64,000 nucleotides of DNA. Source: a bacterium (GTDB taxonomy: Bacteria > Electryoneota > Electryoneia > Electryoneales > Electryoneaceae). The DNA lies in assembly GCA_963675295.2 (NCBI GenBank), contig CAXXKJ010000001.1:192001-256000 (forward strand), in the 5' to 3' direction. A program made the translations under genes and the position numbers. Below, piece by piece: positions 1-64,000 of this stretch; the stretch's first letter is position 1; each line of letters begins with the position of its first letter. The notes under the pieces are model-generated. The model saw only the letters and a program-made list of their open reading frames with translations. It was not told the origin of the DNA and searched no databases.

Positions 1-46
1 AATTTCCGGCTCGGGAGCATGCACCATCGCCAGGATAATCGGCAGT

Positions 47-81
47 AAAAAAGGGGCATGTGATCGAGTCACATGCCCCTT
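47..81 (-). terminator. Rho-independent terminator of the CTD gene 108..2075
   Basis: 13-bp inverted repeat aaggggcatgtga/tcacatgcccctt followed by a T-run on the minus strand, just downstream of the stop. Confidence 0.75.
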
Positions 82-107
82 GGGTATGAACCATCAATCG
101 GGGAAGC

Positions 108-2075
108 TTAGCGAACCAGCATCACCTTCTGGGTCTGGTTCAGCTGGCCCGGAACCATCGCGCGGATGAAGTACAGGCCGCTGGCGAGGTTCGAAGCGTC
201 GAAGGTCATCGTGTGACGGCCGGCGGTGTAATCACCGTTGGCGACCGACGCGACCAACTGACCAGCGACGTTGTACACGTTCACCGTCAGGTCAGACGCT
301 TCCGGCAGGGTAACCGCGAAGCTGGTGCTCGGGTTGAACGGGTTCGGGTACGCGGTTTCAAGCGCGAACTCGGTCGGAACGTTCACAGCCGAACCACCGT
401 TGGAGGCGGTACCGAAGCTGCTGCTGCCAATCCACTCTTCCGGGTGGAATTCGTAGCTGTCCGTGGCGAACTCAGCGCTGCGGTCAAACGCAACACCGCG
501 ATCGTACGGCGCGCACTCAATACCCATGTGGTCACGATAGACCGATTCGATCTCGCCAAGGTGCGCCGGGCCGATGGAGTTCGGGGCCGGGGCGTTGCTG
601 GCGCCGACTTCGTCGAACCAGGATTCGTTGGTGTACGCCGTCACGATACCAACATAACCGCTGGCATACGTACCGTCGCTGAAGCTGCCTTCGTAGTTGC
701 CGTTGATGGTGATGTCAACGGTGCCGCCGCTGGCATCGATCTGCAGGGTGTTGACAGCGCCAACGCCCGTGTTGATCGCGGTACCAGTCGTCCAGCCGAT
801 GAGGTTGGTCGGGGCGCCAGCCGTGTAGACCCACGCGGAGTAGCTGGTGTTGGAGATGTAGACAGCGTAACCATTGTAGTCGCCATCCTGCGGGCCATCA
901 CCGCGGAAGAGCATACCGCAGGAATAACCGTTCGTGACTTCATACATGAAGGTCGTGGACGCACTGAAATTGCCGAAGGACGAGCTGGTATAGGAACCGG
1001 AACCCCAGTCCGTCGTGTTGCCGACCACATCGATCTTGCAGTAGCCACCATCAATCGAGTACGAGCCCGGGCCGACGAAGAAGTCCATGCCCTGAGCCAT
1101 GCCATCGTTGAAGTCTTCGAACCAACCCGCACCCTGCTTGCTGAACGGGAAGCTGTCCGAAACCTGCTGCGGCGGGCTGTTCGGCACACCAGCCTTGGCT
1201 TCAAACATGTAGTTGCCGGCCGGGGCGGAACCCGGAACCGAAACCGTCATGCCCGTGACCTGAAGGTTCATGTACGGGAACAGGGTGAACGGAATGTTGT
1301 CGATCGGACCAAAGACCTGCTGGTTCGGCAGGGTCGCGAAGGTCTGATAACGGAGACCCGGAATCTGAGCCGGGATCGTGCTGACGAGCGACGCATCATA
1401 CACCACGTTGCCGCCACCCATCGGGACCGTGTCCACAACCGGGGTCAACGTCAGGGTCACCGGGTCGCCCGGGCCGTTGTCGAACCACAGGTCGTCGAAG
1501 CACGCCACGTTGCCGGTGAAATCGAGAACCACGCTCGCGCAGCCGTTCATGCCGCTCAGCGACATGGTCTGCAACGCCGAGGTGCCGGTGATCGTCGTGC
1601 TACCCAGCACGCCGCCACCCGCATTGTACGCGGTCATCGTGATCGTACCGGACGAACTGTGACCGGCGAGGATCGAAATGTCACTGATTTCCGGGTTGAA
1701 CAGCATCGTCTCCGGCGGGTTTGCACCAACGCCAGTGTTGAACGCGAGGAAGTTCGGCGACGAGAAGTTGCTGATGCCGAAGCCGCCGCTCTCGTTCAAG
1801 ACTTCGCCAAGACCCTGGAAGATCACGCCCTGCGCGGCGTATTCATTGGTCAGCGGAACCTGGTCGTTGAACAGGCCAGGCGCGGTCATGTCATCAAAGT
1901 TGATGAACTCATCGTCCGCGATCGGACCATCTTCCGGGGCCACATACGTGTTGCTGACGTCGATCGCCGGGGTGTCCGACGGAACGCCATTCACGGTAAA
2001 CGATTCGGCGAGGACCGGACTGGCGGCCAACGCCATCGCGACAAACGACGCGAATACCTTACTCAGGTGCTTCAT
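108..2075 (-). CDS. Secreted protein: N-terminal beta domain, shared Ig-like domain, concanavalin/DUF1080-like domain, T9SS type-A-like CTD
   Basis: ATG at 2075 after GGGGAGG; signal peptide MKHLSKVFASFVAMALAASPVLA; C-terminus AYPNPFNPST...SGLYFIRAMVPGQLNQTQKVMLVR; paralog of 2510..4459. Confidence 0.85.
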   Translation of the reverse strand: MKHLSKVFASFVAMALAASPVLAESFTVNGVPSDTPAIDVSNTYVAPEDGPIADDEFINFDDMTAPGLFNDQVPLTNEYAAQGVIFQGLGEVLNESGGFGISNFSSPNFLAFNTGVGANPPETMLFNPEISDISILAGHSSSGTITMTAYNAGGGVLGSTTITGTSALQTMSLSGMNGCASVVLDFTGNVACFDDLWFDNGPGDPVTLTLTPVVDTVPMGGGNVVYDASLVSTIPAQIPGLRYQTFATLPNQQVFGPIDNIPFTLFPYMNLQVTGMTVSVPGSAPAGNYMFEAKAGVPNSPPQQVSDSFPFSKQGAGWFEDFNDGMAQGMDFFVGPGSYSIDGGYCKIDVVGNTTDWGSGSYTSSSFGNFSASTTFMYEVTNGYSCGMLFRGDGPQDGDYNGYAVYISNTSYSAWVYTAGAPTNLIGWTTGTAINTGVGAVNTLQIDASGGTVDITINGNYEGSFSDGTYASGYVGIVTAYTNESWFDEVGASNAPAPNSIGPAHLGEIESVYRDHMGIECAPYDRGVAFDRSAEFATDSYEFHPEEWIGSSSFGTASNGGSAVNVPTEFALETAYPNPFNPSTSFAVTLPEASDLTVNVYNVAGQLVASVANGDYTAGRHTMTFDASNLASGLYFIRAMVPGQLNQTQKVMLVR

Positions 2076-2448
2076 ACTACCTCCCCTTGCGGTTCTTCTG
2101 TGATGTGAAACCTGATTGGAATCACGGTCTCCTGATTTCCCATGCCAGAGAAACTGGAGCATCGAAACGGTTGTCGCTTCTGATCTCGAATCGAAGTGAG
2201 CAGTGAAACTACCAGTCGGGGTAAGCAGTGCGTCGAAGCGGTATGAATCTTAGGAACGACTAACAAGATAATCGGGCGGAACAGCAATGCAAGTAGAAAC
2301 TAGCCCTTTCGAATTTTTCTTTCTCTGGAGTCTTGTTAGGTTACTGTCAATTGAAGCTAATAATGACGAATCCTCACACTTCAGCTGAATGGTCAGCAGT
2401 CAGGTTGACTATCAAACAGGTTGTCCTATACATAAGGAGGGAACAAGG

Positions 2449-2477
2449 GGGGACGCGTGAACCAGGCACGCGTCCCC
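2449..2477 (-). terminator. Hairpin (terminator or REP-like) after gene 2510..4459
   Basis: 11-bp inverted repeat ggggacgcgtg/cacgcgtcccc; weak T-tract. Confidence 0.5.
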
Positions 2478-2509
2478 ATGCAGGACATGACATCAACAAA
2501 TGCTGTCTA

Positions 2510-4459
2510 TTAACGGACCAGCATCACCTTCTGGGTCTGATCCATCTGACCCGGAACCGTGGCGCGGACGAAGTACAGGCCGCTGGCCAGGCTCGAGGCG
2601 TCGAAGGTCATCGTGTGACGGCCAGCGCTGTAGTCGCCATTGGCAACCGTCGCAACCAGCTGGCCAGTGACGTTGTACACGTTCACCGTCAGATCCGACG
2701 TCTGCGGCAGGCTCACCGCGAACGTCGTGGTCGGGTTGAACGGGTTCGGATACGCATTCTCCAGCGCGAACTCGGTCGGAACATTGACCGAACCCTCGTT
2801 GGATGCAATACCGAAGCTGCTGCCGGCCCAATCTTCCGGATTGAACTGATAGTCACTCGGAGAATACCGGTCAAACACCATCACACCGTCCGCAACCGGC
2901 ATCGGCGCGTCGATCGGGTTGTGCATGTCGTCGAAGTACCCGTCGACCGGTGTGCCCTGCGCCGCCGGAGCGCCCGGCACCATGTCAGCCGCGCCGTAGG
3001 AGCAGAAGATATTGTCGTACCACGTCACGTTGTACGCTTCGATCACGCCGACATACCCCTGCGGATAAGACGCGTCGGTGAAGCTGTTGTGGTACGTTCC
3101 GTTGATGTACAGGTCGTACGTGCCGCCCGAACCCTGGACTTCCATCGAGTTCACAGCGCCCATACCGGTGTTGATGCCGGTACCTGTGGCCCAGGAGATG
3201 ATACTTGAGGCCGAGCCAGCCGTGTACTTCCACACCGAGTAGCTGGTGTTGGAGACGTACATGCCGTAGCCATTGAAATCGGTGTCACGTGGACCATTGG
3301 TGCACCACATCACACCACGGGAGCTGGACTGGCTGTCCTGAATCTCGAACGTGCTGGTGAGTGTGAAGTTGTCAAACTCCATCGCCTCGTACGCACCTGT
3401 CTGCCAGCTGGTGCCGCTCGAACCGTCGAGCTTCGCATAGCCACCCGAGAACGAAAGGTCATCCACGATCCAGTTCCAAGCTGTGCCAGGATCGGTGTTG
3501 AACTCTTCCGCCAGGCCACCGCCACCGAGCTTGACGAACGGGAATGAATCCGTCACCTGCATGTTCGGGTTGTTCGGAACACCCGCAATCGCTTCGAGGA
3601 TGTAACCGCCTGTGGGGGCACCACCCGGAACCGCAATCGTCCGGTTGTAGATCGTGACGTCCATGTACGGCGTCAGCGTAAACGGAATGTTTTCGATCGG
3701 ACCGTAGACCACGCTGTTCGGCAGCGTCGCAAAGGTCTGATACCGCAGACCGGACATCATGGCCGGAATCGTGCTCACCAGCGACACATCGTAGATAACG
3801 TCGCCACCCGTCTCCGGGACCGTCGTCTGAGTCGGGTTCAGCGTCAACGTCACCGGATCGCCAGGACCGTTCACGAAGAACAGGTCGTCAAAGCAGCAAA
3901 CCGTACCGCTGAAATCGAGGACCACCTCGACAATGTCGTTTCCGGTGATGCTAAGTTCCTGCATCGCCGTTGTACCCGTCACAGACGTGTAACCAACCTG
4001 CGTGCCGCCGGAATTGTACGCGGTCATTTCAATAAATACCGACGAGGAGTGACCACCGAGAATGGAGATTTCCGTGATCGGCGGATCAAACAGCAAGGTC
4101 TCCGGAGGGTTCGCGCCAACGCCAGTGTTAAAGGCAAGGAAATTCGGCGCGGAATACCCTGTCACGCTGAAGCCCCCACCGTCATTCAACACTTCACCAA
4201 GGCCTTGAAACACCACGCCCAGGTCTTCATACTCCGTGGTCAGCGGAATCTGGTCGTTGAACAAACTCGGTGCATCGAGGTCGTCAAAGTCAATGAACAC
4301 ATCGTCATCGGTGATCGGCCCGGTGTTCGGCGCGATATAGTTGTTGACCATATCAACGGCGGGTGTGTCGGACACCACACCATTGACCACATACGTGTCC
4401 GCATTGGCCGCAAACACGACCACGAGACACAGGACGAACAGCAAACTCAGGCGCTTCAT
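2510..4459 (-). CDS. Secreted CTD protein, tandem paralog of 108..2075
   Basis: ATG at 4459 with similar upstream GGGGGTAGT; signal peptide MKRLSLLFVLCLVVVFAANA; shared segments VNGVxSDTPAxD, NFLAFNTGVGANPPET, GPGDPVTLTL; CTD. Confidence 0.85.
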   Translation of the reverse strand: MKRLSLLFVLCLVVVFAANADTYVVNGVVSDTPAVDMVNNYIAPNTGPITDDDVFIDFDDLDAPSLFNDQIPLTTEYEDLGVVFQGLGEVLNDGGGFSVTGYSAPNFLAFNTGVGANPPETLLFDPPITEISILGGHSSSVFIEMTAYNSGGTQVGYTSVTGTTAMQELSITGNDIVEVVLDFSGTVCCFDDLFFVNGPGDPVTLTLNPTQTTVPETGGDVIYDVSLVSTIPAMMSGLRYQTFATLPNSVVYGPIENIPFTLTPYMDVTIYNRTIAVPGGAPTGGYILEAIAGVPNNPNMQVTDSFPFVKLGGGGLAEEFNTDPGTAWNWIVDDLSFSGGYAKLDGSSGTSWQTGAYEAMEFDNFTLTSTFEIQDSQSSSRGVMWCTNGPRDTDFNGYGMYVSNTSYSVWKYTAGSASSIISWATGTGINTGMGAVNSMEVQGSGGTYDLYINGTYHNSFTDASYPQGYVGVIEAYNVTWYDNIFCSYGAADMVPGAPAAQGTPVDGYFDDMHNPIDAPMPVADGVMVFDRYSPSDYQFNPEDWAGSSFGIASNEGSVNVPTEFALENAYPNPFNPTTTFAVSLPQTSDLTVNVYNVTGQLVATVANGDYSAGRHTMTFDASSLASGLYFVRATVPGQMDQTQKVMLVR

Positions 4460-4836
4460 ACTACCCCCCTTGGTTGAAGCTGACTGTACCCGGTTACGAG
4501 ACTGCAAACGAAATGAATACAACAGGTTTAAAATCGTAAGTTGCTATTTCGTGTCGGATGAAGTCTGTTGAGGTCACAGGAGAGCTGTTCGTGGTAAACC
4601 ATCGGCCCCTTTTCCGACTAGTTTACACAAAGATAGGTAAATAAGATAACACCCTAACTATTTGAGACAAGTGTATTTGCGGGATATTTTTTGTTTTCGG
4701 GGCTCTCGAGCCAGTGATCCAAGCTGTTGTTTTGTATAGAAAAAGGTGAACCACGTTGTGGTCCACCCATAAAGTTGACCGGGGTCGTCCGAGATCGGCC
4801 CCCACGCCAGTGCACACTTTACACTGGGTCCGATCC

Positions 4837-6591
4837 TTACCGCACCAGCATCAGCTTCCGCGTCAGATTCAGCTGGCCGGGCACCGTCGCCCGCACGAAA
4901 TACAGCCCGCTGGCGAGATGCGTCGCGTCGAACGTGTACGCGTGCAATCCGGCAGACACAGACCCGTTCACCAACTCCGCCACCTGCTGACCGTTCACGT
5001 TGTACACCGCCACCCGCAACTCAGCCGCTTCCGGCAACGCGACCCGCACCGTCGTCATCGCGTTGAACGGGTTCGGTGTGCAATCTAGCGACATGTCACC
5101 ATCAGCCAGAACCGCAAACTCATCGTCGCCTGCGAGATCCGCACCCGGACGAGGGAGTTTCGTCACATCAAACGTGTCCGCGGCAACAACCTGATCCGGC
5201 CACGTGCCCAGGTTGGCGATAAAATAGAACTCGCCAGTCGGCAGGTTGTAGGGGACGTATTGCCTGCGTACCTCTACTCGTTGTTGTCCAGCCGGAAGAA
5301 ACAAATCCGGATGGACGTTGAACGCGCGAACCAGCTCACCGCTGGTGAAACGGATTTCCCCCCATAGGTCAACACTTGCGCCGTCAGCCGTCCGATTCCA
5401 CGCAGACCAATGGAAGACGAGGTTGCTGCCGTTGGGGCGAATGTTCACGGGTAGTTGTTTGGGAGTCACCGAAACGGCGAAGTCAACGTTTGGCAGATTG
5501 TTCTCCCGGACCACCAGCGGCCCGTCCCAGCGTCGCGACTCGACAAACTCCGGATAGCCGTCGCCGGTCAGATCAAATGTGCCCTGCCGGTCAGGCCAAC
5601 TGATCTGATAACAGATCTGATGCTTGCGCAAGTTCCACGTGCCACGGTTTTCCAGCCAGGCACGTCTCGGGATGTCATGGTAGATGTAGGATAGATCGAG
5701 GTCGCCGTCGGCGTCCATGTCCGCCAGCGAGATGTACGGCAGGACTTCATAGTCTTCAACAATGAACAGTTCCCACAATCCGTTGAGCAGCTGGCCGTGC
5801 CAGATCGCCAGGTAATCGTCCGTCGCTGCGGCAACACTGGGTGTGCCGTCACCGGTCAGATCGCCGACACGGACTTGATCCGCGTCGGCACCGTACGCGA
5901 TCGGGTGATGGGTCCAGTCCAGGCCGCCACCGAGATTCTCGAACCAGTTGATCTCGTCATCCCAGTTGACCGCACCGCAGGTGACGATGTCCAGATCGCC
6001 GTCGTCGTCCATGTCGGCGACCTCGAAATCACTTATTCGTGTCATGCCCCAGTCAAACTGGTGCATCACCCAACTGCTGCCCTGGTCGATGTTCTCATGC
6101 CAGATCAGCCCCCCGAGGGTCCAGTCTTCTGTAATCAGGATGTCGATATCGCCGTCATTGTCCAGATCGACGGGCTCGACTTCGGTGGCCGATGGAAACT
6201 CCGGCCCGATTACTTCCATGTCCCACGCCGCCCCATCGCCAAGATTCCAGAACAGGCGAAACTCATGATCGAACTGGGCCTGTGTAATCAGGTCGATGTG
6301 ACCGTCCCCGTTGAAATCCGCGGGACGTACCCGGCGGGCATCGTCAAAGTCATCATCCACGACGTGTTCAACGAACGTCAGCTGATTGTCGAGGTTTTCA
6401 AACCACGCGATGCGGTCGTCATTTCGTGACGCGATCAGCAAATCCATCCGTCCGTCATTGTTGATGTCCGCGCGCTGAATATCAGCGGCGCCATCGTCGT
6501 CTGGACGGATCACATGTTCGTACCACATCGTTTGCGCGAAAGAAGAAGACAGGCACAACAAGCTTAACGCGAGAAAAAGCAGGTATTTCAT
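4837..6591 (-). CDS. FG-GAP/VCBS repeat (Ca-binding beta-propeller) protein with Ig-like domain and CTD
   Basis: Signal peptide MKYLLFLALSLLCLSSSFA; about seven DxDxDGxxD...WxEN repeats; CTD PNPFNAMTT...KLMLVR; alternative start 6603. Confidence 0.85.
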   Translation of the reverse strand: MKYLLFLALSLLCLSSSFAQTMWYEHVIRPDDDGAADIQRADINNDGRMDLLIASRNDDRIAWFENLDNQLTFVEHVVDDDFDDARRVRPADFNGDGHIDLITQAQFDHEFRLFWNLGDGAAWDMEVIGPEFPSATEVEPVDLDNDGDIDILITEDWTLGGLIWHENIDQGSSWVMHQFDWGMTRISDFEVADMDDDGDLDIVTCGAVNWDDEINWFENLGGGLDWTHHPIAYGADADQVRVGDLTGDGTPSVAAATDDYLAIWHGQLLNGLWELFIVEDYEVLPYISLADMDADGDLDLSYIYHDIPRRAWLENRGTWNLRKHQICYQISWPDRQGTFDLTGDGYPEFVESRRWDGPLVVRENNLPNVDFAVSVTPKQLPVNIRPNGSNLVFHWSAWNRTADGASVDLWGEIRFTSGELVRAFNVHPDLFLPAGQQRVEVRRQYVPYNLPTGEFYFIANLGTWPDQVVAADTFDVTKLPRPGADLAGDDEFAVLADGDMSLDCTPNPFNAMTTVRVALPEAAELRVAVYNVNGQQVAELVNGSVSAGLHAYTFDATHLASGLYFVRATVPGQLNLTRKLMLVR

Positions 6592-6714
6592 CAAAACCCC
6601 CATATTGATTTACTACGGTCAGCTATTGGCTGGCCGGGCACGCAAGAAACCCGGACAGCAGATTCGATATATAAATAACAAATCATCGTCTGGGCAAAAG
6701 CGTCGTTATCGTTA

Positions 6715-8493
6715 TTAACGGATCAGCATCACCTTCTGCGTCTGGTTCAGCTGGCCGGGCACCGTCGCCCGCACGAAATACAACCCACTCGCGAGATGCG
6801 CAGCGTCAAAGCTGAATTCATGCAATCCGGCTGGTACCGATTCGTTCACCAACTCCGCCACCTGCTGACCGTTCACGTTGTACACCGCCACCCGTAACTC
6901 GGACGCTTCTGGCAGCGTTACCCGTACTGTCGTCATCGCGTTGAACGGATTCGGCGAACAGTCCAGCGACGCTGCCAACGCGGTTGGTTCGGTGGGTACA
7001 ACGTCAGCGTTCAACGGATCCGTCCACTCTTCACGCTTATTGATGAACAGGGTGTCAGCGGCCAGGATCTGGTCGGGCCAGGTACCGATATTGGCGACGA
7101 AGTAATTGAGTCCGCTCGGCAGGTAGTTCGGAACATACTGCCAGCGAACTTCCGCCCGTTGCCAGCCAGCTGGAATGTCCGTTGCGGGATGCACATTGAA
7201 CGCCCGCAACTGTTCGCCGGACGAACCCCAGATTTCAGCCCAGATATCCAGCGTAACATCCGTATCGGTCTGATTACCGACTGTCCAGCGAAAGCTGAAG
7301 TTGCCACCGCCACGGGAGATGGTGATCGGAAAACCATGCTGGGACCGAACCGTGATGGAATACTCAGAGCCGGAAAGGTTGTTCTCGAAACTCGGAAAGT
7401 AACCGTCATACAACTGGGATGCGACCAGGTCCAACGCGCCATCATTGTTGATGTCGCTCAGCACGTGGTCATTCGCCCAAAGGTACGTGTAGCAGATCTG
7501 ACGCTCACGCCAGGTTCCGTCGGGCCGGAATTCCCACCACGCAAAGGTGTCCGTGTGGCGCAACTTGGACGTGAAATCCAGGTCACCGTCGCCGTCGATA
7601 TCAGCAAAACACATGTTGCTCATGACCGGGCGCGTCCCGACAATCGTGTGGTCCCAAGTGCCATGGGGGTCTTCTGTTTGCCAGTAGACGACTCCGTCGT
7701 CCGTACCGGCAACAATCTCCTGGGTGCCATCGTTGTTGATGTCGTTGACATACAGCTGCGTCGCGAGGCTAAGGCCATAATTTGGTGAGATGGTATGCGT
7801 GGTCCACGTCGTAGCACTGTCCTGATTCTCGATCCAGTCGATTTGATCAGGAATACTGCTCGTCGTATTCACCACGATATCCGGATCGCCGTCCAGGTCC
7901 ACATCCGCAATTGTGTACTGGGACGCGGAGAAATTCATCGTGATGGGGATATGGTGAACGTCGCCGAAGCCCGTGTTGTTCACATTCTCATACCATTCAA
8001 CACGACGAGGAAGGCTCCGCAGCCCGGCGACAAGATCGAGATCTCCGTCCACGTCGATATCAACGAGATGAATCCCCTCAAGGCCTGGGATGTCATCATT
8101 CACGACCACCTTTGTCCAGTCTGATCCCTGTCCCAGGTTGTAATACACGCTGAGATCCTGATCATCACGGCCCCAGGCAGCCAGGTCGGGGTCGCCATCT
8201 CCATCGATATCGCCGAAGGCGGCGTAAGAAGGGTGCTCAATCACATCGTCAATGACATGTTCCTCGAACTCAAATGTGCCATCCAGATTTTCCCACCAAC
8301 TCAACCGGTCCTGCCCGTAATTCGCGCCCACGATATCCGGCCAGCCATCGTCATTCAAGTCAACGGACAACAGGCTGTACAGCCCCACTCGTTCTATGTC
8401 TATTTCACGTGCGTGATGCTGAATCCACTGCGGCTGGCTGAAAACGGTCGAGTAAACGGCAAGCAGGATCGTGGTCAACAGAAAGCGGTTCAT
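6715..8493 (-). CDS. FG-GAP/VCBS repeat protein with Ig-like domain and CTD, paralog of 4837..6591
   Basis: Signal peptide MNRFLLTTILLAVYSTVFS; DIDGDGDPD/DIDVDGDLD repeats; shared RAFNVHP...ANIGTWPDQ segment; CTD. Confidence 0.85.
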   Translation of the reverse strand: MNRFLLTTILLAVYSTVFSQPQWIQHHAREIDIERVGLYSLLSVDLNDDGWPDIVGANYGQDRLSWWENLDGTFEFEEHVIDDVIEHPSYAAFGDIDGDGDPDLAAWGRDDQDLSVYYNLGQGSDWTKVVVNDDIPGLEGIHLVDIDVDGDLDLVAGLRSLPRRVEWYENVNNTGFGDVHHIPITMNFSASQYTIADVDLDGDPDIVVNTTSSIPDQIDWIENQDSATTWTTHTISPNYGLSLATQLYVNDINNDGTQEIVAGTDDGVVYWQTEDPHGTWDHTIVGTRPVMSNMCFADIDGDGDLDFTSKLRHTDTFAWWEFRPDGTWRERQICYTYLWANDHVLSDINNDGALDLVASQLYDGYFPSFENNLSGSEYSITVRSQHGFPITISRGGGNFSFRWTVGNQTDTDVTLDIWAEIWGSSGEQLRAFNVHPATDIPAGWQRAEVRWQYVPNYLPSGLNYFVANIGTWPDQILAADTLFINKREEWTDPLNADVVPTEPTALAASLDCSPNPFNAMTTVRVTLPEASELRVAVYNVNGQQVAELVNESVPAGLHEFSFDAAHLASGLYFVRATVPGQLNQTQKVMLIR

Positions 8494-8725
8494 GATTTCC
8501 CCCAATTGCATATACCGTGGATACCGGAATACCGGATGATAGACTCCAATAAAACTAACCTACTCCCTCCTGGCAGCATGGTCAAGCGTTCCGGTCACGG
8601 CAAGCAATCTCGACCGCTGGAAAGAAAACCGGTTGTTCAACACTCCTAACTTTTCGTATCCTTTACCCCGGTTCTGCATCCAACGACCAGACAGCCGCTC
8701 AAACATCCAACACGGAGAGCCCCCC

Positions 8726-10687
8726 ATGCCCGACGCGAACGACCGTCCCGCTGCCGACATCCACACCTCATCCGCAGACGCCGCCGGCGCACCGCTCGGC
8801 ACCGCCGCCGATACCAGCGAAGTCTTTCACCCCTCCGACGAAGTCATCGCCGCTGCCCACATCAAGGACTGGGAAAAGACCCGTGAGGACGCGCTGAAAG
8901 ACCCCGTCGCGTTCTGGTCGGAACGAGCGCGCGAGCTGGATTGGTACGAGCCGTGGACCAAAGCACTGGACGATTCCGAAGCCCCATTTTACAAGTGGTT
9001 CACCGGTGGCAAGACGAATGTCGTGCTCAACGCTCTCGACCGGCACATGCACACTGCGACGAAGAACAAGATCGCGTTCATCTGGGAAGGCGAGAACGGC
9101 GACCAGCGCACGATGTCCTACTTCCGGCTGCGACAGGAAGTCAACAAATTCGCGAACGTGCTCAAGTCGATGGGGGTGAAGAAGGGCGACCGCGTCACGA
9201 TCTACATGGGCCGGATCATGGAAATCGTGATCGCGATGCTCGCCACGGTCAAGATTGGAGCGGTGCACAGCGTCGTCTACGGCGGCTTTTCCACCGAAGC
9301 GCTCGCGGAACGGATCGAGGACGCCCGCAGCCGTGTCCTGATCACTGCGGACGGCGCGTGGATTCGCGGCAAGACCGTTAAGCTGAAGAACATCGCGGAT
9401 GACGCCGTCGCACGTTCCGGCTACGTCGAACACGTCATCGTCGTCAAACGGACCGGCGAAGATGTCAATATGGAAGCCGCGCGCGACTACTGGTACCACG
9501 ACCTGATGGCGCTGCCGATCGCCAGCCCGGTCTGCGAAACCGAAGTCATGGACGCCGAGGACCCGCTCTTCATCCTCTACACCTCCGGCACCACCGGCCG
9601 CCCGAAAGGCGTGCTGCACACCCACGGCGGCTACCAGGTGACTATCTCGACGACGCTCAAATGGGTGTTCGACATCAAGGACGAAGACCGCTGGTGGTGC
9701 GCCGCCGACCCCGGCTGGATCACCGGCCACAGCTACATCGTTTACGGACCGCTGATTGTTGGCGCGACCAGCTTCCTCTACGAGGGCGCGCCGGACTTCC
9801 CGTACCCCGACCGCTGGTGGAAACTGGTCGAACAGTACGGCATTACCACACTGTACACCGCTCCGACCGCGATTCGTGGGCTGATGCGCTTCGGCGAAAG
9901 CTGGCCGCAACGTCACGACCTCTCCAGCCTGCGTATCCTCGGCACCGTCGGCGAACCGATCAATCCGGAAGCGTGGAAATGGTACCACAAGGTGATCGGC
10001 GGCGACCGTTGCCCGATCATGGACACATGGTGGCAAACCGAAACCGGCGGCCACATGATCACCCCGCTGCCCGTCACCCCGCTCAAGCCGGGGTCCGGCA
10101 CAAAACCGTTCCCGGGCATCGACATGGATGTCGTCCGCGAGGACGGAACCTCCTGCAATCCGAACGAAGAGGGCAAGCTGGTCATCAAGCAGCCGTGGCC
10201 GGGCATGCTGCGCACCGTCTACGGCGACCCGGACCGCTACGTGCAGCAGTACTGGTCCGAGTTCAAGGAACAGGGTTGGTACCTGACAGGCGACAGCGCA
10301 CGCAAGGACGAGGACGGCTACATCTGGATCATCGGCCGCCTCGATGATGTCATCAAGGTTGCGGGCTACCGTCTCGGCACCGCCGAAATCGAGTCGGCGC
10401 TGGTCAGCCATCCGTCGGTGAGTGAAGCGGCTGTGATCGGCGTGCCGGACGAAGTCAAAGGCAACGCAATCCACGCCTTCTGTATCCCGAAGGCGGGCGG
10501 CGCGAAACCGACCGAAGAGGTGCTCAAGAAACACGTGCGTGAGGAAATGGGACCGATCGCCGTCCCCGCGAAAATCGAGCTCGTCGACAAGCTGCCGAAA
10601 ACCCGTTCCGGCAAGATCATGCGACGTGTCCTCCGTGCGAAAGCACTCGGCCAGGATGTCGGCGACCTGAGCACGATGGAGGACTGA
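8726..10687 (+). CDS. acs: Acetyl-CoA synthetase (AMP-forming)
   Basis: YTSGTTGRPKG AMP-binding motif, ADPGWITGHSY, DTWWQTETGG, PKTRSGKIMRR; GGAG before ATG 8726. Confidence 0.95.
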   Translation: MPDANDRPAADIHTSSADAAGAPLGTAADTSEVFHPSDEVIAAAHIKDWEKTREDALKDPVAFWSERARELDWYEPWTKALDDSEAPFYKWFTGGKTNVVLNALDRHMHTATKNKIAFIWEGENGDQRTMSYFRLRQEVNKFANVLKSMGVKKGDRVTIYMGRIMEIVIAMLATVKIGAVHSVVYGGFSTEALAERIEDARSRVLITADGAWIRGKTVKLKNIADDAVARSGYVEHVIVVKRTGEDVNMEAARDYWYHDLMALPIASPVCETEVMDAEDPLFILYTSGTTGRPKGVLHTHGGYQVTISTTLKWVFDIKDEDRWWCAADPGWITGHSYIVYGPLIVGATSFLYEGAPDFPYPDRWWKLVEQYGITTLYTAPTAIRGLMRFGESWPQRHDLSSLRILGTVGEPINPEAWKWYHKVIGGDRCPIMDTWWQTETGGHMITPLPVTPLKPGSGTKPFPGIDMDVVREDGTSCNPNEEGKLVIKQPWPGMLRTVYGDPDRYVQQYWSEFKEQGWYLTGDSARKDEDGYIWIIGRLDDVIKVAGYRLGTAEIESALVSHPSVSEAAVIGVPDEVKGNAIHAFCIPKAGGAKPTEEVLKKHVREEMGPIAVPAKIELVDKLPKTRSGKIMRRVLRAKALGQDVGDLSTMED

Positions 10688-10736
10688 TCGTCACTCGGTT
10701 CCCGAGACGATTACCTGAATTTCCATGAAAACATTG

Positions 10737-10757
10737 CCCGGCACCATGCCGGGTTTT
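10737..10757 (+). terminator. Terminator after acs
   Basis: cccggca-cca-tgccggg followed by tttt. Confidence 0.6.
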
Positions 10758-10821
10758 ATGTTTAGCTCTATCAATGAGACCGTCACAGGAGTTTATCGAC
10801 ATGTGTACTGTGGAGGTTCGC

Positions 10822-13119
10822 ATGACTCGGCCCGAATCAAATCGACACCGCTTGCTGCTCGTTTTCATCCCCTGCCTGCTGTTGTGTTTGCCGCTCATCG
10901 TTTCTGCCCAGACCTGGACTCACTGTGGCCCGCGCACTGGTGGCAAAATCACGATTCAACCACTGCAGGAAGGTGTGGTTTTTCTCACCGGTGACGCCGA
11001 CACCTGGCGTTCCACCGACAGCGGAAACACGTGGACGCTGGTCACGGTTGACGGCTTACCCGGCGGCGTAGCCCTGCAGATTCGGCCACATGTCAGCTCT
11101 CCCGATACGATCTGGGGTCTTGACGATACCGTCTGGGCACAACGGGTCTGGTACCTCAGCACGGACGGCGGCGCTTCCTTCCAAACGGTAGATTACCCGA
11201 TGACGGATAGCGAATGGCATCTGCGGCAGGACCCATTTCAATCGAATCACCTGCTGGCGTTTACCGCGAACCACAGCGGCGATACAACCAGGTTCCGGGA
11301 GAGTTTTGACACCGGCCAGACGTGGAGTGAAATCTGGCGATATCACCTGGATACACCTTTCTACAGCCGCCGTTTGAATGACGTCGAATTCGACCCGCAT
11401 CACCCGAACAGACTGGCTGGGGCCTACAGCTACAACGACTACGTCGGCGATCTGGTGCTGTCGGATGACGGCGGCCACTCGTGGTACGATCCGACCCCGG
11501 ATGACCAGTCCGGCGTGAATGAACGCATCATGTTTCACCCGCTGATCGATGGTCTACTCTACGCGACGGATTGCTGGTCCGAATACAACTATCAGGAACG
11601 CCCATTCTACCAGCAACGCGTATCCACGGATGGAGGCATTACGCTTGATGTTTTCCAGGATCCGTGGCAACCCTCCCTGGCGGGTGCATCCGAGGTTTTC
11701 GTCCTGCCGAACGGATCGATCTATGCGGCGTACAAGACGGGTTTGTACCGCAGCACAGACGGTGATAACTGGACACAACTGCTATCGTCGGATGACGGAA
11801 CGTGGCTGGGCTGGACAGCTGTCTGGGGCACGCGACTGTTTGATGTCGAAATCGCACCGTGGAACGAGGACCTGATCTTTCTCGGTGGCTTCTGCCGGAC
11901 CGCGGACGGCGGCGCGACCTGGGATCTGGTTGGCCCTTCCGACAGCCCGTATGCTGATATCGTGCAAGTAAACATCAGCGAATCCGGAGATCAGATCGTG
12001 GCGGAATTGCCGAATGGCACCGTCTACAGCACGGACCGTGGATTCACGTGGAGTCCCATGTTTTTCATGGGCAACTTCATCTCCATCAACAAGCTGTACC
12101 CGCAGTTCGTCATGGCGAAGCCGACCTGGGGACAGAGCATCTACGACTACGACGGCAACAACTATGTATCCAGCGACGGCGGGCAATCCTGGACAGCGAT
12201 TACAAGTCTGCCCCTGTTCTTTGATTATGAAAATCCCTATCGGCTCTACCGAATTTTCGATACCCTATTTCAAATCAGCATCAATAACGGACAGGACTGG
12301 GACACCGTCAACTATGCGTTCCGCAGTCGACCGCTTACCATCGCCCATGATCTCGACAACACCGATCAGTTGTACATCATGACAATGTCCGGCCTGTTTC
12401 GCTCCGATTACCAGGGCTACACCCCATATCGCTGGAGCGTCTCCCACGAGCGATTCGACAAGCTGACGCTGCAACCGGGCGGCAATCACGCCGGCATCTT
12501 CGACACCTTCTGGGGACAGGAGTACGGGTACTATTCCCATGATAACGGCCACACGGTTGACCACGTCGTCACCCAGCCGAATTCCGTCGGCTACTGCAAA
12601 CCACGCTTTTCCACCAGCGGATTGCTCGTCGTGCCCAACTACTACGGCATCAACGAATCCCACGATGAAGGTGTGACCTGGGTACTCCATGACGACGGGC
12701 ACGGACCGTTCAACCTGCGCCAGGAAACGTGGGATCTGGCTAATGACCGGACCATCGTGATCGAAGCGGACGAAGACACCGGTGGACTGTGGATTGGGCA
12801 GGATATTCTCAGTGTCAAAGACCCGACGGATCCGTCAGATCCCGACTTGCCTGCCGCGTACCTGCTGTTGTCGGCGTACCCCAACCCGTTCAACCCGGAG
12901 CTGACCGTCACTGTCGCCCTGCCCGCGCCGTCCGAGGTTGATGTGCGGATCGTCAACGTCGCCGGGCAGACCGTTGCGACACTGACCCACAGCGAAACCC
13001 TAAGTGCCGGATCGCACAACTTCACCTTCGACGGATCACCCTTCGCCAGCGGGGTTTATTTCGTGCGAGCGGAGATGCCGGGGCAGACTCAATTGCGCAA
13101 AGTGACACTCTTGAAGTGA
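10822..13119 (+). CDS. BNR/Asp-box repeat (YCF48/sortilin-like beta-propeller) protein with CTD
   Basis: Repeated SxDxGxTW motifs (STDSGNTW, SFDTGQTW, SDDGGHSW, STDRGFTW, SSDGGQSW); signal-like N-terminus; CTD AYPNPFNPEL...KVTLLK; GGAGG RBS. Confidence 0.85.
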   Translation: MTRPESNRHRLLLVFIPCLLLCLPLIVSAQTWTHCGPRTGGKITIQPLQEGVVFLTGDADTWRSTDSGNTWTLVTVDGLPGGVALQIRPHVSSPDTIWGLDDTVWAQRVWYLSTDGGASFQTVDYPMTDSEWHLRQDPFQSNHLLAFTANHSGDTTRFRESFDTGQTWSEIWRYHLDTPFYSRRLNDVEFDPHHPNRLAGAYSYNDYVGDLVLSDDGGHSWYDPTPDDQSGVNERIMFHPLIDGLLYATDCWSEYNYQERPFYQQRVSTDGGITLDVFQDPWQPSLAGASEVFVLPNGSIYAAYKTGLYRSTDGDNWTQLLSSDDGTWLGWTAVWGTRLFDVEIAPWNEDLIFLGGFCRTADGGATWDLVGPSDSPYADIVQVNISESGDQIVAELPNGTVYSTDRGFTWSPMFFMGNFISINKLYPQFVMAKPTWGQSIYDYDGNNYVSSDGGQSWTAITSLPLFFDYENPYRLYRIFDTLFQISINNGQDWDTVNYAFRSRPLTIAHDLDNTDQLYIMTMSGLFRSDYQGYTPYRWSVSHERFDKLTLQPGGNHAGIFDTFWGQEYGYYSHDNGHTVDHVVTQPNSVGYCKPRFSTSGLLVVPNYYGINESHDEGVTWVLHDDGHGPFNLRQETWDLANDRTIVIEADEDTGGLWIGQDILSVKDPTDPSDPDLPAAYLLLSAYPNPFNPELTVTVALPAPSEVDVRIVNVAGQTVATLTHSETLSAGSHNFTFDGSPFASGVYFVRAEMPGQTQLRKVTLLK

Positions 13120-13130
13120 CGCGACAGAAC

Positions 13131-13255
13131 GTAAAAGAAGCCAAAGACGCAACGGACGCAAAAGATGCAAAAGAAGTAACAGACAGGAACAGAAAGTAAC
13201 GGATAGGAAAAGACAGGAAAAGACAGGGGACAGCCACACCTCGCGACTGTCCCTG
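13131..13255 (+). repeat. 9-bp then 10-bp tandem micro-repeats followed by a GGGGACAG..CTGTCCC hairpin
   Basis: gcaaaagat-like nonamers, agacaggaaa-like decamers, hairpin at 13224-13255, starting just after the stop of 10822..13119. Confidence 0.75.
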
Positions 13256-13278
13256 TGAATTGTTGGCCGGTGGATCAT

Positions 13279-13359
13279 CCACGACATGAATGTCGTGGGC
13301 ATATCTATACTTCGAGCGCCGAACCTGCATTGTTTGCCCCGACCAGCTCGCTGGTCGGG
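13279..13359. repeat. REP-like palindromes
   Basis: ccacgacat-ga-atgtcgtgg (13279-13298) and cccgaccagc-tc-gctggtcggg (13338-13359). Confidence 0.6.
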
Positions 13360-13418
13360 ATGACCCGCAAGATCTTTACTCGTACCCCGAGCTGGGAATA
13401 CGCAAACCGCAGACCAGC

Positions 13419-15368
13419 CTACCTCACCAGCATCACCTTCCGCACAAGCGTCCCTTCGCTAGGCAGCGTCGCCCGCACGAAATACACTCCGCTCGCCCAT
13501 CCGGACGCGTCCAGCGAGAACGTATGCGTCCCGGCAGAATGTTCACCCTGCGCCAGTGTTGCGACCTGCTGGCCGTTCACGTTGTAAACCGCCACCGTCA
13601 ACTCGCCGCGTTCCGGCAACGCCACCTGCACCGACGCGCGCTCGTTAAACGGGTTCGGATACGCGCTGATCCCGAAGTCCTGCGGCAACGCAGTTACGCC
13701 ATCGTCTTGCGTGGCAGAGGCCGGACTCGGGCCGGGACCGCTGTTGTCCTGCGCATTGAACACCAGCGCGGACGGATACAACGCTGACCGGTACACTTTC
13801 GTGTTTGAGATGTACATCGGGCCTGTCTGGTACATTTCGCCGCCGTTGTTCAAATTGCGGTCGAAACGAGGGAAATTGGACCCATTCACGTACAGCCGGA
13901 TTCGATGTCCCGGCTGAAACGCGATCTGCATGTCCTGCATCGGAATTTCGAGGCAATGAATCGTTCCCGGCCACGCCAGCAGCTCTTCCGTGTAATCGTT
14001 CCGGAACCGCAGCCGCCGGATGCCGTCCGTGATGAATTGCACGCGGCCATCCGGATACACATCCGCGAGAATCACCGACACGTCGGTGTCCATACAGTCG
14101 CTGGAAACGTACAGATCCGCGCGAATCGTGCCCGATATCTCCACCGGTTCATTCAGCACCGGCGTATCATAAACCAGGATATCATCGCCGATCATCAGGT
14201 CGGAAAGGTCGACCGGACCCGCCGGGAGGAAGACCGAATGCGTCCGTCCGCCCGGGGTCCACAACGGCGTTTCCGGATTATACTGGAACGAGTCAACGCC
14301 GGTCGTTTCCGTCGGCATGTGCGGTATCATCACGCCGTCATGAAGGTACAATTCCAGCCGTTCCGCATCGGGAGACGGCCACTCGTCGAGGAACAGGAAT
14401 TCGTTGCTGCCAAGCTCGAAACAGGCGACATCGGGCAGGTAATACGGAATCTCCGGATCGTCACGCAGCCAATGATCGAAGAACCGCATCGCCGCTATTT
14501 CTGATCGTCCACGTGCTTCCGGATACGTCCACTCACCCTGGAACATCTGGCCGGCCGTGTTGTGTGTCCACGGACCAATCAACAATCGGTGTTCGTTTCG
14601 GATCGAGGGATGCGTTTGTTCACGCAAATTGTAGTACGTCTTGATGTTCTGGTCGGCCGTCATGTCCCACCAGCCGGTGATCAACAGGATCGGCACCGTG
14701 ATGTCGCTGGCGTTGTTGCCGGTCATCTGCTCGACATTTTCCCAGAATTGATCGTACAACGGATGGTTTCCCACGATGTACGGAATCGGCTGCCAGTTGG
14801 ACAGCGAGTGGAGGAATTCCGCACGTTTCACCCCGCCGTGATAATATTTGTCGTAGGACGATTCCAGCGGATGGTTCAGCGGCACGCAACAGACCAGGTG
14901 TTCCGGCTGGTACAACGCCGTCAGAAACTGAATCTGGCCCATCGCGGAATTGCCGAAAGTGCCGACGCGACCGTTGCACCACGTCTGGTCCGCAATCCAT
15001 TCAATCGCAATCGCGCCATCCTGGCCATACTGCGGCTGGGGACGTGCAGCATGCGCCGATCCATACATCCCGCGCCAATCCATGATCACGAAGGCGTAGT
15101 CCTCCGTATTCAACGGCACGCCGGTATACCAGTACTTGCTCTTGTTATACGGGGTCTGAATGAAGATGACTGGCAAGGCCTGCGTGGAGTCCGGCGTGTA
15201 CAAATCCGCCGCCAGCCAGGTATTCTCCGGCACCGGAATCTGCAACGGATACCGGACCATCTCCGCGCTGGATGGGGCCGGAAGCAGGAATAACAGAATT
15301 TGCACAACGAGAATTAACAGGATAGGTGTACAACTCGCTGTATTCCAACGTTTTGCGCAATGATCCAC
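13419..15368 (-). CDS. CocE/NonD family serine hydrolase (peptidase S15-like) with CTD
   Basis: QTPY, DWRGMYGS, nucleophile elbow GNSAMG, GWWD, IGPWTH, PGHRIRLYVNGSNFPRFDRN; CTD. Confidence 0.88.
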   Translation of the reverse strand: MDHCAKRWNTASCTPILLILVVQILLFLLPAPSSAEMVRYPLQIPVPENTWLAADLYTPDSTQALPVIFIQTPYNKSKYWYTGVPLNTEDYAFVIMDWRGMYGSAHAARPQPQYGQDGAIAIEWIADQTWCNGRVGTFGNSAMGQIQFLTALYQPEHLVCCVPLNHPLESSYDKYYHGGVKRAEFLHSLSNWQPIPYIVGNHPLYDQFWENVEQMTGNNASDITVPILLITGWWDMTADQNIKTYYNLREQTHPSIRNEHRLLIGPWTHNTAGQMFQGEWTYPEARGRSEIAAMRFFDHWLRDDPEIPYYLPDVACFELGSNEFLFLDEWPSPDAERLELYLHDGVMIPHMPTETTGVDSFQYNPETPLWTPGGRTHSVFLPAGPVDLSDLMIGDDILVYDTPVLNEPVEISGTIRADLYVSSDCMDTDVSVILADVYPDGRVQFITDGIRRLRFRNDYTEELLAWPGTIHCLEIPMQDMQIAFQPGHRIRLYVNGSNFPRFDRNLNNGGEMYQTGPMYISNTKVYRSALYPSALVFNAQDNSGPGPSPASATQDDGVTALPQDFGISAYPNPFNERASVQVALPERGELTVAVYNVNGQQVATLAQGEHSAGTHTFSLDASGWASGVYFVRATLPSEGTLVRKVMLVR

Positions 15369-15648
15369 GACTGCCCCCGTGCAAACTTATGCAAACCCAT
15401 GTAAAACACTCAGTAATATAGGTTTAAGACTCAGCCCGAGCGCAAGGCCCGACCCCGAGAGCCACCTGTTGACAAGGGTAAGGGACATGCTGCAGGTAAC
15501 ATGTAAGTCGGGAGTATGATTATCAATATACAGGATAATGAGTGTTTTGCGTGTATTGATGATTCAGGTGGGAGAGACAGGGTACTGTCTGGAACGTCAG
15601 TGCCTTCTTGCGCAAAGGGGTCGTATACAAGGGTGTCTTCTACTAGGG

Positions 15649-15765
15649 TGTCATCCTGAACGTAGTGAAGGATCTGGCCGGAACACCCGTACCGGATCAA
15701 CGATGAAACGTTCCCGTAACTTGTACTAGATTCTTCACGTCTCTTCGTTACGTTCAGAATGAGCA
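15649..15765. repeat. TGTCATCCTGA..GAAGGATCT / AGATTCTTC..CAGAATGA-type palindromic element (REP/MITE-like)
   Basis: tgtcatcctgaacgtagtgaaggatct pairs with agattcttcac...cgttcagaatga about 50 bp downstream; translates as CHPERSEGS. Confidence 0.7.
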
Positions 15766-15772
15766 ACCAGTT

Positions 15773-15794
15773 ACCACGGACTTAAGTCCGTGGT
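15773..15794. repeat. Perfect 22-bp palindrome, IS200/RAYT-end-like
   Basis: accacggacttaagtccgtggt. Confidence 0.6.
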
Positions 15795-15810
15795 AAGAAG
15801 GAATGCAAAA

Positions 15811-15899
15811 CGGGGACACTTTGTCCCTAAAGTGTCCCCGTACTATCTTTGTCTGTCTGTTCCTGTCTTTTACTATCTTTTCCTGTCTGCTCCTGTCTT
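15811..15899 (-). repeat. Decamer array plus GGGGACAC..GTGTCCCC hairpin downstream of CTD gene
   Basis: 12-bp inverted repeat cggggacacttt/aaagtgtccccg and about six tcctgtcttt-like decamers abutting the stop of 15900..17633. Confidence 0.8.
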
Positions 15900-17633
15900 T
15901 TATTTCATAAGAACAACTTTCTGCGTCTGCGACATCTTGCCCGGCACCGCCGCCCGCACGAAATACAACCCGCTCGCCAACCCGGACGCGTCAAACGTCA
16001 ACCCGTGCGTCCCGGCGTCGAACGATCCGTCCGCAAGCTGCGCCACTTGCTGCCCGGCGACGTTATACACCACGACTGTCAGCTCTGCCGTTTCCGGCAG
16101 GGTGACCGTCAGCGTTGTCGCGGCATTGAACGGGTTCGGCCATACGGTGTTCAGCGTGTACCGGTCCGCCATCGTCACCGCTTCACCGAGATCCGCAGTC
16201 GCGAGGAACGGGTCATCCACCGCCCAGTCGGCGCTTGATCCAATGCCGGCCAGCAACGGCGCGGCCTTGCTGAACGTGAAGCTATCCTCCACATAATTCG
16301 TCGGATAGCCAACCTGGCCGAAGAAGATGTACTCACCCGCCGGAGCGTAGTTCGGGATCGGCTGGGTACGGTTCGGCACAGTGATCTGCATGAACGGCGT
16401 CAGGGTGAAGTACTGCGTGCCGGTTTCCATCACTGTGCCGTTCGGGAGTTCCACGAGGGTTCGGAAGAAGACGTTCTGGAACGTGCCGCCGAACGGGCTG
16501 TTGAGCGTGACATCGTAGACCAACGTGCCGCCGTTGGCCGGGATGGCCGTGTTGTGCGGCGTCAAGGTCAGGATCTGATCGTTGCCGCCCGGGCCTTCGC
16601 CCGGTGAGCCGAGGTCGCCCGCGCTGCCAGTCCACATCTCTTCTGATACCGACCAGTTGGCACCGATCATGTTGTCCGCATCCAGGTCGGGCAGGTAGAT
16701 AGAAGCGCCGTCCGCTTCCGGGAACCCGTTGTTCTCATCGTATTCGACGGCGTCAATCACCGTGCCCCAGAAGTCCGTCAGGATGATTTCGTCATCGGTG
16801 TTGTCGAGGTCGATGGCGTAGTTGTAGAAAACGAAATCCGGAATGATTCCACCGTTGTCATCCGGATCCCCCCACCCGGCGAGGACCACAAAATCGCCCG
16901 GTTCGATCACAAGATTGCCCGGAATGGCGTAGTACTCACCGTCGTTATCGAGGATCCGGAACAGCCGCATGTTCGCGGTGGTGGACCCGGCGTTGTACAC
17001 CTCAAACCACTCGCCGTAGAAATCCGACACCGCCGCCGGATCGTACAGGATCTCCGAAATCACCAGCTCGGGCGCGACCCACGGCTCTGGATTCGCTTCG
17101 CCCGGCGACCCGAAATCACCCCAGCTACCGGTCCACGCTTCATACGACACCGCCCAGTTTTCCGGATCGTTGTTATCCAGGGACGGGTCGGTCAGGTAGA
17201 TCGATGCGCCTTCGACATTCGTCCAACCCTGAGCCACATCCCACCAGATCTCATCCATCAGGATGTCTTGGGCGTTATACAGCTTCAGGACGTCGTCATC
17301 ATCCTCAAACGCGAAGTTGTGGTATTCAGAATCACCCACAACCCCACCATTGAGCAAACTATCAATTTCGTCAACCAGCACACGATACTCGTGCGGCGGT
17401 ACTTCCAGACCGGAGATGGTGAACGTGCCGATCCCATCATCCCGGATCGTCCAGTCCGTCATATGGATCGTTTCATCGCTGTTGTTGTACACCTCGAACC
17501 ACTCACCGCGCGAATCCTGGCATTCCAACGGGCTGATCATGACCTCGGTGATCACAATTTCCGCCTGAACCGACGCCGCCAGAATGAACAATGCCATCAA
17601 TACACCCGCCGAAACCGTACGCAGGCCCTTCAT
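15900..17633 (-). CDS. Lamin-tail-domain (2 repeats) protein with Ig-like domain and CTD
   Basis: IVITEVMISP..GEWFEVYN and LVISEILYDP..GEWFEVYN repeats each ending GSPGE; signal peptide; GGGGAAGG before ATG 17633. Confidence 0.85.
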   Translation of the reverse strand: MKGLRTVSAGVLMALFILAASVQAEIVITEVMISPLECQDSRGEWFEVYNNSDETIHMTDWTIRDDGIGTFTISGLEVPPHEYRVLVDEIDSLLNGGVVGDSEYHNFAFEDDDDVLKLYNAQDILMDEIWWDVAQGWTNVEGASIYLTDPSLDNNDPENWAVSYEAWTGSWGDFGSPGEANPEPWVAPELVISEILYDPAAVSDFYGEWFEVYNAGSTTANMRLFRILDNDGEYYAIPGNLVIEPGDFVVLAGWGDPDDNGGIIPDFVFYNYAIDLDNTDDEIILTDFWGTVIDAVEYDENNGFPEADGASIYLPDLDADNMIGANWSVSEEMWTGSAGDLGSPGEGPGGNDQILTLTPHNTAIPANGGTLVYDVTLNSPFGGTFQNVFFRTLVELPNGTVMETGTQYFTLTPFMQITVPNRTQPIPNYAPAGEYIFFGQVGYPTNYVEDSFTFSKAAPLLAGIGSSADWAVDDPFLATADLGEAVTMADRYTLNTVWPNPFNAATTLTVTLPETAELTVVVYNVAGQQVAQLADGSFDAGTHGLTFDASGLASGLYFVRAAVPGKMSQTQKVVLMK

Positions 17634-17952
17634 ACCTTCCCCCTTTGGTGGAACCAATGTGAATATCTTCACGATAGAATCAACAGAGTACAAATCGTTA
17701 CCGGCTGTTTTTCAAGGCAGTAGACAAAAAAACGGCGGCAGCCGTTTTCCGTTTCTTGAACAACAGTCAATATCCCAAAGATACGAAATGAAGGTAGTCA
17801 ATGCTGCTGCGGCTCCCGTACTCCCCAATGTTGACGCCAAAAAACGGACTTTCCTCGTCTGGAATACAAGCACGGTTTCAACCGGCGGCGGGGGAATCCG
17901 AGCGAAAGACAAAATGAAGAGTGGTCCGTCACGAGATCCGTCCAGACAAGAA

Positions 17953-18040
17953 GGGGACACGTTGTCCCCAAAGTGTCCCCGAGTTATCTTTTCCTGTCTT
18001 TTCCTATCCTTTACTATCTTTTACTAGCTGTTCCTGTCTG
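17953..18040 (-). repeat. Decamer array plus GGGGACAC..GTGTCCCC hairpin downstream of CTD gene
   Basis: ggggacacgttgtccccaaagtgtcccc then ttcctgtctt/ttactatctt decamers abutting the stop at 18041. Confidence 0.8.
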
Positions 18041-20188
18041 TTACTTCATGAGAACCACCTTCTGCGTCTGCGTCATCCGGCCCGGAACCGTCGCCCGCAC
18101 GAAATACAGCCCGCTGGCCAACCCGGACGCATCAAATGTCAGGTCGTGCGTCCCGGCGCCGAATGATCCGTCCGCCAACTGAGCCACCTGCTGCCCGGCG
18201 ACGTTGTACACTGCGAGGTTCAGCCGACCCGGCACGGACAGCTCGACCGACACAACTGCCCTGGTATTGAAGGGGTTGGGATAGACCGGCTGCAGCAGAA
18301 AGCGAGATGGTACCGCTGCCCCTGTACGATAAGCCGATTCCGGTGCCGACAACGCCATGCTGCAATCCAGAATCATCAGCGAACTTCGCCTGGCCACAAA
18401 CAGCAGCTGATCGAGCACAGCAAGCCCGGAGATTTCGCCTTGCAAGTGGTAGTAGCCGATTTCAACCGGCTGGCTTGGATCGGTGACATTGTAGACGGAG
18501 ATTCCGACCCCGGTGAATCCGCAATAGAGGATGCCGTCGGCGTACGCCAACCGGTCGGCGGTTCCGCTGGCATAAATATTCGCCAGCTCAACAGGCGTTG
18601 ACGGATTGCTGATATCATAGATCGCAACGCCGTGGCTATCCCTTGCAATGAACGCCATGTTGTCGCCAGTTGTCACATCATTAACGTGCCGATTGCTGTC
18701 CCGATTGCTTACAAACTCGGGGTCGTACGGGTCGCTGATGTCCAGGATGAAAAACGCGTTATCAAGTCCCAGGAACGCCAGGTCGCCATCCACGCATACC
18801 GCCCTGGGATCGCCACCCAGGTTGGTGAACGAAGTGATTTCGTCAGGATCATCCGGATCGCTGACGTCGAGAATCATGAAGCGATGGGAGTACGAAGCAT
18901 CGGCGAGATAGACGAGATCCCCGGCCACATCAATATCATAGGTATGGATCGGTGTGACCAGGTCACCACGTTCGACTGGCTGGGCAAGGTCGCTGATGTC
19001 AACGACACACATTCCTCCCTGCCAGTCTGATGCATAAATGAACTCCCCGGATGCGGTCAACCGGTTCAGCTCCTCAAGCGGGTCGCAGAAGCCCACGTCA
19101 TACGGATGAAGCGGATCCGAGATGTTTACAGTGCGTAAACCGTACTCACCCTGTGCGACAAAGGCGTAACCGTTGTGCAGAATGACGTCCCGAACGTCAT
19201 CCGTTGTCCGGAACCAGCCCAGTTGCTCAGGCTGAGAAGGATCACCAATGTCCACAGTGCAGAGCTGTGAATTGCCCACAGCCACACAGGCGACATTTCC
19301 ATCGAGGGCGACACCCTCGGCTGAACCGGGCAGGTCGTGCTCTGCCAGGTATTGTGGCTGTGTCGGCTGGCTCAGATCGTATACGATCAATCCCGACACG
19401 CGGCAGGCGACAAACGCGGTCGTACCCTGCACGGCAACATCGACAGCGTTATTTGGAGTGTCGGTTGACCCGATCACGGTAGGATGCATCGGCTCTGCCA
19501 CACGAACAACCCGCACCCCCCGGTAATTCACAGCGACACAGGCGTAACCATTGGAAACGGCGATTGCCTTTGGCAGCCCGCCAACGTAACAAGTACCCAG
19601 GCGAACCGGCTGGATCGGATTGCTGAGATCAACGACAGCGAAATACACTGTCGCGTTGCCCACATACGCATATCCGCCGTCAATCGTGATGGTTGTCGCC
19701 CCTGACGGTACGTTCAGGGAACCCGCGAGGAAGGGGTGCTCAGGATCGCTCACATCAATGATTCGGATTCCCGCGCTGTATGCGGCAACGAAAGCATACT
19801 GATCGTATAACGCGACATCGTTCGCCACGTTAAGCACATTTTGTGTGCTGACTGGAAACGGGTGGTGGGGGTCGCTGATGTTGACGATGGTCAGACCGGC
19901 CGCACCATCTGCGACATACGCATACTCACCGGAAACAGCCACCTTCAGCGCTGAACCCGATGTGGAGCATGAACCGGTTTCCAAGGAATTGACCGGATCG
20001 CTGACATCAAGTACACGCAGACCGGAGTAGTCTGCTGCAACATAGGCATAGCCTTCGGCTACAGCTACGTCATGAGCCGTACCCCAAGCGTCATAGAGCG
20101 AACCTGCCAGGCTCACATTGAGGCTGTCCTGGGCAAGGACGTGGAAACACAACGACAGGAAAAGAAGCAATACGTACGCGGCTTTCAT
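18041..20188 (-). CDS. LVIVD repeat beta-propeller protein with CTD
   Basis: Many YAYVA..GLxIxDxSDP repeats; signal peptide; CTD ending QTQKVVLMK. Confidence 0.88.
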   Translation of the reverse strand: MKAAYVLLLFLSLCFHVLAQDSLNVSLAGSLYDAWGTAHDVAVAEGYAYVAADYSGLRVLDVSDPVNSLETGSCSTSGSALKVAVSGEYAYVADGAAGLTIVNISDPHHPFPVSTQNVLNVANDVALYDQYAFVAAYSAGIRIIDVSDPEHPFLAGSLNVPSGATTITIDGGYAYVGNATVYFAVVDLSNPIQPVRLGTCYVGGLPKAIAVSNGYACVAVNYRGVRVVRVAEPMHPTVIGSTDTPNNAVDVAVQGTTAFVACRVSGLIVYDLSQPTQPQYLAEHDLPGSAEGVALDGNVACVAVGNSQLCTVDIGDPSQPEQLGWFRTTDDVRDVILHNGYAFVAQGEYGLRTVNISDPLHPYDVGFCDPLEELNRLTASGEFIYASDWQGGMCVVDISDLAQPVERGDLVTPIHTYDIDVAGDLVYLADASYSHRFMILDVSDPDDPDEITSFTNLGGDPRAVCVDGDLAFLGLDNAFFILDISDPYDPEFVSNRDSNRHVNDVTTGDNMAFIARDSHGVAIYDISNPSTPVELANIYASGTADRLAYADGILYCGFTGVGISVYNVTDPSQPVEIGYYHLQGEISGLAVLDQLLFVARRSSLMILDCSMALSAPESAYRTGAAVPSRFLLQPVYPNPFNTRAVVSVELSVPGRLNLAVYNVAGQQVAQLADGSFGAGTHDLTFDASGLASGLYFVRATVPGRMTQTQKVVLMK

Positions 20189-20332
20189 TGGTCACTCCGG
20201 GTAAGATCCACAATCCTCGATTCAGTTTGTAGCCAGCTCAACCAACCTGAATACACCGTCTACTCATCACAAGATAAGTCTGGAATCGCGCAAGAAACCA
20301 CCAGAGCCAATCCACGCACATCATCCATATAG

Positions 20333-20364
20333 AAAACAAAACCCGGCGGATCAGGCCGCCGGGT
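20333..20364 (-). terminator. Terminator after gene 20395..22224
   Basis: acccggcgg/ccgccgggt stem followed by tttgtttt on the minus strand. Confidence 0.7.
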
Positions 20365-20394
20365 TGGTAAACTCTGCTCATTTTCAAACGGGTG

Positions 20395-22224
20395 CTAGCG
20401 GACCAGCATCGCCTTCTGTACCGCACTCATACGTCCCGGCACCGTCGCGCGCACGAAATACAGCCCGCTGGCGAGGTGGGATGCGTCGAACGTCAGCTCG
20501 TGCGACCCAGCCTCGAACGACCCCTCAGCCAGCTTAGCCACCTGCTGCCCGGCGACGTTGTACACCACCACCGACAGCTCGGACATCTCCGGCAGGGTGA
20601 CCGACAACGTTGTCGCGGCGTTGAACGGATTCGGCCATGCCGCACTCAGAGTGAACTCACGCGCCAACGCGGATTCGGTCCCGTCAGATGCCAACGCGTC
20701 GTTCAGCAACTGCGGGGCATTGTCCGCATCCCACGTCCATACATCGCCCGCAAGCTCCTGCCCGATCTTGCTGAAGCCGAAGACATCGGTCAGACGCCGG
20801 CCGCCCATGGTTCCAACATTCGAGATCAGTGCGTACTCACCCCCGGGAGCGATGGAGGGCACTGGCTGTCCCAGACCGGGAACCGTAATGTCCGTGTTCG
20901 CTGGCATGCTGAAGCTGTAGGAATGCGTCGGACCATACAAGTCGCCGTCCGGCAGCTGAACCATCGTCCACCACGTCACCATTCGTGGGGACATCGTGCC
21001 GTTCACCAGGCGTAGGCTGTACTCCAGCATGCCGCCGAACCCGGGGATGATCGTACTGGAGGTCGGCGTGATGGTGACACCGATCTCGGACGGTTGTTCC
21101 CACCATTTGACATAGCCGTCATCGTGCGCGGTGCTGCAGATATCCAGCAGCCCGTCGCCGTTGAAATCGCCGGTAGCGACCCCCCATGGTTCGTCAAAAC
21201 CGGCAGCAGCACGGTGCATCACCCAGACACTCGCGTCACCGTTGACGTTCTCCCAGTACGCGATACAGTCCATGCCCGCCATCGCGCAAAGCACGTCCAG
21301 ATCGCCATCGTCATCCATGTCAGAGGCGACCACATCATGCGGCGAAGGGAAATACCCTCCCTCGTAGATGATGAATTCGTGCGTGGTGAAACTGCCATCG
21401 TCGTTCTGCTGCCACCAGAACACCGTGTCGTGGTAGTAGGACACCCCAAGGATGTCGATGTCGCCATCACCATCGAGGTCGGCTGCGTCCAGGCCCCAGC
21501 AGCCGCCGTCACCGGTGTGCAGCTCGTGACGGGTCCACGTCAAGCCGAGCCCGTCCTCATTCGACCACCAGGCGAAGATGCCGTCCAGGCCGTACGAGTC
21601 GCCGATCAGGTCGGTGTCGCCGTCGCCATCCACATCGGTCGCGAGTACGAAGTTGGCGTTGATAAAATCCTCATCCACCGAGTGCTCGACCCACGTCGTG
21701 GCGTTGTCCTGATTCTCAAACCAGATCACGCGCCCTGCCTCAAGCGGGCGATGCATCACTGCGACATCGATGTCGCCGTCGCCGTCCATGTCCGCCGCCG
21801 AGGTACCCGGTGTGAATGGCATCCCAAGAGAGATATCGTGCCAGACCCAGTTCGTGCCGGATCCGTCCGGATTCTCCCACCAGTACACATGGCCGGCGTG
21901 CTTCGCGCCGATCATATCGATGTCGCCGTCGTTGTCCATGTCGACGGGATCCATCGAGGATAGCTCATTGCTGATGGTGTGCCTAACCCACGTGCCCCCC
22001 GCACCATCCTCATTTGACCACCAGTGTGTTCCCCCGATGAAAGCGGCGTAACCGAACATGTCCATGGCGCCGTCACCGTTGATGTCAGCGGTCTTCACCC
22101 ACGGCAACCCGCCGTTGTAGTCTTCACCCGTTCCGTCCACAGGGTGGAATTCCCACGCGAGCTGCGCCTGTGCGAACGACGCTGTCAATACGAGCAGAAA
22201 TACGACCGCAATCCATTTCTTCAT
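20395..22224 (-). CDS. FG-GAP/VCBS repeat protein with Ig-like domain and CTD
   Basis: Seven DxDGDGDxD repeats; signal peptide MKKWIAVVFLLVLTASFAQA; CTD. Confidence 0.88.
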   Translation of the reverse strand: MKKWIAVVFLLVLTASFAQAQLAWEFHPVDGTGEDYNGGLPWVKTADINGDGAMDMFGYAAFIGGTHWWSNEDGAGGTWVRHTISNELSSMDPVDMDNDGDIDMIGAKHAGHVYWWENPDGSGTNWVWHDISLGMPFTPGTSAADMDGDGDIDVAVMHRPLEAGRVIWFENQDNATTWVEHSVDEDFINANFVLATDVDGDGDTDLIGDSYGLDGIFAWWSNEDGLGLTWTRHELHTGDGGCWGLDAADLDGDGDIDILGVSYYHDTVFWWQQNDDGSFTTHEFIIYEGGYFPSPHDVVASDMDDDGDLDVLCAMAGMDCIAYWENVNGDASVWVMHRAAAGFDEPWGVATGDFNGDGLLDICSTAHDDGYVKWWEQPSEIGVTITPTSSTIIPGFGGMLEYSLRLVNGTMSPRMVTWWTMVQLPDGDLYGPTHSYSFSMPANTDITVPGLGQPVPSIAPGGEYALISNVGTMGGRRLTDVFGFSKIGQELAGDVWTWDADNAPQLLNDALASDGTESALAREFTLSAAWPNPFNAATTLSVTLPEMSELSVVVYNVAGQQVAKLAEGSFEAGSHELTFDASHLASGLYFVRATVPGRMSAVQKAMLVR

Positions 22225-22420
22225 GATCCCCTCTCCCCAAATTAGTGTGCATACGGCTTGGGCTAAAATACGGCGGTGACAACAGAAAAAGGAAGCTGAC
22301 CGACAGTTATTTCATGTTTATTCCGGCAGATCGCTCTCCATCAGCCTGACGATCCACCGTACCGTGTCCAACCCGCGGACCAAACTGGATGACACCTGCG
22401 AGGGTCGCTCGAACAACAAC

Positions 22421-22451
22421 AAAAACGGGAACGGATTATTCTCCGTTCCCG
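22421..22451 (-). terminator. Terminator after membrane protein gene
   Basis: cgggaacgga/tccgttcccg stem followed by ttttt on the minus strand. Confidence 0.7.
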
Positions 22452-22475
22452 ACATGAATGACTTCCCAGGACACG

Positions 22476-23090
22476 TTAGACAAATTCCAACTCGGGCTCG
22501 GTTCGGCCACTCTGAATCAGGATCATCGCCTGCAGGACTTCGCCCGCCAGCAAGACCAGCCCGCCGATTGGCGCGAGGAAAAAGGTCAGCATCAGCGCAG
22601 ACCCGATGATCTGGGTGTAGGCCAGTGGTCGCAGGTAGCCAAACAGGGATTCCTTCAGCCGCATCAACCGAACACCGAAGATGATGCCGAAGATGCTCAT
22701 TGGAATACCGACCGATGCCATCGCAATCAGTCCTGGTAAAATGACTGACAGTGCCTCCGCTCGACTCAGGTTGTCGTCCACGCTGAAGCCGATCACCGTG
22801 CGGAATACCGAGCCGATTACACTGATGAGGATGTTGCAGATAATCAGAAGGATGATCAACGTATCCACTTCGTGAAACTCGAAGCGATTGTTGAGCAGCC
22901 GCTTGAACCAGAGGAACCCGTAAACCGAACAGCCGACTTGCACGATTGTGATGAAAAGCGTGATCGGGTTAAGAATGCTGAACGAATATCCCATCAGCGA
23001 CATGATCACGCCAAGCACGCCGCCAATAATCATAAGTGACGCCGAGGCAACGGTCACCCAACCCGCGACTTCGTAACGTTCTTCCTGCAT
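22476..23090 (-). CDS. Multi-pass membrane protein, unknown function
   Basis: About six hydrophobic segments; GGGAG RBS; downstream of the HTH gene. Confidence 0.75.
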   Translation of the reverse strand: MQEERYEVAGWVTVASASLMIIGGVLGVIMSLMGYSFSILNPITLFITIVQVGCSVYGFLWFKRLLNNRFEFHEVDTLIILLIICNILISVIGSVFRTVIGFSVDDNLSRAEALSVILPGLIAMASVGIPMSIFGIIFGVRLMRLKESLFGYLRPLAYTQIIGSALMLTFFLAPIGGLVLLAGEVLQAMILIQSGRTEPELEFV

Positions 23091-23144
23091 GGTTCATCTC
23101 CCTTGAGCACATCCCGACTGGAAGATTCAAGCAACTCGTCACAA

Positions 23145-23294
23145 CTACCTGAAGTTGCAGAAGATCAAAACCAGATTCTCGAGATCGAACACGTCCCCGG
23201 ATACGGTGTCGAGGAGAAACAGAACTGTGATGATCGTCAGTATCACCAGCGCAATCGTCCGGCTCCACTCATGTTCCCTGCCTGACTCTTCCAT
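23145..23294 (-). CDS. Possible 49-aa small membrane protein
   Basis: GGGGAG upstream of ATG 23294; one TM-like segment IALVILTIITVLFLL; lies between the HTH and membrane protein genes. Confidence 0.4.
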   Translation of the reverse strand: MEESGREHEWSRTIALVILTIITVLFLLDTVSGDVFDLENLVLIFCNFR

Positions 23295-23349
23295 CTCTTC
23301 ATCTCCCCGGCATCCGGGATCAAGATCCCATCCCGTTGCCAGTCGTTCA

Positions 23350-23562
23350 TCAGACATAATCCGGTTCATGGACCAGAATGTCACCCGGCTGGCAATCGAG
23401 TTCCACACAAATCGCCTCCAACGTGCTGAAACGGATGCCTTTGACACGACCCGTTTTCAGCAACGACAGATTCGTCACCGAAATACCGATCTTCTCGGAC
23501 AATTCGGTCAGCTTCATCTTGCGCCTGGCAAGCATCACGTCGAGTGTCACTGTTATCGCCAT
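23350..23562 (-). CDS. Cro/C1-type HTH regulator (YozG-like)
   Basis: LDVMLARRKMKLTELSEKIGISVTNLSLLKTGRVKGIRFSTLEAICVELDCQPGDIL. Confidence 0.9.
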   Translation of the reverse strand: MAITVTLDVMLARRKMKLTELSEKIGISVTNLSLLKTGRVKGIRFSTLEAICVELDCQPGDILVHEPDYV

Positions 23563-23681
23563 GGTGTGATATTACATAAAGGATCTTATGAGAGTCAAGG
23601 ATTTTTTTATGTAAAACATAAAATAGCTCCGCAGAGAGACTCCGAGGACGGGCAGGTTTTTCAGATTCAACTCAGGAGAAA

Positions 23682-24605
23682 TCAGTCCTGGCCCGGCAAC
23701 GCGCTGACCGGCACCGCGAGCGTGGCCCGGACAAACAGTGACGGGTCCAGTTCGTTGTCGCTGAAGAGGTCTTCGTTGCGATCATAAACCTTGTACATCC
23801 GCAGTCCGGCTGCCATGCCGCCGCTGAGACGAAGGCGCAGGTAGGATCCCAGAGCAACCTCGACCTTCGGACCGGCGGTCATCTGGGCGTACTCGATGTT
23901 GAAGCCTTCGTTCAACGAACGGCTGAGCCAGTAGTTGTAGCCGTCCAGTTCGACCGCCAGCCCGGCGCTGAACGTTTCGCTGAACTGCCACATCCACTCG
24001 GCGTTCGACGGCAGCATCAGCATTACGTGCCACTGGGATGCCTTGTACGTATACCCCAGCATCGGGAGCAACATCGGACGCCCGAGCTGCGAGGAATATC
24101 GCGCGCCGAAGGTAACGTCGGAATGGCCGGACAGCATGCGCACCGCGAACACACCGCCTTGCACCTGGAAGGAATTCTTGTCCACGCCGTTGTACGCGTC
24201 GGTATAAAACCCAGGGCTGACAACTGCGAGCCCGATCCAGTCGGAGCTGAACTGGTGACGGATCAGCATCCGGTATGCACCGCCGGCAAGGCCTTCGCCG
24301 ATATCGTCCGCATACTGCAGTTGGCCGGGGGAGGGATCATTCTGGTACGACAGGTCCATGTACTGCCCGCTGAGGCCGTGCAGGATCCGCCAGTCGTTGC
24401 CGAGGTCCGTCTGCCAGAACCACGCCTCGAAATCATAGCGCATCACGTCCACTTCCAGCTCCGGCGCGCCGGAGACCGGCTCCGCCAGCGTCGCCGGGGC
24501 GAAATACGACGTCGAGAACGCCACCAGGTCCTGGGCTTGGCTAGAGTGCGCGTGGAAGACCAGCACACAACAAATCGCCAGCAGCAGAGAGAGTCGCTTT
24601 GTCAT
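23682..24605 (-). CDS. Outer-membrane beta-barrel protein (DUF6268-like)
   Basis: Signal peptide; amphipathic beta strands; G.RYSSQLG.PMLLPMLGYTY and LMLP motif recalled for this family. Confidence 0.65.
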   Translation of the reverse strand: MTKRLSLLLAICCVLVFHAHSSQAQDLVAFSTSYFAPATLAEPVSGAPELEVDVMRYDFEAWFWQTDLGNDWRILHGLSGQYMDLSYQNDPSPGQLQYADDIGEGLAGGAYRMLIRHQFSSDWIGLAVVSPGFYTDAYNGVDKNSFQVQGGVFAVRMLSGHSDVTFGARYSSQLGRPMLLPMLGYTYKASQWHVMLMLPSNAEWMWQFSETFSAGLAVELDGYNYWLSRSLNEGFNIEYAQMTAGPKVEVALGSYLRLRLSGGMAAGLRMYKVYDRNEDLFSDNELDPSLFVRATLAVPVSALPGQD

Positions 24606-24640
24606 GCAGCCTCAAGGGGATTGGGATTGATGGAACCAGA

Positions 24641-24674
24641 AACGGGAGCAGCAACATAATGCACTGCTCCCGTT
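24641..24674 (-). terminator. Hairpin after gene 24746..27271
   Basis: aacgggagcag/ctgctcccgtt inverted repeat. Confidence 0.55.
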
Positions 24675-24745
24675 GAATAAACCCATTTCATGCTGGTGAG
24701 GTGGATTTGAATACGATCCGGATCCCCACTAACGGCAACCGCCGC

Positions 24746-27271
24746 TTATCGGACCAGCATCATCTTCTGCGCCTGATTCAGCAGGCCCGGCACGGTCGCG
24801 CGCACGATGTACAGCCCGCTGGCGAGCGAAGACGCGTCGAGGGTGAACTCGTGCTGCCCGGCGGTGTACGATCCATGCGCCAGTTCCGCGACCCGTTGCC
24901 CGGCGACGTTGTACACGATCACATTCAACTCAGACGCCGCCGGCAAACTCACTGTTACCGTCGTCGTGGCGTTGAACGGGTTCGGCCAGGCGGGGTTCAG
25001 CGCATACTTAACGGGCAGGTCCGTGCCTGCGGTTGCCGCCGCTACCGTTCCACCAGGCAGCTCAAGCCCCCAACTCGCCCAGTCCACTCTACGTGTGGGT
25101 CCCGAGGCCGGAACCACCTCAAACTCGAAAACGTCCTTGCCGATCGCGGTACCCGGGTGGCTTCCCGCCTTCATCCGGAAGGTGTAGCGGCCGAGCGGCG
25201 CATCGGCGGGGACGATCTGCACAATGTCCGTCTCCTCGATCACCATAGACGGCGTAAATTCAACGTCCCGGATCAGCCAGATCGGCGACACGAGATACCC
25301 GCTTGGCGTGTAAACATCCGCCCAGACATCGACCAATTGAGTGCTCTGCAAGTTGCTGGACAACAGCGCGTCATAGGTGAACCATCCACCTTGCGGCACG
25401 GTCAATGGGTAATCTGCGATCAACGTGATATCGATCAGCTTGTTCGTCGCCTGACGGCAATCCAGCACGAGAAACTTGTCCCGGTCGGCGACGCAGACAT
25501 AGTCCTCGTCCTCAGAACTGACCTGGTACGCTCGGTCGGGTGTGTCATAGTAGCCGGTGAACAGGGGACGCGCGGGATCGGTGATGTCGAAGACTGCCAC
25601 ACCCCAGACATGACAGGCGAGGAACGCCGTATGTCCGACCAAGCTTATGTCCAGGGCATTAAGAGTTCGTCCGTCATAGGCGACTTCAAATGGTGCGGAC
25701 GGATCGCTGACATCCAACACACGCAAACCGCCGTGAGCGAGCAGGAGGTAGTGGTCAACTTGCGCCATATCCGAAACATGATAGAGGTTGCCCATGAAGT
25801 GACCGATCAATTGTGGATTGGAAAGATCGCTGATATCGTATATCCGGAGGCCTTCCTCGCGCAGCGTGAAGTATGCGAGGTCGCCATCAATGCAGATGCT
25901 GTCGAGCAATGGCCCATCCTCAAGGAAAGTTGAGATGAGCTGCGGATTTGTCGGATTCGTTACATCCAACACGAAGACAATGGGGCCGATGGTAGCTCCC
26001 AGAAACGCTGTCCCATCAGCGATATGGACCAGGTACACCTCTGCGGGCAAATCGACATTTGCAGCAACCTGCGGATTCGTCGGATCGTTGATATCGACGA
26101 CTAACAGGCCGTATTCACGACAAGGGGCATACAGATAGTTTCCATCAACGACAAACTGCTGCGGTTCCGGCAGATCCAAGTGACCAGTCTCGACAGGATT
26201 TCCCGGGTCGCTCACATCAACGACAAACATCCCCGCGTCTCTCGTTCCGACATACGCATACCCATCGGATTGAACAACAGCCTGGATATCATCAACCGCT
26301 CGGAACTGATTCACCTCGGTCGGTGCTGACGGTGTCGACACATCAAGGATCCGCATCCCCTCAAAGTTGTTGGCGAGAAATGCATAATTTCCAACGACAG
26401 AGATGTTCTTTGTGCGTACACCTGGATCGATCACGCTGACGTACACCGGTACCTCCTGATCGCTCAGGTCTACGATCACCATACCGTCGCCCTCGCAGGA
26501 CAGGAAAGCATACTGTCCGGCGAGTTCGATCTTCTCCGGATCTTCCTGCATGCTGAGAACATGTACTTCAACAGGATTCGTTGGATCGCTGATGTCAAAT
26601 GTTCGCAGGCCATGGTTGTCGCAGGTGATATACAGGTAGTCCCCGGAAACCGCGACACCGTACGCATCGTACATCACGACCTGCGCGACCGGCTGCGCGT
26701 TCAACGGATCGCTGATGTCAACCACGATCAACCCCTCGTCATCACCGGCGACATACAGATAATCCCCATCAACGGTCAGATCTTCGATTCCGTAGACCAG
26801 GTTTATCGTGTTCACATTCGCCGGGTTGGAGGGATCACTGATATCAAACACCTCGATCTGACTTGCAAAATGCTCGGCGACGAAGAGGTAGTTGTCCTGG
26901 ACAGCAACAGCAGTGACACTGAGAACGTCACACGTAGAGACAAGTTCCGGGTTCAACGGGTCCGCAATGTCCACGATGTGAGCCTGGTAGTCGCCCATCA
27001 CGATGTACTGCCCGAAACGGGTGAGGCAGGCACCGTCAAATCCCGGCGGACTGACGGAACTCACTTCCACCGGATGGTTTACATCGCTGATATCCACGAT
27101 GTGCAACCCGCCCGCAAGGACATAGGCGTACGATCCGTCAACCATGATGTCCACGGCCATCTCCCAATGGAGATCGTACAAGGAACCGGCGATAGAAACG
27201 TTCAGGCTATCCTGGGCAAACACGGGAAGGCACAGCAGCAGCGCGGCGAAGATGACGAGCAGGTGTTTCAT
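24746..27271 (-). CDS. LVIVD repeat protein with Ig-like domain and CTD
   Basis: ATG 27271 after GAGG; signal MKHLLVIFAALLLCLPVFA; mature N-terminus QDSLNVSxAGSLYD shared with 18041..20188; LVIVD repeats; CTD. Confidence 0.88.
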   Translation of the reverse strand: MKHLLVIFAALLLCLPVFAQDSLNVSIAGSLYDLHWEMAVDIMVDGSYAYVLAGGLHIVDISDVNHPVEVSSVSPPGFDGACLTRFGQYIVMGDYQAHIVDIADPLNPELVSTCDVLSVTAVAVQDNYLFVAEHFASQIEVFDISDPSNPANVNTINLVYGIEDLTVDGDYLYVAGDDEGLIVVDISDPLNAQPVAQVVMYDAYGVAVSGDYLYITCDNHGLRTFDISDPTNPVEVHVLSMQEDPEKIELAGQYAFLSCEGDGMVIVDLSDQEVPVYVSVIDPGVRTKNISVVGNYAFLANNFEGMRILDVSTPSAPTEVNQFRAVDDIQAVVQSDGYAYVGTRDAGMFVVDVSDPGNPVETGHLDLPEPQQFVVDGNYLYAPCREYGLLVVDINDPTNPQVAANVDLPAEVYLVHIADGTAFLGATIGPIVFVLDVTNPTNPQLISTFLEDGPLLDSICIDGDLAYFTLREEGLRIYDISDLSNPQLIGHFMGNLYHVSDMAQVDHYLLLAHGGLRVLDVSDPSAPFEVAYDGRTLNALDISLVGHTAFLACHVWGVAVFDITDPARPLFTGYYDTPDRAYQVSSEDEDYVCVADRDKFLVLDCRQATNKLIDITLIADYPLTVPQGGWFTYDALLSSNLQSTQLVDVWADVYTPSGYLVSPIWLIRDVEFTPSMVIEETDIVQIVPADAPLGRYTFRMKAGSHPGTAIGKDVFEFEVVPASGPTRRVDWASWGLELPGGTVAAATAGTDLPVKYALNPAWPNPFNATTTVTVSLPAASELNVIVYNVAGQRVAELAHGSYTAGQHEFTLDASSLASGLYIVRATVPGLLNQAQKMMLVR

Positions 27272-27503
27272 AGGGCACCTCAATAAGTGAGCATGTAGCC
27301 TAAGTTTGAGAAATAGGTCATGCGATAAAGTACAATCCGATGTAGTCTCATTCAATGATCTGACGGTCTGGTTCACACTTTTTTCCGTGTCCGGCTCGTC
27401 ACGCCGTACAGAGGGAACGTGCACACCAGCCCTACCGTTCAATACACATCTTCCGTATCTTCGAAGCGATTGCACCCGCCTACAATACGCCGGGGGAGAC
27501 CGC

Positions 27504-28289
27504 GTGGAGCTGTTCCGCATCGGCTTTTTGAGTGTCGGCCTTATCGACATCGTCGACATCGCTTTGGTCGCGTACATCTTTTACAAGCTGTACTCGGTCA
27601 TGCGTGGCACTCGTGGTTCGCAGATGGTGATTGGACTGCTGCTCTTGTTCATCGCCAGCCTGGTCGTCGGTGCGCTCGGCCTGAAAGCGACAACCTGGTT
27701 GGCGCAGTCGGTGGCGCAGGTGTGGGTGCTGGCTTTCGTCATCCTGTTCCAGCCGGAACTGCGGCGCCTGATGGTACAAATTGGCCAGACACGTCTTGTC
27801 CAACGCCTGCTACGCGTGCGAGGAACCAAGGCGATCGAGGAAATCGTCAAGTCGGCGGTGCAGCTTTCCGAGAAACGGTACGGCGGCCTGTTCGTGCTGC
27901 AACGCGACATCGGTCTGCGTGGGATCATCGAGACCGGCGTCAAGATGCAGAGCGAAGTCTCCAGCGAACTGCTGGTGTCGCTGTTCTTTCCACGCACGCC
28001 CCTGCATGATGGCGCGGTGGTCATCAGCGGCAACCTGATCGAGGCGGCCGCCTGCATCCTGCCGTTGAGCGAGAATCCGAACATCGACGCGTCCATCGGC
28101 ACCCGGCACCGGGCGGCACTCGGTGTCTCCGAGGAGTCGGACGCCGCGGCGGTGGTCGTCAGCGAGGAAACCGGACAGATTTCCATCGCCTACCGGGGCG
28201 AATTTCTCGAGCGCGGCATCACCGGAGATGAACTCCGCGATCACCTGAAGAAGATCTTCGAACGCGTCAGCCATAACCTGGCGGACTGA
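27504..28289 (+). CDS. cdaA: Diadenylate cyclase CdaA/DacA
   Basis: Three N-terminal TMs, FQPELRR, PLHDGAVVI, GTRHRAALG, VSEETG; GTG start after GGGGAG. Confidence 0.92.
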   Translation: MELFRIGFLSVGLIDIVDIALVAYIFYKLYSVMRGTRGSQMVIGLLLLFIASLVVGALGLKATTWLAQSVAQVWVLAFVILFQPELRRLMVQIGQTRLVQRLLRVRGTKAIEEIVKSAVQLSEKRYGGLFVLQRDIGLRGIIETGVKMQSEVSSELLVSLFFPRTPLHDGAVVISGNLIEAAACILPLSENPNIDASIGTRHRAALGVSEESDAAAVVVSEETGQISIAYRGEFLERGITGDELRDHLKKIFERVSHNLAD

Positions 28290-28309
28290 ACGCACTTGGA
28301 CGACTGGCT

Positions 28310-28338
28310 ATGTGCCCCTGATGGCTTTGCCAGCAGGG
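28310..28338 (+). repeat. REP left of RAYT
   Basis: atgtgcccctgatggctttgccagcaggg, an imperfect hairpin and inverted copy (2 mismatches) of the right-hand REPs. Confidence 0.85.
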
Positions 28339-28369
28339 CTTCGTTAGAGGATCTGAACTTGGAGGCGCT

Positions 28370-28903
28370 GTGCCTCGATATCGAATTGATGATCCTGCTG
28401 CCGCACACTATCTAACATTTTCATGTCATCAACGGCGTTTAATGTTTTTGAATCCAATACTATGTAATTTGTTTCTAGAAAAACTACACGATGCAAGAAA
28501 CAAGTTGAACTTTCAGTTGTTGGCTTATGTAATCATGCCTAATCATGTACATCTGCTCCTGTTTCCCGGTTCGATTCCCATGAAGGAAATACTATACCGC
28601 GTAAAGCAGCCGTTCAGCTATCATGCGGGTATGTATTTCAAGAAAAATAGGCCTGATCTTCACCGAGATCTCTGTGTGAAACGGGGTTCAAAATGGTCGT
28701 TCCGTTTCTGGCTGGCGGGAGGTGGATTCGACAGGCTACTGTACACGAATGACGATATCCAGACACGAATTCGTTATACTCACCGTAATCCTCTCAGATG
28801 GGGGATAACGGAAGATCCGGAAATGTACCCGTGGTCTAGTTTCCACGCCTATTCCAATAAGGCCGGGAAACCCATTCCCATAGATCGTCCCGAGTGGATA
28901 TAG
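28370..28903 (+). mobile_element. REP-associated tyrosine transposase (RAYT, Y1 HUH family)
   Basis: HYLTFSC, YVIMPNHVHLL (HUH), YTHRNP..YPWSS; AT-richer than neighbours; flanked by inverted REPs. Confidence 0.9.
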
Positions 28904-28905
28904 CG

Positions 28906-29001
28906 GGCGGATGATCCCTGCTGGCGGAGCCATCAGGGGCACATGACCGGGCGAGGAAACTGGCGGATAATCCCTGCTGGCGGAGCCATCAGGGGCACAT
29001 G
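28906..29001 (-). repeat. Two tandem REP copies right of RAYT
   Basis: ggcggat(g/a)atccctgctggcggagccatcaggggcacatg at 28906-28945 and 28962-29001. Confidence 0.9.
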
Positions 29002-29068
29002 TCAGCGACACTTGGAAACGGCACAAACTGTGCGATGGCAGAGAAGCGAGCAGAACACAGGATCCACC

Positions 29069-31669
29069 ATGGCGAAACGGGCGAAGAAGCAGAACCAACC
29101 GGAAACGAAACCCTCAGCCGACGAAGAGGAGAAGCGGAAAGCGGTCGCCGGGATCCTGCGCGAGAGTGAAACCGCGTTTTTGTTTCCGAAACGGTCGCTG
29201 GTCGGGGACATCGTCGCCGTCGCCGCGCTGTACGTTGTCACCCTGATCCTGTTCTGGAATTTTGTCGTCGAACCGAACCGTTTCAGCGTTTCCGGCGACG
29301 CATTCGCCGCGCGTGCGTGGAACGATGTCGGCGCGGAAATCGACGCCCAGGTTGACGGTCCGGCGGCATGGAACCCGTACGTTTTCATTGGATTTCCAAC
29401 CTACGGTTCGATGGCGTACCACCCCGATTCGTGGCTGAATCCGGCAAACTGGCTGGACATTCCCGGGCGTTTCCTGTTCGGCCTGCACGACATGAACAAG
29501 CAGGTCTTCTACTACTTCCTCAGCGGGCTGCTGATGTACCTGTTCGCACGGGGAGTGGGGCTGCCGTGGTGGGCATCGCTGCTGGCGGGATTGACCTTCC
29601 TGCTCAATCCGTACAACCTGTCACTGGCCGAAGCGGGGCACGGGTCCAAGCACTGGACCATCGCGATGCTACCGCTGACTCTGCTGCTGACCCATCGGGT
29701 GCTGAATAAACGACGTCTGCTCGAAATGTCGCTACTCGCGTTGGGCACTGCCGCGCTGTTGCTCTCGATGCACGCCCAGATCGCTTACTATGGACTGCTT
29801 GTCGGAGGCGTGTACGCGCTGGCGTGGTTTGTCCGGGAACTGATCCGCGACCGGGCGACCGCCCTGCGTGGTGTCGGCGGGTATGCCGGCGGGACGTTGC
29901 TCGGGTTGCTGATGTCGGCGTTTGTCTACTGGCCGGTTTACATATTCTCCAAGTACTCGATCCGTGGGGTCGGCCCGTTACGGGATGAGGGCGGTGCCTC
30001 CGGCCTCGACTGGACCTACGCGACCAACTGGTCGCTGCATCCGCTGGAATCGCTGCAATTTCTCGTGCCGGGCTGGTTCGGGCTCGGCGGCAGCGCACCG
30101 CCGGACCGCATGCTCAGCGTCGATACCGCGTTGAACTACAACCTCTACTGGGGCTGGATGCCGTTCACCACCAGCTCGCTGTACATGGGCATCATCCCGC
30201 TGCTGCTGGCGATCCTCGCGGGGATCTGGCTGTGGAAGAAAAGCGGCGTGGTGCGCTGGATGAGCATCGCCGCGGTGCTGGCGTGGATTGTCAGCTTCGG
30301 ACGTTTCCTGCCTGTTTTGTACGGGCCGTTGTATTACGTGTTGCCGTTCTTCAACAAATTCCGCATTCCGTCGATGGCGCTGGTGGTCACCGCGCTGGGT
30401 GTATCGCTGCTCGCGGCGTACGGGCTGGCGGAATTGGTCAAACGGCTGATCGCGGCACGGGACGACGACAAGCGCCGTGCTGGCCTCAGCCGGTTGTTCA
30501 CCACCGTGCTGATCGTCGCGATTGCCGGCTTTGCCATCGCCGTGTTCATGCCCGGTCCGATGGACACGTTCCTCAAGGACGGCGAGGCTCGCCAATACGA
30601 CGCCCAGACGCTGCAATACGTGCTCGAGTTGCGCTGGCAGATCTTCACCGCGACGCTGCTTGTGACCGCGTTCATTCTCGCCATTTTTGCGCTGTCGGTA
30701 CGGTTGTCGCTACGCAAAACCCTGGCTTTCCTGCTGCCGACATCCATCGCGGTCGCGATCATTTTCACCGGTTACGATCTGTTCTCGATCGACAAGCGTT
30801 TCCTGCACCCGGTTCCAGAACGGGTGCTGACCAACCAGCTGCAGCAGACCAGCGCCGTCGAGTACCTCAAACGGCAGCAGTTCCCTGAAGCGGAGCCGTT
30901 CCGCATCTTCCCCGTCGGCAATGATTTCCAGAACAACGCGTGGATGTATCACCGCATCCAGAGCATCGGCGGGTACGGCGCGAACAAACTCCGCGTCTAT
31001 CAGGATCTGCTCGATTACGCGTTCTACAGCCCGCAAGGTCAGCCGAGTCTTGCCCTCGCCGGGATGATGAACGCGCGTTACCTTGTCAGCGGACAACCGT
31101 TGGGCGGAAACTTCCAGCTGGTGCATTCCGACGAACAAAATCAGCAGTACGTGTACTTCAACCCGTTTGCGACGCCGAGAGTGTGGTTCGTTGACAACGT
31201 TGAGGTGATTGAAGATCCGGATGACGTCATGACCGCGATCGCACAGGAAGATTTCCAGTTCACGAAAACCGCGATCGTGATGGAAACGCCCGAGTTCATG
31301 CCGGTTCCGGAGGATTCGGCGCGGCATGTGCAGATGTCTAACGCCGAGTTCGGCCCGCACGAATACAACATCGAGATCAGCAACACCGAGCCCGGCTTCA
31401 TCGTGCTCAGCGAAATCTGGTATCCGCAGGGCTGGTATGCCGAACTGAACGGCGAACCGGTCGAGTTCATGCGTACCAACTACGCGTTGCGCGGACTGCC
31501 GGTCCCGCCGGGTGAGCACACGTTGCACGTGTACTACGATCCACCGGAACTGAAGGCCGGTTTTATGATCTCGCGCATCGCGATGGTGATCACGCTCTTG
31601 CTGCTCGGTTTCTCACTAATCCAGTGGTTCCGTACACGGCAAGCACCGGTCGGGGAATCCGATGCCTGA
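29069..31669 (+). CDS. YfhO family membrane protein (putative GT-C glycosyltransferase)
   Basis: WNPYxFxGFP, YSIRG, YATNWS, LPFFNKFRIP, LSEIWYPQGW, RTNYALRGLPVPPGEH; many TMs. Confidence 0.85.
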   Translation: MAKRAKKQNQPETKPSADEEEKRKAVAGILRESETAFLFPKRSLVGDIVAVAALYVVTLILFWNFVVEPNRFSVSGDAFAARAWNDVGAEIDAQVDGPAAWNPYVFIGFPTYGSMAYHPDSWLNPANWLDIPGRFLFGLHDMNKQVFYYFLSGLLMYLFARGVGLPWWASLLAGLTFLLNPYNLSLAEAGHGSKHWTIAMLPLTLLLTHRVLNKRRLLEMSLLALGTAALLLSMHAQIAYYGLLVGGVYALAWFVRELIRDRATALRGVGGYAGGTLLGLLMSAFVYWPVYIFSKYSIRGVGPLRDEGGASGLDWTYATNWSLHPLESLQFLVPGWFGLGGSAPPDRMLSVDTALNYNLYWGWMPFTTSSLYMGIIPLLLAILAGIWLWKKSGVVRWMSIAAVLAWIVSFGRFLPVLYGPLYYVLPFFNKFRIPSMALVVTALGVSLLAAYGLAELVKRLIAARDDDKRRAGLSRLFTTVLIVAIAGFAIAVFMPGPMDTFLKDGEARQYDAQTLQYVLELRWQIFTATLLVTAFILAIFALSVRLSLRKTLAFLLPTSIAVAIIFTGYDLFSIDKRFLHPVPERVLTNQLQQTSAVEYLKRQQFPEAEPFRIFPVGNDFQNNAWMYHRIQSIGGYGANKLRVYQDLLDYAFYSPQGQPSLALAGMMNARYLVSGQPLGGNFQLVHSDEQNQQYVYFNPFATPRVWFVDNVEVIEDPDDVMTAIAQEDFQFTKTAIVMETPEFMPVPEDSARHVQMSNAEFGPHEYNIEISNTEPGFIVLSEIWYPQGWYAELNGEPVEFMRTNYALRGLPVPPGEHTLHVYYDPPELKAGFMISRIAMVITLLLLGFSLIQWFRTRQAPVGESDA

Positions 31670-33050
31670 GCGCGACCCGGCGGAGAAGGCTGATCCCGCT
31701 CCGGCACACCTGTCGTTGCAGGAAAAACTGCTGCGCAAGCTGGGAGCGGGGGAGCGGGGACGAGGTCTCGCCGGCGGTGCGGCCGGTTCCTTTCTGCTCA
31801 AGGGATTCTCCTACCTCGCTGCGTTTCTGACCACCGTTATGCTGACCAACGTGCTCGGCGCGGAACGGTTCGGTGCATACGCCTACGGCATGAACTGGGT
31901 CTACATCCTGATGGTCCCGGCGGTGCTCGGTTTCGACCGGCTGCTGCTGCGTGAAATCCCCGTCCTCGAACACCGCGCCGACTTCGGCAAACTGCGCGGC
32001 CTGCTGCGTTACTCCCACAAGTTAATCCTCGGCATATCCTTCGCCCTGGCGATGGTTGCCGCGGGAGTGGCGACGTGGATGACACGACTGGATGATGTCA
32101 GCTTCGCGATGACACGCGCGACTCAGATCGCGATGCTGCTGTTGCCGGTGTTCGCCCTGCTCCGGTTGCGTCAGACCATTCTGCTGGCAAAACGAAAATT
32201 CGTCACCGCGCAAATCGGTGAGCTCGGGATCCTGCCATGGGGAACGCTGGTCCTGATCGGCGCAATTGTGCTGATCGATCCAAACCGGCTAAGCGCTGAA
32301 CTGGCGATCCTGACCTACTTCATCTCCGGCATGATCGGCATCCTCTTCCTGTACCTGAAAACACGCAACGAGTTCGATTCCCGGGTGTATGAGGCAAGCC
32401 CGGACTACACCGTCCGTGTCTGGCTCACCGCCGCCGTTCCGATGCTGCTCGTTGCCGGGATGCAGATCCTCAACCAGCGCATCGACATCCTGATGGTCGG
32501 TTCAATGCTCGGCGCGGAGGATGTTGGCATCTACGCCGTCGCCAACCGTGGCGTCCTCCTGGTCTGGCTCGCGTTCTTTGCAGTCAACCAGCCGCTCGCG
32601 CCGGTTGTCGCCAAATTGCACGAGGAGCAGAACCGGCGAAGCCTGCAGAACCTGCTGGTTCGCGCGGCACGCATCAGCCTGCTTCTGGCTGTGCCCGTCG
32701 CCGCCCTGCTGATTCTGTTCGCCTCGACCTTCCTCGGGTTCTTCGGAGCGGAGTTTCGCGCTGGACACGACCCGATGGTTATCATGAGTGTCGGGCAGGT
32801 GATCACGATGGGATTCGGCTCGGTGTCAACGGCGCTGGTGATGACCGGTAACGAACGCACCGCCGCCGTCGGCATCGGTATCAGCGTGCTGCTCAACATC
32901 GCGCTCAATCTGCTGCTGATCCCGATTTACGGGATGACCGGGGCCGCCTGGGCGCTGGCGGCAGGACAGGTTACCGCCGCCGCGATCATGAGTATCTTTG
33001 TTCGCCGCAACCTGAGGATCAACAGCACCGCGCTGGGGCAAACGTCATGA
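31662..33050 (+). CDS. Oligosaccharide flippase (Wzx/MOP family)
   Basis: LGAERFGAYAY, RIDILMVGSMLGAEDVGIY, LNLLLIPIYGMTGAA; many TMs; overlaps yfhO end. Confidence 0.88.
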   Translation: MPERDPAEKADPAPAHLSLQEKLLRKLGAGERGRGLAGGAAGSFLLKGFSYLAAFLTTVMLTNVLGAERFGAYAYGMNWVYILMVPAVLGFDRLLLREIPVLEHRADFGKLRGLLRYSHKLILGISFALAMVAAGVATWMTRLDDVSFAMTRATQIAMLLLPVFALLRLRQTILLAKRKFVTAQIGELGILPWGTLVLIGAIVLIDPNRLSAELAILTYFISGMIGILFLYLKTRNEFDSRVYEASPDYTVRVWLTAAVPMLLVAGMQILNQRIDILMVGSMLGAEDVGIYAVANRGVLLVWLAFFAVNQPLAPVVAKLHEEQNRRSLQNLLVRAARISLLLAVPVAALLILFASTFLGFFGAEFRAGHDPMVIMSVGQVITMGFGSVSTALVMTGNERTAAVGIGISVLLNIALNLLLIPIYGMTGAAWALAAGQVTAAAIMSIFVRRNLRINSTALGQTS

Positions 33051-34420
33051 AGATCCTGCATGTCGTCCACCAGTTCCTCCCGCATCACCATCACGGGGCC
33101 GAAATCTCGACATACGAGCTCGCGGCGATGCAGCAGTCGCTCGGCCATGAGTCCGTCGTGGTCGCCGGGGAACACGGACACCAGCAGGATGAGCTGTACC
33201 TCGAACGCGACCGCTACCGCGAACTGACCGTTCACCGCATCTACTTCAACCCGCGCACCCCGAACGGTTGGCTGGCGCACAATGGGTTCGATCACCTCTG
33301 GCGGCGGCTACTCGAGTACGAACGCCCGGACATCGTCCACATTCAGCAAACGCTCAACTTGTCGCTGTCACTGATCGACGTTACTCACGAGATGAACATC
33401 CCGATGGTGTTCACCGTGCGCGATTTTGCGATGCTCTGCGCACGGATCAACCTCGTGCGCGGCGATCACTCCCTCTGCCGGGAGACAGACCTCGAAGCTG
33501 ATTGCGTCCAATGCCTGCACCATGATCGCGGCCTCGAACGCGGTGAACTTCTGCCCGCACTGGTCGATCTGGCGCGGGAAAATGTTACCAGCCCGCGCTC
33601 GTGGGAACTGCTGCTCGGCGCTGCCCGAGCGAAACTGCTCAGCCGGGGTGTGGCTGCGCCGGTCCGACTCGAAACCATCGCCGACATGCGCCGCCGCAAT
33701 GACGCCGTGATTGCCCGGTTGCGTAAGGTCGCCGCGATCACCGCCATCAGCGAGGATACCGCCACCCGCTTCAAAAAACTGGCCCGGGGCAGAGTGAGTG
33801 TGCGAACCCTGCAACAAGTGCCGGACACACGCCGATGTGTGTGGAAGCAACGCCCGTTGCGGGAAGGGCCGCTACGCATCGGGTACATCGGCAAGATGGC
33901 GTGGATCAAGGGTGTGCATGTGCTGCTCAGCGCGTTCCGACGCCTGCCCACCGGCAAGGCGGAGCTGCACCTGTTCGGCGGACCGACACGCACCGACGTC
34001 AAGCAGCTCGCCTTCTGGCGGCAACTGCGTGAACAGGGCAACCTGCCCGCTGTAACGTTCCACTCCGTCCCGTTTGACCCGTCACGGATCTCCGAGGTGA
34101 TGGAACAGTTCGACGTGCTCGTCATCCCCAGCCTGTGGTTCGAGGCGTACGGACGCGTGGTCGGCGAGGCGCTGGCGAGCGGCATTCCGGTGGTCTGTTC
34201 GGACGAAGGCGGTCCGGCGACGATCATCGAGGACGGCGTCAACGGTCTCAGCTTCAAACTCGGCGACGCCAAAGCCCTCGCGGCAACCCTGCGCCGCTTC
34301 ATTGATGAACCCACCCTGCTCGAAACCCTGAGCAGGAACGCCCGCCCGCCAAAAACACCCGAGACCTACGCCGCCGAAGTCCTCGCGCTGTATGATGAGG
34401 TGCTCAGTGTAGCGCAATAA
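33047..34420 (+). CDS. Glycosyltransferase family 4
   Basis: MKILHVVHQF, IGYIGKMAWIKGVH, PSLWFEAYGRVVGEALASGIPVV; ATGA overlap with flippase. Confidence 0.9.
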   Translation: MKILHVVHQFLPHHHHGAEISTYELAAMQQSLGHESVVVAGEHGHQQDELYLERDRYRELTVHRIYFNPRTPNGWLAHNGFDHLWRRLLEYERPDIVHIQQTLNLSLSLIDVTHEMNIPMVFTVRDFAMLCARINLVRGDHSLCRETDLEADCVQCLHHDRGLERGELLPALVDLARENVTSPRSWELLLGAARAKLLSRGVAAPVRLETIADMRRRNDAVIARLRKVAAITAISEDTATRFKKLARGRVSVRTLQQVPDTRRCVWKQRPLREGPLRIGYIGKMAWIKGVHVLLSAFRRLPTGKAELHLFGGPTRTDVKQLAFWRQLREQGNLPAVTFHSVPFDPSRISEVMEQFDVLVIPSLWFEAYGRVVGEALASGIPVVCSDEGGPATIIEDGVNGLSFKLGDAKALAATLRRFIDEPTLLETLSRNARPPKTPETYAAEVLALYDEVLSVAQ

Positions 34421-34437
34421 ACCCATGCTTGGTGCGC

Positions 34438-34470
34438 AAAAATCGCCACGGACAAATGCCCGTGGCGATT
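34438..34470. terminator. Hairpin terminator between convergent genes
   Basis: aatcgccacgg/ccgtggcgatt stem; A-run on the left gives a T-run for the minus-strand gene. Confidence 0.65.
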
Positions 34471-34509
34471 CATATTCAGTTTCTGTCTTATCCTGTCAGT
34501 TCCGGTCTA

Positions 34510-37500
34510 TTACTTCATGAGTACAACCTTCTGCATCTCAGTCAGCTGGCCCGGGATGTCGACACGCAGGAAGTAGACACCGCTCGCGAGACGTGAACCG
34601 TCTACCGTGAACGTGTGCCAACCGGCTGAGTAGCTGGCATCCACAACCTGCGCCACCTGCTGCCCGAGCATGTTGTACATCATCATTTTCACCTGCCCGG
34701 CTTCCGGCAACGCGACTTCGATCGAGGTCGTCGGGTTGAACGGGTTCGGGTAGGCGAGGCCGACCTCGAACTCATCCGGCAACGCCGACACGTCCTCGCC
34801 AACTCCCGCAACCTGGAAGAGCTCAGCCCACTGCTCCCAGGTCCAGCCGTCCGCGGACGGTCCGGCCTTGGTGAACTCGAAGCTGTCTGACACGAAGATC
34901 GTCGGATAGCCAATGCGTCCGGTGAAGGTATACGTACCGCCCGGCGCGCCACCCGGCACCGCAACCGTGTTGCCGGTGACCGTGACGTCCATGAACGGCG
35001 TCACCGTCAGGTACAACGTGCTGATCGGAACCGTCATCCCACCCGGAACCGTCGCTTCGGTCCAGTAGCTGACATTCTCATACGTACCCGGCAGGTAGCT
35101 GATGACACGGCCATCATAAACGATGTCCCCGCCGCCGACTGGCACACTGTCGACCACCGGCGTCAGCACGAGGTACGCCGAATCATTCGGGTTGCCCGGC
35201 GAACCGAAGTCACCCGCGCTACCGGCCCACATGCTGGTGGACACGGCCCATGCCGTTCCGACACTGTTGTCCGCGAACGGGTTCAGGATGTAGATCGACG
35301 CGCCGTCCGGATGCGGCCACTCAGGCGATTCCGTGTACGCGACTTCGTCGATGATCTCGTAATGCATGTCTTCAATCCGGATCTCGTCCGCGGGATCATC
35401 TAGGTTGAAGCCGCTGTAGACGTAGTCCTCGTTCACGTTGCCGTTGTAGTTCGGATCACCGTATTTGGCCAGCAACAGGTATTCGTTTGACTCGATCCAC
35501 AGGTCCTGCGTCAGGATGGTGAACGAGTTGCCGCCGTCGTCGAAGAATTCCCAGTACCGCATGTTTACATCTTCTGTGCCGGCGTTGTAAATCTCGAACC
35601 ACTCGCCGTACGTGTCACTGGATGCGTTCGGGTTGATCATGATCTCCGTAATCACGATTTCCGGCGTCGGCTGCGGCGTCTGGTTGGCTTCGCCCGGCGA
35701 ACCAAAGTCGCCAGCGCTGTTCATCCACTGGATGTCGCTGATCGCCCAGTTGGACGGATCGTTGTTGTCTTCACCCAGGTTCAGGCAGTAGAACGACGCA
35801 CCGAAGTGACGGATGAAACTGCCGTCGTAGTTCACCTGGTCAACCGTGTTGAACCGGTTGTCGGTGATGATGATCTCATCGGCGGGATCGTCCAGGTTGA
35901 ATCCGGAATAGACGTAGTCCTCGTCCACGTTGCCGTTGTAGTTCGGATCATGGTACTTGGCGAGTACCATATACTCGTAGGCGTGTATCCAAAGGTCCTG
36001 GGTGATGGTGTGCGTGTTGCCGCCGCTGTCGGAAAGTGTCCAGTAGCGCAGGTTGACCGAATCCGGCTCGGCGTTGAAGATCTCAAACCACTCGGCGTAT
36101 GTATCCGCAGCGGCATACGGTTCGGCCATGATCTCGGTAATGATGATGTTCGGTACCGGATCCACCGGCTGGTTGGGCTCGCCCGGCGTTCCGTAGTCAC
36201 CCGCGCTGCCCGGCCACTGGGTGGTTGATATCGCCCAGTTTTCGCCGAGGTCGTTGTTCAGACCAAGATCCGTCAGGAAAATCGACGCGCCGACCGGGTC
36301 GGGGAAATTGCCCGCCGGGCTGTATTCCACCACGTCGATCTCGTTGCCACGGAGGTCGTGGATGATGATCTCGTCGGATTCCTGATCGAGACCCATGCCG
36401 CTGTAAACATAATCCGGCGCAATGTTTCCGTTGTAGTTCGGGTTTGCATAGTTGGCAAACAGGAAGTACTCGCCCGGCTGCAGCCAGTAATCGGTCTGCG
36501 GGATGAACTGATTGGTGCCGTTGTCCGTGAACTCCCAAAGACGGAAATTGACCGAATCGCTGCCCGCGTTGTACACCTCGAACCATTCGCCGTAGCTGTC
36601 GCTGGACGCATACGGATCATACATGATCTCGGTAATGATCAGCGTCGGAACCGTGTATCCGGCCTGGTTCTGCTCGCCCGGTGAACCGAAGTCGCCGGTG
36701 CTACCCGGCCAAGCAACCATAGAGATTTCCCAGTTGGCCGGATCGTTGTTGTCCATGCCGAGGTTGTTGAGGTAAATCGAGGCGCCGTAGGCTTCCGGCC
36801 AACCCATTCCCTCATCATACTGAACTTCGTCCAGCATGTTGCCGAGATGGTCGGTGAGACGGATTTCGTCCGCCGTCTGATCAAGACTGAATCCGCTGTA
36901 GACCCAGTCTTCGTCGATGTTGCCATTGTAGTTCGGGTCGTTGTAATTCGCCAGCACAACGTACTCGCCCGGCTGTACCCAGAAATTCTGAACAAACCGG
37001 TAGTCGTTGTTGCCATCGTCTGTCAAATGCCACAACCGCATGTTCGCGGGATTGGAACCGGCGTTGTACACCTCGAACCATTCGGCGTAACTGTCGCTGG
37101 TGGCGTGCGGATCGTACATGATCTCGGTGATGATCAGTTCCGGAACCGTGTAGCTGCCTTCGTTCAACTCGCGCGGCGAACCGAAATCGTGATTCGCCCA
37201 CGCAACCGTCGAACTGCGCCAGTTGGCGGGATCGTTGTTGTCCAGCGTGTGGTTGATCAGCATCAACGATGCGCCGTCCACATCCGGCCACAACGTGCCG
37301 TCGTCGTACCAGACTTCGTCGACCAACGTGCCCTGATCGTCGCGCAAAATCACTTCGTCCGCGCCGTTGTCAAGGCTGAATCCACTGTAGATATAATCGT
37401 GATTGATCTGACCGTTGAAGTTGGGGTCGGCGTAATTGCCCAACGTGAACACATCACCCGGGCCAACCGCCAGGCCGGTAATGGTGTGTGAGTTGCTGCC

Positions 37501-37695
37501 ATTGTCTGAGATGGTGTACCCATCCAGATCAACCGAATCCGTCACGCTGGTATTGTAGATTTCAATCCATTCCGCGTAACTGTCGCTATAATCGAGCGGA
37601 TCTTTCATGATCTCGGTAATCACCAATTCAGCGTGCGCGAACCCGGCCACCGCCAGGGTCATCACCAACGCAAGGAACACCGTCATCCTCTTCAT
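34510..37695 (-). CDS. Lamin-tail-domain (5 repeats) protein with Ig-like domain and CTD
   Basis: Five xxITEIMxxP...EWxExYN...DxG(S/T)P units; signal peptide MKRMTVFLALVMTLAVAGFAHA; CTD. Confidence 0.88.
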   Translation of the reverse strand: MKRMTVFLALVMTLAVAGFAHAELVITEIMKDPLDYSDSYAEWIEIYNTSVTDSVDLDGYTISDNGSNSHTITGLAVGPGDVFTLGNYADPNFNGQINHDYIYSGFSLDNGADEVILRDDQGTLVDEVWYDDGTLWPDVDGASLMLINHTLDNNDPANWRSSTVAWANHDFGSPRELNEGSYTVPELIITEIMYDPHATSDSYAEWFEVYNAGSNPANMRLWHLTDDGNNDYRFVQNFWVQPGEYVVLANYNDPNYNGNIDEDWVYSGFSLDQTADEIRLTDHLGNMLDEVQYDEGMGWPEAYGASIYLNNLGMDNNDPANWEISMVAWPGSTGDFGSPGEQNQAGYTVPTLIITEIMYDPYASSDSYGEWFEVYNAGSDSVNFRLWEFTDNGTNQFIPQTDYWLQPGEYFLFANYANPNYNGNIAPDYVYSGMGLDQESDEIIIHDLRGNEIDVVEYSPAGNFPDPVGASIFLTDLGLNNDLGENWAISTTQWPGSAGDYGTPGEPNQPVDPVPNIIITEIMAEPYAAADTYAEWFEIFNAEPDSVNLRYWTLSDSGGNTHTITQDLWIHAYEYMVLAKYHDPNYNGNVDEDYVYSGFNLDDPADEIIITDNRFNTVDQVNYDGSFIRHFGASFYCLNLGEDNNDPSNWAISDIQWMNSAGDFGSPGEANQTPQPTPEIVITEIMINPNASSDTYGEWFEIYNAGTEDVNMRYWEFFDDGGNSFTILTQDLWIESNEYLLLAKYGDPNYNGNVNEDYVYSGFNLDDPADEIRIEDMHYEIIDEVAYTESPEWPHPDGASIYILNPFADNSVGTAWAVSTSMWAGSAGDFGSPGNPNDSAYLVLTPVVDSVPVGGGDIVYDGRVISYLPGTYENVSYWTEATVPGGMTVPISTLYLTVTPFMDVTVTGNTVAVPGGAPGGTYTFTGRIGYPTIFVSDSFEFTKAGPSADGWTWEQWAELFQVAGVGEDVSALPDEFEVGLAYPNPFNPTTSIEVALPEAGQVKMMMYNMLGQQVAQVVDASYSAGWHTFTVDGSRLASGVYFLRVDIPGQLTEMQKVVLMK

Positions 37696-38066
37696 GATAC
37701 CTCTCCCTTCACTGTCCTGTATCACTTGATTTATATCGCGTTTGTGTTGTGCTACCGCTTCGTTTGTTTCAGCAGGCTGAATTCGATACTCAGTTGAGGA
37801 ACAAAAGGATAAAACGAATTATCCGAAAATTGAATTGCAACTAGCGTGAAAAACATAACTTCGCGGAGTTAGGACAACCTTACTATCGATAAGGATAGGC
37901 GCGTGAGGAGGGGAAAACAAGCGCAAACGCAAAATTTCAGAAGGTTATGAGAGCCCGAGTGCGCTGCGTCACAGGAAAAACGTGAGAACCCGGCGGGAAG
38001 CCGGGTTGGAAGTAGAGAGCAAAGCAGTGGATACCGCCATCAGTATTGTATTGACGCCAATGTGAC

Positions 38067-38627
38067 TCACTGCTTCTTCAGGGTCAGGCTGAACACCGGT
38101 TTCCACTCCAGTTCCTCACCAGTAATGGTGGCGGTGTAGCTACTGTCCCTACGATCGTTGCCGTCTTTTTCAATCGTGTACTTCGCGCGCACATTCCGTA
38201 TCTTCATCTGCCACTGCAGGCCACGCTCATCGGCGTTGACCTGAGGCTGGATCAATCCGCCGTCATCGGTCATCGCCATCATCTGGTACTTGTCTTTGCG
38301 AGCGTCCCAAGTGATTGTGGTCCACGTGTGCTGCACCACTTCATCGCCCCGTTTGCCGATGCTTTCCATCACCAGAACCATCCCGTCCATTTCGAAGTGC
38401 GAGGTCTCGGTCAACGTCACCGTCTCCGAGAGCTTCTGGCCACTGCGTGACATCATCGTCTCACCGATCCACGTGCCCTCCAGCCAGTCGAGCACCGCCA
38501 TCTTTTCCTTCACCTGCGTGGACGCATCCCGCGACTGCAGCGCGCGCGCGGGTTTGCGTGCCTGCACAACCACCGCCAGACTCAGCAGCAGCGCGAGCGT
38601 CAGACTTGTTCGCATCAACCGTTTCAT
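38067..38627 (-). CDS. Secreted beta-barrel protein (DUF1579-like)
   Basis: Signal peptide; KMAVLDWLEGTWIGE N-terminal motif. Confidence 0.6.
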   Translation of the reverse strand: MKRLMRTSLTLALLLSLAVVVQARKPARALQSRDASTQVKEKMAVLDWLEGTWIGETMMSRSGQKLSETVTLTETSHFEMDGMVLVMESIGKRGDEVVQHTWTTITWDARKDKYQMMAMTDDGGLIQPQVNADERGLQWQMKIRNVRAKYTIEKDGNDRRDSSYTATITGEELEWKPVFSLTLKKQ

Positions 38628-38720
38628 TGCGGACTCCGTTGGGTGTTGTTCGTTGTGCTACGGGGAACACGACACGGCGGACGAGAAGTTCCGCGCCTTC
38701 GTAAACATCCCACCTGCTGA

Positions 38721-39260
38721 TCAGTGCTGCGGCGGACGCTTGCGTGCCGGATTGTACCGATAAGTCAAACTTACGAGGCCGGTGGCGAAAGATTCCACTC
38801 CGGCCAGTTCGAACCACCGTTCCGGATGCTCGGTGAACAACGGCCGTCCCGCACCCAACACCACCGGATGGATCGCGAGCACCAGCTCATCGACCAGCCC
38901 GGCATCGAGCAACGGTTTCGCGAACTCCGCCCCGCCAAACAACCAGATCTTCCCACCCGTTTCGCCCTTCAGATCCCTGACAACCGACACCGGATCGTCC
39001 CGCGATACTTCCACGTACTCGATCGGCTGTAGCTCATCGCTCCGTGTGAAAACGATCGACCGTTTGTCCGCGAACGGCCATTCGTCACCGAACGCCAACG
39101 CCTGCTCGTACGTTTTCCGGCCCATCACCAACGTGTCCACGTCGGCAACAAACTCGCTGAAGCCATAGTCCTGGTCGTGGAACAGCCAGCCGTGATCATC
39201 ATCGCGGCCGACAATTTTGCCGTCGAGGCTGGTCGCGAGATACAGGGATAGTATGCGCAT
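38721..39260 (-). CDS. Dihydrofolate reductase/RibD C-terminal family protein
   Basis: ATSLDGKI, LVMGRKTYE, IWLFGG, GLVDELVLAIHPVVLGAGRPLF. Confidence 0.9.
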   Translation of the reverse strand: MRILSLYLATSLDGKIVGRDDDHGWLFHDQDYGFSEFVADVDTLVMGRKTYEQALAFGDEWPFADKRSIVFTRSDELQPIEYVEVSRDDPVSVVRDLKGETGGKIWLFGGAEFAKPLLDAGLVDELVLAIHPVVLGAGRPLFTEHPERWFELAGVESFATGLVSLTYRYNPARKRPPQH

Positions 39261-39295
39261 GGAGGACCCTTTGTGATCGATGGAACCAGAGAGAG

Positions 39296-39324
39296 AAAAA
39301 CCCGGACCTCGCTGAGATCCGGGT
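39296..39324 (-). terminator. Terminator after rpmB
   Basis: acccgga/tccgggt stem plus a T-run on the minus strand. Confidence 0.55.
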
Positions 39325-39347
39325 GGATATCGCAACACATGTGCGGA

Positions 39348-39584
39348 TCAGACTTCGATGCCTTTGCGACGGAGGTCGCGCAGCACCGGGCCTATGCCCT
39401 TCTTGTCAATCGTCTTCAGGGCCTTGGTCGAAATCTTCAAGGTGATCCAACGGTCTTCTTCCGGGATGTAAATCCGCTTCTTCTGCAGATTCGGCAGCCA
39501 ACGGCGCTTGCTCAAGTTGTGCGCGTGGCTGACATTGTTTCCCGTCATCGGCTTCTTGCCGGTAACATCACAGCGGCGTGCCAT
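39348..39584 (-). CDS. rpmB: 50S ribosomal protein L28
   Basis: [34 protein letters not shown]. Confidence 0.97.
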
Positions 39585-39679
39585 CGTTCTATTCTCCAAC
39601 AATCCGGTTTTTCTGACAGACGCGAAAGATACACAGCGTCCCCCCGCCGCGCAAACACCGCAACAGGCCTCGGAGTCAC

Positions 39680-40012
39680 CTACATCACCACCCGCGCACG
39701 GTGCAGTCGGGTCAACGATAATGGCGTTCCCTGCACACGCAGATCATGTGTTTCACCGGCCAATGTGTGGAAACTGTCCCCAATCTGCTCCGGCTGAAAG
39801 AACGGGCCGAACTCCTGCTCCAGCAATAATTGCGCGCTGATCCGAACCATCGACCCGTGCACCCGTTCCGCCGACATGATCTGGAAGCCACGCACCTCCC
39901 GGTGCGCATGCAGCAGCCGCATCAGATGCGCCGTCGCGACCGGCACCGCCGAGCCGTCCAACGTCGTCTCGAAATCAAACTGCGCCTGCGTGTCGACATA
40001 CAACCGCGTCAT
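39680..40012 (-). CDS. Hypothetical 110-aa protein, paralog of 40193..40525
   Basis: GGAG before ATG 40012; aligns end to end with its neighbour. Confidence 0.7.
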
Positions 40013-40192
40013 CGGGGGCTCCGAAGATGACAAGCACTCAGAGGACAACCGATCCCTTGCCAGGGGACATCTGAACAGGTTGCGGACGATTCCCGACGTG
40101 GGATACCGGATCGCTTGACAGTGGTTTCCTGGGGTGTCACGCTGTCACCTGTTCAGGTGTCCCCGTCACACAGGAGTATACACACAGGAAGG

Positions 40193-40525
40193 TCAGGAAA
40201 CGAGCCGTGTTCGATACAACCGAATCAACGGCGCGGGCACACCACGCACCGTCACATACTTCGCCGACCCGACCAGCGTCTCGAGTTGGGTACGAACGTG
40301 CGCCTTCTTCATCAACTCACGGTGCTCCGCCTCGTATCGCAGCTCGACATCCGCACGCAACTGACCACGCGCCAGCCGGCGCAACGACGTCACCTCATAC
40401 TCGCGCACGCCGGCAATGCCATGCACCAACCGCGTGAGATACCGCTGTACCGCCGGTTTCGCGGCGGCGTCCAACGGCGTGACAAAGTCAAAGCGCGCCA
40501 GATGTGTTTTCGATGACCAGGGCAT
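40193..40525 (-). CDS. Hypothetical 110-aa protein, paralog of 39680..40012
   Basis: GGAGG upstream; shared FDFxTxLD..A.P...L.RL.H..VR pattern. Confidence 0.7.
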   Translation of the reverse strand: MPWSSKTHLARFDFVTPLDAAAKPAVQRYLTRLVHGIAGVREYEVTSLRRLARGQLRADVELRYEAEHRELMKKAHVRTQLETLVGSAKYVTVRGVPAPLIRLYRTRLVS

Positions 40526-40690
40526 GATTCAACTGCCCTCCGGGCGTCACGGACCAATCAGGTACTGATTCCGTACACCCGTAAGATAACACATTGAACG
40601 GTTTGTTTGGAAATCCAAACAGTTGACGGGATAAATTGATGAGAGTGACGAGAGTCCATTGGGCAGGACAGAGAAAAGGTGTGAGCGACC

Positions 40691-40733
40691 TTCCTCACAC
40701 CTCATGTCTCACGTCTCGAATCTCAAGTCTCGT
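40691..40733 (-). repeat. Degenerate heptamer tandem array after the nadB stop
   Basis: cctcacacctcatgtctcacgtctcgaatctcaagtctcg. Confidence 0.6.
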
Positions 40734-40735
40734 TT

Positions 40736-42337
40736 CTAAATCACCGTATCCCGTGTCCCGAGGATCGGATCGTAGTCAGGGTAGTCGGTGGTGGTATGCA
40801 GGCCGCGCGACTCACGCCGTTGCCGGGCGCATTTCACGATCAGCCGTGCCACTTGCGCCAGGCTGCGCAGCTCGAGGATTTCCGGCGTGACCAGGGTTCG
40901 CCGCCAGTAGTCTTCAACTTCGACGGTGATCGTGGCCAGACGCCGCGCCGCACGTTGCAGACGCAGGTCCGAACGGATGATCCCGACGTAGTCTTCCATC
41001 AGTCCCTGAATTTCGTCGACGTCGTGCCGGATGAGAACGTATTCTTCATGATCATACGTGCCGGAGTCGTTCCAGACCGGCACCTCAGGCAGTTCTTCAC
41101 CTGCTGATTCGGCGAGGATCCGTTTCGCTTCCGTCGAGGCCTGAGCCGCGAAGACCACCGCCTCGAGCAACGAGTTGGACGCCAGCCGGTTCGCACCGTG
41201 CAGCCCGGTGCACGCCACCTCGCCGGCGACCAGGAGACGGTCGATCGTCGAATGCGCTTGAGTGTCGCTCAACACCCCGCCGCACTGATAATGCGCCGCC
41301 GGCACGACCGGGATCGGCTCACGCAGCATGTTGATGTTGTGCTCATCACGCAGGGTGGTGTAAATCGTCGGAAATTCCTTGCGCAGCTTGTCCGGATCGA
41401 GGTGCGTGCAGTCGAGCCAGACATGCTCGAGACCATGCGTCTTACGTTGCATGTCGATGGCACGCGCGACAATGTCACGGCTGGCCAGTTCCTTGCGTGG
41501 ATGCACCGCCTCCATGAACCGTTGGCCACGATCATTGAGCAGAATCCCGCCCGCACCGCGCAACGCTTCGGTAATCAGAAACGCCCGGCCCTTACGATCC
41601 TGCTCATACAGCGCCGTTGGGTGAAACTGCATGAACTCGAGGTTGGCGATCCGTGCCCCGGCACGCCACGCCATCGCGACGCCGTCACCAGTCGCGATCG
41701 GTGGGTTGGTCGTGTTCTTCCACACCATTCCCATACCGCCAGACGCTAACAGCACCAGCCGCGCGGGAATCGTGTGCACCTGCCGCAGCTCGAGGTCGTA
41801 GACATACGCGCCGTAACAGCGCTTGTTGCGGGGACGAGTGTTCTCGTTAATGTGACGGTCTGTGATCAGGTCGATGGCATGGGCGTTTTCCCACAGTTCG
41901 ACCTGCGGGTGCCGTTTCAACGAATCCAGCAGCGCCCGTTCCACCTCGAACCCGGTGCGATCCTCACGATGCACGATCCGGTGCTGGCTGTGGCCGCCCT
42001 CACGGCCGAGCGACAAACTGCCGCCTTCCTCGCTGAACTCCGCGCCCCAGTCCATCAGTCGGCGGATCTTGGCCGGACCCTCGTTCACCACCAGCCGCAC
42101 GATGTCTTCCTTGCACAGCCCGGCGCCGGCCTCGAGTGTATCCCGGACATGCGCCTCGATGCTGTCCTCGTCACTCATCACGGCGGCGATACCGCCCTGT
42201 GCATAGTTCGTCGCCGACTCAGCACGGTCTTTCTTCGTGACCACGATGACCTTGCCGTGTTCGGCAACTTCCAACGCAAATGTGAGCCCGGCAATTCCGG
42301 ACCCGATGACCAGCACATCCGCAGCTTCAGCCTTCAT
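40736..42337 (-). CDS. nadB: L-aspartate oxidase
   Basis: IGSGIAGL, TNYAQGGIAA, REGGHS, QFHPT, PAAHYQCGG, GLHGANRLASNSLLE, RESRGLH. Confidence 0.95.
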   Translation of the reverse strand: MKAEAADVLVIGSGIAGLTFALEVAEHGKVIVVTKKDRAESATNYAQGGIAAVMSDEDSIEAHVRDTLEAGAGLCKEDIVRLVVNEGPAKIRRLMDWGAEFSEEGGSLSLGREGGHSQHRIVHREDRTGFEVERALLDSLKRHPQVELWENAHAIDLITDRHINENTRPRNKRCYGAYVYDLELRQVHTIPARLVLLASGGMGMVWKNTTNPPIATGDGVAMAWRAGARIANLEFMQFHPTALYEQDRKGRAFLITEALRGAGGILLNDRGQRFMEAVHPRKELASRDIVARAIDMQRKTHGLEHVWLDCTHLDPDKLRKEFPTIYTTLRDEHNINMLREPIPVVPAAHYQCGGVLSDTQAHSTIDRLLVAGEVACTGLHGANRLASNSLLEAVVFAAQASTEAKRILAESAGEELPEVPVWNDSGTYDHEEYVLIRHDVDEIQGLMEDYVGIIRSDLRLQRAARRLATITVEVEDYWRRTLVTPEILELRSLAQVARLIVKCARQRRESRGLHTTTDYPDYDPILGTRDTVI

Positions 42338-42653
42338 CGGACAACACCTGCCATGGTGATGGAACAACGATCCTGTACCGCATCCCGGAACATACAACCG
42401 CAACGGCACATTTCGCTCACCCGGCTCGCCGGATTCCAGTCACCGGAACGTGTTCCGGTGATCCCTATCGGCGACGCAAGGTTGGACGTTCTGCCCCCGG
42501 GTTGCCAAATCAAATCATAAACCGGTTGCATGTTTGCCAGCAACAGCCCTACACTAACTCTGTCCCTGCACAGCTTTCCACACGGCTTTCCAATCGCTGC
42601 TTATTCCGGTAGTTCCAAGGGTCTGGATGGGTTACGCCGGAAGGGGGGACGCG

Positions 42654-42920
42654 ATGAAACTCCACGCTGTCACGTTCGGTCTCGCTGCCGGAATTCTCTG
42701 GGGTGCGGCAATCTTTTTCGGCACCCTGTGGTTGCTCATCACCGGATCCGGCGGACACACCTGGCACCTGCTCAGCAACTTCTACCTCGGGTTCAGTTTC
42801 AGCTACCCTGGCGCGTTCATTGGCCTCATCTGGGGCTTCGTGGACGGCTTCGTTGGTGGCTGGTTGCTGGCGACACTGTACAACCTGCTTGCAAGGAGAA
42901 AAGTAGCGCCTGCAACCTGA
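42654..42920 (+). CDS. Small membrane protein (holin-like family)
   Basis: 88 aa; GILWG..., FYLGFSFSYPGAFIGLIWGFVDGFVGGWLLATLYN; two hydrophobic segments; GGGGGG RBS. Confidence 0.65.
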   Translation: MKLHAVTFGLAAGILWGAAIFFGTLWLLITGSGGHTWHLLSNFYLGFSFSYPGAFIGLIWGFVDGFVGGWLLATLYNLLARRKVAPAT

Positions 42921-43053
42921 CCTTCGGTTGCGGTCGCACGATATCCCCCCGGATGCGGACAGGAGTGGCTACCCCCCGGATTTGACCACCACGGGATTCC
43001 AATGCTCCACGTACTTTACCCGTGAAACTGCACTGAGCTTCTGTCCGCATCAT

Positions 43054-43155
43054 CGTTCATGCCCGGACGCTCACTGTCCGTCTACGGACACAAATGCGCA
43101 GCTATCCAAGCTTTCCGCCTACTTTTCCGCCATTTCGTTCTGGACCGGAGTTTGC
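43054..43155 (+). promoter_or_regulatory. Candidate sigma54 promoter with upstream activator sites
   Basis: TGGaccGgagtTTGC at 43141-43155 has -24/-12 spacing; palindrome tgtccg-N4-cggaca at 43075-43090 and a degenerate copy at 43054-43069. Confidence 0.55.
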
Positions 43156-43208
43156 CTCTACGCTATGCAACGAAACTCTTCTTCTCCGTTTACGGGTAGA
43201 GGGATCCC

Positions 43209-45614
43209 ATGGCCGGCATCGACTTCCGTCTCGCTCTGCGTGTTCTGTCCAAGAATAAGCTGTTCACCGTTATCAACCTGCTGAGCCTCGCGCTTGGGAT
43301 GTCATTCGCGGTGCTCATCCTCGGCTACATCCTGCACGAATTCAGCTATGAGACCGTGCACGCGAACCGTGACCGGATTGTCAGGGTCGAGGGATCGGTC
43401 ACCGACGAACATGGCACCCGCAGGTATGCCCGCGTCCCGCAGATCATCGGCCCAACCGCCGCTGAAGCTCTACCGGAGGTGGAACGCGCGGCCGAAGTGC
43501 GCTACCAGTACGAGACGGACGTCCGCATCGGCAAGCGGGAATTCAGCGCCGGGCCGACCATCTTCGCAACCACGGACTATCTGGACGTTTTCACCTTCCC
43601 GCTGACTCACGGCGACCCGTCCTCCGCGCTGAATGAACCATACCGCGTGTTGATTACCGAGGATGCTGTCGACGAATACTACGCCGGATCCAACCCGATG
43701 GGCGAGGAGATCCTGCTCGCCGACACACTGCACTGCCAGATCGCCGGTATTCTCAAGTCGATACCGTCAAACACGCAGCTGAAGTGCGATTTCATCGTTT
43801 CATATTCCACATTGACCGCCGGGAAGAATGAATTCACGGACTGGACCACGTTCGACAATGATTTCGTCTTCCTGTTGTTGCATGACGACACCACATTGCC
43901 GGAGCTGGAGGTAAAGCTCAACGAGCTGTTCGCGGCCAATCTGCCGGAATCCGATCCGAACGACTACGCGCTGTGGGTCAAGCCGCTGAAGAAGATCTAC
44001 TTCAGTGCCTACTATGATGGCACGCAGGGCGACATCTACCCGGCCGGCGAATGGGACATGATTTATTTCATGGGCGGGTTTGCGTTCTTCATCCTGGTCC
44101 AGGCGATCCTGAATTACGTCAACCTGTCCACGGCACGGACCAGCCATCGCACCAAGGAAGTCAGCGTGCGCAAGATGTTCGGTGCCTTCCGTTCGCGGCT
44201 TGTGGTGCAGTTCTTTGCCGAATCACTGCTGCTGGTGCTGGTGGCGCTGGTTGTCAGCATGGGGTGCTACGAGCTCTTCAGTCCGGCGTTTCACAAGTTC
44301 GCCGAATATCGCGCGATGACTCTCGACCTGTTCGGCAGCAAGACGATGATCCTCGCGCTGTTCACGTTCTGGATCGTCGTCGCTGCCGCCGCCGGAGTGT
44401 ATCCCGCGTTGTATATCACGCGCACCAGGCCGATCAACCTGCTGGCTGCCCATTCACGGATCAAAACCAGCAAGTCGTGGTTCCGGCGCATCATGGTTGT
44501 CTTCCAGTTCACCATCGCGCTGATCTTCATCACGTCGTCGATCATCATGTACCGGCAGTTCACCTTCCTGCGACACATCGACCGCAACTTCCGCACCGAC
44601 AACATGCTGGTGCTGAACCTCAATGAGGACGAAATCGCTGACGCCGCGGGCAAAATGGAAATCCTCAAACGCGAACTGCAGCAAAGCGATCCAGCCCTGA
44701 TTCTGACCCGTAGTTCGACTCCGCCCGGCGCGCCATCCAGCACGTTCTACGGACTCTTCCCCAACGAAGACCGGCAGGAGGATGACATGCTCATCTTCCA
44801 GCGTTTCGCTGGAGATCTGGATTTCCTGCGCACACTTGACTTGCGTCTCGTCTCAGGCAAAACGCTGGATGAGGTTGATCCGGAACAACGGGACAACGCC
44901 ATTCTGGTTACGCAATCCGTTGTCGACAAACTGGAGCTGGAGAATCCGATCGGGCACCGTTTCTTCGGACGCGGGGACAAGACCTACGAAATCGCCGGAG
45001 TGGTTGAATCATTCAACAGTGCATTTCAGTCGTGGCGCAATTCCGACCACATCATGATCACCACGCCGACCGAGCGATCCTCGTGGATCACGATTCAGAT
45101 CCCGGAGGATCACGTGCAGGAAACCCTCGCCCTCGCTGCAGAGACGTGGGACAGCGTCATACCCGGAACGCCGTTCGCTTACCATTTCCTCGACGATCTG
45201 AGCATGTCAGAGTTACAGAGCGACATGGGCATCATGAAGCTGCTGTTCATTCTCTCGGCGATCACCATCATCATTGCCTGCCTCGGGGTGTATGGACTGG
45301 TATCCTTTGCCGCCGAACAACGAACTCGTGAGATCGGTATCCGCAAGGTGCTGGGCGCATCGGTGGGATCGGTAGTGTCGTTGCTGGCGAAAGAGTTCAT
45401 CATCCTGATCCTCATCGCCAACGCGATCGCGCTACCGCTATCCAGGTTGATGATGAATGGCTATCTCAAGGGATTTGACTTCCGTGTGCCGGTAGGCATT
45501 GAAACCTTCTTGATGGCCGGATTGATCATGATCCTGCTGGCAGTCAACGCAGCAGGCTGGCAGGCGTGGAAAGCAGCAAAGGTGAAGCCGGTGGTGTCGA
45601 TGCGGCACCTGTAG
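43209..45614 (+). CDS. ABC transporter permease (duplicated MacB/FtsX type)
   Basis: INLLSLALGM, NYVNLSTAR..RTKEVSVRKMFGA, VVFQFTI, QRTREIGIRKVLGAS. Confidence 0.92.
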   Translation: MAGIDFRLALRVLSKNKLFTVINLLSLALGMSFAVLILGYILHEFSYETVHANRDRIVRVEGSVTDEHGTRRYARVPQIIGPTAAEALPEVERAAEVRYQYETDVRIGKREFSAGPTIFATTDYLDVFTFPLTHGDPSSALNEPYRVLITEDAVDEYYAGSNPMGEEILLADTLHCQIAGILKSIPSNTQLKCDFIVSYSTLTAGKNEFTDWTTFDNDFVFLLLHDDTTLPELEVKLNELFAANLPESDPNDYALWVKPLKKIYFSAYYDGTQGDIYPAGEWDMIYFMGGFAFFILVQAILNYVNLSTARTSHRTKEVSVRKMFGAFRSRLVVQFFAESLLLVLVALVVSMGCYELFSPAFHKFAEYRAMTLDLFGSKTMILALFTFWIVVAAAAGVYPALYITRTRPINLLAAHSRIKTSKSWFRRIMVVFQFTIALIFITSSIIMYRQFTFLRHIDRNFRTDNMLVLNLNEDEIADAAGKMEILKRELQQSDPALILTRSSTPPGAPSSTFYGLFPNEDRQEDDMLIFQRFAGDLDFLRTLDLRLVSGKTLDEVDPEQRDNAILVTQSVVDKLELENPIGHRFFGRGDKTYEIAGVVESFNSAFQSWRNSDHIMITTPTERSSWITIQIPEDHVQETLALAAETWDSVIPGTPFAYHFLDDLSMSELQSDMGIMKLLFILSAITIIIACLGVYGLVSFAAEQRTREIGIRKVLGASVGSVVSLLAKEFIILILIANAIALPLSRLMMNGYLKGFDFRVPVGIETFLMAGLIMILLAVNAAGWQAWKAAKVKPVVSMRHL

Positions 45615-45620
45615 GGCGCG

Positions 45621-46703
45621 CTATTCGGTATCCACCCACGCCGGATAGTCGGTGTATCCTTCCGGGCCAGGAGTGAAATATGTTGACGGATCTGACTCGG
45701 CCAAGGGATGATCGTGACGCAGCCGCTCGACCAAGTCCGGGTTTGAGATAAACGGACGCCCGAATCCGATCGCACGGGCGTGGGTCGTGTGCAACGCGTC
45801 CGCCGCCGTGTCGCTGTCATAGCCGCCAGTCAGGATCAACGGCGCGGTGACCAATTCATACAGCGGCGACGGATCCCATCCCTCGGGATCCGGCTGAATG
45901 TGAACCCACGCCAGCTTCTCCTGCGGCAACGCCTGCAGCAGCACCGTGTATGTTTCTAACGGATTGTCGTCCGGAATCGCGGTGGGATTTCCTCCCGGTG
46001 AAATCCGAATGCCGATCCGTCCCGCACCAGCCGCTTCAATCATCGCGGACACGGTTTCCAGCACAAACCGGCAACGGTTCCGAGCTGAACCGCCGTAGTC
46101 GTCCGTGCGACGGTTCGTCCCCGACGACAGGAATTGGTGGCTGAGGTAGCCGTTCGCGCAATGCAATTCGACGGCGTCAAACCCAGCCGACAGTGCGTTG
46201 ATCGCCGCCTTTCGGTGTTGATCGGTGAGGTCGTGGATCTCGTCAACCGTTGCGGCGCGCGGAACCGGTTTCGGCTGACGGCCGTCTGTGTCGGTCATGA
46301 TATGGCCAGGCGCGGCGATGGCTGACGGTGCCACATGCCCAACCGGCTTGTACTGGTTCGCGGGATGGCCAACCCGGCCGACGTGCATCAACTGCACCGC
46401 GATCTTTCCGCCAGCCTGATGGACTGCACCCGTGATGGTCGCCCATGCTCGCACCTGCTCCGGCGTGTGAATGCCCGGCGTACGCGGATAGCCCTGCCCC
46501 TGCCAGCTCGGCTGCATGCCCTCAGTCAGAATCAATCCCGCGGACGCTCGCTGCACATAATACTCCGCCGCCAACGGGGACGGGACACCGTCAGGGGTCG
46601 CCCGGCAACGCATCATCGGCGCCATCACAATCCGGTTGGCCAGCTCGACCTTACCCAGAGTTGTCGGTGTAAACAGGATTAACCGATCCACACTCACCCG
46701 CAT
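45621..46703 (-). CDS. Alkene reductase (old yellow enzyme/NemA family)
   Basis: NRIVMAPM, YYVQRASAGLI, ELHCANGYL, NRRTDDYGGS, FGRPFISNPDL, GYTDYP. Confidence 0.92.
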   Translation of the reverse strand: MRVSVDRLILFTPTTLGKVELANRIVMAPMMRCRATPDGVPSPLAAEYYVQRASAGLILTEGMQPSWQGQGYPRTPGIHTPEQVRAWATITGAVHQAGGKIAVQLMHVGRVGHPANQYKPVGHVAPSAIAAPGHIMTDTDGRQPKPVPRAATVDEIHDLTDQHRKAAINALSAGFDAVELHCANGYLSHQFLSSGTNRRTDDYGGSARNRCRFVLETVSAMIEAAGAGRIGIRISPGGNPTAIPDDNPLETYTVLLQALPQEKLAWVHIQPDPEGWDPSPLYELVTAPLILTGGYDSDTAADALHTTHARAIGFGRPFISNPDLVERLRHDHPLAESDPSTYFTPGPEGYTDYPAWVDTE

Positions 46704-46719
46704 CACTCCCTTCAGTTGC

Positions 46720-49005
46720 TCACTTGATCAACGTGATTGTCCGCGAAGCCGTGTCCCATGATGGCGACTCGGCGCGCAGGAAATACGTACCCGACGCCAA
46801 TCCCGCACCATCCAGCACGAGCTCAAGCGGGCCCGGCCCGGAGGAACCGTGATATAATGTACTCACCGGCTGGCCGAGCACGTTGTACAGCGTCACCGTC
46901 ACCAGGCTTCGCTGCGGCACACCAACCTTGATCCGGCTGGCGGCATTGAAAGGATTCGGGTAGGTTTGCAGCAGCAGGCCGTGCGCATCTGGCAGTCCCG
47001 CGGACACGATTTCCGTCCCCGAGGTGGTGGTGTTGTAAACATGCACGCCGTACCAGTCTGAGATGAGCAGATGTTCGCCGTAGCTGCCCGCCGATTGACC
47101 GGACCCGTCCAGCGGAATCTGTTCCAACACGATCACATTTTCCGGATCGCTGATATCAGCGAGGATCACGGCGGATTCCATCGTCACCCACAACGAATCT
47201 CCGGACACCTCCAGATCGACCGCGGTCCCGGGCAGGGTGTACGAGGCGAGGAGGACCGGCACAATCGGTTGCGTCACGTCGATCACATGCAATCCGGCCT
47301 GTTCGTCGCAAGCGTATGTGATCGTCCCCGCCAGCTCGACGTCAAGCAGCTGCGCCGGGGTTTCCAGCGTCGCGACGTGGGACGGTGCCTGTGGAGTTTC
47401 CACTAATACTACCCACATCCCGTCCTCGCAGGCGAGGAAGGCGTAGTTGCCACGCACCGCCAACGCTTCGGTGTACGCCTCAGTCAGCAACGACGACAAC
47501 AGGATCGGCGCGGAGGGGTCGGACACGTCGTACAGCTCAATCCAGCCCGGCGGCATCGGGTTGACGCCCCACGCGCTGACCACCACCAGGTTGCCGTCCT
47601 TTGCCAGCCCGGTGTAGTGGTTGTTGTTGGTGACCACTTCCGAGATCAGCAGCGGATCGTCCGGCATGGTTACATCCACCACCGCCAACGGCAATCCCGC
47701 GCCGTTGACGTAGACATAATCTCCGCTGACCAACAGTTGCCGGGCTGCGAAATTGAGCTCGGAAAACGTCACGTTGCCCAGCACCTGCGGCTCGGCCGGA
47801 TCGCTGAGGTCGATGGTGTACAGCCCGTCGCCCTCGCTACCCACGTATGCCACATCGCCGGACGCCGCCACGTGGTTCACATAGTCCGGTGTGTCGTATT
47901 CTCCGGCGACTTGCGGATCGCCGGGATCCGACACATCCAGCACCCACAGGTTGTTGAAGGTATACCAGTCCTGACGGTCAGGCATGATGGTGAACGCCAG
48001 CCCGTCACCAGCCGCGACACGAGTCTGCCACGTTCCGGTGGCGGGAGGATACGGCACCCCTTCGCCAGTCTGGCTCAGTTGCGCCGGGGAGGAGGGGTCG
48101 CTGATGTCGTAAACCACCAGCCCGGTCTGGCCGGCCGTATAGAACAGCGCGTCGCCGTCCACGGTCAGACACACATTCGGCGGACCGTCCGCTCCGAACA
48201 CATTCCGCTGCGCGAGCAGTTCGATCGCCTGCGGGTCGGACACATCAACCACCGCGATCCCGCCGGAATTGATCATATTCGAATGCTTCCCGGCGAAGAC
48301 CGTCGTGCCAACCGAGGTTACCTCGTGAAACGACGTCTGGTTGATCTGCAATGCGTCCAGCTCGCTGATCGACTGCGGGTCGGAGGCGTCGTACAGACGC
48401 AGGCGCGATCCGTCCGCAATGGCGATGATGTCATTATCCGTCACCGCTCCAGCGTAGCAGCCGGACGTTGAGATCGGGGTTTGCGATACAAGCGCGGGGT
48501 CCCACGGATCGGTCACATCGAGAATGGTCAGCTCCAGCAATGGGCCGAAGACATACAGCAGGTCGCCGCTGAACACGAGGTCGTTGATCTGCTCATCCGT
48601 TGCGAAAACGCTGATCCGGTTCAGCGAATCCGGCTGGCTGAGCTCGTACAGCACCAAGCCCGTTCCATGCACCGCCGCAGCCAGCAGGTCGCCACCCTCA
48701 TGCAGCACCAACCGGTACACCTTGTCGCCGGGGAAGCTGTCTGATGCCACCACTTGGGGGTCGGATGGGTCCGAGACATCCAGCACCTTAAGATTCCCGG
48801 AATGCGACTGCTGCCCATCCGCGAGGTACAGGTAGCCGTTTGCGTAGACGAGATCGTAGAAATCGCCCGGGAACAGGACAGAGCCGAGGTAGTCGGTCTC
48901 GGCAACACCGGGAGGGGCGACAAGACCACGACTCATAACGGGAAGGGGTGCGAGGGCAAGCAGAACACTCAGACTCAACAGGAGTTCGATACGGGTGCGC
49001 TTCAT
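46720..49005 (-). CDS. LVIVD repeat protein with divergent CTD
   Basis: Repeated xDVSDPxxP units; GGAGG before ATG 49005; C-terminus TYPNPFNAAS...LASGTYFLRA...TLIK. Confidence 0.85.
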   Translation of the reverse strand: MKRTRIELLLSLSVLLALAPLPVMSRGLVAPPGVAETDYLGSVLFPGDFYDLVYANGYLYLADGQQSHSGNLKVLDVSDPSDPQVVASDSFPGDKVYRLVLHEGGDLLAAAVHGTGLVLYELSQPDSLNRISVFATDEQINDLVFSGDLLYVFGPLLELTILDVTDPWDPALVSQTPISTSGCYAGAVTDNDIIAIADGSRLRLYDASDPQSISELDALQINQTSFHEVTSVGTTVFAGKHSNMINSGGIAVVDVSDPQAIELLAQRNVFGADGPPNVCLTVDGDALFYTAGQTGLVVYDISDPSSPAQLSQTGEGVPYPPATGTWQTRVAAGDGLAFTIMPDRQDWYTFNNLWVLDVSDPGDPQVAGEYDTPDYVNHVAASGDVAYVGSEGDGLYTIDLSDPAEPQVLGNVTFSELNFAARQLLVSGDYVYVNGAGLPLAVVDVTMPDDPLLISEVVTNNNHYTGLAKDGNLVVVSAWGVNPMPPGWIELYDVSDPSAPILLSSLLTEAYTEALAVRGNYAFLACEDGMWVVLVETPQAPSHVATLETPAQLLDVELAGTITYACDEQAGLHVIDVTQPIVPVLLASYTLPGTAVDLEVSGDSLWVTMESAVILADISDPENVIVLEQIPLDGSGQSAGSYGEHLLISDWYGVHVYNTTTSGTEIVSAGLPDAHGLLLQTYPNPFNAASRIKVGVPQRSLVTVTLYNVLGQPVSTLYHGSSGPGPLELVLDGAGLASGTYFLRAESPSWDTASRTITLIK

Positions 49006-49134
49006 CGTGCCTCCATGACTCAATCCAGCTTGCTTGAGTATATGAAAAAGTCTGCCACGGATCACCTCTTTCGTGGCAGACATGCGGTCAACACTCGTAT
49101 CACTGTCGCGGGGTTATTGAGTCACCCCCCGGCA

Positions 49135-50349
49135 CTACCCCGGCAGCACCATCCGGATCGTTGTGCCTTCGCCGGGGCGGGACTGCAGCACGAACAGCTT
49201 GCCACGATGAATTTCCTCAACGATTCGGCGCCCGAGGCTCAACCCCAGCCCCCAGCCGCGTTTCTTCGTGGTGTAGCCGGGACGGAAAATCGCATCCATG
49301 TCCTTCTTCGCGATGCCAACTCCCTCGTCCATTACATCAACATACGCGCCGTTCTCATTGCGTCCGCTGACGATGGTGATCCGGCCCTCGCCCTTCATCG
49401 CCTGGGACGCATTCCGCATCAGATTTTCCAGCACCCAGCCGATCAGCTCTTCCTGCATCGCGACTTCGCCGGCGTTCCGGTCTTCGTACGTGATCGCAAC
49501 ACGCGACCCGACGCGTGTCTGCATGTAATCCACCGCACCCTTGACCACCTCGCTCAACTGGTGCGGCTTCAACGTTTCCACCGCGCCGATCTTCGAGAAC
49601 CGGACCGCGATTTTTTCCAGCCGGCGCACATCCTGCCGCATTGCGTCGACAACCTCCGGTCGGCCCGACGAGCCCAGCACCTCGAGCCAGCCCATCAACG
49701 AACTGATCGGTGTGCCCAGCTGATGCGCGGTTTCACGCGCCATCCCGACCCACACCGACCGTTCCTCCGCCTTGCGAATGGTACGGAAGCCGATGTACCC
49801 GAGGAAGATGTACAACGCCACCGCCAGCGCCGTCGCGATCGACACAAAGCGTAGTGTCCGCACCAGGGAGGGGTCACCGTAATGGAAATAATCCACCTGT
49901 CCGGGGAAAACCTCCACCGCCAACGGTTCGTTGCCCTGCCTGCGTACATCGCGGATAAACTTCAGCAGCTTGTCCTGCGCCTCGGCAGAGGTGTCGCCCG
50001 GTTCGACGGACAAATTGCGCCACGATTTCGGCGTGCCGTCGGCGTCGGTCACCACGATCGGAAACTCAATCGCCTGTACCGCTTCGTACGCCAGCTCGGC
50101 GTTGTCGTTGAGCAGCAGCAAGCGATAACTGTCCACCGTGCGCTGCAGATTCGTTAACGCGCTCTCCCGCACCTGCCGCACCAGCAGGCTGGTCCCGATG
50201 AACAGCCCGGCAGTCATCACCACCGCGCCGACGAAGAGAAAACCCTTGAACATGCCCGCGCGACGCAAACGGCCGGTCACAGCCGTCGAACCGGCCATGT
50301 CCCTGGACGCCGGCTTGCGTGGTTCAGGTGAGGAGGTTGGATTCGCCAT
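49135..50349 (-). CDS. Membrane sensor histidine kinase
   Basis: Two TMs; H-box VGMARETAHQLGTP; ENLMRNA, DEGVGI, GYTTKKRGWGLGL; start uncertain. Confidence 0.9.
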   Translation of the reverse strand: MANPTSSPEPRKPASRDMAGSTAVTGRLRRAGMFKGFLFVGAVVMTAGLFIGTSLLVRQVRESALTNLQRTVDSYRLLLLNDNAELAYEAVQAIEFPIVVTDADGTPKSWRNLSVEPGDTSAEAQDKLLKFIRDVRRQGNEPLAVEVFPGQVDYFHYGDPSLVRTLRFVSIATALAVALYIFLGYIGFRTIRKAEERSVWVGMARETAHQLGTPISSLMGWLEVLGSSGRPEVVDAMRQDVRRLEKIAVRFSKIGAVETLKPHQLSEVVKGAVDYMQTRVGSRVAITYEDRNAGEVAMQEELIGWVLENLMRNASQAMKGEGRITIVSGRNENGAYVDVMDEGVGIAKKDMDAIFRPGYTTKKRGWGLGLSLGRRIVEEIHRGKLFVLQSRPGEGTTIRMVLPG

Positions 50350-50524
50350 GGCTGGAAGGTACGACATCAAGGCGCAGGGAGCGAAGTGGAAACGGACGCA
50401 TTGTGATCAGTCTCAGGGAGAATGGAAAAAATCTACGAAATCCGCTGCAGAACTAACTTTCAACGATATTTCGCCCTATCTTTCACGATGTTGTGATCAT
50501 GTGATCAACCCGGGGGACCGTCAC

Positions 50525-52669
50525 ATGCGCCGCCTGATCCTTCTTCTCGCCGTTTTGCTGCCCGTTATCGCCATCGCCCAACCGACATGGGAACATAGAG
50601 TCATCGGAGGTGATCTATCTTGGCCGGTTGATGTAACCGCAGCAGATTTTGACGGCGATGGTGATTACGATATCGTTTCAAGCGGCAATCGTTTGGTAGT
50701 GTGGGAGAATTCCGGTAACGGTCAATTTTGGATTGAACACGAAATCTCCGGCAATTATGCTTCAGCAAGGATAGATGCGGGAGACATGAATGGAGACGGT
50801 GCACCTGATATTGTTACTTCAAATAATACTGATGATGTTATCCAATGGTGGGAAAATACGAATAACTCTTTTGATTTTACATTGCATGGTATATCTAATA
50901 ATCCTATAGGATATGATTTTGAGTTAGATGATTTTGATATGGACGGCGATATAGATCTTATTACAAGTGGTTATTCTGAAGATAGAAGAGTTAAATGGTG
51001 GGAAAATTTAAATGAACCGGGACTACATTTGATAATGCATGCTATTTCAAGTGGTAGTGATAATATAAACGACTTTACTATTGGTGATATGGATAATGAT
51101 GGTGATAAAGATATTATTGTTACATCGTATAACGGAGATTATCCACCGACCGGCTATCTTCGTTGGTTCAGAAATACAGATGGTCATGGAACGCTATGGA
51201 ATGAAGTATCGATCGTCGAGGATTATCCTGCTTATTCTTGTATAGCCGGTGATTTTGATCGAGATGGCTTTATAGATATAGTTTCAGGCGTGGATCCCGG
51301 TATTCCATATGTTGATATACTTACTTATTGGAGAAATATTAATGGTAATGGTCTTAATATGGTAGAAATTGTGATAGACGATTTTATATATTATTCATCG
51401 GTACACTACATGGATGCTGCAGATATCGATGGAGATCTGGATATTGATCTTGTTGCGACTCAGTATGGTATGGAAAATCATATAGTTTATTATGAGAATG
51501 TGGATGGTTTTGGCAATGACTGGGGCGAACAGGTCATCGAAGAAATTGAGTGTAGACAGCCGATAGCCGTTGATCTTGACTTGGACGGCGATCTTGATAT
51601 TGTTGCAGGCGAACAAGATTCTGATGATCCCTACAACGACGAAGTGCATCTCTGGGAACACCAGAATTCCCAGATAACAGAGATTCAGGTTCTGGCACCC
51701 AATGGGGGAGAGATCTGGCGGACCGATACGCCGCATAACATCTACTGGAACTCAACCCGGCCTGAAGATGTCCGAATTGAATTGTTCTACGATAATCAGT
51801 TGGTTGAGACGATCACGGAATCCACGGAAAACGATGGCGTCTGCAATTGGCTGATCCCTGAAAACCTGTTGACCGGGGATCTGTACTCGATTCGCCTGCA
51901 GATCGTCGGATCACCCGAACAGGACTTCAGCGACGAACCGTTCTCGATCACATCACTCCCATCGTTAACCATCGAGCCGTTCCAGCCGTCCACGATCATC
52001 CCCGCTGCCGGTGGCGGCTACTGGTACTGGGTCCAGATTGTCAATCCATCCCCATTTCCCGTAAGCGGACAACTCTGGGCACAGTTGGTTCTGCCGAACG
52101 GGAACACGTATGGACCGATAGCGAATGAAGTTATTTCCATCGACCCCAACAGCACCTACCAGCCAAGCTCACCACACGGACAATTTGTCCCGGGCTACGC
52201 TCCGCCGGGGATCTACCAGCATGTGATGGCGATCGGCATACGTCCCAACCTGGTCATCGACACCGACAGCTTCACCTTCGAAAAACTGGCTGGAACGAGC
52301 GGCCCGACCCGTCCAGAATCACAATGGTCCGTTTCTGACTGGGCAATGAACGGCACGCCGCCGGTTTCAACTGACGACCCGCAGCAAACCGGGCAGGCGA
52401 TCCCCACCGAGTTCGCGCTGTTGCAGCCCCATCCAAACCCGTTCAATCCGACGACCAGCTTCACGGTGCAGCTGCCGGAGACGGCGAACCTGCAGGTGAC
52501 CGTGCACGACATCACCGGCCGCCTTGTCGCGACGCTGGCGAATGGTTCGGTCAGCGCCGGGGCGCACACATTAACGTTTGACGGGAGTGGGTTGGCGTCG
52601 GGCGTGTACTTCCTGCACGCATTGACTGCAGATCAGCACCAGAGCCGCAAACTGCTGCTGCTGAAATAA
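50525..52669 (+). CDS. FG-GAP repeat protein with PNGGE-type (Kre9/KNH-like) Ig domain, shared Ig-like domain and CTD
   Basis: Signal MRRLILLLAVLLPVIAIA; DFDGDGDYD-type repeats; VLAPNGGEIW...DFSDEPFSI; CTD. Confidence 0.88.
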   Translation: MRRLILLLAVLLPVIAIAQPTWEHRVIGGDLSWPVDVTAADFDGDGDYDIVSSGNRLVVWENSGNGQFWIEHEISGNYASARIDAGDMNGDGAPDIVTSNNTDDVIQWWENTNNSFDFTLHGISNNPIGYDFELDDFDMDGDIDLITSGYSEDRRVKWWENLNEPGLHLIMHAISSGSDNINDFTIGDMDNDGDKDIIVTSYNGDYPPTGYLRWFRNTDGHGTLWNEVSIVEDYPAYSCIAGDFDRDGFIDIVSGVDPGIPYVDILTYWRNINGNGLNMVEIVIDDFIYYSSVHYMDAADIDGDLDIDLVATQYGMENHIVYYENVDGFGNDWGEQVIEEIECRQPIAVDLDLDGDLDIVAGEQDSDDPYNDEVHLWEHQNSQITEIQVLAPNGGEIWRTDTPHNIYWNSTRPEDVRIELFYDNQLVETITESTENDGVCNWLIPENLLTGDLYSIRLQIVGSPEQDFSDEPFSITSLPSLTIEPFQPSTIIPAAGGGYWYWVQIVNPSPFPVSGQLWAQLVLPNGNTYGPIANEVISIDPNSTYQPSSPHGQFVPGYAPPGIYQHVMAIGIRPNLVIDTDSFTFEKLAGTSGPTRPESQWSVSDWAMNGTPPVSTDDPQQTGQAIPTEFALLQPHPNPFNPTTSFTVQLPETANLQVTVHDITGRLVATLANGSVSAGAHTLTFDGSGLASGVYFLHALTADQHQSRKLLLLK

Positions 52670-52795
52670 TCCAGGCGGCTCCGCTACCTCAATCCAGCCG
52701 TCAGTTCTGGAGGCAGAATCATGTTTTTTCAAAGAACAGTTCCTATTTTGCTTGCACGATCTCAACTTCAGTCAATCAAATCAGGAGGATGTATC

Positions 52796-54595
52796 ATGTT
52801 CAGACTGATGATTGTCCTGCTCTTCGCAGCCCTGCCTTTCGCGACACAAGCCCAGTTCTGGGTTAAACATACAATCCACCAGTTTCCGTACGATCTCAAC
52901 TGGCACATCGCGGTGGGTGATTTCAACAGCGACGGATACCCTGATTTCGTAACTGCTTCGCACGAAACCGGTAGTGTCCGCTGGTGGGAAAACACCGGAG
53001 CTGGTACAGGAGCGATCCAGCATGCTGTCGGAGATGTTGATCCTATTGCCCGTGTTGTTCAAGCTGCCGATATCGACAACGACGGCGACGACGATATCCT
53101 TGTACCCGACTACCAAGATCAATGCATCTGGTGGGAGAATGACGATGGAACCGGCCAGACATGGACCGAGCACGCCATTCTGCAGGGACAATTCTGGGCA
53201 ACGAACAACACGGAGCTCGTGGACATGGATCAGGACGGCGACATCGATATCCGCGGAGTCCGGTATTTCGCCTCAGGAATGGCTTGGTGGGAAAACGCGG
53301 GAGACGGACTAACCTGGGAGGAGCACCCGATCACCGAAAATGGCAGTGGGAGTCCACGGCAATTCGTGGCTGATTTTGACAGTGATGGTGATCTGGATCT
53401 GTTTGGAGTGCATCCCGTCGGTTGCACTGTTACCTGGTACGAGAACCTGGACGGGAACGGACTGGTTTGGAATGATCCCGTTGAATTGCTGTACGAACCG
53501 TATCTCGTTGACGCCGCCATGGGGGACCTGGACAATGACGGCGACGTTGATCTCGTTACTGTCGATTACATTCTCAGCGAAAACACTGAACTCAAAGTGT
53601 GGGAAAACGATGGCGAACAGAACCTGACAGAACACATTCAGGGCGTGAACCTTCCCTATCCCTTCTGCGTCGACCTGATCGATCTGGACGTGGACGGCGA
53701 TCTCGATTTTGTGTTCATCTACCGGCAAGGCGGAGTGTACTGGTGGGAAAATCGCGGCGATTTGACTTTCGTTGAACGCGGTCCGATCGCGCCCGGAGTG
53801 ATGCCCAATTACGACTGCTACGCCTTTGCCGACTTCGATCAGGACGGTCGCCCCGACTATCTCGCCGCGAACCGAACCCGCCACACCCTCGTCTGGTACC
53901 AGCAGATGGAACAGCCAGGTATGTTGACTCTGACCCGTACTTCCGAACCGGTTGTCCCGGCGAACGGCGGAACCGTCATCTATGACGGTGCCTGCGAGTC
54001 CTATCAGCTGTATGGCTACCCCGATATCACCTTCTGGACCAGCATTCTGCAGCCGGATGGTACCACCATCGAACCAGCCTACTCGCAAACCTTTAACCTG
54101 CCGCCGTTCTTCACCACAACCGTTACCGGTATGACCCAGGATATCCCGTCCGACGCACCCGCCGGCGACTACTCGCTGACCGGACACATCGGGTACTACC
54201 CGGAATCCTTCGTCGCCAGCAGTATCACCTTCAGCAAGTCGGCGACCGGCTTGTCAGGACCAGCTCAATACGGCTGGCATACTGGCGGCGACTTCTTCCC
54301 GGTTGATCAGGATGGCAGCTCACCAGTGCCCGAATCGTTCACCGTGAGCGCCGCCTGTCCCAACCCGTTCAACCCGACGACCAGTTTCACGGTGCAGCTG
54401 CCCGCAGACGCCAACCTGAACGTCACCTTGCATGACATCACCGGTCGTCTTGTCGCGACACTCGCGAACGAAACCCGCTCCGCCGGAGAGCACACGTTCA
54501 CGTTTGATGGCCAGGGCCTGGCGTCGGGTGTGTACTTCGTCCGCGCGAACAGCGGTGCCCAGTCCGCGACGCGAAAACTGGTGTTGATGAAATGA
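52796..54595 (+). CDS. FG-GAP repeat protein with Ig-like domain and CTD
   Basis: GGAGG RBS; signal peptide; seven DxDxDG repeats; CTD ending ATRKLVLMK. Confidence 0.88.
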   Translation: MFRLMIVLLFAALPFATQAQFWVKHTIHQFPYDLNWHIAVGDFNSDGYPDFVTASHETGSVRWWENTGAGTGAIQHAVGDVDPIARVVQAADIDNDGDDDILVPDYQDQCIWWENDDGTGQTWTEHAILQGQFWATNNTELVDMDQDGDIDIRGVRYFASGMAWWENAGDGLTWEEHPITENGSGSPRQFVADFDSDGDLDLFGVHPVGCTVTWYENLDGNGLVWNDPVELLYEPYLVDAAMGDLDNDGDVDLVTVDYILSENTELKVWENDGEQNLTEHIQGVNLPYPFCVDLIDLDVDGDLDFVFIYRQGGVYWWENRGDLTFVERGPIAPGVMPNYDCYAFADFDQDGRPDYLAANRTRHTLVWYQQMEQPGMLTLTRTSEPVVPANGGTVIYDGACESYQLYGYPDITFWTSILQPDGTTIEPAYSQTFNLPPFFTTTVTGMTQDIPSDAPAGDYSLTGHIGYYPESFVASSITFSKSATGLSGPAQYGWHTGGDFFPVDQDGSSPVPESFTVSAACPNPFNPTTSFTVQLPADANLNVTLHDITGRLVATLANETRSAGEHTFTFDGQGLASGVYFVRANSGAQSATRKLVLMK

Positions 54596-54599
54596 GGAT

Positions 54600-54836
54600 A
54601 GTCCTGAGTCTTGAGTCCTGAGTCCTGAGGAAAAGACCACGACAAAGATCAGAAATACCGGGGACACTTACTCCGCTAAGTGTCCCCGGATTGCCTGATT
54701 CAAAGAGCAACACGGCCGCGTCTGACGAGCAGACACGGCCACAATCTTTTATTCACCCAGATACTCATCCACTATTTACCGTTTACCGATTACCGTTTAA
54801 TGGTTACCGGCTACCGACCACCGAGTAACGGCTACG
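54600..54836 (+). repeat. Composite non-coding module: heptamer array, GGGGACAC hairpin, second hairpin, ttaccg-type heptamer array
   Basis: (agtcctg)x4; cggggacacttactccgctaagtgtccccg; ggccgcgtctg..cagacacggcc; degenerate ttaccg array; duplicated at 56851-57079. Confidence 0.8.
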
Positions 54837-55004
54837 TCTCGCCCGCTCCAGGTAAACCGAAAAATTCCAAGTGCCTACAAATCGTGGCGTTTCTCTCATA
54901 ATTCCACAAATTCGTGTCCCCGATCACATTTCTGAAGTTAGGTTATCCTATCTTTGCCGCACATGGATAAACAATCACGTACACGATGGGTGAAGGAGAG
55001 CAGG

Positions 55005-56843
55005 ATGAGGAAGATAGGATTGGGGCTGGCGATGCTGGCTCTACTGGTCAGTTCGGTGATGGCGCAGCCGGAGTTGCTGTGGACAGCAGACATTTCGGTG
55101 CAGGGCGAGGATGATTTTACGGCGTACAGCGTGATAGAAACATCCGACGGCGGGTTCCTGTTAGCCGGGTATGGCTACGAAGGAGCGCAGGTGGTGAAAA
55201 CGGACGGCTTCGGCAACATCCAGTGGGATCTCAGCTACGGCGATGGCAACGGATTTGAATATTTCTTTGATGTGGTTGAAGCCGCGGACGGGTTCTTCTA
55301 CACCTCGGGCCAGTTTTTCAATGGTGGTCTGTCCCTCTACCTCGATCTGATTGCGAAGATCAATCCCAACGGCAGCTTCGAATTTGTACAGGTCATCGAC
55401 AACGCTGGCCGGCAGAACGCGGAATGCATCGAGGTCGACGCCGATGGCTTCATCTGGGTTGGCGGTTACTGGTCGGCGGATGGCTTCGAAGAGTACGGCA
55501 GCCTGATCAAGTTGGACACGAACCTCAACCAGCTCGGCTTCCACATTATCACCAGCTGCGAACGGATCACCGACATCAAGCTGATGGACGATCAGATCAT
55601 TGCTGTTGGCTATGAGAACACCTTCGACATCGAGATCCACCCCTGGATGGGCGCGGTCAGCTATGATGGCGTCGCTCTCTGGGACACGTGGGGCACGTTG
55701 GACGCTATCGACGGTGGTTTCAGCACGGTCGCGATCAGCCCGGATCAGACCACGGCGACCGCGTCCGGCCATGATTTCAGCATGGACCAGATCCCAGTCG
55801 TCCAGTTCAACACTGACGGAAGTGGGCAGGTGTACAGCCAGTTCATGGATTTCAGTCCCAGTGCCGATGCCGCACGTAAAATTATTGCTGGAAACGGGGC
55901 CAGCGAGACCTACTACATCCTGGTGCAGGGAACCCAAAGTGGTGGTGGCGGCGCAGCGGTCAGCCACATGGTGAAAATTGACGATCAGGGCCAGACCATC
56001 TGGGAGGCTGAATTTGGCGGCCAGGTGTACGAGTACCCCTCGTCCATGGTGCTGCTTGGTGAGGACGATCTCGTCTACTCCGGTGTCTATTCCACAAACA
56101 GTTTCCTCAAGCACGTCGCTCCGTTGACCGGTTTCGATGTCACCCTGACGCCGAACAATGAGCCGGTCCAGATCGGCCCGAACGGCGGCTACATCAACAT
56201 GCACGGCTCGATCAGCAACCTCGGCAGCGAGTACCTCGCGATGGATGTCTGGGTTGTCGTCGAACACCTGTTGATTCAGGCCGTCACCACGCAAACCTTC
56301 AGCAACGTCCCGTTCAACGGCGGCCAGACCCGTCAGGCAAACCTCTCTCAGGGCATTCCGCCATGGGCGCCCTCGGGCGACTACCTGATGCATCTCAAGA
56401 TCGGCCACCTCCCGAACGATGTCCTCGGTGAAGCGTCGTTCCCGTTCACCAAGACCGGACCGAAACCGAACGGTGGCCTCAGCGCGTTCACCAACCCGGA
56501 CGCGTGGCCGGTGATCGGCTCATTCGATCACGCTGCCGCGATCTTTACCGCCGATGCGAATCAGCAGACCGCGCAGCTGTCCGAATTCACGCTCGGCGCG
56601 GCCTACCCGAATCCGTTCAATCCGACCACCAGCTTCAGCGTGCAGCTGCCGGAATCCGCGAACCTGCAGGTGACCGTGCATGACATCACCGGCCGGTTGG
56701 TCGCGACACTGGCGAATGGTTCGGTCAACGCCGGCGCGCACACGTTCACGTTTGACGGATCGGGTCTGGCGTCGGGCGTGTACTTCGTTCACGCGGCAAG
56801 CGGTGCCCAGGCGGCGACGCAGAAGCTGGTGTTGATGAAGTAG
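55005..56843 (+). CDS. Secreted beta-propeller-like protein with Ig-like domain and CTD
   Basis: Signal MRKIGLGLAMLALLVSSVMA; AYSVIETSDGGFLLAG / VKTDGFGNIQW blade motifs; CTD. Confidence 0.82.
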   Translation: MRKIGLGLAMLALLVSSVMAQPELLWTADISVQGEDDFTAYSVIETSDGGFLLAGYGYEGAQVVKTDGFGNIQWDLSYGDGNGFEYFFDVVEAADGFFYTSGQFFNGGLSLYLDLIAKINPNGSFEFVQVIDNAGRQNAECIEVDADGFIWVGGYWSADGFEEYGSLIKLDTNLNQLGFHIITSCERITDIKLMDDQIIAVGYENTFDIEIHPWMGAVSYDGVALWDTWGTLDAIDGGFSTVAISPDQTTATASGHDFSMDQIPVVQFNTDGSGQVYSQFMDFSPSADAARKIIAGNGASETYYILVQGTQSGGGGAAVSHMVKIDDQGQTIWEAEFGGQVYEYPSSMVLLGEDDLVYSGVYSTNSFLKHVAPLTGFDVTLTPNNEPVQIGPNGGYINMHGSISNLGSEYLAMDVWVVVEHLLIQAVTTQTFSNVPFNGGQTRQANLSQGIPPWAPSGDYLMHLKIGHLPNDVLGEASFPFTKTGPKPNGGLSAFTNPDAWPVIGSFDHAAAIFTADANQQTAQLSEFTLGAAYPNPFNPTTSFSVQLPESANLQVTVHDITGRLVATLANGSVNAGAHTFTFDGSGLASGVYFVHAASGAQAATQKLVLMK

Positions 56844-56850
56844 GAGACCC

Positions 56851-57079
56851 AGTTATCAGTTGTCAGTTCTCAGTTGTCAGTAAACCAATCCGGGGACACT
56901 TACTCCGCTAAGTGTCCCCGATTTGTGTTGATCTGAGAGCAACACGGCCGCGTCCGTGAACAGACACGACCACAAGAGGAAACCCGCGTTGGCAAGCCAG
57001 CACGGGCAAGATAGGTGTAGCTTCGATTACCGATTACCGATTACCGATTACCGATTACCGATTACCGATTACCGACTAC
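56851..57079 (+). repeat. Second copy of the composite module, with 7 perfect CGATTAC repeats
   Basis: (agttgtc-like)x4; 30-bp hairpin at 56891-56920 identical to 54659-54688; agagcaacacggccgcgtc; (cgattac)7 at 57024-57072. Confidence 0.85.
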
Positions 57080-57930
57080 CGCCTCACCTGCAGCACCGGT
57101 TCACGGAACAGGCTGAAGCGCAGCCACTTGTACCCGAAGTCGAGCAGCACCGCGTCGCTGGTACGCATCTTCCGGACCGTCTTATCATCCAGCGCGATCC
57201 GTTGCAGCAGCGAGCTTTCGAACACGAACCGCCTGAAACGCTCGCTATCGAAGCAGACCATGTAGAACATCTCCATCTGCTCCGGCGTCAAGTCGTTCTC
57301 ACGCAAATACGGATGCAACGTGATCGCCTTGTACTTCTCGCCCTCTTCGTCCCAGCGCGCGACATTCTGGTCGTCCATCCACTGCCGGACCGTCCATTCG
57401 CTGGTTTCATCCCAACCGTGGCAGACATCCTCATTCATCAGGAAGTAGAACGGTTCGTCGTTCGAGCCTTCCTCCGGGCTCGCTTTACCGACAGGGAACA
57501 TGCGGCACGCCCACGGCCGGTCCTGGTAGACGGTGCAACCCTTCTCCGGATCGACGAAGTGGCAGCGTTTGTGTTCATCCTCGGTCATCTTCAGCATGAT
57601 CACCGGGTACTTCTGCTTCTCATGCACCGGCATCACCGTGTACTTCGCGAGGAATTCTGCGCTGGTGATCTTGAGCCGGTTCTTGACACGGATGACATCG
57701 TACGGCGTGAGGAAAATGTTGACGTCGCTGCAGCAGTCGTTGAAACACGGCACGCCTGGATGGCAGCCGAAATGGAAGCTGCTGTCCAACCCGAGGCGCT
57801 CGTGATCCTGCAGCACCTTTTCCTTCAGGTTGGCGAAATGCTTCGCTGACGTGGCTTCCGCATCGCCGGGTGCGTTGGCGGAGACGGTATCGTTTCCAGA
57901 CGAATCGGGGGGCTTGTTGTATTTGATCAC
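57076..57930 (-). CDS. YkgJ family cysteine-cluster protein
   Basis: FHFGCHPGVPCFNDCC, LTPYD, CHFV..GCTVYQDRPWACRMFP; GTGA overlap with upstream gene. Confidence 0.85.
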   Translation of the reverse strand: MIKYNKPPDSSGNDTVSANAPGDAEATSAKHFANLKEKVLQDHERLGLDSSFHFGCHPGVPCFNDCCSDVNIFLTPYDVIRVKNRLKITSAEFLAKYTVMPVHEKQKYPVIMLKMTEDEHKRCHFVDPEKGCTVYQDRPWACRMFPVGKASPEEGSNDEPFYFLMNEDVCHGWDETSEWTVRQWMDDQNVARWDEEGEKYKAITLHPYLRENDLTPEQMEMFYMVCFDSERFRRFVFESSLLQRIALDDKTVRKMRTSDAVLLDFGYKWLRFSLFREPVLQVRR

Positions 57931-58235
57931 GACTCGTCCTCCACAATCAGGTCACGCATCGCCGTCGGAGACCACACCGGCAACGGGCCGGTTTCGCCGG
58001 TGAACGGGTCCTGCTTGTAGCGGTACGAGGTCTTTGACGCGTACTGCGCTTCCATCCGTTCCCAGCCGCGCACATAGTAACCGCACTCATCGTTGAAGCA
58101 GACATAAATCCACGGCGAATCGAAGGCCGCCATCGGCGGAACCAGCATCTTTTTCATCGGCTCCCCGCAGTGAGTACAAACCGGCGGTGGATCGTGCATC
58201 TCGTAAGGATCAAGGGGTATCGACGATTCGGCCAT
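57927..58235 (-). CDS. Small zinc-ribbon protein
   Basis: CTHCG ... YVCFNDECGYYVRGW ... SYRY. Confidence 0.75.
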   Translation of the reverse strand: MAESSIPLDPYEMHDPPPVCTHCGEPMKKMLVPPMAAFDSPWIYVCFNDECGYYVRGWERMEAQYASKTSYRYKQDPFTGETGPLPVWSPTAMRDLIVEDES

Positions 58236-58400
58236 AATGGGTATCCAAAGTTGACACAGCAACAAAATGGCGCGGCATCAGCCCGCGCCAGGACAATGAA
58301 GTCCAGCCTTTGTGAAAACTACGAACAAGGAACCACAGGCCAAAGAGTAAGGGGAGGATAACAGGGAACAGGTGTCGTGACCGGGTGAAAGGGAATACGG

Positions 58401-61400
58401 TCAGGTCGCATCCAGCGTGGCACGGACCTTCGCGGCGAGGTCGTTCATCGTGAACGGCTTCTGGATGAACTGGAGGCCCTTCTCGAGCAAACCACGATGG
58501 GTGATCACTTCGTCCGTGTAGCCCGACATGTAAAGCACGCGCAGGTTCGGGACCACTGACGAGATCTGTTCATACAATTCACGCCCGTTCATTTTCGGCA
58601 TCACGACGTCCGTCAACAACATCGAAACGTCCGAGTTCAAGGACTTGATTTTTTCCAACGCGTTGAAGCCATCCCGCGCGGTGATGGTGGTGTAACCAAA
58701 TCGCTCAAGCATCGACGCCACCAGCTTCCGCACTTCTTCGTTGTCCTCGACGACCAGGATCGTTTCCGAACCGGTCACGGCCTCGCTTTTCACAGCCTGT
58801 TCCTCGGCGGATCGTTCAGACTCGCTAACCGGGAGGTAGACTTTGAACGTTGTCCCGTTGCCGGGTTCGCTGTACACCAAGATGGTGCCGCCGTGCTGCT
58901 TCACAATGCCGAAAACTGTCGCCAGTCCCAGTCCGGTTCCCTTTTCGCCCTTGGTCGAGTAGAACGGTTCGAAGACCCGCATCCGGGTTTCTTCGTCCAT
59001 GCCTTCGCCGGTGTCTCTGACGGTCAGCAGGACATATTCACCGGGGTCCACATCCGCGTGTTGCGCGATATAATCTTTGTCGAGGTGTGTCAGGCTCGTT
59101 TCGATCGTCACCGTACCCTGTGCGGGGATCGCGTCGAGGGCGTTCACGATCAGGTTCATCAGGATCTGTTCGAGCTGATTGATATCCGCATCAACCGGCT
59201 TGATTGATTCAGACAGTTGCACACTCAGCCTGACGTCTTCAGGAATGGTCCGGCGCAACAAATCTTGAATATCCATTACGATCTGGTTGACATCTACCTG
59301 CTTCACAATTAACGCCTGCTTCCGGCTGAAGGCGAGCAGCTGACGGATCAAGTCGCGCGCCTTGAAGCTGGCGCTGAGTAGATCCTTGACCAATTCCCGT
59401 TCTTCGCCGTCGAGTTGCTCAGATTCTGAAAGGAACTCACCGCAGCCGATAATCGGCACCAGCAGGTTGTTCAAGTCGTGCGCGATCCCACCGGCAAGGC
59501 TGCCGATCGCATCCATTTTCGCCGCCTGCATCAGCTGCTGCTGCAGGCTTTCACGTTCGGCTGCCGACTGCAGACGATCGGTGATATCACGGGCAACACC
59601 GAGCACCCCAACGAGATTTCCATCCGCATCGAGCATCGGCGTCTTGATACTCTCTACATTTTCCGTATGCCCGTCTTCAGGGTAGGTTACGACCTCTTCC
59701 ACAGCCAGCGTCTGACCGGATTTAATGACTTTCTGGTCGTTGGCGCTGTAGAGTTCGGCATCTTCCTTGAGAAACAGATCGAAATCCGTTTTGCCGATCA
59801 GTTCGGCTTCCGGGAAGCCGATCAGCCGTTCAAACTTCCGGTTGCAACTGAGATAGCGTCCCTCGGCGTCCTTCACCCAGACCAGGTCAGGGATTGTGTT
59901 CAACAGGGTTCGCAGGTGCATTTCACGATTGGCCAGCACTTCCTCGGCATTCTTGCGTTCTGTAATGTCGAGATACGTGCCGCTGATGCGAAACGGCTGC
60001 CCGTTTTCGTCCCGCTCGGTAATCCGGCCTCGGGATATCACCCAGTATGTGTCACCAGAAGCACTTTGCAGGGGAAGTTCTGTCTGATAAAACTTCGTCT
60101 TGCCATCAAGATATTCTTGCAGCTTTTGTTCTACATCATTTCGGATGGAATCAGGTATCATCCCACGCCAGTCAGCAGGGTCCAGTACTCCTTGTTTCAA
60201 AGTGTATTCAAGCTTCTTCGCCCATTGTTCATTCAGACTTGCCCGATTCACAGCCAGATCCCAGTCCCAGATACCGAGGTCAGCTGCCTCAACCGCCATT
60301 TCCGCGCGATGACGAGTGGTTTCCAACTCATGAGTCCGTTCCGCCACCAGCTGCTCGAGTTGCAATCGGCGCCGCAGGATCAACCGGGTGAGAATTGTCA
60401 GCGCTAGAGTCAAAAGTGTTCCCGCCAGCAGGACAAATCCAGCGGCACGGATCGGGTGAATCTCATACAGGCCGGGGCCTGCCGAAGTGGTCACCCTGAA
60501 GGTGCGGCCAAAGGCAAAGATCGGCCAGGTTTCCGCAAAATTCTGATGGTTCTCCACACCCTTAGTTCCCGAAACCACCTGGATCGAATGCTGATCGGCA
60601 GAATAGCCGCTGGTTAACGCCAGCGAGATGGTTTGATTCGGACGGGCGGACATCAACAACTCTTGAAAGTCCAGCACGCAGGCGACAAAACCAACACCTT
60701 GGCTACCGATGCCGGTTTGCCGTACCTCCTTGAATGCAAGCACGTAGCCTTCAAAAAACTCATGTTCAATCAAATCTGTGCAAACGGGACGACGGCTTGC
60801 TGAGGCACGGTCAATTGCTTCAGCTAAAAATTCATCCCGGTAACAATCAAATCCCAGGTATGTACCGTGCTCTGCTCTTGACGTAATCCGTGTTATCGGG
60901 TAGTACAGCGTGTCGCCACCCGGCGGGATTGCGGAATCGCCGTCTTGCGAATACCAGATTCTGAAGCCCTGAACTCCCTCGTCCCGCATCCGGCGTTCGA
61001 AGGTGGTGCGTTGCTCCGGCGTGACCCGGGAAATCCACAGCCACGCACGCACCGCAGGATTGTCCATCAGATAGTCGGTATAGTCAGAGTATTCGCTGGC
61101 GGTGACATATTCGCTGGCAACGAAGAACCGGGCTAATGCCTCCATTTCCACATTCTGCAGCGAGTGAAACGTCTTGGAAAGCGCCGTCAGTTTATCCAGA
61201 CCCAATTGGACAAAAGCACGTTGACGGGAGTCCGCCTCCTTGTTGTCGGCGACCATGGCCACGACCACTGTCAGCAGCAGTCCAACCACAACGATATGAA
61301 ATGCTGCACGGTAGGCGTGTACTTCGACTACGCGCTCGGTTTGCCGGGTGGAACGCTGCAGAATCAACTGGCCGAGCAACAATATTAAGATCGCGCCAAC

Positions 61401-62009
61401 GGTCAAACTGCCAATCAACGCAAGGATTCCCGGTCTGAATTGGGACCAACCCGAAAGTGCATACTCGATCCCAAGCACCGAGGGCGGTTCATCCGGTTTC
61501 CCACTGTGGATCGGCGCAAACACTCGAACACGGGCATGAAGGGGAACCAGTTTCTGTAACAGATTCTTCGTATCCGCCACCGAAATGACGTGACGGTCGG
61601 TTACCACATGACGCAACATTGGCTGAAGATCGCCGGACCCGCTGAACCCGGATTGATCGTCATCAGCCGAAAGGGCGAGGGACAGGTCCGGAAAGAACTC
61701 ACCGTTCTCATCCATCCGGAAGTGCACCATCGACTGGTACTGATCGTCCAGCATTAGGAGGGTCTGCAATGCATCTAGGATCGGCGAAGGCGTGTCGCCA
61801 GTAGGGTCTTTTGCCGGTGGAAACCGCGAAACCGAGAGCTCAATTGCCGTGAACTCTGTCTTCGCTTCGAAGGTCCGTATCAATTGCCGATACTGGGTAT
61901 GGATGACAAACGAGATGCCGACAAGTCCGATGAGGATTATCAGCAGCACACTTCCCACCAGGCCGTAAGCTACTGTCCGGCGCTGTGTCGAAGTGGTGAC
62001 TGTGGGCAT
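58401..62009 (-). CDS. Hybrid sensor histidine kinase (CHASE-like, 2 PAS, HisKA, HATPase, receiver)
   Basis: TMs; GIWDWD and YLDITERK / ARDITDR PAS-PAC motifs; LAGGIAHDLNN; GTGLGL; ILVVEDNE, LTDVVMP, YMSGY, QKPF. Confidence 0.93.
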   Translation of the reverse strand: MPTVTTSTQRRTVAYGLVGSVLLIILIGLVGISFVIHTQYRQLIRTFEAKTEFTAIELSVSRFPPAKDPTGDTPSPILDALQTLLMLDDQYQSMVHFRMDENGEFFPDLSLALSADDDQSGFSGSGDLQPMLRHVVTDRHVISVADTKNLLQKLVPLHARVRVFAPIHSGKPDEPPSVLGIEYALSGWSQFRPGILALIGSLTVGAILILLLGQLILQRSTRQTERVVEVHAYRAAFHIVVVGLLLTVVVAMVADNKEADSRQRAFVQLGLDKLTALSKTFHSLQNVEMEALARFFVASEYVTASEYSDYTDYLMDNPAVRAWLWISRVTPEQRTTFERRMRDEGVQGFRIWYSQDGDSAIPPGGDTLYYPITRITSRAEHGTYLGFDCYRDEFLAEAIDRASASRRPVCTDLIEHEFFEGYVLAFKEVRQTGIGSQGVGFVACVLDFQELLMSARPNQTISLALTSGYSADQHSIQVVSGTKGVENHQNFAETWPIFAFGRTFRVTTSAGPGLYEIHPIRAAGFVLLAGTLLTLALTILTRLILRRRLQLEQLVAERTHELETTRHRAEMAVEAADLGIWDWDLAVNRASLNEQWAKKLEYTLKQGVLDPADWRGMIPDSIRNDVEQKLQEYLDGKTKFYQTELPLQSASGDTYWVISRGRITERDENGQPFRISGTYLDITERKNAEEVLANREMHLRTLLNTIPDLVWVKDAEGRYLSCNRKFERLIGFPEAELIGKTDFDLFLKEDAELYSANDQKVIKSGQTLAVEEVVTYPEDGHTENVESIKTPMLDADGNLVGVLGVARDITDRLQSAAERESLQQQLMQAAKMDAIGSLAGGIAHDLNNLLVPIIGCGEFLSESEQLDGEERELVKDLLSASFKARDLIRQLLAFSRKQALIVKQVDVNQIVMDIQDLLRRTIPEDVRLSVQLSESIKPVDADINQLEQILMNLIVNALDAIPAQGTVTIETSLTHLDKDYIAQHADVDPGEYVLLTVRDTGEGMDEETRMRVFEPFYSTKGEKGTGLGLATVFGIVKQHGGTILVYSEPGNGTTFKVYLPVSESERSAEEQAVKSEAVTGSETILVVEDNEEVRKLVASMLERFGYTTITARDGFNALEKIKSLNSDVSMLLTDVVMPKMNGRELYEQISSVVPNLRVLYMSGYTDEVITHRGLLEKGLQFIQKPFTMNDLAAKVRATLDAT

Positions 62010-62263
62010 GCGATTGAACCTCGTATCCGGACCCGCGAAGCCAAATCTACGAACAGAATACCCGGTATTCTGACAAGGAGGTGGTTCCGTTCACGCGAAA
62101 GAGTCTGTTCGAAGTTGAAGCTTGCTACGGCCGGGTGCGGAAATCATGAACCATGCTCCGGCCAGTGAGCGGACAGCGAAGGAATCTCTCAAGCCCGAAA
62201 ATGGTCTTCCACAACGATCCGACGTACTTTCCATTGATCTTGCCACACAAACCGGGAGGTGAT

Positions 62264-64000
62264 GTGCGTCTGAGGTGGACACTGCTGTCCCTGTTTGCCG
62301 CCCTACTGGTTACTACGCCGGGCGTAGGCGACGAATCGTCTGAGATCAACCTGGTCGTTGACGGTGTCAGCGACTACCGTATCGTGCTCCCGGCGGACTC
62401 GTCCCCCGAACTCTCCGCGCACGCCACCCTGCTGCACACCACCATCCGGCGCATCTCCGGTGCGGTGATTCCGGTCGTGACCACCCCCAATCCAGCCGGA
62501 CACAACATCCGCTTTATCCTCGATGAGCACGATACTATCGGGTATGGTGTCGATGGCTTCCGCATTCTCACCACGGACAAGTCGGTTCGTTTCTACGCTC
62601 ACACCGAGCGCGGCATCCGCAACGCCGTCTACACCTTCCTCGAATCCTGTCTCGGCTGCCGCAAGTGGAGCGAAACGGACGAATTCATCCCGCAACGCAA
62701 AACCATCACGCTACCGTTTATCGACGACACGCAGATTCCACGCTTCCACTTCCGAATGCAGGATTTCAAGGACCCCGGCTACAACGCGTGGCACAAGCTG
62801 AGCTCGCTGGAGGAGTGGGGGTTGTTCGTGCACACCTTCGACGACCTCGTCCCGCCCGAACGCTATTTCGACGATCACCCCGAGTATTTCTCGGAAAATC
62901 TCGGTGTGCGCACTCCGGAGGGACAGCTGTGTCTCAGCAATCCAGACGTGTTCCGCATCGTGGTCGACGAACTCCGGCACCGCATGGAGGAAAACCCGGA
63001 CGCGCACTACTGGTCGGTGTCCCAGAACGACACCTACCTGCCGTGCACCTGCGACGACTGCCGGGCCATTGACGATGAGGAAGGTTCACACTCCGGCTCG
63101 ATCATCCGCTTTGTCAATCGTGTCGCAGCGGAATTTCCGGACAAGACAATTTCGACGCTGGCCTATCAATACTCACGCCATGCCCCCGCGATAACCCGCC
63201 CCGTGCAAAATGTCAACATCATGTTGTGCAGCATCGAATGCGACCGCAGCCGGCCCATCGCCGCCGACACCAGCGCGGGGTCATTCGCGCGGGATGTGCT
63301 CGACTGGAGCGAGCTGACGGACAACATCTTCCTCTGGGATTACGTCATCCAGTTCCGCAACCTGATGAGTCCGTTCCCGAACCTGCACATCCTGCAGCCG
63401 AACCTGCAATTTTTCGCCGAACACGGCATCACCGCCGTCTTCGAGCAGGGGCTGCGAAACATGCAGGGCGAGTTCGCCGAACTGCGCGCCTACATGCTGG
63501 CCAAGCTGCTGTGGGACCCATATGTCGACGCCGACAGCGTGATGACCGATTTCCTCACCGGCTACTACGGGAATGACGCCCCGCAAATCCGACGCTACAT
63601 CGAAACGATGCATGCCGCGCTCGACCAATCCGGCGAAGGGTTGTCCAGCTTCGGGTATCCGTTTCCGTCCGAACACGGCTACCTTTCCGCCGCGATGATC
63701 GACAGCTACCGCGTCATCTTCGATGACGCCGAGGCCACCGTTGCCGGTCAACCGGTGTTCCGTGAGCGGGTATGGCAGGCACGCCTGCCGCTGCAATACG
63801 CCCGCCTCGAGCAGGCGAAACTGCTGGCGGATGGTCCACGCGGCTGTTTCGATCTGGATGATCACGGCCTGCGTCGAGTCAAACCGGAGTTTGACGCGCT
63901 GCTGGACACGTTCACCGTTCGCTGCGAACGCTACCACGTCATCCGCCTGTGGGAGCACGGCATCGCGCCGTCCGAGTACCACGACACCACACGTTCCTTC
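62264..64000 (+). CDS. DUF4838 family secreted protein (partial, runs off the window)
   Basis: Own translation from GTG 62264 after GGAGG: MRLRWTLLSLFAALLV..., HTFDDLVPPERYFDDHPEYF, QLCLSNPDV, SQND...CTCDDC, TLAYQYS, LAKLLWDP; absent from the ORF track because it has no stop in the window. Confidence 0.85.
   Translation, partial: MRLRWTLLSLFAALLVTTPGVGDESSEINLVVDGVSDYRIVLPADSSPELSAHATLLHTTIRRISGAVIPVVTTPNPAGHNIRFILDEHDTIGYGVDGFRILTTDKSVRFYAHTERGIRNAVYTFLESCLGCRKWSETDEFIPQRKTITLPFIDDTQIPRFHFRMQDFKDPGYNAWHKLSSLEEWGLFVHTFDDLVPPERYFDDHPEYFSENLGVRTPEGQLCLSNPDVFRIVVDELRHRMEENPDAHYWSVSQNDTYLPCTCDDCRAIDDEEGSHSGSIIRFVNRVAAEFPDKTISTLAYQYSRHAPAITRPVQNVNIMLCSIECDRSRPIAADTSAGSFARDVLDWSELTDNIFLWDYVIQFRNLMSPFPNLHILQPNLQFFAEHGITAVFEQGLRNMQGEFAELRAYMLAKLLWDPYVDADSVMTDFLTGYYGNDAPQIRRYIETMHAALDQSGEGLSSFGYPFPSEHGYLSAAMIDSYRVIFDDAEATVAGQPVFRERVWQARLPLQYARLEQAKLLADGPRGCFDLDDHGLRRVKPEFDALLDTFTVRCERYHVIRLWEHGIAPSEYHDTTRSF

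Follow-up and report, generated by a model that had tools for sequence, protein, structure and literature searches.

We show here that in a 64,000-nucleotide stretch of DNA from a bacterium of an uncultured lineage (the window), two neighbouring genes with unrelated bodies, an LTD (lamin-tail-domain) gene (gene A) and a gene for an LVIVD-repeat beta-propeller protein (gene B), have closely similar 3' ends, comprising the last 56 codons of their T9SS secretion-signal domain (CTD) together with the non-coding DNA behind it. Ordinary gene conversion and unequal crossover between the CTDs of co-oriented neighbours very probably explain this locus. The process itself is well known; here it is met across a genome with more than 400 CTD genes.

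All features given here lie on the minus strand of the window. Gene A (15900..17693) encodes two LTDs (Pfam, 6.5e-28) and a T9SS type-A CTD preceded by an Ig-like domain, gene B (18041..20188) the LVIVD repeats (Pfam, 6e-88) and a T9SS CTD, and gene C (20395..22224), with a predicted GC-rich terminator of its own at 20340-20365, an FG-GAP protein. Por_Secre_tail (PF18962) scored 35.9, 35.7 and 36.0 bits in A, B and C, respectively (cut-off 27), with the match stopping at most three residues from the stop codon, and TIGR04183 scored 44.3 bits in A and 46.5 in B (cut-off 23). By profile match at the extreme C-terminus, the three proteins are predicted T9SS type-A CTD cargo. Genome-wide, 417 of 424 CTD matches terminate within eight residues of the C-terminus, and the T9SS translocon is represented by a 2,258-codon frame that contains SprA_N (PF14349; 160 bits, cut-off 27). 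Candidate N-terminal signal peptides, picked by eye, are MKGLRTVSAGVLMALFILAASVQA in A, MKAAYVLLLFLSLCFHVLAQ in B and MKKWIAVVFLLVLTASFAQA in C. The window holds 15 terminal CTDs, the number given in the original prediction.

From VYNVAGQQ to the stop codon, the tails of A (15903..16070) and B (18044..18211) are identical at 51 of 56 amino acids, as predicted from the window alone, and in addition at 145 of 168 nucleotides. Since a match of 51/56 or better occurs in no more than 35 of the genome's 86,736 CTD pairs, and neither A nor B has a closer match in nucleotides than the other (145 vs next-best values of 126 and 128), chance is excluded. Across the preceding 24 CTD codons, identity falls to 42/72 nucleotides and 8/24 amino acids (the latter read from the sequences), so that it jumps from 58% to 86% within a single domain. 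The change-point lies 168 nucleotides before the stop codon, at 18211/18212 in B, in agreement with a sharp divergence originally placed near 18211; when the two sister-genome CTDs are compared with B by BLAST, the matches likewise stop at 18211. The 5' part of the A CTD (16071..16142; WPNPFNAATTLTVTLPETAELTVV) is C-like (61/72 nucleotides) and not B-like, and its 3' part is B-like (A-C, 121/168). The 5' part of the B CTD (18212..18283; YPNPFNTRAVVSVELSVPGRLNLA) is without a close relative in the genome, the best of 416 other CTDs matching it at 48/72. Gene C had also been credited with a closely similar tail, which holds for the protein (42-43/56 amino acids) but not for the DNA (121-128/168 nucleotides; dS 0.67-0.90), where C resembles A and B, in identity as in dS, about as much as their next-best matches from other parts of the genome do.

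Gene A is a real mosaic with a C-like 5' and a B-like 3' part. Compared with B and C by MaxChi, it gave a value of 27.5, reached in none of 100,000 permutations, with a break at -138/-133; among the 70 informative sites, the left side favours C (26 sites vs 7 B-like) and the right side B (31 sites vs 6 C-like).

The similarity of A and B continues unbroken from the coding sequence across the stop codon. The 88 nucleotides after the last codons are identical at 73 positions without a gap, and in a BLAST search with the A module across the 4.8-Mb genome, the B module was the only full-length co-linear match (83.9% over 87 nucleotides). Both copies consist of a 59-nucleotide decamer array (TRF period 10; 15841..15899 after A, with about six units of the AAGACAGGAA type, and 17982..18040 after B) and a GGGGACAC...GTGTCCCC hairpin starting at +60 at the same offset (15812..15839 after A, 13 pairs in the terminator scan, then GTTTTGC; 17953..17980 after B), which bears out the prediction that array and hairpin recur behind the two genes. 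By synteny, the hairpin after B is orthologous to that after C', the FG-GAP gene of a sister genome of the same genus (G001), where an orthologous hairpin also lies 3' of A', the orthologue of A (91% identity). A terminator pattern scan, which looks for a GC-rich stem with a T-rich stretch behind it, called both hairpins of the window, with fold z-scores of -4.5 after A and -3.6 after B. A search of Rfam with the hairpin matched no family, and we regard the two as predicted intrinsic terminators or REP-like elements.

Array and hairpin are each dispersed elements, so their mere presence proves little: the hairpin occurs in 125 perfect copies in the genome, which also has 20 strict decamer arrays, 11 directly following a CTD stop codon. 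Moreover, the A and B arrays agree at 46/59 positions, within the range of 34-50/59 found between the A array and 12 other decamer arrays at best offset; the arrays alone are thus no closer than unrelated decamer arrays. At orthologous positions, the last 20 or so codons and the array type differ, with VVLMK and decamers in the present genome and VMLVR and heptamers in G001, so that extra replacement events must be assumed. These observations would fit recombination of the coding part alone, with array and hairpin reaching both genes independently. We consider this unlikely, given the equal array lengths and hairpin offsets and the continuity past the stop codon. Among same-strand CTD genes no more than 10 kb apart, the hairpin is found after both members in only two pairs, and tail codons and array type co-vary genome-wide, decamer genes ending in K (14/14) and heptamer genes in MLVR (4/4). 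In addition, a recombined tract between A' and C' in G001 also spans the array up to the hairpin.

In G001, an S15 peptidase gene is followed by A', C' and cdaA, without B. The synteny match (G001 2721-4787, window 15916-17982) stops at the edge of the B hairpin, and the intergenic region from this hairpin to the start of A (17694..17952) is orthologous to the C'-A' region (206 of 282 aligned nucleotides identical, hairpin counted in). The CTD of C' is itself chimeric, with a C-like 5' and a B-like 3' part (MaxChi against B and C: 2/32 left, 25/13 right; break -172..-141; 0/20,000 permutations), and is followed by hairpin and flank orthologous to those of B. The last 56 codons of B match C' at 143 of 168 nucleotides, A at 145, A' at 146 and C at 128. 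The indel boundaries thus lie within the repeated CTD and a chimeric repeat is left, as expected of unequal crossover. Since the 3' segment of B, its hairpin and its flank are the positional orthologue of the C' 3' end, the breakpoint was probably left by a crossover between two CTDs that accompanied the gain or the loss of the LVIVD gene as a whole, atop an earlier homogenisation with A. The interval in which this crossover would have fallen (18173..18212 in B, equivalent to 16032-16071 in A) lies within the VYNVAGQQVA-coding block and includes 30 nucleotides identical among B, C and A', as read from the alignment.

We propose that CTD DNA serves as dispersed homology for homologous recombination, presumably of the RecA type, between neighbouring cargo genes of the same orientation. 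The CTDs of C and B form direct repeats, and an unequal crossover in their most conserved block (VYNVAGQQVA, the strand-3 region) would have deleted B in the sister lineage or, reciprocally, inserted it here, which would explain both the sharp breakpoint at 18211 and the coincidence with presence or absence of the LVIVD gene. Either the B-less or the B-bearing state may be ancestral: a second genome of the genus (G002) is without the whole A-B-C block, the contig of a third (G003) breaks off, and close relatives that could serve as an outgroup came neither from a metagenome scan nor from protein searches.

A' and C' agree at 70/72 and 153/168 nucleotides of the two CTD parts (CTD dS 0.26), and are thus more alike than orthologues between genomes (A-A', 62/72 and 139/168; C-C', 65/72 and 132/168; body dS 0.47-0.84), which is concerted evolution. 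The tract that runs from the beginning of the CTD up to the hairpin would therefore have been re-homogenised more recently between A' and C'. The A-B value of 145/168, by comparison, is barely above those at orthologue level (139 for A-A', 143 for B-C', 146 for B-A'), and the A-B dS of 0.54 is close to the orthologue dS of 0.47-0.50, indicating that the common ancestry of the A and B tails is old and not due to recent conversion. Their last 56 codons, stop codon, 59-nucleotide array and hairpin probably go back to a single copy at roughly the time of the sister-species split, and conversion later than this split is not apparent in the present genome.

An origin of the module at the birth of gene B, by fusion of an incoming LVIVD body and partial CTD to a duplicated 3' end of A with no later conversion, would agree with this age and with the orphan-like character of B. 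The other three genomes of the genus (G001-G003) yielded no orthologue of B, its nearest relatives within genus and family share at most 38% identity, and a protein search, which scored the 8,000 candidates with most words in common, gave at most 37% among the 120 matches listed. We nevertheless think such an origin improbable, because the hairpin and flank of B are positional orthologues of those of C', which makes an extra copy of the A 3' end unnecessary, and because conversion between already existing genes is seen in A' and C'.

Crossover and conversion between CTDs are further supported at synonymous sites. For the last 56 codons of A and B, dS was 0.54 and dN 0.058, compared with a median dS of 1.34 among distant CTD pairs with at least 34/56 identical amino acids, of which 14 of 1,500, the lowest 1%, were at or below 0.54. 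At positions encoding the same amino acid, A and B use the identical codon in 34 of 49 cases, a value reached by 102 of 3,715 background pairs (mean 0.50); for the 24-codon 5' part, dS (0.53) is uninformative because the same residue is encoded at only eight codons. The original prediction held that synonymous sites as saturated as between distant CTDs would point to purifying selection alone, and such saturation is not found. CTD tails are indeed conserved genome-wide, several distant CTDs match A or B at 120-128/168 nucleotides, and half of the synonymous codons of distant pairs are identical on average. An account without recombination, in which purifying selection on the export signal and codon bias shaped the tails and terminators of the same kind followed by coincidence, is nonetheless highly improbable, since synonymous and non-coding sites are similar too, the 87-nucleotide downstream match is unique in the genome, and neither the identity step within one domain nor the MaxChi value is accounted for. 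The central claim of the prediction, that recombination within the CTD carried the 3' end together with downstream DNA, is thereby supported by the triplet test, unsaturated synonymous sites, the unique downstream match and the sister genome. Collapsed or mis-joined CTD repeats can practically be dismissed, as the two copies are only 86% identical and, although short-read contigs break within the CTD repeats (15774-15800 and 18089-18116), contigs without a single difference (15774-18116 and 18089-23000; three runs of one sample, which may be the assembly's own source data) span both junctions, with identical shorter pieces in a second sample.

About 417 genes of this genome contain CTD-coding DNA, roughly 240 bp in each. 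Among pairs with unrelated bodies (no body BLASTP match), near-identical CTD 3' parts (at least 135/168 nucleotides) were found in 11 of 86 same-strand and 0 of 42 opposite-strand neighbours (within 5 kb), and in 3 of 66,133 pairs separated by more than 50 kb (distant pairs); gapped BLASTN gave the same counts. The odds ratio for neighbours is roughly 3,000-fold and confined to the same strand (Fisher 3e-30 vs distant pairs), the contrast with the opposite strand resting on 11 vs 0 pairs (p = 0.016), and genomes and paralogues being non-independent samples. Synonymous codon identity was 0.67 (n = 25) vs 0.49 (n = 1,539; p = 9e-10). A divergent 5' part occurs in 11 of 78 near-identical pairs, with the change at -165..-195 in 6 of the 11.

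It is tempting to go further and to view the CTD block and the REP-like hairpin as paired anchors for in-frame insertion, deletion and re-tailing of cargo genes, between which a short cassette, made up of the last codons and a 7-, 9- or 10-nucleotide tandem array that begins a few bases past the stop codon, is exchanged as a unit with its own 3' UTR function. If so, more than 400 secreted proteins would be subject to a genome-wide system of recombination-based reshuffling rather than to incidental gene conversion. We are doubtful of this extension, and exchange between CTDs may well be a neutral by-product rather than a selected trait. The CTD itself acts as the export signal, and chimeras would stay functional because the junction lies in the conserved block.

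In polymorphic-toxin genes (Rhs/CdiA), C-termini are swapped and a conserved coding block serves as recombination handle. Here the polarity is reversed, with a constant 3' end and a variable gene body, and no orphan cassettes as in Rhs/CdiA were seen here. In Helicobacter pylori, gene conversion of 3' segments reportedly acts on babA and babB. Concerted evolution by gene conversion among bacterial paralogues is described in excerpts of Wang & Chen 2018 (PMC6053082); as in such paralogues and in babA/babB, the tract is confined to a homologous 3' segment and A' and C' are closer than orthologues, whereas the unit here is the secretion-signal domain of otherwise unrelated genes instead of whole paralogues, and the A-B homogenisation is old instead of ongoing. 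The nearest parallel is the Porphyromonas gingivalis hagA-kgp(-rgpA) region, for which excerpts of two reports (PMC9328147, PMC5266723) describe T9SS cargo genes with virtually identical, recombining 3' ends, in-frame deletions and loss of whole kgp by homologous recombination, and stress proximity. Both cases involve nearby T9SS cargo genes with a common 3' sequence that includes the CTD. As far as these excerpts go, the P. gingivalis genes are true paralogues with long common adhesin modules, whereas here the folds are unrelated, homology covers 56-80 codons only, a non-coding array and terminator-like hairpin travel with the tail, and the pattern is quantified across 417 genes.

As for the domain itself, the 80-residue terminal beta-sandwich signal (PF18962/TIGR04183) shows nothing unusual compared with the RgpB CTD, in whose structure (PMC4804311) the last two strands form the primary signal and motif B comprises strands 3-4; what stands out is its DNA as a recombination substrate. 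With strands placed by sequence pattern, the A-B junction would fall at motif B and the common part would comprise strands 3-7. The secretion-signal domain would be a protein tag and also a DNA repeat that shapes the evolution of the cargo repertoire: neighbouring cargo genes keep swapping tails, and tail-by-tail crossover can add or remove a whole cargo gene with both reading frames intact. Consequently, the history of a gene cannot be read from a CTD phylogeny, neighbours with identical tails are not thereby marked as having a function in common, and such loci call for caution in assembly and orthology assignment. Together with the recurrent junction at the conserved strand-3 block, the genome-wide numbers provide a baseline for other CTD-rich lineages.

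Three co-oriented minus-strand neighbours, the lamin-tail gene A (15900-17693; two lamin-tail domains), the LVIVD gene B (18041-20188; eleven LVIVD repeats) and the FG-GAP gene C (20395-22224; FG-GAP repeats), each end in a T9SS type-A C-terminal sorting domain (CTD), and in a profile search the terminal Por_Secre_tail domain of each exceeded the Pfam and TIGR04183 cut-offs. An SprA-type translocon is encoded in the genome (4.8 Mb, two contigs). A first look with TIGR04183 yielded 421 candidates genome-wide, and an HMM built from the window's CTDs retrieved 424 ORF tails, 417 of them terminal; the predicted count of 15 terminal CTDs in the window was borne out. Apart from the last 87 residues, BLASTP detected no similarity between A and B. 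A and C have a pre-CTD Ig-like domain in common (50% identity over 231 aa). This domain of about 150 aa (16143-16570 in A, 20638-21080 in C) recurs in many further cargo genes across the genus, with numerous matches to A residues ~373-597 at 39-55% identity; gene B is without it.

The original prediction was that A and B share an almost identical tail and downstream module and diverge abruptly within the CTD at a breakpoint near 18211, and each part of this held up. In a stop-anchored alignment of the last 56 codons (the 3' part of the CTD), A and B are identical at 51/56 aa and 145/168 nt, dropping to only 42/72 nt over the preceding 24 codons (the 5' part). A two-rate change-point falls 168 nt before the stop codon, at B 18211/18212, where identity steps from 58% to 86%. 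Past the stop codon, 73/88 nt are identical, and both genes show the same layout of a 59-nt array of AAGACAGGAA-like decamers and then, from +60, a GGGGACAC...GTGTCCCC hairpin, directly 3' of which the similarity stops. Identity of at least 51/56 aa is reached by 35 of the 86,736 CTD pairs of the genome. A and B are mutual best nucleotide matches (145 versus 126 and 128 for the next best), in agreement with gapped BLASTN.

Had purifying selection alone kept the tails alike, synonymous sites should be as saturated between A and B as between distant CTDs. Over the last 56 codons we found a dS of 0.54 (dN 0.058), compared with a median of 1.34 for CTD pairs more than 50 kb apart with at least 34/56 identical aa; 14 of 1,500 sampled pairs lay at or below 0.54, dS not being computable for 164 of the 1,500. 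Where A and B carry the same residue, the codon is identical at 34/49 positions against a background of 0.50 +/- 0.10, a value matched by 102/3,715 background pairs. Judged by both measures, the saturation test therefore fails to refute recombination. The tract is not young. The dS of the 5' CTD part (0.53) is uninformative, since the residue differs at 16 of the 24 codons.

The two parts of the CTD of A have different closest relatives: the 5' part is nearest to C (61/72 nt; next best, 55/72) and the 3' part to B. At 70 sites A agrees with only one of B and C; the left 33 comprise 7 B-like and 26 C-like sites and the right 37 comprise 31 B-like and 6 C-like sites (MaxChi = 27.5, equalled in 0/100,000 shuffles). 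The junction lies in or directly past the VYNVAGQQVA-coding block, where 30 nt are identical among B, C and A', the orthologue of A in the same-genus sister genome G001. For the 5' CTD part of B, no close relative was found in the genome (best, 48/72 nt). It is well supported that A, B and C form a real recombination mosaic produced by a known process. Public short-read contigs from three runs of one sample cover 15774-18116 and 18089-23000 with 0 differences, these runs possibly being the assembly's own source, and a second sample contains shorter pieces that are likewise identical. The stretch is present in four sequencing runs of one study, and no RNA runs containing it are listed. Many apparent joints turned up in run contigs at 85% likeness, but they had short sides (22-40 nt), stemmed from other CTD paralogues and were uninformative on a live deletion variant.

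Comparison with G001 extends the mosaic to the presence of a whole gene. A' has 91% aa identity to A, and the gene order on G001 contig C31 is S15 peptidase, A', C' (the FG-GAP orthologue of C), and cdaA, so that A' and C' are not separated by an LVIVD gene. No orthologue of B was found in G001 or two further same-genus genomes, G002 and G003 (best, 37-38%), nor in 15 family genomes; a search of 5.8 billion proteins, with scoring confined to the 8,000 candidates with most words in common, gave at most 37% identity among the 120 matches listed. A metagenome scan with A as query returned nothing above 43%. By BLASTN, G001 2721-4787 corresponds to window 15916-17982 (86%); this synteny spans A, the region upstream of A and the hairpin after B, and stops at the hairpin's edge. 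Where A' and C' match the CTD of B, the similarity stops at 18211 in both cases, and the DNA 3' of C' (array, hairpin, flank) is the counterpart of that 3' of B, with 206 of 282 aligned nt identical. Compared with B and C, C' has 2 B-like and 32 C-like sites before the junction and 25 B-like and 13 C-like sites after it, a mosaic statistic reached in 0/20,000 permutations. Being C-like before and B-like after the junction, C' thus implies that one crossover between the C and B CTDs relates the two genomes. This might have been an unequal crossover deleting B in the G001 lineage, or a reciprocal insertion in the genome under study.

Within the genus, the region from cdaA to the BNR gene is highly fluid. 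At the cdaA locus, G002 is without A, B, C and the S15 gene and keeps a gene for a 204-aa membrane protein that is lost from G001; the G003 contig stops 1.6 kb beyond cdaA. Window 22271-23677 and 23769-27410, which encode the 204-aa membrane protein, a product of 307 aa and an LVIVD-like CTD protein of 943 aa, are missing from G001, which retains a 91-nt remnant matching window 23678-23768.

Between the two genomes, orthologue dS is 0.47 for the body of A, 0.50 for the S15 gene and 0.84 for the body of C (20395-22224 versus L011 4886-6730; dN 0.11). The high divergence of C from C' could mean that this gene evolves faster, or that the C(+B) segment was imported from a less closely related lineage. 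The 3' CTD parts of A, B, A' and C' are nearly equidistant (139-146/168 nt) except for A' and C' (153/168), which also share 70/72 nt of the 5' part. With a CTD dS of 0.26 and these identities, homogenization in G001 therefore postdates the species split. The A'-C' tract begins with the CTD, takes in the array and reaches the hairpin. The A-B tract dates to about the species split.

The last codons and the array add another layer. In A and B the last residues are VVLMK and the array consists of decamers. In A' and C' the last residues are VMLVR and the array is built of CGGTAAT-like heptamers, with homology to the arrays of two further genes, C2:2152010 and C2:2155219. Genome-wide, K is the final residue encoded by all 14 CTD genes with decamer arrays and by 258/417 overall, and each of the 4 with heptamer CGGT arrays has MLVR at its end. 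The stretch over which A resembles B more than A' begins only at about -61 (9 B-like sites versus 2; 182/20,000 permutations). At least one replacement of a cassette of last codons and array, plus one local spread, has to be assumed. We infer that G001 is the derived genome for tail and array type, because the A'-C' conversion is independently shown.

Identity between arrays was rejected as evidence of co-transfer: the A and B arrays match at 46/59, inside the 34-50/59 that the A array reaches against other arrays at the best offset. Support for co-transfer therefore comes from co-linearity, the equal spacing and the sister genome. Decamer arrays number 20 genome-wide under a loose chain rule (10 under a first, strict pattern), 11 of them directly 3' of a CTD stop codon. 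The GGGGACAC-N12-GTGTCCCC palindrome (15812-15839 and 17953-17980) is dispersed, with 125 perfect copies in the genome, and lies within 250 nt of 26/417 CTD genes. The hairpin is terminator-like by scan and folds far better than shuffles; neither it nor the downstream module has an Rfam match.

Across the genome, tails are shared mainly between close neighbours. Of the 35 pairs at or above 51/56 aa, 32 consist of same-strand genes no more than 8 kb apart. For genes with unrelated bodies (no BLASTP match between them at E<1e-3), at least 135/168 nt are shared by 11/86 same-strand pairs and 0/42 opposite-strand pairs within 5 kb, and by 3/66,133 pairs more than 50 kb apart (Fisher, near versus far, p=3e-30; same versus opposite strand, p=0.016); gapped BLASTN gave identical counts. 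Synonymous codon identity averages 0.67 in neighbours of this kind (n=25) versus 0.49 (n=1,539). In most of 78 near-identical pairs, the tract begins at the first CTD codons (-237 to -275) and ends by the stop codon, in an ungapped comparison where indels can mimic a boundary if bodies are related. A divergent 5' part (at most 50/72) occurs in 11 of the 78, and 6 of these 11 change at -165 to -195, which makes the strand-3 block a recurrent junction.

The CTD fold and motifs are described in PMC4804311. In the account given in PMC9328147, Porphyromonas gingivalis hagA and kgp have virtually identical 3' ends, homologous recombination between them deletes kgp, and their proximity is stressed by the authors. 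Domain rearrangement and allelic exchange among gingipains and adhesins are treated in PMC5266723, and concerted evolution of prokaryote paralogues is surveyed in PMC6053082. Among open-access papers and preprints, we found no account of genome-scale CTD homogenization among unrelated cargo genes. To the known process, our analysis adds a CTD-bounded difference between sister species in whether an entire cargo gene is present, a 3' cassette travelling with the tail, and genome-wide numbers.

Several features of the downstream DNA were seen in passing. Short-period tandem arrays, with periods of 7, 9 and 10, begin a median of 6 nt past the stop codon, and their unit sequence varies from gene to gene, neighbours included. 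They are present after 65/417 CTD genes and, among the remaining ORFs that reach 400 codons, after 149/1,699 (odds ratio 1.9, p=9e-5). Those in the window lie at 13129-13227, 15841-15899, 17982-18040, 54600-54629, 56850-56881 and 57024-57081. The loop classes of GGGGACAC-N12-GTGTCCCC were found in both orientations. A second hairpin family, ACCACGGA...TCCGTGGT, lies directly beyond the first hairpin downstream of A (15773-15794), is missing at the orthologous place in G001, where ~170 nt are lacking, and is also present 3' of 7 other CTD genes, C2:2155219 and its G001 orthologue among them. The plus-strand pair with stop ends 54595 and 56843 has a common CTD 3' part (134/168 nt) and repeats the stop, array and hairpin layout of A and B, with differing heptamer arrays (AGTCCTG or CAGTTGT) and then the GGGGACAC hairpin at +64 or +48. 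In the predicted RNA fold of 17930-18043 (minus strand), the first decamers of B pair with TTCTTGTCTG just 3' of the hairpin, lengthening its stem; a comparable extension is predicted after A, and such pairing may be incidental.
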